DNA of 64,000 nucleotides from Saccostrea echinata (Eukaryota). The notes under the pieces were generated by a model. The model worked only from the letters and a program-made list of their open reading frames with translations, ran no database searches and was not told where the DNA came from. Below, in pieces: positions 1-64,000 of the stretch. Numbering within the stretch: the first letter of the stretch is position 1; each line of letters starts with the position of its first letter. The translations under genes and the position numbers were made by a program. The DNA lies in contig NW_026889803.1 of the NCBI RefSeq assembly GCF_033153115.1, positions 14,508,001 to 14,572,000 of the forward strand. Direction: 5' to 3'.

Positions 1-875
1 TTTACATAAGTACCTGCTGACCTTCACCTTTTTATTGTGGCTTCCGTAGAATAAAGAGCCCCAAAAGTTAGTTTTTTTATTCTACCACATTGATAATAAC
101 GCAAAAAATACATATTGTATATGAGATTTCATGCCAAATTGGTACATGTACATTAAAATGTTTCTTTCTTTTAATAAGCAAAAGAAATATATAAATTATT
201 AAGTGATAAGTACAGTATTAGTTCTTGAAATTCATCATATTTATTATTGACGGGAAGGAGGGATTGATGATAAAAACAACGTGAATTTAGTTTTTTGTCA
301 GACATTGAATTTTGATCTTGCCCCTTTAAGACGATAAAATTGAACTGGTATTCCTTGTTAACAGGCAAGGAATTATCAAAATATGGACGTTAGAGCCTAA
401 CTAATGGTATCATATCGACATTATTAATTCGGAATATATTAAACTAATGGGATTATTGCTTTGCATTTTTTATTGCGACAAATATTAGGTAAACATTATC
501 ATAATTTTAACATAGTCAAGAAAGCTTCAACAGGGCTGTTAAATCAGCCAGAGTATATCATTTTTTTCTGATCTCCTTGTACAAGTTGACAAAATTTTGA
601 CGTCATATACATTCCATTTGAAGATGACACTAATTCTATTTTGCAATTTTAATAACACAACATGAAGGCGGTCATAAGTTTCCGTATATTTGTTTTCGGT
701 CTTTTCAATAAACAATACTAATCAAAGGCATAACACAAAAAACTAGTATGCTTTTGTTCCATAAAATCTTTATCACGCACACTTCAAACAAATTTGATCG
801 ACTCGCTTCTGTATATTTCCTATAAATAATGGTCTATTCTGTACTTAGATATATCAACTCTTTAGATCAATTTTT

Positions 876-1437
876 ATCTCGTTATAAAGAGATAATTATC
901 TCGTTATAGCGAGATAACCAACTCGTTAAAACGAGATAACTAACTCGTTAAAACGAGATATTAACTCATTATAACGAGATAACTAACTCGTTATAACGAT
1001 ATAATTATCTCATTATAACGAGATAACTAGCTCGTTATAACGAGATAACTAACTCGTTATAACGATTTTACTAACTCGTTATAGCGAGATAACTTACTCG
1101 TTATAACGAGATATTAACTCATTATAACGAGATAACTAACTCGTTATAACGATATAATTATCTCATTATAACGAGATAACTAGCTCGTTATAACGAGATA
1201 ACTAACTCGTTATAACGATTTTACTAACTCGTTATAGCGAGATAACTTACTCGTTATAACGAGATACTAACTCGCTATAACGAGATAACTAACTCGTTAT
1301 AACGAGATAATTATCACGTTATAACGAGATAACTAACTCGTAATACCGAAATACTAAGTCGTTATACCGAGATACTAACTCGTTATAACGAGATACTAAC
1401 TCGTTATTACGAGATAATTATCTCGTTATAACGAGTT
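876..1437. repeat. Minisatellite of ~26 x 21-22 bp units (CTCGTTATAACGAGATAACTAA), each with a 14-bp palindrome; probably the internal array of a non-autonomous DNA element
   Basis: Unit repeats directly visible; core CTCGTTATAACGAG is self-complementary; 955-1107 and 1108-1260 are identical 153-bp (7-unit) blocks. Confidence 0.95.
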
Positions 1438-3488
1438 AATTTTTTTTTTTTTTGTCTTGTCAAAAATGAGCCTATCCGGCTTTCGTACTGAATAGATTGC
1501 AATGAATGTTAAAAATAAGGTCTTTTATCCTATATAAAAAGAAGTCAAACAACTTCTCGCAAAGAAATGCATGGATCTCCTTTCATGCTAATTCATAAGC
1601 GTGTCGCTTAAAATCGATTAACTTCCGTAACGATTTTGTTTTAAATTTCACGCTTATAATGCAGATTTCAAAAAGAACTGAAACTTATCTGAAAGTGACC
1701 ACGGAACCTTATATCATCGATTCTAGTTGCGAGTCAGCTTTTTTAGACGATTACATTATCGACATAACAAAATGATTTAGACAAAAACATTTGTCTCTCT
1801 TAAAAATTTAACTTTCGTAACGGTAATTCAGGAAAATTTTTGCATTATAGGTATAATTTTTTTTATTATTTTGGGAGCGAAATGCTTCATACTTTTGTTT
1901 AATATCCTAAAACAGACTTTGATTTTAACTATTGAAGAGAATTTTAACTTTTATTGCTGGGAATTAACTTCCGTATTGATATTTTTCCCCAAAAATTAAT
2001 TTAAATTCGGATTCATGCGAGACTTCATGAATCATACTTTAGCGTTCTTTACTGAACATCAGAAACAAAAAATTAGTCAAATTCAGCTTTATTTAAAAAA
2101 TAATAAGGCTTGATCAAGCATTAACTTCCGTAACATTACCTTAAAATCAATGGTATCTTGAAATTGTTGTAAAAAGGTAACGATATTAGATTTGTGTACA
2201 ATTCTTTGTTTTCAAGTTCACTGATATGTCCTTTAGAGAATTATGATGTTCATTTTGCCATTTGAAACAATTAATTTTTTTTCATGTTTTTTACTCTGAA
2301 TTGGTCCATTTATCGTAGAATGGCTGTTAAACGATGAAGGCGAGGAAGACGTAAATTGGAGGAAGGAGTATTTCCTCTGAAAAACAAAACAACTGATTCC
2401 CACATTCCCTTGCAGGCAAATAATTCAAAAACTTTTTTGGACGCGGGGGGGGGGGGGGGGGAGATGGAAGGCTTATATAAGTCAAAAAGTGGGGGGGGGG
2501 GGGTTATCTATATCTGTAAGGAAGACTATTTTTAAGGGAGGGTTGTAACACACCAAAACAAAACAAAAAAAAAACAAAACAAAAAACCCCACAAAATAAA
2601 AACTTTAAGTAGGATCTTGGGTAACATTTGTTGGTACATGCACGTTTACTAGAAATATTACTGATCGTATTTACATTTTTTTTTTTCTTTACAGAAAACA
2701 TTTTTCTGAAACACCCTCCTTTATAATTAGAATTTACTTCATTACACTCTTTGATTTCAGACCAGATATGAATTTATTATTTGAAATACTAACATAAGAG
2801 GCCCATGGTCATGTACTCACCTGACATGTGCATTTTATGCTCAGTTTTATACATGTATATACATATCTTATGTAAATTACAGAATAACTTTTTTAGCTTC
2901 TTCACTACCCAGGTACAAGGAAATTAGCTTACATTGAAAGGCAAACACTCTAGTTTTAATTTGGTACTACTTAGTGTTTATTCTGAAACCTTTCTCTTAT
3001 TGCAAATTTTCCTCTTGGATAAAAATTTCATTGTATTAAATCCATTAATATTATTGCATGGTGTGTCATTCATCGGTTTATTAGCATTTGATTTGCTATG
3101 AGGGAGCAAGAAATTGTTGGTGGGATTGGTTTGCGTTTTTTAAACAAGAGGCCCCTTGACTACAAACTTACATGTCATTGTCACCTTGGCACTGCTGTTC
3201 TACAGAAAATTTAAAAAAAAACAACAAAAAAAAAAAACGATACCTCTTTATCCATATTAAAAAGGTTCATGACATATTGTGGAATAATTAAATTCGTTTA
3301 TTTCATTAAAATAAATTTTACTTGTTTGCGGCATGTAATTTTGTGAGTTACTCGTTTAAACGGTAAATTCAATGAATCAATGTTTACAAAATAAACATTC
3401 TTGGGCATGTAAAATTCGTGGTTAAGGGTTACTCAAGGAATCCACGAAAATTGGTCCTCCGTGAACGATGATATTCCACAGTAACTGA

Positions 3489-3521
<33 letters not shown>

Positions 3522-3865
3522 CTGAGGTGTCAAATGTTTGATGATGAGGCCATCTTTAAAAAATTGTTTCCTTTCTCCCGATCAACTGACTAAAATGGCC
3601 CTACTCAAAATTTTATACAACCTCCAGGTAATAATAATTTGTTTTTTCTTTTTTATTCCTGAATTTTCTCATCCAGTCAATATGTGTTGAAATTTTGTAT
3701 GAAAAAAAAAATCTCCCACCTACCTAAGAACCCAAATTTTTTTTACCCTGAGTCAGGAGAGGGCAAACAAAAATTACACGTCTTTTAAACATATGCATGG
3801 CCTGACCAAAAAAATAAAATTAAGTACATGTACATAAAACCTTCATAAACTTCTGAAGAATATAT

Positions 3866-4622
3866 TGTTACGTTCCGATAAGTTTACCTGTGAAATTCGG
3901 ATTAACTGTTGTTGACAAGTTCCGAATAAACGGACCCTGAACCCGATGTATATAAACTACTAAAATATTTGTCAATGAACAATGAACGAAAGAATTGAAC
4001 AATGATTTATTATTTGAACTTTATCAATTTGATTTATGTATTGTAATTACAAAGCGTTATGTTGTATATGTTCTATATAGGTACAACGTTATTAAGTAAT
4101 TTTAGTGGTCAAAACCCGCTAACTTACAAATTAGATATTGATTGTGACGTTATTGGTATCTGACGTTTATACGTCATCATAACAACTTTTGTCTATAAAA
4201 GACAGCTGTTTTGTGTTTAGAAGTCAGTCTGCATTGGGTTGCGACTCCGTATACTTCGGGTGTAAGACAGTGGTATGTACAAACAGTACCAAGTCTATGT
4301 ATACGAAATCATTAGTGAAGAGTCATTCAGAGTAGAAACGTCCTGGATTGACCATTGGTTCGTCATCTTTGTATTAACCAAATAACGTTGTACCATTGAA
4401 TAATTGAACCATTTGATCGTCTTAATAAATATCATAAACTTTACAACGTGTTATTCGTCACGGTTCTAGTGCAGATATTATAGTAGACCAAAAATTGGTC
4501 ATTATTCCGATTGTATATAAACTTTGTGGATAACCATTTCAACCTTGACCAGTTACCAGAAACCAATAGCGGCCCACGATTAACTGATTAAGTAATAACC
4601 TTATACCCTCGGTTTCGTTACA
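3866..4622 (+). repeat. 5' LTR (757 bp)
   Basis: Starts TGTTACG, ends CGTTACA; TATAAAA at 4194-4200 preceded by three ACGT (CRE-like) cores; AATAAA at 4424-4429; no mismatch to the 3' LTR seen by eye. Confidence 0.97.
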
Positions 4623-4623
4623 T

Positions 4624-4641
4624 TGGTGGCAGCGGTGGGAT
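4624..4641 (+). other. Primer-binding site, tRNA-Leu type
   Basis: TGGTGGCAGCGGTGGGAT 1 nt after the LTR; complementary to the ...ATCCCACCGCTGCCA-CCA 3' end of animal tRNA-Leu (AAG/TAG family). Confidence 0.88.
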
Positions 4642-4679
4642 CCGCTGTTTAAGAAAATTGTGACACTTAAAAAAAAATA

Positions 4680-6011
4680 ATGATGTCGAGGAACGACGAA
4701 GTTATGGAGGAAAATGACCATATTTCAGGACCACAAGAGCATCAATTTATCGAAGGTACTCCAAGCAGAGAAGTGCTTTTGCGGGTTAATAACAACGACC
4801 AAATAGGAGATGGCAGCGGAATAAATTCATGTACACAAGACAGTTTACAAACAATTCTAAATGAATTAAAAACTTTGAAGTCGCAAATGAATTTATTACA
4901 AAATCAAGTGAGACCAACATGTGCTGACAGCCAACATGTAGACCAAAACAATGTGCGATTTTGTACCAATACCACGTCTGAAGAGGACCAAATACTGAAA
5001 CAACATCGACCATATAGAAATACATCTCTACAAAATTCATATGACGAATCTCGTGATTATGAAGATTCAAGAACAAGTTGGTCGAACCCGATGGTATCAC
5101 GCAGCTTTACTAACAACGCTAGAACCAACGAATTTCAGCCGACCATGCGCAGCTTTGAGTACGATGTACCAAATTATGGTCACACAAGACAAGTCCATGA
5201 CCACAGATTCAGGCGAACACCAGAACCAAAAGGGAGAAAACCAGCAACATTTGATGGTGCCATGAACTGGAACGACTACATAGTTCATTTTGACATGATC
5301 GCCCAATTAAACTACTGGGATGAGGAAACAAAGGCATTAGAGTTGGCTACTAGTCTACGCGGCCCGGCATTAAGCGTGTTGAGTGATCTACGACCAGAAT
5401 ATCGATATAATTTTCGCCACCTTGTTTCCGCACTTTCAGCGAGATTTGACCCAGAAAATCAAACAGAGGTATACAAGACACAACTAAAGAGCCGAATACG
5501 GAAGAAAAACGAAACTATCACAGAATTAATGCAAGACATAAAGCGACTCGTGAGGATGTCGTACCCGAACGCACCCTTAGGTTTCCGTGACCAAATAACT
5601 AAAGATTCGATCATCGAAAGTTTAAATGACCAAGAAATGGAATGGGCAGTGTTTCAAGGAAGACCTAAAAACCTAGAAGATGCAGTGCGACTGGCATTGG
5701 AATTTGAGGCCTTTCAACAAGCACGGGGGAGGCAAAATAAAGTTGCAGTACGTATGCAGAGAGAGGAACCAATGTACATAGACGGAAACGAGGATTATAC
5801 ACATCAAGTAGCTATGATCAGTCAAAACAAAGATAAGAAATTTTACAAGAAAGGTCCCTGTTTCTACTGCAAGAAAGATGGTCACATCAAAAGTGAATGT
5901 AGATTGCTACAACGACACCTCAAAGACGAAAAACAGAGAAACCAAAGAAAACCAGATTACGCGGAAAACGTGACGACCAAGGAACCCGAGAACCAGGGAA
6001 ACGCACTGTAG
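4680..6011 (+). CDS. gag: Gag (443 aa): N-terminal coiled coil/low-complexity region, retrotransposon capsid, CCHC zinc knuckle
   Basis: KPATFDG..W..Y..HF...AQLN.W capsid motif; CFYCKKDGHIKSEC knuckle; starts just after the PBS. Confidence 0.93.
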   Translation: MMSRNDEVMEENDHISGPQEHQFIEGTPSREVLLRVNNNDQIGDGSGINSCTQDSLQTILNELKTLKSQMNLLQNQVRPTCADSQHVDQNNVRFCTNTTSEEDQILKQHRPYRNTSLQNSYDESRDYEDSRTSWSNPMVSRSFTNNARTNEFQPTMRSFEYDVPNYGHTRQVHDHRFRRTPEPKGRKPATFDGAMNWNDYIVHFDMIAQLNYWDEETKALELATSLRGPALSVLSDLRPEYRYNFRHLVSALSARFDPENQTEVYKTQLKSRIRKKNETITELMQDIKRLVRMSYPNAPLGFRDQITKDSIIESLNDQEMEWAVFQGRPKNLEDAVRLALEFEAFQQARGRQNKVAVRMQREEPMYIDGNEDYTHQVAMISQNKDKKFYKKGPCFYCKKDGHIKSECRLLQRHLKDEKQRNQRKPDYAENVTTKEPENQGNAL

Positions 6012-6055
6012 TTGACGTCGGCGGCCTAACGTCAACTACACAACAGAAAGGGCCA
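5996..6055 (+). other. -1 programmed ribosomal frameshift signal (G GGA AAC + stem-loop/pseudoknot)
   Basis: Slippery heptamer at 5996-6002 in the correct gag phase; perfect 12-bp stem 6007-6018/6029-6040; -1 frame open from 6002 into pol. Confidence 0.88.
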
Positions 6056-7957
6056 CATGTTTTTGAAATAAAGGGTTTCAATAATAACTCATTAACAATT
6101 GATGTGTTTGTTAACAATGTTAAAATTAACTGTATTATTGACACTGGCTCAGCTATCACAGTTATTCACCCAAAGAAATATTACGAGATAGATAGATGTG
6201 TACGACCTAAATTGTCACCAAACCATAATAACTTACGAATGGCAAACGGTGAACTAGTGGTACCAGAAGGTCAGACAATACTTCAGATTCGTGTCAATGG
6301 GGAAATTATACAACATAGAGTGATCGTCGCTGACGTTGAAGCACAGATGATCTTGGGTTTTGATTTTCTTAAAGAGCATAACTGTCAGTTAAATTTGGGT
6401 GAAGGAACTCTTATCTTGGGAAACAAGAAATTATCATGTGACCTTAACATTGAACAAAGTCATGTGTTCCAAATTTCCGTACAAGGAGCTTTACTACATG
6501 ATAATAGTGATGGACTAAATCATCAACTATGTGAACCTTGTGATAAGAAGGAGATAAACGACCAGACCAAAGAGGACGATGATAATCTAGTATTAAAGTT
6601 AAAAGAAGACCAAACCGACACTCGAAATTGGTACATGACAAAGACAAAAGAAGACCTACAAAAGGAGCAGAATGCAGATCCAATATTAGCGAAAATAATA
6701 AAGTGGAAGACAGAGGACAACAGACCAAATTGGCAGATAATAGCAAACGAACCAAAAGAGCTAAAGACATATTGGTCACAATGGAATCGACTGACATTAA
6801 GGAATGGAGTACTCTTCAGGACATGGGAAGAAAATGAGCAAACGTTTTACCAGATGGTGGTACCAAAAGCACGTGTAAAAGAAATACTTAAGTTGTTACA
6901 TCACAATCCTACGGGTGGACATTTGGGAATCTCCAAAACTACCGAGAAAATAAGAGAAAGGTTCTACTGGGCATCTTACAAAAACGATGTTGAGAAGCAT
7001 ATCAGAGGTTGTACCTTTTGTGAAGCAAGGAAGAATACAGCAAGTGCAGCCAGAGGAAAACTGGGTCAGTATTTAGTTAGGAAACCACTGGAACGAGTGG
7101 CCATTGACATCCTTGGTCCTTTACCACGGACTAAGAAGGGTAACAAGTATGTTGTTATCATTTCGGATTATTTCACCAGATGGATAAAAACTTATCCGGT
7201 CAAAAACCAAGAGGCAATAACCATTGCAAAGGTTTTTGTAGATGAATTTATTTCAAGGTATGGAGTCCCACTCCAGGTTCATACTGGCCAAGGCAAACAG
7301 TTTGAGTCGAAGTTGTTTCAAGACTTGTGTAAGATGTTACAAATAAAGAAAAGAAGAAAAACCCCATTCAATCTGAAGAGTGATGACCTAGTAGAGAGAT
7401 TCAATCGAACGCTAGAAGATATGATAAGCAAGTATGTACAACCTAACCAAAAGAATTGGGACGAAGTTTTGCCATTTCTGATGCTTGCCTACCGATCATC
7501 AGTTCAAGAGACCACAGGATACAGTCCAGCAAGATTAAACTCTGGAACAGAGATAAAAGTACCTATTGACCTTGTTTATGGTCACAATCTATGGGAAACT
7601 TGTCCTGAAATCTGCCATAAGTTCGTCGACAAGATGAAAACCAACTTAGAGGACATCCATGAGAAAGCCAGCAGAAAAATGATACTCGCGAACGAGAACC
7701 AGAAACGAAAATATGACACCAAGGCAAACCAGATTCAGTACACCCCAGGACAACATGTGTGGATTGCATCAAAATCAAGGACCAAAGGAAGATGTCCCAA
7801 ACTTCAGGTTCATTGGAATGGACCCTATGTAGTGTTACGTGCTGTGTCCGATTTGATATACAAAGTGAAAAAGTCTAAAGCCGAGAAACCAAAATATGTG
7901 CATCATGACCAGATGAAGCTGTTCCGTTGTGAAGCAGATGAGAATCTATCTCTGTAA
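6002..7957 (+). CDS. pol: Internally deleted Pol: aspartic protease fused in frame to a degenerate integrase; expressed by -1 frameshift
   Basis: IIDTGS (D at 6140); LHHNPTGGH...CTFC zinc finger; AIDILGP (D at 7106), HTGQG (expected D replaced by G at 7286), VERFN (E at 7394, 35-residue spacing); WNGPY module. Confidence 0.92.
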   Translation, partial: RTVVDVGGLTSTTQQKGPHVFEIKGFNNNSLTIDVFVNNVKINCIIDTGSAITVIHPKKYYEIDRCVRPKLSPNHNNLRMANGELVVPEGQTILQIRVNGEIIQHRVIVADVEAQMILGFDFLKEHNCQLNLGEGTLILGNKKLSCDLNIEQSHVFQISVQGALLHDNSDGLNHQLCEPCDKKEINDQTKEDDDNLVLKLKEDQTDTRNWYMTKTKEDLQKEQNADPILAKIIKWKTEDNRPNWQIIANEPKELKTYWSQWNRLTLRNGVLFRTWEENEQTFYQMVVPKARVKEILKLLHHNPTGGHLGISKTTEKIRERFYWASYKNDVEKHIRGCTFCEARKNTASAARGKLGQYLVRKPLERVAIDILGPLPRTKKGNKYVVIISDYFTRWIKTYPVKNQEAITIAKVFVDEFISRYGVPLQVHTGQGKQFESKLFQDLCKMLQIKKRRKTPFNLKSDDLVERFNRTLEDMISKYVQPNQKNWDEVLPFLMLAYRSSVQETTGYSPARLNSGTEIKVPIDLVYGHNLWETCPEICHKFVDKMKTNLEDIHEKASRKMILANENQKRKYDTKANQIQYTPGQHVWIASKSRTKGRCPKLQVHWNGPYVVLRAVSDLIYKVKKSKAEKPKYVHHDQMKLFRCEADENLSL

Positions 7958-8028
7958 CGTGCATCTCTAAAAGATATAAAAAAAATTCTTGATTGACTAA
8001 GCACCCCGAAACGAGGACGTTTCGACTT

Positions 8029-8038
8029 AAGAGGGGGG
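8029..8038 (+). other. Polypurine tract
   Basis: AAGAGGGGGG 3 nt before the 3' LTR. Confidence 0.85.
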
Positions 8039-8041
8039 TAT

Positions 8042-8798
8042 TGTTACGTTCCGATAAGTTTACCTGTGAAATTCGGATTAACTGTTGTTGACAAGTTCCG
8101 AATAAACGGACCCTGAACCCGATGTATATAAACTACTAAAATATTTGTCAATGAACAATGAACGAAAGAATTGAACAATGATTTATTATTTGAACTTTAT
8201 CAATTTGATTTATGTATTGTAATTACAAAGCGTTATGTTGTATATGTTCTATATAGGTACAACGTTATTAAGTAATTTTAGTGGTCAAAACCCGCTAACT
8301 TACAAATTAGATATTGATTGTGACGTTATTGGTATCTGACGTTTATACGTCATCATAACAACTTTTGTCTATAAAAGACAGCTGTTTTGTGTTTAGAAGT
8401 CAGTCTGCATTGGGTTGCGACTCCGTATACTTCGGGTGTAAGACAGTGGTATGTACAAACAGTACCAAGTCTATGTATACGAAATCATTAGTGAAGAGTC
8501 ATTCAGAGTAGAAACGTCCTGGATTGACCATTGGTTCGTCATCTTTGTATTAACCAAATAACGTTGTACCATTGAATAATTGAACCATTTGATCGTCTTA
8601 ATAAATATCATAAACTTTACAACGTGTTATTCGTCACGGTTCTAGTGCAGATATTATAGTAGACCAAAAATTGGTCATTATTCCGATTGTATATAAACTT
8701 TGTGGATAACCATTTCAACCTTGACCAGTTACCAGAAACCAATAGCGGCCCACGATTAACTGATTAAGTAATAACCTTATACCCTCGGTTTCGTTACA
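8042..8798 (+). repeat. 3' LTR (757 bp)
   Basis: Direct repeat of 3866-4622, followed by TSD ATAT. Confidence 0.97.
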
Positions 8799-10975
8799 AT
8801 ATCAAATACCAGTATAAAGGGAATGTTTTTATTTACAAATTTAATTTACATGTGCAAAACATGTGATTGATTCCAGGTATATCACAGTGTATACAAATCT
8901 TTGTAAAAAGAGGGAATTGTGCAAAAAAAATAAGCTTGAGTCACTTTGAGTCTGTCTTGTTATCTTTCCTCAGATCTTCCATTTTCTTCATTAAACTCTC
9001 CCATGACTGTTTGTTCACCCTTGGCACCTTCAATCATAAAATTAAAAACTATTACATATTTTCATACCTGTTCATTATGGTTTACAAATATAATTATGCG
9101 AGATGGTCTGCTCGTGAAAATTTCATTCTCGATTATATTTTCTTCAGTATAGTTTATATACAATAATACCAGGAATTTGTGAAAATTTTGTCTCCAATCT
9201 AAATACCAAATACCTAGCTATCTCGCGAAAATAAGGTTTCACGAAATTTTTGTGACCTACAGTACCCTAAGTACTTACATCATAATTTTGGTCAATATAA
9301 ATCCCTATCACCACACCTGCACCAACAATTCCCTGAAAAAAAAGGAAGTAAAATAAGCAATTATTTACAAATCCTCAGTACTGTCAGTCTGGTGGATAAT
9401 CATAATTGTAGATTGATTTTTTGACATCAATCTAATATAAGATTGTGTGATATGAGAGAACTGTGAAAATTGCAAACTTAATTAACAAATGCTTTACATC
9501 TTCTCAAACGCAGCAAGACAAGTGAAGTAGGAAGACAACAATGCTGCACATATTTCAGGTACAGCTTTTTCTTTAAGTCACAAACCATATGTAGAAATTA
9601 TGGTACTGAATGGTTAAATTGTGCCTCTTTATTATAATAAAGAAATAATATTGTCAAAGCAATAAATGACATTTACTTTTTTACACAGCACACCTTTGTG
9701 AAGAGTATAAAAAGTAACAGTCACATTGGTATTGATCATACAGTGGGCTGGGCCTCTTCAGATTTGTATAGCTAGATTATGAAAAATACAGCTTGGGACC
9801 TAAAGACTAAACAAAAGGCATTAAGTGGGCCTAGAAAGGAGAGAAAAGTTGTGCACAACTCAAACTGCAAATATATTCTTCTGAAAGTTACAACAAGACT
9901 GACAATTTAATTTCCTGGATAGACCTGAAAGTTCAATGTCACAAATAGGCCCCCCACTGAGAGCCAAACAAACCTCGAAACAAATCAGTTTTCTTTCAGT
10001 GTACGAAGTTCCATTACCTTAACAAGTTAAACTCAAACAATATTCTAATTTCAAATTACTGATTCAGATTTTTCTTTATCGTCTAGACTCTAGTTTACTA
10101 TATGTTGTTTTCGGCAGTTTTCTCACACAGAGAACCTTTTGCACTGCATCCAGAACGTTTGACCTAATCAGCTAATAGTACAGTAGACTTACTTTAACTA
10201 AAAGAACAAAATTGGAAGAGATGTAATAGTTGAATTACAATTAAGCAGGTGTTAACTTAAAAATTTACCAACCAATAGCTTCGCTAATTTAAAAACCATG
10301 TCAGCTTCAAAATTTTTCTCACTTTTAGTCAAAGCGAAAGTACATTGTCGGCGTTCTGGCGAGATTAACTCAAATTCAAACTGATTCGTTCCTTATGAGG
10401 TTCCAGTGGAATTGACAAAGTTTCCCAACCGACGTGCAAAACCGAAACAAAATAACATTTATAAGATTATTTTTAATTTAGAAAAATTACAATTTAAGTT
10501 AATTTTTAGGTTACAGTTAAGTAATGTAATTTCATGCAACATATATTTATTAGTAAATGTACAAGAATCATCACCAAGACCAATTTAATCAGAAAACGGG
10601 CGGAATTTTTTCTCCCTTCCGCATTTGTAATATTATGATTCGCCCTATTATGATTATCATTCGAAAAACAAAGTTTTCATTAACGAATCACCTGATTTCC
10701 ATACATTTAATTTCTTTAATATTGCGCACGTTAATGATAACAATAAAAATTAATTTGGATACATTTGTAATGCATTCTCCAAATAAATAGTTGTACTTCT
10801 ACTAAAGTGACTATAGCTAGAATATAATTAATAATGACCCGTCATCTTTCATTTGATTTAGAATTGAATTTTCATTAAAAACAAACAATAACACATTTTT
10901 TTAAATAATCAAGAAAAAAATATTTTATTGATACATATACACCGATAGAGAAACAATATAAATTTCATATTCCAA

Positions 10976-11561
10976 TCACTGTAAAATGTCCAGCAGATGA
11001 AACATAACACTAAGTTTATAATTTGTCTGGCGATGTAGTGTCTGCCTCCTCATCTTTTCCCTCCTCTTCCTCTCTATCTCCTCCCTTCGTTCTCTGGCTT
11101 TTTCTTGCTTTTCTATCATTGCAAGTTCCCTTTTGCCTGAAAAAGTAGATTACATTACAATAGTTCAGAGTAAGTACTGTTCTCAGTCTCTGCCTCTTTG
11201 AAACATCTTTATTATACTGTGTGTGTACTGCATATATACATGTATGAACAGAATAATTGCAGATAGAAAAACCTCTCCTAGAGAAATGCATTAATATAAT
11301 TTCGTGAGATTTTAAAGTGGCCTTACGTTTTAAAGCAACTTCGTCCTCAGTTTCATTTCTCTGAAGCTTTTTGCTCAAAGGCGACGCTGTGGGGCATGTT
11401 GGCTCTCCTCCGCCAATTATCGCAATATCAAAAGCAATGCCACCTCCTGTCACTTTGGCTTTGATTCCATGCTTGTTCAATATCTCTTTGAGTCTCTTTT
11501 GCTGTTTTTTGGTGCGAAAAGTAGGAGGAAAAGGTGCAACTTTACTGTTGAAGCAACCCAT
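10976..11561 (-). CDS. Small two-exon stathmin-like (STMND1-like) protein, 131 aa, copy A
   Basis: Exons 11561-11327 and 11136-10976 (GTAAGG donor, TTTTCAG acceptor); MGC N-terminus; GGGIAFDI, SP, then IEKQEKARERREEIE coiled coil; paralog at 19.5-20.1 kb conserves both exons but not the intron; AATAAA downstream. Family assignment is by motif only. Confidence 0.75.
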
Positions 11562-11605
11562 TTTGTTCACTCTGACTTTGTTGTCAGAGGACGTAAAGTT
11601 TATTA

Positions 11606-11613
11606 TGACGTCA
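11606..11613. promoter_or_regulatory. CRE palindrome TGACGTCA upstream of copy A
   Basis: Perfect CRE ~45 bp upstream of the ATG, at the same position in copy B (20156-20163). Confidence 0.5.
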
Positions 11614-11765
11614 TCTTATTGTTACGTTATATATACTGTTGCATCAAACCAATCGGAAATGCTCCATACAATCTAAATGTACGAGATACGAGCCACGCAA
11701 GGAACTCTCGAGTGGCGTCAAATGCGAAATTTTTCAATGTAATAAAGAAAAATGTGTAACTCCAC

Positions 11766-11810
<45 letters not shown>

Positions 11811-12412
11811 AACAACAACAACAACAACAACAACAACAAAAAACATCTGTTACGTCCCCTAAAGGTATCTTCCAGTCCGAAAAAGGCCATTTGCCACAAC
11901 GCTCGCCTGAGTCATTTTGGCTTTCCTTTTTCTCCTCTTTAAAATTTCTCTCTTTAATTTCTTGAAAATTTTGACACCATATTGTGGACCAAAATCCAGC
12001 CTCATGGTAGTCCGATCCTCAGGTTCTGAAAATCAGCAGCTGTGTAATCGAAAATGCTCACAAAAATGTCCTGAATTCACAAAGCAAAATGCAGTGTGTA
12101 TTTACACATGGTATTTCTTCAAAGTTCACCATTAAAGTTAATCATATTATAAAGAGAAAATTATCACATCTAAGATATGTTTTCAGGAAACACGTATAAT
12201 AGCATCAGCTTTGCATTTTCTAATTGAAAATTGACCAACAGATAAATATTAAAGGTATCTAGGCAGTCGGAGAAAATTGCATGTTTTTGGTATTTTAGTT
12301 CTTCTATTTACTTCAATTGTTACCGGGGGTATATAATACATGGTGTAAAAAAATCTTGTGCTTTCATTGCAAGACATCACAGATCACTTTTATAATTTCG
12401 TCTCATGCTAAT

Positions 12413-12692
12413 ACCCAGATAGCAAGCTTACGTTGGGCCAATGCAAGCCCAACGGTGAAAATTACGTTGGCCCTTTGTCAGTTCTATGCGTTGGCCCAAT
12501 ATCATCTTGCTCATCGGCCCAACATTCAAGCAACAAGTTGGCTCGACGTTGGGACAACATTCAACGGTTGGTTATCTTGCATTGGCCCAACGTTTAACTT
12601 CCTGTTTGCCCAATGTTGGTTCAATGTTTTTTAAAGCTAAGAATGAATGTTGGACCAACGTTGGCCCTACGTTCTATAAACATGTTGGCAAA
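12413..12692. repeat. Degenerate ACGTTGGCCCAA-type short repeat cluster, probable DNA transposon end
   Basis: Begins CCCAGATAGCA, followed by about ten variants of CGTTGGCCCAACG. Confidence 0.55.
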
Positions 12693-13404
12693 TGATCGGC
12701 GATTGAATTATTTAAGTTCAACAATATGAATTCCTGTAACCTTTTTATTTCCATAATTACGAGTAAAACACAATTGATTGAATAAATCCTGCATGGTAAA
12801 TTAGCTTGTTCCACAAACAAATGTTTTATTTTTTGTCACTCCTATGGAATGAAATCAACAGAGGGAAATAAAAGTAGTTCAATGTTTTCTCAAGTCTATT
12901 CCATATCACTTCGATCACTATAATATTCCTCTAGAATAAGGGTCACAGTGTTCAAATTTGTGAAACTTTGGAATGTTCTCCTGCTACATATTACTTCTGA
13001 ACCATTCACTCCTTTTTTCCTGTTCATGTTATTGTTTCTTTGTCTGTAAATTCCATGTCTCTCACACTGATAATTGAGGTAAATCGCTCACTGTCTATTA
13101 AATTCCAAACATCAATGGTCTTGTAACACAAAGGGTTTTCTCCCCACCAGATGCTATAAATGATATAAAAAATATATCAGTTTAATCCATTCAAAAATGA
13201 TGTCACTTACTACTTATAAGTTATCATAACTTAACCAGATCTAGTAAATATACATGCATCAGTGGCGTATATTCCTATCTGCTTATGTGTAGGCTAGTGA
13301 GAAGTCAGAGATTTAACCCGAGTGCAAAATGTGGGTAGGCAAAGAGAAGGTCGCCCCCTCTCGATATATAGGGATTTGGGGAAGGGGTGGGATCTTTTTT
13401 GCGA

Positions 13405-13845
13405 AGACATCTACGATTGTCATCTACAATTTGACAAATAAAAATAATATTGTTAACATTTCAGTTTCAGTTTATATCATGATATGAAGACTACTTAAAA
13501 AAATTGAGAACTTTTAACTTATTTTTACTCTACTTAGAAAATATGCAAACTTCCTTACTGAATAATCTAAATACAATCAATGTAATTTCCTACTAACCAA
13601 AACTATAGTTCCAGTAATTGTAGATGACATAGATACGATTGTCGTCTACAATTTGACAAGTGAAAATAATATTGTAAACTTTATTTTTTAGTTTATATCA
13701 TGATATATATGAAGACTACTTAACAAAATTGAGAACTTTTAACTTATTTTTACTCTACTTAGAAAATATGGAAACTTCCTTACTGAATAATCTAAATACA
13801 ATCAATACATTTAATTTCCTACTAACCAAAATATTTATTTCCAGT
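13405..13845. repeat. Tandem duplication of a ~215-bp unit
   Basis: 13405-13615 and 13626-13845 align (TACGATTGTC...TTCCAGT) with small indels. Confidence 0.85.
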
Positions 13846-16408
13846 TATATTAATTTTATTTCCTGCACTTATCATGACCTCCTGTTGCTGTCAGTGATTT
13901 TGAAATTCTCTGGTACAGACTTGATAAAATACTTGAGTTTCGGATTTAAAAAAAATCCCAACTATAGGAAGTTTTGTCATTAAATATATAGTAAAACTGT
14001 CAACGTTGGATAGGTATAAAAGTACGGATTGCTGAGAATGCTATTTTGGCATTTGCAACAAAATAAAATTAATAGATAAGAATAAAAACACAGTGCCATC
14101 CTAAATTTTACCGGCACTTGTTTTATATTAAGACAAGGAAAATAACTCTCTCTCATTGTGTCGAATTCAGTAGTATGGATTACGTATCCTTCTTCTCGAG
14201 TTCCTATTATAAATTGTATTTTATACAAGTATAAGCGTTGGTATCTAAGGCTATATTACATGAAATTCAATTTCTCCAAAAATATTTTCATTTGTGTTCT
14301 TTTATAGGGTAAAGATGTCAACTTTTTACAATACTGTTTCAAGGACTTCAAAGAACCTTGAATCATATATTAAGATGATGAAATGAAATTGTTGCACGAA
14401 AAGATTTCATTTTCAAGCTTCTTTTGAGATTTTTTTAATTAAATAATGATTTTAAGAGTTATCCTTCATAGCTGAGGAGCTGTTGAATCCACAGAACACT
14501 GGGATACATGTACTTCAATAATCAATACGATCAGCACACGACCCTCCTGTTCTGAAGAAGATGTTTTTTTTTCTTTACACATGCATTATTTAAATTTCGA
14601 TCTCTGATTTCGACCCAACTTTATCCCCAGGGCTCATAAATTAAAAAAAAAAAAAAGAATCCACGCAACTTACAATTAAGAATGTTTATTAATATGGTTT
14701 AATGTGGTTTTGTCACTCTTGAAATTTTTTCCTATATACTTTCTTATAAAACTCTGTTTCACCAAGACTGTAAATTGATCTTTTTCATACTCTGCAATAT
14801 ACTGTTGAAGTTTTTTGTTTGTTTGTTTCTGGTTTGTTTGTTTGTAAGCTTTTTGGGTTTGTTTTTTGTTGATTTTGGTTTTGTTTGTTTGTTTGTTTGT
14901 TTTGGGGGGGGGGGAGGGTAGGGGGTTGTTTTGTTTCGTTTTTATAGAAACATTTTTAATTGCCAACAAAATCCTGGATAAATCTTTGCTGCATATCTGT
15001 TTTGGCACCCTAGCTTATATTTTACCTATCTTTATTTTACTCATATTGGTGTTTTCCCAGGTTCCTACATATATGTGAATTGATTAATAACTGGAAATGG
15101 GGAAACGATTGATTGATACATTTGTTGCTGGATTGAGGAGCGAAACGCCTAAAAGTTCCACCTAGTATAGATTGAAAGAAACTAAAGGTAAAATTTTTAT
15201 GAATCGAACTAAACTTGGAGAAGCAGTAGGAAGACAATAATCTTTTTTTTATCTGATGACTCTTCGTGCCCTAACAAATTTCACACTCAAAAAAATCTGT
15301 GTAACATCATGCCAACATTTTGTCTGGCATTAAAAAGCTACACGTGAGAACTGACAAATAGAGTTTTCTGTCATGTTGTAAATTTAAAATTACCGGGTGA
15401 CAGTAAATACAAAATTTACAACATGACATTTCTGTTGATGCTGCAGATTATTTTAATAGATAAATATATATGCAATGAACTGAATGAAATTGAATGACAT
15501 AATCTAATGGCGGGGACCAAAGACTTCCAAACCAAATTGTTTTTTACTAAGCTAGTTAACTTTTGTATTTTCGACAGTGATGAATCTCAATTTCCCATAC
15601 TGAAACTGTAAATAATTAATTTAAATAAATTGATGAATTTCCCATGAGATGGATTTAACCTATATTAAGGTATTATAGGATCCATGCTTCGACGGACCCT
15701 CCCCCCACCCCCATTTCCTGATACCTGGCCATAATCTGACATCATGCATATATTTGAAAATCCACTGTAAAATAAGGTACAATCCTATGCCCCCCCCCCC
15801 CCGTTTAAGGAAAATTAATTCCTGAATTGCTAGTATAACCGATAATTAGAATGACAATCCTTAAATCACAATTTTCGGTGGAATCTCAGGATGATTTTGC
15901 ACTTATAATATTTATTGTGTATATATTTCTTCATCAAATAACATGCTGACTGTACACTGGACCATATCCGTCACACTACCAAAAATTTTGGGTTACAGTA
16001 TGGTATGCAAGCAGCATTCAAAAGTGTCTTAAATTCTTTGTATTCACTCAGCATGGTTTGTATATGTACATAATTATGCAAACATCGTGAACTGGGTCTA
16101 CAACTACTATCTTGAGGCTTTATTCAGCATGTACTTGATCACACCCTCTTAAGAATTTCAAATTGCAGTCTTTTGTGCAGTTTCAAATGAATGAAAAAAA
16201 TCAATTCACTACTCTAATAAAGAAATTTTTACGAAATCGATCTAATGACAAAAGCGTCAGAGTAAGGTAAGCATGACGGGAAGGTTATCAAAATCTTGAT
16301 AAAAAGACTTTAAACATGAATTAGTAGTAGTTATCTGTGCTTGGCATATTAAAGCAGTTACGTCGTAGTTTAAAAGTTCAAGATATCCCTGACGTACAGC
16401 ACATAATT

Positions 16409-17980
16409 ATGGCGGCTTTCATGCATGTTTCTGACAACGAGGATATTAGACTGAAATGTGACACACATAATAATGACTTGCTCCCACTGTTTTGTAGGGA
16501 CTGTAATTGTCATCTCTGCGCCGACTGTGTTACACTTGATCATGCTGGACATAACATTCGTAACGTTTCGGAAGTCGTAGAATTTCATAAGCAGGAACTT
16601 CGAGAAATTCTGTGTCGTGATACATCATCACAGTTTCTTGCAAAACGTTTAAGCCATTTGCAAGAACAACAAAAATCCTTGGCCGTGCATACCGAAAGTC
16701 TGCTACGAAATGTATTAGATCGGGAGGACGAGATTATGGAGAGAGTTAAAATTTGGAGACAGGATATATTTGACAAAATTATATCATTCAGAGAAACTTG
16801 TGAGGCAAATTTGAGGGATGATCAAATTATTATATCTGCTCTACTTCAACACCATGAAAAGAGTCCACAATCAGAACCAGGAAGAACTGAATTAGAACTT
16901 TCGTATCTGTGTTTCCGAGGAAAACATCTATTAACTTCAGAACGTTGCATGACGTCTGATAAAGATATTTCTGATTTATATAGCTTTAATATCGGACCTT
17001 CTGGTGAAGACTTATATGACACTTTTGGAATATTTAGATATGGTTCAGAAGAAGAGTTGTCGTCAGATTCAGTTTCTATTAACAGCAGCAAAGAAGAAGA
17101 AAAAGAAGAATTTTGTGATTGCGAGGACATACAAGGAAAGTATCAAGTTTGCGATAAGTCAATCGAAAATATTGTACCTATGGATAGTTTGAAGTTCTTT
17201 GTCCATAGTTTGAGTAACGTATACCTCTGTTCTTTTCACGGAAGTAAGATTGATACAAAGCTAACTTTGAGCAATGTTTGGCGAATCGCCCTGATACCGT
17301 CAACAGGAGACATACTTTCAATAACGAGCAATCAGAAACAAATAAAACGCATTTCTTTTGAAAGCACAATAACAACGTTTTTAGTTACGGGAGACCTATA
17401 TGATGATGTCAATTCAGGAGGAGACCAGGCATACGCATGCGTTATGTATAAATCAGATATAAACAAAGCGAGGATGGGCTCATGCTTCGTATGCATACAC
17501 CTTTTAAATGAATTTGGAGTGATTTTGAAGACTTTCGAACGTGGTCTTGGATTTGTCTCTTGGAGGTTGTTAAAAACAAATGAAGAAAACAAATTCTATC
17601 TGTCAACCAAAAACAGAACTCAAATATTCGATGGTGTATTGGGCAAATGTACTGCAGTATACAGTGGAGCAGTTGGAAAAGATCCAGGCTTACGATTCCA
17701 TACATGTGACATGATAACCGATAGTAACAACAATGTCTTACTTGCTGTTCAAAATGACAACGCCATTCATTTATTAAACAAAGCATTAAAATTTCAGAAA
17801 CTGTTATTGACTGAAGAAGATGGGCTCCGACTGCCATCTAGTTTAGCGCTAGACAACTTTGGTTATCTCTGGGTGGGATGTGAAGATGGGCAGATACATG
17901 TTGTGAATTATCAATATTTACTGATGACAGATCGATTAGCTAGACTAAAATATAGGAGTGCTAAGGAACACATCTCCTAG
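16409..17980 (+). CDS. Intronless B-box type 2 + coiled-coil + NHL/beta-propeller protein (RING-less TRIM-like)
   Basis: CDTH...FCRDC..HLCADCV..DHAGH B-box, helical region, C-terminal NHL-like repeats (DSNNNVLLA...AIHLLN...GLRLPSSLALDNFGYLWVGC); first ATG in the ORF at 16409. Confidence 0.88.
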   Translation: MAAFMHVSDNEDIRLKCDTHNNDLLPLFCRDCNCHLCADCVTLDHAGHNIRNVSEVVEFHKQELREILCRDTSSQFLAKRLSHLQEQQKSLAVHTESLLRNVLDREDEIMERVKIWRQDIFDKIISFRETCEANLRDDQIIISALLQHHEKSPQSEPGRTELELSYLCFRGKHLLTSERCMTSDKDISDLYSFNIGPSGEDLYDTFGIFRYGSEEELSSDSVSINSSKEEEKEEFCDCEDIQGKYQVCDKSIENIVPMDSLKFFVHSLSNVYLCSFHGSKIDTKLTLSNVWRIALIPSTGDILSITSNQKQIKRISFESTITTFLVTGDLYDDVNSGGDQAYACVMYKSDINKARMGSCFVCIHLLNEFGVILKTFERGLGFVSWRLLKTNEENKFYLSTKNRTQIFDGVLGKCTAVYSGAVGKDPGLRFHTCDMITDSNNNVLLAVQNDNAIHLLNKALKFQKLLLTEEDGLRLPSSLALDNFGYLWVGCEDGQIHVVNYQYLLMTDRLARLKYRSAKEHIS

Positions 17981-19541
17981 TTTTTCTTAATGATTTAAAC
18001 GTCTTTTTATCATAATTGTAATACATGTATACAAACAATAATAACTTTTATATTAAATATAATTGATCTAAAGTTAAACACTATGAAACCTCGCACAGTT
18101 TTGGAGCCGATTTTGTAACGTCAACAAATAAATTGAAGCAATAAAAACTCTTCAATAATATGTATGGATTTTTTTTTTTTTTTGCTTTTGAATGTTAAAT
18201 TTGAATATTGTAAAGTTATGTGCATTAAATTAAAAATTATTAAAAATAAAAATAACATTAAAAATCGTTAATATCAACACTATGCCCGATGAATAAGTTA
18301 TTGACGAAGTTTCATTTGATTAGACTGCAAGAAATTGATATGCAGGAAATGTCTCCAATTTCTTATCTGGAGTTGTTGACTTTTTTTTTGTACAAAAAAA
18401 ACTTTTTTAAAATTATCTAGTCTCCTTCCACATTTCATTTTTCTTTTCTCCGATTCTTATCTCTTCTATTAATTTTTACACGTTTGTTTTTCCCCTAAAA
18501 ACATTCAGTGCTCAAAATGTCATTTTTTGGACGTTTTTTATACGTTGCCTAAGCGTAAAACGTTAAAAAATGAATGCGTAACAAATAACACAAAACATCG
18601 AAATTTTGCTCAGTTAAATGAATAAATAATAATAAATGATTCTACTCTTTAATCATAACAATATTTTTAATTTGCGCATTTCGAAAATAAGATGATTTCT
18701 TTCACAAATCATCTATTTGAAATAGTGACAAACCTAATATCCACAATATACCTCTCTTAAAACAACATTATACATGTACTATAATTCCTTTGAGCCAAAG
18801 TAACAAAATTGACCAGACATCAGATCACTTTTTAGTATAAAGGCTTTACCTCTTCCAAGAAACACTTGCTTACTTTATCATTTGCACATAATATTTATCA
18901 TCTTTATTTTATAAACGGGACATTTTATATAGAAAAATGTCTCACCAAACATTCCAACTGTCATTATTTTTTATTTATTTTATTTTATTTATCTTTTTTT
19001 TTTAAATTCACATGTTAGGAAATTCTACCTATTTTACGAACAGCCGAATTCGGACAGTATTAATCATTTTGTAATGCATTTTGAATGACATCATCACAGG
19101 ACGTCATGGATGCTTGTGCAATTAGCATAAAAACCCAGACAAAACGAAATTACCAACGCTCGACTTTCAGTGTTACGCCAAAATAGTCCGTGCGAGTCGT
19201 ATGTATTCATGGTTATTTCAAACTGATCAAGGATTTTTGCTACAAATCTGTCTTTTTATTCTGTTGGAAATAAACAACTGTCAAGATAACAGATTATTAT
19301 TTAAATGTGTTCTTTTGTAAAAATCTCTTAACTTGGTCATAACCTTTGAGTAAAAAATGGTTCTATACCGTGTGCAAACAGAAAAATTTGACTGTTATAT
19401 TATTAGTACATAAAATCACTGTCAGTAATACTGTTCAAAAACAAAAACAGGCACTTTTTTCCAAAAATAATCTAGAAAATTATTTTATTGATTGATACAT
19501 CAATCGAGAAACAATACTATAGAAAGTGATGCAGATTCGAG

Positions 19542-20115
19542 TCACTGTAAAATGTCCAGCAGATAAAACATAACACTGAGTTTATAATTTGTTCGGCGAT
19601 GTAGTGTCTGCCTCCTCATCTTTTCCTTCCTCTTCCTCTCTATCTCCTCCCTTCGTTCTCTAGCCCTCTCTTGTTTTTCTATCATTGAAAGTTCCCTTTT
19701 GCCTGAAAAAATTAGATTACTCCAAAATAAATACTTCTCTGTCTCTCTGCACATGCATGTGATCACATGCATTTAATATTATATAATTATACTGAATAAT
19801 TTTTGGTTAATATATCTTAAAATCTTGGACCCTCAATGCGGTTACAAATTCGATGTCTACGCAATTTCACGTTGGCCTTACATTTTAAATTAACTTCATC
19901 TTCATCCTCATTTCTCCGAAGCTTTTTGTTCAAAGGCGACGCTGTGGGGCATGTAGGTTCTCCGCCGCCAGTTACTGCAATATCAAACGCAATGCCACCT
20001 CCTTTCACTTTGGCTTTGATTCCATGCTTGTTCAGTATCTTTCGCAGCCTCTTTTGCTGTTTTTGGTGCGAAAATTAGGAGGAAAAGGCGCAACTTTACT
20101 ATTGAAACAACCCAT
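19542..20115 (-). pseudogene. Stathmin-like paralog, copy B, with 1-nt frameshift (pseudogene or assembly error)
   Basis: Exons 20115-19882 and 19702-19542 match copy A; T-run at 20060-20064 has 5 T versus 6 T in copy A, giving a stop at codon 28. Confidence 0.65.
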
Positions 20116-20231
20116 TCTGTTTACTCCGAATTTGTTGTTAACGCAATGCTTACTATGACGTCATCTGAATTGTTACGTCATATGTACTGTTGCGTCAAGA
20201 GAGATATATATGCAAGAATCATCAGCACTGT

Positions 20232-20431
20232 GTTTTTATACCTCTCGAGAATTTTTCACTTATATGGAGATGCCATCACTTGCCGGTGGAGAGCTGTAAA
20301 TTTTGTCCTCTACTCGGCACTTACGGCCATTGTTTATCGTGCCAGCACTTACTGCGACACGGGACCTCGGTTTATACGGTCTCATCCGAAGGACCGGTCT
20401 CCACGTCCCACAGTGGGATTCGAATCCGCAA
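20232..20431 (-). mobile_element. 5'-truncated tRNA-derived SINE
   Basis: Minus strand shows B-box-like GGATTCGAATCCC followed by AAACCGAGGTCCCGTGTCGCAG...GGCACGATAAA, resembling the conserved core of mollusc SINE2 families; absent at copy A. Confidence 0.75.
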
Positions 20432-22344
20432 CAGCACTGTGTTTCATTGCGTCATTTTTCATAATTAAGAGAAATATTTCATACTTAGTATAAACACAAA
20501 TTCACAAATATTTAATTCAAGACACCCTTAACGAAACTTCTAGACTTTCTACATGTATTTTTACAGCAGGACGAATCCCATTGATGTCTACATGAGAAAT
20601 ATTTTATTTCATTTGGATTTTTTACTGGTTTATATTTTTTGTTAAGACATTTGTTATACTTGTCGCCGAGCATTTAAAAAGAGTAGACGAAACTTACATA
20701 GCCTATATACATGTACACGTACATGTATCGGTAAAATATTTAGCTTTAATTTCACGTACATGTACAATAATTCTCCATGAAGTGTTGACTTTGCGTTTAA
20801 AATAATACATTCCTCACGAATTTTTTTTTTTTTTTTTTGTAAAGAAAAGCGAAATAATTTGGAATTTCATATACGACAGCCAACTGCTCACTGCTTACTG
20901 CCAACTGCCACAGCTCATAGATGGTATTGCCTGTTTTGTTATCTTTAATATGCATGCTTGTATAAACCCTATGATGGCAAGAATATTACAATAATAACAC
21001 AAATTGGCGGACGAGAAAGGAATAAATAGGAGGAAGGTATTTCCTCTTAAATACAAAACATCTAATTCCATACACATTTCCTTGCAGACAAATAATTCAG
21101 TAGATTCTATTGACGGGGGGGATTAAAGGTTTATATTACGTCAGAAAAAAATGAGGGGGGGGGGAGGCAAACTTTAGTGGGATCCTGAGTAACTATGCAT
21201 TTATACCAGAAATACTAATGAAAAATCATAATACAAGGCATTTATTTTACTTTATGTAAAAACTTTTGATCTAAGGCAAGAAAGCAATTTTCGTGCGGGG
21301 GGGGGGGGGGGGAACCCAACAGAAATCCCTTGACAAGTAATTTTAAAAAAAGGTCACAGGCGTCATTATTGATGGAGCACTACTGTATAATATATTTTGG
21401 CAATTTATTAGGGACACACACCACCGCCATCACCATCACCTTTTTTACAGATCTTACATTAGTCATTAAAACGATTTAAATAAAACGCATATAAAAATTC
21501 ACGAATACAGGTACATGCAACTTTCATAAGGTAAAAAAGAAACACTAAAAGATGTATTGTTAGATATTTTACCCTAAGCAAAAGTTATGTATAACTATAA
21601 TTTTCAGTAATATTTCTAGTATGGATACATATGGCAACAAATGTTACCCAAGACCTTAGTATCGCATGTGACCCCCCCCCCCCCCGCGTCAGAAAAGCTA
21701 CTGAATTTGTGGGAATTAAATGTTTTGTTTTTAAGTACAGAAATGCTCCTTTTCCCGATTTACTCCTTCCTCGCTTCACAGTTTCAAAATTCCTGAACCC
21801 GCCAATTTTTGTTATTATTGTAAGAACTGAACTACGCACACTAACTCTCGATTCCCGCCTACATTTTACATCCATTTAATTCAATATACATGTTAATGGC
21901 AATTTGGTCATTAAAACTTGTTTGAATGCAAAGAAAACTTCATTAGTAATAGATTAACAATTTTAAAAACCAGTGTCAAAAAATTAATTGCTCTTATTTA
22001 CAACTCCTTTCATAAGGGAATAGAAAATTTTATCAATTGAAATCAGGCTTTAAAACATCACTAGATTTTCAAATACTCATGGAAATGGATAAATGAATCT
22101 TAAATCTCTCCGTATGTTTAAGTTATGTAAAATTTAACAAATCAGAATGATAAAGTACATTTTTGATTTTTTATCTCATTTGAAATTGGTAATAAAATGA
22201 CCATTTTCCTGTTTTTAGTCTTTAAACATTTAAACATACCCCCCCCCCACCCCCACCCCCCAAAAAAACCCTTTGGTATGAATTTGTAAAAAAAAAATAA
22301 AATAACAATTCATAATACCTGTAAATAGGAATTGTTGTTTCACG

Positions 22345-22378
<34 letters not shown>

Positions 22379-23911
22379 TGTTTTGAAAATAATTTTCAGT
22401 TGATTTCTATAGTGAAAAACACGTTTTACCAAATGAAAGATTTATCTCTCTTTGTTTTCCCAAATAAGTTATGTTTTATGAATATTCACGTAAATGAAAA
22501 AATCATTCAAACACTTTTGAAATTGATTTGTAGGTAGTTGGTAGAAAAATATAATCGTTCGCCGTTCATTTCTTGCTTGCAGATAACAGTAAGCAGTTGG
22601 ATGTCGTGTATGGAATTCCATAAAATAACATGATTTTTTCTTTTAGGAAAATAAAATTTACGGTAAAACCCAGGAGCTTCTGGGGGCTTCGCATTTAAAA
22701 TTTAAATTGGACCAGTTCCTGAAATAACATGCGCTAGATAATCTGCATGTATGAAAAACTTCCGTTATTTTCCTCCATCAAAGTTACTATAAATGATCGT
22801 GAAATTTTCATACTTAAAAAAAATAAAGAGAATACGTTGGATATATTTTAAATTCATCCCAGATTAATATTGTTTCTATGTTTTTCTCCTTTGCAACTAG
22901 TCATGAAAATAACGCGCCTCCAAAAAGTATCACCTACCCACAGGCATCGTCGCAAACCACGGCCAAAATGTAGATCCTCTCCCATTCTAGAGCTATATGC
23001 GGACTCCGGACTGTGACCCACAGGAAACAAATTGGTTTTGACATGTTCATATGTCACTTCATCTTTTTCGGGTCTTAACTCTTGAAGTCTTTAGTATGTC
23101 TTTGCTAATGACCAACGGGGTGTTAAAACCTTAACTCAAGGTCGTGTATCAAAGGTCAAAGCCACTATGCTGTGAGGTGCAGGCTTATGTACATGTACGT
23201 AGCTCAGGTATACAGTGTATCTTAGTTTTAATGACCCATGCATTTTATGTCAGAGTCTTGATTCAATGTCATATTTTAAATGTCAGGTCAGTTGACAATC
23301 AGAACGTGAAATCGTGCCCAGGTCAAAAATTTGAAAACGTTGAAGTTAATTTATTAAGACTTGAGTATGTACTTCCCGAAGACAAAAAGATGTTATATGA
23401 CCTTGACTCATTAAAAGTCTTGAAAGGTCATGTCCTCAAAGTTTTACGGTATAATCAGCATGATCAGGATATAAATGCACAATGAGGGATATAAAATTCA
23501 TTTTTTTTTTCAATTTTAAAGCGTTTTTAAAAATCATGTTAAAATTATGCAATCATTTCTATTAGTTTTTTATGGTAATTGTTTGTGTTTTGATACTCAA
23601 AATGGATTAAAACTTTTAACTAAAGTATAAGTATGTCGCATTATAAAACAGTGAATTTAAATAACTAGATGCCCACTTCCTTTTGAACTAAGCGTATATG
23701 TAGGTCAGTGTATTGGGGCTGGCCTTTACATTGAACTTTCAAACTTCATGCCAAAGTTTTAATCTAATTCATGAGCAGATTATCGGGTTTAATAAATGAA
23801 TGATATACATTTTGCATGCGCTAGTAGAATTAATAAGATATTAAAAATATCTAGTTCAAGTGTAAATTAAAACACTAATTCGAGTGAAATGTTTTTAAAA
23901 AACACTTTAAT

Positions 23912-24258
23912 TAAGGAATAACTGTCTTATTTTTTGGATTCATGATGTGATCAATCGAGTGGCTTGCGTGATAATTTGCATAAACGCCGAAGGCGTTTAT
24001 GCATAAAATTATCACGCAAGCCAATCGATTGATCATCGTCATGAATCCAAAAAATCTGACAGTTATTCCTTATATTTACATGCTCCTGATTCTGCAAATT
24101 CCCGTGCTAATAGCCCCGCTTCTGTCTCTATTTGTCCCGCCCGGCACGTGATTTTTTTTTAACCGCGCCTATCGATGAACCAGTAGATTTATGTAGAAAT
24201 AAAGTATTTTTACAGTTTGTAATTTTATCTCGGACAAAGACATTGGAAATGTAAATAT
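23912..24258. mobile_element. Hairpin (fold-back) non-autonomous element
   Basis: ~80-bp inverted arms 23912-24072 closed by GCC-GAA-GGC; then ATATTTACAT ... ATGTAAATAT second inverted pair. Confidence 0.75.
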
Positions 24259-24905
24259 ATGTGTATGTAATCATTATTTTTACTGTACAGAATTTTTAAA
24301 GAAATTAAACACCAACAAATATTTTAGATTTAAAAAAAAAAAGAATTTTGTAAAACAACAATGAAGCGTTGATGTTAAGTCAGACATTTTTTTTCCAGAA
24401 CGAAGAAATTTAAATGGCAATAAGCATAATTTGAAATTTAAGACTTGGGGGAAAAAAAGAAAAGTTTTTTTTTTTAAACTTTAACCAATGTCTGTCATGT
24501 GACGTATACAAGATAACGAAATGTATCTAATTATATCGGTTGTATTGGATGAATCGTGATGGTTACTTAAATTCACTAAGATAATACTATATTATCTACT
24601 AAATATTTTTTATTTTATTAATTTCAATCGAAAGAATGAAAATCGACCGTCCCTTTCATAAACCCATTGTCGATTAATCTTCTTATGTACATTATTGGAA
24701 GGTAACAATTGTATAAATGTTTTATCAGGCGCGTATTAATTCCGTAGATTTGAAATATAGGGCACTGGTAAAATCCTCGTCACATCACATAGTTTGGTCG
24801 TTTATGGTGTCCTAAAGTCCTACATTTCTGGGGAGACTTTTAACAGTGTCCATCTGAGGGGGAAATTTAGGATTGTCCGGAGCACGACAGCAGACAACAG
24901 TCACC

Positions 24906-27900
24906 ATGGAAAAACCCGGAGCACATCGTTTCCAAGTCATCGTTTTCTTCCTCACCATTTCTTCATCGTTTGGATTTTACCTCATAACTGATTGTAAGTA
25001 AATAATTTTTTTTAAATTCTACATTATATTTTTTTCAAATGCCGGGAGAATCTTTACTTGACATTTTATTTATTTATTCATTCATTCATTTATTTTCAAA
25101 GCAGCGAAAAATTAAGTCCACGTGATTTTATTAATATTTCAATATTATAGTCGACTTAATGATACGATACTTTGTGGATAGAGATGATTTTAAGCAATAT
25201 TTATTAAACTTTTTATTATGAAATTCCAACCTCAAAATTCAATAAGTAAATACCAACTGTTGACCTACTCCCTAAATTGTGTTCAATTATTTCAAGTTTC
25301 GTGAGAATTTAGGAGAAATTCGCAAAAGTTTGTCATCTCTACAGTAACTATTTATGTCATAAAATCTATCAATGATCTACTGTTATATTGTAGCTTTAAT
25401 GAATTAATTTTTATCCAAATATAAATAAACCCACATATTTATGTATGGCGTGTAAAAAAAACTGCATTATTATACTTTTTTGTTATTCTTATTCAAAGAA
25501 TTTATCATTGTTATTCTAAAACATATCATTCCTAAAAGTGATTCCTATTCGATAAGTTGTTATTCCTATTCGAAAAATGTGATTCCTAATCGATAATTTT
25601 GTCATTCTTATTCGATATCTTTGTCATTCCTTTTAACAAGATTATCGAAGAGGAATTTATGTTTTCGAATAGAAATGATATGTTTTTCAATAGGAATAGC
25701 ATGTTTATCGAATATAATTCATTTAATTATCGAATAAAGACAAAATTATCGAAAAGGAATGATAAATTATCGAATAGAAAACATTTTTTTTGCATAAGAA
25801 TAACAATTTATCGAATAAGAATCACCTTTTATCGAATAGGAATGATATGTTTTAGAATAAGAATAACAACATTTTTGAATAGGAATAACAAAAAAGTAAA
25901 ATAATGCAATGTTTTATACGCCATATTTAGGTAACATTTTATCATTAGTAGACGCATTTATGCTCATTTCAAAATTAAACATTTTGTTAGGTTTAAAATG
26001 GTTAACATGGTGTTTGGTGCACTTATATATCATTAATGGGTGCAAATATGCACAATGGAGCTATATCACCAGAGGATTCTGTATCCTTGGTTAACATATT
26101 GCACCACTTGCAAGGTTGAAAGTAAAGGTATCATGAAACATATTCATTGAGAAGAAATGGAATAGACATTTTCGAGTAATAAATTGGCAAAGAAATGTGA
26201 ATGTTGAAGAAAGAATTTCTATTGCGAGATTGAAAGTTTTAACGAATATTTTATCAAGCCTTTGGCAGTTTTCTACCATATTCCTACATCAAGACGCTAG
26301 GGAAAATTCGTCACTGTTTGTTATAAACCATTACAGATTGAACAAGAATATTATTTTTTCTGAAAAAAAATTATGTATTGTAATGTACATGGGTTTGCAA
26401 ATCTAATTTAATTAAAATAAGGAATTTAATTTCACCTTCAATACATGTCATAGAAAGGTGTCTTTAAATTTTAGGTCTGTAGTTTAATTCATTACAATAA
26501 GATTATATTGAATCACCAGCATTTATGTTAAGTATAAATTCAAACATGATAAATCTTCTTAAGAGAAATAACAGACAAGATCAATTCGATAAATTAAAAT
26601 AATGATTCAGTTATAAAACACGTACTTTATTCAGCTCAGCGGTCAACGGCACGCGAAATTCAAATATTTATATAGCATCGCAGTGGAATTTACTGGTAAA
26701 ATTATATTGTCTCCTGTCAAGACTTTTAAATTGACTTCGAGGTATACATCTATCTTATATACCCGGTCAAGTTAAATAGAACTTAATTTGGGGAAAAAAA
26801 CCACAATGATTAGTACTTCAGAGAATTTTAACTACTTCAAGATGAATGACGAAAGAGGGAACGTTCATAGGTTTTAATATCCTTTAGCGCACCGACCCTA
26901 AGAAATACATTATGCTAGTATTACAACAAACCCAAACTACGTCATGCTTAACTAAGATCTTTATCTGTAGAATCTATTACTTTTTTTTTTAGAATTTTCC
27001 GAACAATTGTTCCGTAAATTTTGTAAATTTAAACAGTAAAATGTTTGTGTTGTAGCGCAAAACTACCAAGTATAAAAACTTTTGCTAAAAACGCAACACT
27101 TTTCGAACATATATGTATGCATGTAACACAAAGTCGTATCATAATAGGAATAAAATCATAAAAACAAGCAATTTTAAAGTAAACTGTTAAAACTAAGTAG
27201 CCCGACAACTTAAGAAATACCTAAAAAAGAAAACTTATTCCATGTGATTTCACAAATTTCAATTCTGTCAAATATTACAAGAAAGCTGTATATATATAAG
27301 AACATGTAATTTAATAATAGTATTTTTTTAATCAAATGGTACAGTGGATATCATTCCCCTTTGCTTCTGCTTAATGAGTATTTGGACAGGAGACCTACAT
27401 TAATGATAGGTCCAACAATCAACACTCAAAATAAAATCATTTTTTATTTATTGCAGATTATATGGACCCTGATTTGTCAAGTTCTTTAGGGGGAGTTTGC
27501 AATAAAAGGGTAGAAGATGCTTGTGCCTTTTTAAACAGTCATTTGGATCCATTTGGTCTAGTAGATTATGGTGGAAATGTTGACTGCACCATGGTCTTTG
27601 ATGCTGGAAAAATGGCTGGTGCCAAATTCAAATTTGATTGGCTGTACTTTAATTTGGAAGGAGGAGATTGTTCAAAGGACTACTTAGCTATCTACGATGC
27701 TGATATGTCAGCTATTGCGCCATCAAACCTCGTAGGGAAATTCTGTGGGCTCAATGGCGTCAGCTTCAATGGTACTCCAACGGATCGCTACATGACTTTT
27801 GTTTTTCACACCGACGGATCCGGTGCCAAAAGTGGTTTCCGGCTAAAAGCGACTCGTTACGAACCATGTGAGTGATTATTTCAAGCATATTCTATAACTT

Positions 27901-29160
27901 ATGAAAATTGGAAGCACTTCTTTTTTTAATAAACTTTTTGTGCTGAAAAATACAGACCGCAAACGATTCCGTGTTTATTTTTCATGTGGAAAGGTTTTTT
28001 TTTCTATATAAGTAGAGGTAATTTTCAATTACAATGTGGGAATTAATGAATATCAGAAATTGGTAGAAATTATAACCATGACTCTTGTAGAGGATATCAC
28101 ATAATCACAGGTTACTATCATGAACTTCTAGTATGGATTGTTTCTGAAGTCATCAAATAAAAGTGGGCGAAAAGGGGTCTTTAGTTTACCTAGTTCTTTT
28201 TTAAAAACTTCTTATAAAAACACGAAGTACTATATACATGTATTGGATTTATATTACTTTTTCCCTCCATTTTAGCCCCATGTCAGTCAGAAGAATTTTT
28301 CTGTAACGACACCATTGCTAACAACATTTGTATCGACGAACGTCTCACATGCGACGGAACACAGCACTGCAGCGACAACTCAGACGAACTCAACTGCTCT
28401 TGTAAGTACTGGTATATCAACACCTAATTTGGAGAAAATTTTCGAGTAATTTTTGCGTTTAATGATATAATTTTTATTTTAAATCAAAAATATTTTCTTG
28501 GCAGTTATGGAGGAGTTGCTGGGATCATTCTTTGCCCTGGGGTTAGGGGGCATGATTATGTGTGGTGTAGCATGTATTGCGGGTTGTGTAGGGTTATGGA
28601 CAGTAGTAGGAGCTCTTACATGCTGCAAAAAATGCTGTACCAAATGCTGCTGTTGTTGGCCATGCTGCAAGAAGTGTAAAGGTTTGTTTTTCTTTCGGCA
28701 TCAATTCATTTTTTTTTTAAATTAAAAGATAATTATCCGAAACTAACAGCAAATTCTGTGTTATATATGTATAAGCTTCACATGAGAGTTAAACCAAAAA
28801 CTTTAATTTTACAGATGTAGAATTAATAAAAAAAAGAAATAGAAAATTTGTGAGATAAAAATTCATAGAAAAAAAAATGAAATATTCGCATGAAAAACGA
28901 CACATTCCTTTCATCTTTGATTAGTCTTAATCTTTTGTAAAAATTAAACGTGTCTTTGGTCTATAGGTGGAAACTCCAAAGTTGAACCAAACACAGAAAT
29001 GGATGAATATGACCCTGAAATGTCCCCTCCACCCACTTACCGGGAGGGCACCAAACTTGAGGAGGATATTGAGTGGGACGATGTTGAGGATGACATGAAT
29101 AAAGAGAACTCTGCCGGAATAGGAAAAGACGCCAAAACTAACCTAGCCGACGTGGAATAA
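24906..29160 (+). CDS. Type I membrane protein: signal peptide - CUB - LDLa - TM - Cys-rich - PPxY tail (5 exons)
   Basis: Exons 24906-24993, 27457-27867, 28276-28401, 28505-28681, 28967-29160 join in frame at GT-AG; CUB (C..DYL.IYD...GKFCG...FHTDGS...GF), LDLa (CIDERLTCDGTQHCSDNSDE..C), hydrophobic TM, PPPTY. Confidence 0.88.
25444..25925. mobile_element. Fold-back MITE with TATGGCG termini and internal ~21-bp repeats (intron 1 of the CUB gene)
   Basis: TATGGCGT...TGCATTAT vs ATAATGCA...ACGCCATA; ATTCCTATTCGA-type repeats in opposite orientation in the two halves. Confidence 0.85.
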
Positions 29161-30186
29161 TAATTAGATGTGTATATGCAAATCAATTGACTTGAAATTA
29201 CTTCAATGTATTCAGATATTTATTTTGTTTTATATTTTTACAATTTTTTTTTATAGACATCCTTGTTTCTTAGTCATCAAACATGAAATACATGGATAAC
29301 ACTAATTTTTGCTAGATTTGCGTCAACATCCACTGTTAATCAGTTTCCATCAAAATACTCCTCTTTAATGCAATTACTTGGAGCGTTGATCGCCCCAAAT
29401 GTAAAATAATTCGAGCATCTTGCGCGAATATAATGTCACGGGCTTACGATATACCAAGTACTCATCTTTAAATATACTTTAGAATTACTTATAAAATATA
29501 CCATATATCGATCTGTTTCTATTCAAGTGTCGGGGATGGCGAAAATTTAGAGTGTTTTTTTTTTTTTAATTTCATCACTTGAATATTTTCTAGATGAAGT
29601 ATCAAAATCATCTCATAGAAATGATTTTTAAACTTATGAAACACACACATCTACGCCAATAAAAGGATACTTACTGAGTTGCATTTAAAAAATGAACTCG
29701 ATTAATATATATTTGTTATTGAACAAAAAAAATTGTTTTCATTTTGTTGATGATCACAGTGATCTAAGATTTTCTGAACTTTTTAACATTTATTTCATGC
29801 TGGTTATGGGATTATATCTTTGTTATATTCTTCCCCTACCTTAATTACTGTTTTTTTTTTAATAGATATTTATTGAATCATGTAGTTCTCAGTCATTGGT
29901 GCCAAACTGTTTTATTTCTTTTCGTGAATAAAATCACATTTCTTACACAGTTTAATTATTGTTTGTTGTTATATCAAATATAATTCCATTTATTATTTAA
30001 CATAAAAAAAAATTGCGCAAAAACTAAAAAAAAAAAATCCAGGCTAGAAATGTATTCAATGAATTTAGGGGTTTGTGTTTGGAAAACTTCGTCAGTCCAC
30101 GGGCACCTGACAACAAACACCAACTGATTTTTTAAAAATTCATTACACAAGACATATATGTATAACATAATAATTAATTTAGACAA

Positions 30187-37005
<6,819 letters not shown>

Positions 37006-37122
37006 TTTCCTCCTTATAATGCTACCAGTAGTAAACAACAATTTTGATCGATGATAAAAGAGCATTTGTTATCACTCATTACGGCTAATTTACTTGATTA
37101 CTGCAAATAATGCCGTCTTCAT

Positions 37123-38057
37123 CACAGGAGTTCGCAATTTTATCAATAAAGTCAATAAAAATCACTCGATTGACCAAGCCATGAGCTATGCGTTAGCATA
37201 GCGAACAGGAATGCAACGCGTTTTTGGAGAAATCGACCAATTTGCTTTTACCCACCGCTTATTCAATACAGCTCGTCAGCATTCGTGTCAAACAACATTT
37301 CTCTACTAAAATTTGCTTTCTAACCCTTCTCGAATGCTGTCAATACCCACTTTCTTCGATTTCGCGTAAACAGTCGTTTTACCGAGAAGCCATTACGTGA
37401 CGTCACATCAAACCCGAACCCGATAAATAATTATTAAATAAAAAAAAGATAGAGAATAAACTTTAAATTATATCCTGTTGCTTTAAATTATCACCAACTT
37501 ACCAAAGTGTATCAGCAAAGTTGTTGGACACGACGAATTTCTTTTTACTTACTCAATATTTCAATTTGCGCGCACATGCAACTGAAATTATCGCCCTTTG
37601 TTTTTGAACAACTCGACATGGTTTCTCGCCATAAAAAAATAATCGGGGGATATTAAGTATTATGATTTATTCAACTTATTTATAAAATAAAATATGTACA
37701 ATAATTGACAACGTATTTATTATTTTTTTATTTAAAACAATCGAAATAATTATTTGTCGGGTTCGGCTTTGATGTGACGTCACGCAATGGCTTCTCGGTA
37801 AAACGAATGTTTACGCGAAATCGAAGAAAGTGGGTATTGATAGCATTCGAGAAGGATTAGAAAGCAAATTTTATTAGAGAAATGTTGTTTGATACGAATG
37901 CTGACGAGCTGTATTGAATAAGCGGTGGGTAAAAGCAAATTAGTCGATTTCTCCAAAAATGCGTTGCATTCCTGTTCGCTATGCTAACGCATAGCTCATG
38001 GCTTGGTCAATCGAGTGATTTTTATTGACTTTATTGATAAAATTGCGAACTCCTATG
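37123..38057. mobile_element. Long-TIR (~300 bp) non-autonomous DNA transposon, P-element-like termini
   Basis: 37123-~37432 is a near-perfect inverted repeat of ~37757-38057; CA(C/T)AGGAGT termini; 7-bp TSD TCTTCAT. Confidence 0.9.
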
Positions 38058-38677
38058 TCTTCATGTTAAACATGGGCGCAGCCATTATGAACCCTGACCT
38101 ACGGAGTAATCATTGAAGCACGCCTACAGTTAACTGCTAAAACGTGTATTGCTTGATTTGTATTGTTCTTTGTCATACTAATTTTAATTATTTTAAACTC
38201 CTTATATATTTCTTTCATGGTTGATCAAAGAGATGGTGTTTCTGTTTGCTCTATCACTGATGAATCATGAAATATTTATCTATGAATTTCTGTGAAATAA
38301 TTACGCCTCCCGGAACATCTCTCTAGGGACAGTGTCAAACTATTAGGATCGGACACAAGTTCAGGGGAGCATCCAAAAAAAAAAAAAAAAAAAAAAGAAA
38401 GAAAGAAAAAGAAAAAACAACAACAACAAAAAAGAATAACAAAATAATAAAAAAGAAACAGTTTCATCATTCAGAGGATAATTATAGTTTTAGTTTTTTT
38501 AAACAAATGTTGTTTCTCGGTAAATGGGATTCAAGTAATTTACAATTGTTCTATTCATTGACATGTCGATCTTTTCCTGATTATCGTAATTATTTCATAT
38601 TTGTTTGTTCTGGGCTCTAAATTAGAAAACAAAGTATTCTGTTTTGTTAGATAAAAGTTGGTACAGGTGATATGATA

Positions 38678-38680
<3 letters not shown>

Positions 38681-38748
<68 letters not shown>
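38681..38748. repeat. (TA)n microsatellite
   Basis: About 34 TA units. Confidence 0.95.
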
Positions 38749-38752
<4 letters not shown>

Positions 38753-38925
38753 TGTTTTAGAACAAATGTATTTTTAAACAACGATAAGTGATATGATGTC
38801 TTAAAGTGCATAATGGTTTTGAGATCATCCCTAAAATTTCTCACCTCTTTCACTTCCTTTTATGGTATTCTACAGGTAAACACGTTTATACGCCCACTAA
38901 GCCGGTGTCACATTTTTATAGAAAG

Positions 38926-40159
38926 ATGGCCAAGATAGACAAACAAGCGATTCGTGACGCTTATGAAGAGGTCCGAAACGATGGCACTGATACTAATTGG
39001 TAAGTCAGTTATTTTACTTAAAATACTTCATTTCAAATTTCTTACAATTCAACAATTGTAATATTCATTTTACCGGATTAAAATGATCACATTGAAAACA
39101 GGCGATGAGCCGATGACTAAGTGATTAGTCTAGTAAAGCACCGAAGGTGTTGAAATGAACGTTGAATTCCTTTAAAAAAATAATTTTAAAACACATTTGG
39201 TTTTGAAAAAATATAATTATTTTTTCCTAGGGCCGTAATGAAGTATGATGGGTCAGATATTGTATTGAGCGCCACTGGGTCTAGTTTTGAAGATTTTGCG
39301 TCCAATTTTAGCGGTAAGTAAAATAAAAAATCACTAAAATACAATGCCATATATAAAAATATAACATCTTAATTTGCAGTCCCTATATAAATGTGTGATG
39401 GTTGCAAATGTCACTATCGTTGAAAATTTAGTAGAACAAATACAACACTCCTGTCTTTATCTTCATTATACGTACGACGTTCTTATTGCTCAAGTACTAT
39501 ATATATTTCTCATTTGTTCTTTTTCTCTATTAAATCAAATATAGAATGATGATCTCGAGCACTTTGACGCAACAGTGGAAATTAATGAATGGTTAAGGGT
39601 CTGTTAATGTTAACCAACGATTATAAATTAAGAATTTACCAAAATTCCCATTTATATACATACATATTTTTTTTCACAGATGACGACCGAGTATATGCTT
39701 TCCTACGTGTGGTAGCAGGTGATGAACTTAGCAAAAGGGCAAAATTTGCCTTAATTGTATGGCTGGGTAAAAATGTGTCTGGAATAAAAAGAGCGAGAAT
39801 GGGTCCTGACAAGTCAGTAGTCAAAGAAGTTATACGTGTACGTAATCTACACGTTATATAATTTTATAATCTTAGAATCGTTTCACTTTAAGATATGACA
39901 TTTTAAAATGTTCTTGACATATATGTTTATATCTGCTATTTCGCGTCGAGAGATGTCTAACACCAGTATGGTGTACATTATTGTACAATATACTAGTATT
40001 CCATTATGATACGTAAATGTACAATTTTACACTTTTTCATTACAGAGTTACGCCGTAGAACTAATGATTAACGAGAAATCAGAACTAAATGAAGACTTGA
40101 TTAGAAAAGAAATAATGAAGGCTGGTGGTGCTAATTATGGAACAGGAACTCGTGATTGA
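38926..40159 (+). CDS. COTL1: Coactosin-like protein (ADF-H family), 4 exons
   Basis: MAKIDKQAIRDAYEEVRND..TNW / AVMKYDG / DDRVYAFLRV..GDELSKRAKFALIVWLG / KAGGANY; GT-AG introns in frame. Confidence 0.95.
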
Positions 40160-40599
40160 CATCTCAGGACTCTAGTTTCAACAGACGAAAAGAACAGGAA
40201 GAAAATGGATGGTGTATTCAGCCTGTCTCATATTTTAATGATATTTATATACACCTGTATACCGTTTTTACTTTATTTTAAGGGACAGAACAAGTGATAT
40301 TCTTTTTATTTAGAACCAACTAGATATTTCTTACTAGTGTCAACGAAATTAATCGTTTGATCGATCTTATTGGACAATATACATGTTTACATTTTCAGTA
40401 TTTTTTTACTGATGTTTTGAAGGACAAATAAAAGTTACATGTACATGATCACTAAAAGTTAAATTTCTTAAAATATATACTGTTTAAAAAAAAGAAACAC
40501 ACAGTAAGAATTGTATGTTATAGTTGTAATATGGTTTTATTTTATCCGAAAATAATTCTTTGAGTGTAATTTTTAACTTTTAACGCTTTGTTAACTGGA

Positions 40600-41610
40600 C
40601 TGCTTTTCTACAGAACTTACGGACAATCGAACCTGCTTTGTAAAATGCTAATTTTCGGTTATTGTAACAGTTATAACTTTTGCTGGTTTCCAATTCAAAT
40701 ACCAGGAGTTTATCAAAAGCCAGGGTTTTTCGATTTTGTTATCTTAAAATGTGGACGATATTTAAGAAATGTCGCTTCTGAATGATGTACAACGCAAGAA
40801 CACATGAGCGACTTAAAGCAGGTGTACAACAGGCTACAGTTGCAATAGGTTTAATGTTGCACAAAGCACCAAACCTCGCCTATAAAAAAGATAGCAACAG
40901 CATGGTGCAACAAATGATTGCCAACCATCTGGCAGATCAACATCACAGGATCTCTGTTTTGGTAATCCTCACCAACGTTCCACAACAACGTCGTCTACAG
41001 CATTAGCTATCCCTAGGTTGCGCAGAATATCAGAACGGACCGTTTGCAATCGATTACGGTATGATTGAATAAGAGGCGAAGACCTAAGACCTATTCATGG
41101 CGTATAATCCGCCAAAATCGACGTCAGACTCGGTTCAGAGCTAGGTCTCAGACCAACAGAGTCAGATCAGAGAAACACTGGTGTACAGTTTGGTTTAGCT
41201 ACGAATCCATTTATTTTTATTGCAGAACTGACGGAAGTCAGAGAGTATAAAGGCTTTAAGGTTCGTAATGAACGAAGTCAGAGTGTAACAGAGACTTTGT
41301 AATGAACGAAATCAGAGTGTAAAGGCTTCGTAATGAACGTTTGTAGAAAACTGCATTCGGTAGGTTTATAGAATTGGTAATGGTGTATTATGAAGTGGAC
41401 AATACTTGTAGTATTCTTTACTGACAGGACTGATGCGGATCATATTCAAGGGACTTTGACGGCTCAGAGGTACATTGAGTGCATGAATCCTACCTCAATA
41501 TGTTTTTTTTCCAACAATGCAGTATTCTGGGGTCGTATTTCAACATGACAATGCAAGGTCACAAACAGCTCGTTTTAAAAGAGCATTCTTGCAAAGCTAC
41601 AACATCCAGT
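40600..41610 (+). mobile_element. Decayed Tc1/mariner transposase remnant
   Basis: Frameshifted fragments HW..VWFSYES (WFSDES) and VVFQHDNARS (FQHDNARPH); boundaries approximate. Confidence 0.75.
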
Positions 41611-42917
41611 TCTCCTTTATAAAATTATACTATGCGGGGTTGTTCTTTTTTTTTGGGGGGGGGGGGTCTATAAATATTGTTAGCTTCAAGAAATACCAGC
41701 TTACTACAACAATCTATCTAACATGTCTAAAGTATAGTAAAATATAGTCGTGATAAAAAATGGTGTCATCACCAAAATAATTACGTTTATTGACAGTATG
41801 CTACATTTGCAAGCAGTCCATCAAGGAAAGGAAGTGCAAATAACAGAAGATGATAAAAAGAAATGTCGAAAAAGGAAATAAGTAAGATTCTTTCACATAT
41901 TCTAAAAGTTGTTTCAGTTTTTCGTCTTTGTGGAATCTACACTGTCTTTTTCAGTATCCGATTTTATTATTCTGGCATCTTGGGGAACAAGATTAGGTAT
42001 ACCGTTGATAATCGGATATGCAATCCCACTATCATCACAAATCAACTCGTTCTTTTCCTTGTCATATCTGTGGGGGAGAAAATCAAATTAACAATAAAAC
42101 TTACAATGTATATATGTAATACAACCTTGTGCAATTCTTAACGCATTCTATATAAATCGCTTATTAAAGTAACCATACAAGATGACATAGGGCCGTCGTC
42201 AGGTTTCTGGAAAGGGGGGGGGGAGGATGTGAGAGGTGGTCTCCCTCCTCTGTACTAGAATTTTTTTTATATAAATGGGACCATTTTTGTGGGCTCTGGT
42301 GCTTTCATGAAATAATTCTTTCATATATCAAATAAACGAAATCTAATAGTTACTTAAGTAGATGTATAATAAATTTATTTCGTTCCAAACATATTTTTTG
42401 TTTGTTTGCTTTACCCCCCCCCCCCCCCCCCCACTTCCGACGGCCTTGTGACTAGTGAATTAATTATTCTTTAATGGTATCAAAGCAGACAAAAATACTG
42501 TACAATATTTTATTTATATGTAAAATCTGTTTAAGCATGTATATAGCAATTTACCTTAACGGCTTTCTGGAGACTGGACACACAAGAATTTTAAGAATGC
42601 TTTCATCAAATGAGTTGGTAACACTACATGATGTGGAAAACCTTTGAAGAGTTGAGTGATTCAAAATACTTCTACCTGTTCGAGTGTAAAATGTCATTCT
42701 CTAAAAATTCTCATATGATCACAAATCTGTTTTCCCAAAGTATATTTTCGTATTTTCTTAGATGCAATTAAAAAAAAAATAAATATAATTGCCAAATATT
42801 TGATATAGCTTAGTATTCCTTTTTTTTTTTTTTGGTTTTGTTTTATTTTCCTTTCTTACTTCCTTGATTAGAAGCAATAATAAATTATTACTATTATCCA
42901 AGTAGCCCCCTAAGTCA

Positions 42918-43536
42918 TTATGCCCCCGTATCGAAGATTCGGGGATATATAGTTTTTGCCCTGTCCGTCCGTCCGTCTGTCTGTCTGTCTGTCCGCAAAA
43001 ACTTTAACATTGCTCATAACTTTTGATTGGTTGGAGCTATGGCTTTCATATTTCACATGTATAATCCTTGTGACAAGACCTTCCTTTGGATACCAACAAC
43101 TTTGACCCTTTGACCTTTGAGTTTGACCTACTTTTGAAAAACTTTAACATTGGCCATATCTTTTGAACGGTTGGTGCTAAGGCTTTCATACTTCACATGT
43201 GTATTCCTTGTGACAAGACCTTCCTTTGGATAACAACAACTGTGACCCTTTGACCTTGGAGTTTGACCTACTTTTGAAAAACTTTAACCTTGGCCATAAC
43301 TTGTGAACCGTTGGTGCTAGGGCTTTCATACTTCACATATGTAATCTTTGTGACAAGACCTTCCTTTGGATACCAACAACTTTTACCCTTTACTCTTGAC
43401 CTTGGAGTTTGACCTACTTTTAGAAAACTTTAACCTTGGCCAAAACTTTTGAACCGTTGGTGCTAGGGCTTTCATACTTCACATATATAATCCTTGTGAC
43501 AAGACCTTCCATTAAATACCAACAATTGTAATCCAT

Positions 43537-43567
<31 letters not shown>

Positions 43568-43880
43568 GAAAAACTTAAACCTTGGTCATAACTTTTGAAC
43601 GATTGGTGCTTCAGCTTTCATATTTCACCAGTATATTTCTTGTGAAAAGGCCTTTCCTTAGGCACCATTAATTTTGACCATTTGACCTTGATGTTTGACT
43701 TACTTTTGAAAAACTTTAACCTTTTCCATATCTATTCAATGGTTGCTTCTAGGGCTTTCATATTTCACAGGCATATTACCTTACTTTGGGTACCAACATA
43801 TTTGATTTGCATTTGAGAAAGTTTAAACTTTGCTATAAGTTGCCAAGCGGGGCATCAGTGTTTCACAAACACATCTTGTT
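42918..43880 (+). mobile_element. Helentron/HINE-like non-autonomous element with an internal ~120-bp satellite array
   Basis: TT start, sub-terminal IR ATGCCCC/GGGGCAT, (GTCC)n(GTCT)n microsatellite, 6-7 tandem units (TGACAAGACC...TTTGACCTACTTTTGAAAAACTTTAAC), 3' hairpin GTGTTT-CAC-AAACAC, TT end. Confidence 0.85.
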
Positions 43881-44039
43881 CATACATGTTTATTTTATGA
43901 TTTTGGAAGATGTACATGTACATGTAGAACACACACACGGGGGATTAGTTTTGAAGTCTAAGAAAACACCAATCTGGCTAAATCCAGGCATACTATTCAC
44001 TATGTTCGCTCAACGAACCCAGGATAGTGGGAATAAAAG

Positions 44040-44207
44040 CATAGGAGTCAGCAGTTTTATCCATAAAACAACGTGAACAACAACCAGTGAGCTTCGCGAG
44101 CGTAGCGAGAGAAGCTTCGCTCGTTACGCTCGCAAAGCTCACTGGTTGTTGTATGTTTTTTTTTTATGTTGTATGTTGTTTTATGGATAAAACTGCCGAC
44201 TCTTGTG
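44040..44207. mobile_element. 168-bp fully palindromic MITE
   Basis: CATAGGAGTCAGCAGTTTTATCCATAAAACAAC inverted at the right end; inner arms AACAACCAGTGAGCTT.GCGAGCGTA.CGAG. Confidence 0.85.

Positions 44208-64000: not shown

What the first reader, a model, noticed from the sequence alone, without database searches (positions are those of the whole stretch)
3866..8798. Freshly inserted Gypsy element with no reverse transcriptase: a helper-dependent 'Gag + protease' retroelement lineage
Seen: LTRs with no mismatch by eye, a perfect TSD, PBS and PPT, and two fully open ORFs. Pol runs from the protease straight into the integrase, with only about 250 aa between DTG and the HHCC finger and no YxDD. 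Known: Gypsy pol order is PR-RT-RH-IN, and LTRs are identical at integration. Inference: this copy was reverse-transcribed and integrated recently using RT supplied in trans, while it still encodes its own capsid and protease. Most non-autonomous LTR elements (TRIMs, LARDs) lose all coding capacity. Keeping gag, the frameshift site and an open PR-IN fusion suggests a satellite-like element that builds or co-assembles particles and borrows enzymes. RT-less elements have been described in plants and fungi, so novelty applies to this animal lineage and must be checked.
Basis: partly seen in the sequence, partly recalled or inferred. Interest (0 to 1): 0.85.

Follow-up and report, generated by a model that had tools for sequence, protein, structure and literature searches.

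The report
Young Gypsy retroelement without reverse transcriptase
This is a very recently inserted LTR retrotransposon, probably in a bivalve genome, that has lost its reverse transcriptase, carries a damaged integrase and keeps intact capsid and protease genes, so a related element must have copied it; this lifestyle is already known from plants and mice.

Summary
Two 757-bp LTRs are 100% identical, flanked by a 4-bp ATAT duplication, with PBS, PPT, an open gag, a -1 frameshift signal and an open pol. Pol has protease and integrase but no RT or RNase H. Against four RT-bearing sister families found as database proteins (about 72-77% identical), the element lacks exactly 562 codons, in frame, between the end of PR and the start of IN.

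The second catalytic residue is Gly where 257 of 259 relatives have Asp, and two more near-invariant sites are changed. Relative-rate tests show the IN core changing about 4-9 times faster than in sister families, while gag and PR do not. The LTRs are identical, so this damage predates insertion. The copy therefore needed RT, RNase H and IN in trans.

The constraint on gag and PR alongside IN decay suggests a persisting "semi-autonomous" lineage, not a one-off deletion.

The type is known (mouse IAP 1-delta-1; wheat Sabrina/WHAM Gag-Pro elements). I rate it a new member of a known kind, of moderate interest.

The parts
3862..3865 (+). Target-site duplication, left copy (ATAT)
   Evidence: Identical to 8799-8802.
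3866..4622 (+). 5' LTR, 757 bp, TG...CA ends. TATAAAA at 4194 and AATAAA at 4424.
   Evidence: 100% identical to 8042-8798. Motifs.
4624..4642 (+). Primer binding site TGGTGGCAGCGGTGGGATC.
   Evidence: Starts 1 nt after the LTR. The 14-mer core is unique in the window, with 0 of 100 shuffles matching. The same 19-mer sits at the PBS position of another LTR element in L041. Its assignment to a tRNA-Leu 3' end is from memory only.
4680..6011 (+). gag ORF, 443 aa, with a capsid-like Retrotrans_gag domain and a CCHC zinc knuckle.
   Evidence: It deviates at 0 of 17 columns that are at least 97% conserved among 55 relatives. There is no rate acceleration.
5996..6002 (+). Candidate -1 slippery heptamer G GGA AAC in the gag/pol overlap.
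   Evidence: Read from the sequence. The pol frame is open from 5903. Gag-Pol would be about 1092 aa.
6007..6040 (+). Hairpin with a 12-bp stem, 4 nt downstream of the heptamer.
   Evidence: MFE fold -17.6 kcal/mol, z = -1.3 against shuffles. Its function is inferred.
6104..7957 (+). pol ORF as listed, 617 aa (frame open from 5903): PR fused directly to IN.
6110..6373 (+). Aspartyl protease domain (aa 3-90, DTG at nt 6140-6148).
   Evidence: Pfam gag-asp_proteas and Asp_protease_2. It deviates at 0 of 6 columns that are at least 97% conserved among 169 relatives.
6491..6499 (+). Deletion junction (aa 130-132). PR-side homology ends at L130 and IN-side homology starts at H132. 562 codons (RT + RNase H) are missing, in frame.
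6860..7036 (+). Integrase H2C2 zinc-binding domain (aa 253-311).
   Evidence: Pfam PF17921, E = 3.7e-18. No rate acceleration.
7082..7366 (+). Integrase catalytic core (rve, aa 327-421), which is degenerate.
   Evidence: Pfam PF00665. Relative-rate tests give 18 lineage-specific changes against 2, and 19 against 5.
7286..7288 (+). Codon GGC (Gly395) at the position of the second catalytic Asp of the DDE triad.
   Evidence: The column is Asp in 257 of 259 aligned Gypsy integrases and in nearly all members of sister families A-D.
7820..7918 (+). Integrase C-terminal domain (Integrase_p58_C, aa 573-605).
8029..8038 (+). Polypurine tract AAGAGGGGGG.
   Evidence: Read from the sequence, 3 nt upstream of the 3' LTR.
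8042..8798 (+). 3' LTR, 757 bp.
   Evidence: 100% identical to the 5' LTR.
8799..8802 (+). Target-site duplication, right copy (ATAT).

Best explanation
This is a non-autonomous ("semi-autonomous") deletion derivative of a Ty3/Gypsy LTR retrotransposon, in what is probably a bivalve genome. An in-frame loss of 562 codons removed all of RT and RNase H and fused the end of the protease to the start of the integrase. The integrase core has since decayed and lacks one catalytic Asp.

The element keeps every cis signal (LTR ends, PBS, PPT, and a promoter and polyA signal in the LTR). It also keeps an intact Gag and a Gag-PR-(dead IN) frameshift product.

Proposed mechanism: its RNA is packaged into particles that contain Gag-Pol of a related autonomous element. 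That element's RT/RNase H copies the RNA and its IN inserts the cDNA, leaving a 4-bp duplication. The element's own Gag, and possibly PR, contribute to the particles.

Shown here: the anatomy, the absence of RT/RH, the IN damage, the recent insertion, and the rate asymmetry between the IN core and gag/PR. Inferred: trans-mobilisation by a helper, the contribution of its own Gag, and persistence as a multi-copy lineage.
For: - The LTRs are identical over 757 bp and flanked by a TSD, so the insertion is very recent and essentially unmutated since. The ORF contents are therefore those of the RNA template.
- There is no RT or RNase H by Pfam, by motif search, or by tblastn with a sister family's RT-RH segment.
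- Four RT-bearing sister families exist as database proteins (A: P0343/P0466; B: P0501; C: P0463; D: P0486). They are colinear with the window ORF on both sides of a 562-aa gap.
- The IN catalytic triad reads D/G/E. The window deviates at 3 of the 22 columns that are at least 97% conserved, and only 0.8% of 259 relatives deviate that often.
- Tajima relative-rate tests with outgroup C, IN core: 18 changes unique to the window lineage against 2 in A (p = 4e-4), and 19 against 5 in B (p = 0.007). The A-versus-B control gives 4 against 6.
- The same tests show no acceleration in gag (20 vs 25 and 20 vs 32) or in PR (6 vs 10 and 8 vs 9).
- Within the window lineage, gag changed less than the IN core (20/434 vs 18/169, Fisher p = 0.009). 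Family A shows the reverse.
- gag and PR deviate at none of their columns that are at least 97% conserved.
Against: - Only one copy is available. There is no second copy, solo LTR or fragment in the 64-kb window.
- No protein more than 77% identical was found in the databases.
- No helper with matching LTR ends or PBS was identified.
- The lineage inference rests on amino-acid rate asymmetry in a single sequence. Sister-family DNA was not obtainable, so dN/dS could not be computed.
- The acceleration is confined to the IN N-terminal extension and core. It is not seen in the H2C2 or C-terminal parts.
- The IN ORF is still open, which is not clearly expected after long neutral decay.
- The timing of the RT loss relative to the IN decay is unknown.
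Confidence: 0.62

Rival explanations
1. This is a one-off "dead on arrival" copy. The RT-RH segment was lost during the very replication cycle that produced this insertion, by RT template switching or by reverse transcription of a cryptically spliced genomic RNA. The RNA came from an element that still carried RT, so there is no RT-less lineage.
For: Only a single copy is seen. No database relative shares the junction among about 100 proteins of sister families. Dead-on-arrival insertions are reported as frequent among new LTR element copies (PMC9744471, section 2.2). Similar PR-IN ORFs (P0013, P0175) arose independently in distant Gypsy lineages, so such deletions recur.
Against: The template already carried a damaged IN core, with Gly at a catalytic Asp position plus 15-17 further lineage-specific changes. 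It was therefore already dependent on trans functions. gag was meanwhile kept at the normal rate, which implies selection across several rounds of copying. However, these data do not date the RT loss itself.
Confidence: 0.25
2. A full-length element inserted here and then lost its RT-RH segment through a genomic deletion at this locus.
For: Internal deletions of integrated elements are common. This cannot be excluded from one copy.
Against: Zero substitutions in 1514 bp of paired LTR sequence leave very little time. The deletion is exactly in frame and falls at domain borders. The damaged IN would still require trans-integration.
Confidence: 0.06
3. The deletion is an assembly artefact. A collapse or chimeric join between PR and IN of a full-length element was created during assembly.
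For: Repeats are prone to misassembly, and no reads were available to check this.
Against: The junction preserves the reading frame and sits between domains. There is no repeat or N at the junction. Contiguous PR-IN ORFs of the same design exist in unrelated assemblies (P0013, P0175).
Confidence: 0.04
4. The excess change in IN comes from cDNA or RNA editing (APOBEC- or ADAR-like) in one cycle, not from relaxed selection over time.
For: Lineage-private changes are rich in G>A (18, against 4 C>T). Editing of minus-strand cDNA is expected to be strongest near the 3' end of the element. That expectation rests on general knowledge of retroviral replication.
Against: After correcting for non-synonymous opportunity, the asymmetry is not significant (p = 0.08). 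Only 2 of 18 G>A sites have a following G, and 4-5 are CpG sites. The IN C-terminal part, which is nearest the PPT, shows no excess. The change at the catalytic position is A>G.
Confidence: 0.05

Closest known systems
Mouse IAP 1-delta-1 (I-delta-1) elements
   Same: An animal LTR element with a large in-frame internal deletion that creates a fusion ORF. It is non-autonomous, needs proteins in trans from full-length relatives, and is still highly active in making new insertions (PMC6466679).
   Different: IAP is a class II ERV (betaretrovirus-like), not Ty3/Gypsy. Its 1.9-kb deletion removes parts of gag and pol and yields a gag-pol fusion. Here gag is untouched and RT-RH is removed cleanly. 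For IAP the copy number and the helper are documented; here they are not.
Wheat RLG_Sabrina_SA and RLG_WHAM ("semi-autonomous" Gypsy families)
   Same: Ty3/Gypsy elements that keep an intact GAG-protease ORF, lack RT, and are thought to contribute Gag while borrowing enzymes from an autonomous partner (PMC9744471).
   Different: These are plant families with thousands of copies, and they lack IN altogether. The element here is from an animal and still carries an open, though degenerate, IN.
RLG_Quinta / RLG_Cereba pair (Triticeae centromeres)
   Same: A non-autonomous derivative that keeps Gag and shares the PBS and LTR termini with its autonomous partner (PMC11302176).
   Different: Quinta has no PR or IN, and its partner is identified. 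Here the partner is unknown.
LARDs, TRIMs, ETn, VL30
   Same: They are mobilised in trans through retained LTR, PBS and PPT signals (PMC6466679 for ETn and VL30).
   Different: They have no coding capacity. This element has 3.2 kb of open gag and pol.

Membership tests
Ty3/Gypsy (Metaviridae) LTR retrotransposon | Direct LTRs with TG...CA ends and a short target-site duplication | tested here: met
   757-bp LTRs at 100% identity, TG...CA ends, 4-bp ATAT TSD.
Ty3/Gypsy (Metaviridae) LTR retrotransposon | PBS next to the 5' LTR and PPT next to the 3' LTR | tested here: met
   PBS at 4624-4642 and PPT at 8029-8038. The same PBS occurs in another element, L041.
Ty3/Gypsy (Metaviridae) LTR retrotransposon | Gag with a capsid-like domain and a CCHC knuckle | tested here: met
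   Retrotrans_gag E = 8.7e-6. zf-CCHC scores 18.6 bits, just under the Pfam cut-off, but the CX2CX4HX4C pattern is present.
Ty3/Gypsy (Metaviridae) LTR retrotransposon | Pol domain order PR-RT-RNaseH-IN | tested here: not met
   PR and IN are present in that order. RT and RNase H are absent. It is a deletion derivative of the family, as colinearity with full-length relatives A-D shows.
Ty3/Gypsy (Metaviridae) LTR retrotransposon | Integrase with an H2C2 finger and a DDE catalytic triad | tested here: not met
   H2C2 is present. The triad reads D335/G395/E431, and the middle column is Asp in 257 of 259 relatives.
Non-autonomous, partly coding ("semi-autonomous") LTR retrotransposon | Lacks at least one enzyme needed for its own replication while keeping the cis signals | tested here: met
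   No RT/RH and a damaged IN. LTRs, PBS and PPT are intact.
Non-autonomous, partly coding ("semi-autonomous") LTR retrotransposon | Evidence that the defective form itself transposed | tested here: met
   Identical LTRs and a TSD around a copy whose defects must predate insertion. For the RT loss itself the timing is inferred.
Non-autonomous, partly coding ("semi-autonomous") LTR retrotransposon | A retained ORF (Gag) under purifying selection | tested here: inconclusive
   This is supported at the amino-acid level. gag shows no acceleration and changed more slowly than the IN core in this lineage. dN/dS could not be computed because no relative DNA was available.
Non-autonomous, partly coding ("semi-autonomous") LTR retrotransposon | Several copies sharing the same deletion junction | not testable with these tools
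   The host genome was not searchable.
Non-autonomous, partly coding ("semi-autonomous") LTR retrotransposon | An autonomous partner with matching PBS and LTR termini | not testable with these tools
   Sister families A-D are known only as proteins at no more than 77% identity. Their LTRs and PBS could not be retrieved.
LARD / TRIM | No protein-coding capacity in the internal region | tested here: not met
   gag (443 aa) and pol (617+ aa) are open and fill the internal region.

The most novel reading that the evidence does not exclude
This copy belongs to an established Gag-plus-protease "satellite" lineage of Gypsy elements in a bivalve. The lineage has propagated for many cycles on a helper's RT and IN. 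Selection keeps its own capsid and protease, while its integrase decays as a still-translated relic. That would make it an animal counterpart of the wheat Sabrina/WHAM system. Independent PR-IN derivatives in other Gypsy lineages (P0013, P0175) would hint that loss of exactly the RT-RH module is a recurrent route to parasitism among retroelements.
Probability: 0.45. Interest if true: 0.55.

Novelty: new member of a known kind. Interest (0 to 1): 0.36.

Why it matters
If the lineage reading is right, this would be a tractable animal example of an LTR element that parasitises another while still making its own capsid. It would give a system for asking how Gag specificity, RNA packaging and helper choice co-evolve. 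It could also help explain which LTR elements are currently active in bivalve genomes, where LTR elements are low in copy number and little studied (PMC10294476). If it is a one-off deletion, it is an ordinary dead-on-arrival insertion. Its only interest would then be that it proves a compatible, recently active Gypsy helper exists in this genome.

Tried and rejected
As a result there was no DNA for sister families, so no dN/dS, no LTR or PBS comparison with a possible helper, and no microhomology analysis at the junction.
- A scan of viral contigs with pol found no relatives.
- A scan of metagenome contigs with the independent PR-IN protein P0013 returned 80 Gypsy loci. None has PR directly next to IN, and P0013's own contig was not returned. 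I took none of these loci to be human, and they were not analysed further, apart from the PBS pattern search over them and a look at L041.
- Exact look-ups showed that gag and pol of this copy are not in the protein collection, although a neighbouring host gene is. The lack of close hits therefore says nothing about copy number.
- P0121, the top hit of the representative search, is a tandem-fused gene model and not a PR-IN protein.
- The apparent contiguous alignment of P0001 and P0478 across the junction is a spurious extension of RNase H tail over PR tail.
- The Gly at the catalytic position also appears in P0344, but it is private to that copy because its cluster mates have Asp. It is not a clade trait.
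- An editing explanation for the IN changes was not supported.
- A template switch at the shared "FKI" peptide was rejected, because PR-side homology continues 6-7 residues past it.
- The tRNA identity of the PBS could not be verified. No tRNA gene with that 3' end exists in the window or the loci.
Full report
**1. Observation**

The element spans 3866-8798. Its two LTRs (3866-4622 and 8042-8798, 757 bp each) are identical at every position. They begin with TG and end with CA.

- The flanks carry ATAT on both sides (3862-3865 and 8799-8802). This is a perfect but short duplication in AT-rich DNA.
- One nucleotide after the 5' LTR lies TGGTGGCAGCGGTGGGATC (4624-4642). Its core is unique in the window and absent from 100 shuffles. 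The identical 19-mer occupies the PBS position of another LTR element in a metagenome contig (L041). From memory it matches the 3' end of a metazoan tRNA-Leu, but I could not verify this.
- A purine tract, AAGAGGGGGG (8029-8038), lies 3 nt before the 3' LTR.
- The LTR holds TATAAAA at 4194 and AATAAA at 4424.
- The window contains no N.

**2. Coding content**

- gag (4680-6011, 443 aa) has a Retrotrans_gag domain and a CCHC knuckle.
- The pol frame (-1 relative to gag) is open from 5903 to 7957.
- In the overlap there is a G GGA AAC heptamer in the right register (5996-6002). Four nucleotides later comes a hairpin with a 12-bp stem (6007-6040). This layout is classical for -1 frameshifting, although the hairpin energy is not unusual against shuffles (z = -1.3). 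Gag-Pol would be about 1092 aa.
- Pfam finds a retropepsin-like protease (aa 3-90, DTG at 13-15), Integrase_H2C2 (253-311), rve (327-421) and Integrase_p58_C (573-605). It finds no RVT_1 or RNase H.
- No [YF]xDD motif exists in any frame of the element.
- The gag and pol ORFs fill the internal region, so there is no room for a hidden RT.

**3. What is missing, and where**

Protein searches and cluster look-ups gave four RT-bearing sister families. They are known only as unnamed proteins from Logan and ENA assemblies.

| Family | pol | gag |
|---|---|---|
| A | P0343/P0466 (1150 aa; P0466 seen on 32 contigs) | P0284 |
| B | P0501/P0496 | P0530/P0283 |
| C | P0463/P0461/P0344 (1175 aa) | P0285 |
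| D | P0486 (1203 aa) | P0288 |

- gag and pol were paired by shared contig lengths.
- Identity of the window element to A and B is about 72% in gag, 71-77% in PR and 75% in IN.
- Both sides of the window pol are colinear with these proteins. PR-side homology runs to L130 (nt 6493). IN-side homology starts at H132 (nt 6497), at the HxNSDGL motif that closes RNase H.
- The 562 residues between these points in A and in B are absent, and the loss is in frame.
- tblastn with that 562-aa segment finds nothing in the whole window.
- Named relatives at lower identity are bivalves: Crassostrea angulata, Mytilus coruscus, M. edulis, Sinanodonta woodiana and Pinctada imbricata.
- A neighbouring intronless B-box gene is an annotated NCBI protein on a 69.7-Mb contig.
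- The host is therefore probably a bivalve with an annotated chromosome-level assembly in which this element's ORFs were not annotated.

**4. The integrase is damaged**

- In an alignment of 259 Gypsy integrases, the window sequence has Gly (codon GGC, 7286-7288) where 257 have the second catalytic Asp. The first Asp and the Glu are present.
- It also deviates at two further columns that are more than 98% conserved, aa 424 and 428.
- Deviating at 3 or more of the 22 columns that are at least 97% conserved is seen in only 0.8% of the other sequences.
- Nearly all members of families A-D have the usual residues. One copy, P0344, privately shares the Gly.
- By contrast, gag deviates at 0 of 17 and PR at 0 of 6 of their columns that are at least 97% conserved.

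**5. Rate asymmetry**

Tajima relative-rate tests used C or D as outgroup. The counts below are with outgroup C and give changes unique to each lineage.

| Region | Window vs A | Window vs B | Control A vs B |
|---|---|---|---|
| IN core (aa 312-480) | 18 vs 2 (p = 4e-4) | 19 vs 5 (p = 0.007) | 4 vs 6 |
| IN N-terminal extension | 15 vs 5 | 15 vs 8 | 5 vs 8 |
| gag | 20 vs 25 | 20 vs 32 | 19 vs 26 |
| PR | 6 vs 10 | 8 vs 9 | 5 vs 2 |

- With outgroup D the IN core gives 15 vs 3 and 15 vs 2.
- The H2C2 and C-terminal parts of IN show no acceleration.
- At sites conserved in the other three sequences, the window differs at 11.7% in the IN core (A 0.8%, B 3.2%). In the structured part of gag it differs at only 5.8% (A 5.2%, B 9.3%).
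- Within the window lineage, gag changed less than the IN core (Fisher p = 0.009). Family A shows the opposite pattern.
- If gag had changed at the IN-core rate, about 46 unique changes would be expected. Only 20 are seen (Poisson p about 1e-5).

**6. Interpretation**

The LTRs carry no substitution, so essentially all these differences were already in the RNA that was copied. That RNA encoded no RT or RNase H, or lost them in that same cycle, and it encoded an integrase lacking a catalytic residue. Reverse transcription and integration were therefore done by proteins of another element.

The combination of a fast-changing IN core with normally constrained gag and PR is what selection would produce in a lineage that propagates through a helper's enzymes while profiting from its own Gag. 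It is not what neutral decay of a dead copy would give, because that would hit gag equally. I therefore favour a persisting "semi-autonomous" lineage (confidence about 0.6). The main rival is a one-off deletion in the last cycle, which I put at about 0.25. The data cannot date the RT loss itself.

An editing explanation for the IN changes is not supported:
- The G>A excess is not significant after correcting for opportunity (p = 0.08).
- There is no GG context among the G>A sites.
- There is no increase in changes towards the PPT.

How the deletion arose cannot be told without parental DNA. The candidates are a template switch, cryptic splicing, or a deletion in a master copy.

**7. Comparison with known systems**

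- The closest animal analogue is mouse IAP 1-delta-1. [quoted passage not shown]
- The closest analogues in coding design are the wheat Gypsy families Sabrina_SA and WHAM. They encode only GAG-protease and are called semi-autonomous (PMC9744471). The Gag-only Quinta, mobilised by Cereba, is similar (PMC11302176).
- A bivalve transposon survey that I read mentions no RT-less Gypsy lineage (PMC10294476).
- Two other contiguous PR-IN ORFs without RT exist in the databases: P0013 (JGI) and P0175. They are only 31-38% identical to this one, keep Asp at the second catalytic position, and have borders at nearly the same domain limits. Their closer relatives carry RT, so these are independent events.
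- This element is a new member of a known kind.

**8. Limits**

- The host genome could not be searched. Copy number, the helper, and polymorphism of the insertion are all untested.
- I took no contig to be human.
- A bench mobilisation test, and any reconstruction of a full-length partner, are listed under referred steps.

Noticed in passing
window 878-1439: A tandem array of about 26 copies of a 22-bp unit. The unit contains the palindrome CTCGTTATAACGAG, and there are higher-order periods of 131 and 153 bp.
   Followed up: no
window 16337-17980 (+): An intronless 547-aa ORF with a B-box zinc finger. Its ATG-started 523-aa form is an annotated NCBI protein on a 69.7-Mb contig. The host genome is therefore public and annotated, yet the element's ORFs are not in the protein collection.
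   Followed up: partly
window 42997-43769: A satellite-like array with period 140/286 bp, about 5 copies, 81-83% matches.
   Followed up: no
window 62692-62765 (+): A tRNA-Glu(CTC) gene, the only tRNA and the only Rfam hit in the window. It does not match the element's PBS.
   Followed up: yes
L041 2345-2363 (-): A metagenome contig (WLWD01003880.1) carries the identical 19-nt PBS sequence next to what looks like an LTR end of another Gypsy-type element. ARAGORN finds no tRNA there.
   Followed up: partly
proteins P0013 and P0175 (no window coordinates): Two contiguous PR-IN ORFs without RT, from other, distant Gypsy lineages. Both keep Asp at the second catalytic position, and their junctions fall at nearly the same domain borders as here. 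Loss of exactly the RT-RH module seems to recur.
   Followed up: partly
protein P0344 (family C, no window coordinates): A full-length RT-bearing relative privately carries Gly at the same catalytic Asp position as the window copy, while its cluster mates carry Asp. The same substitution has therefore arisen twice among close relatives.
   Followed up: yes
window 6501-7872: Lineage-private amino-acid changes in pol are mostly explained by G>A on the coding strand. Across gag and pol there are 18 G>A against 4 C>T. The excess is not significant after correcting for opportunity.
   Followed up: yes
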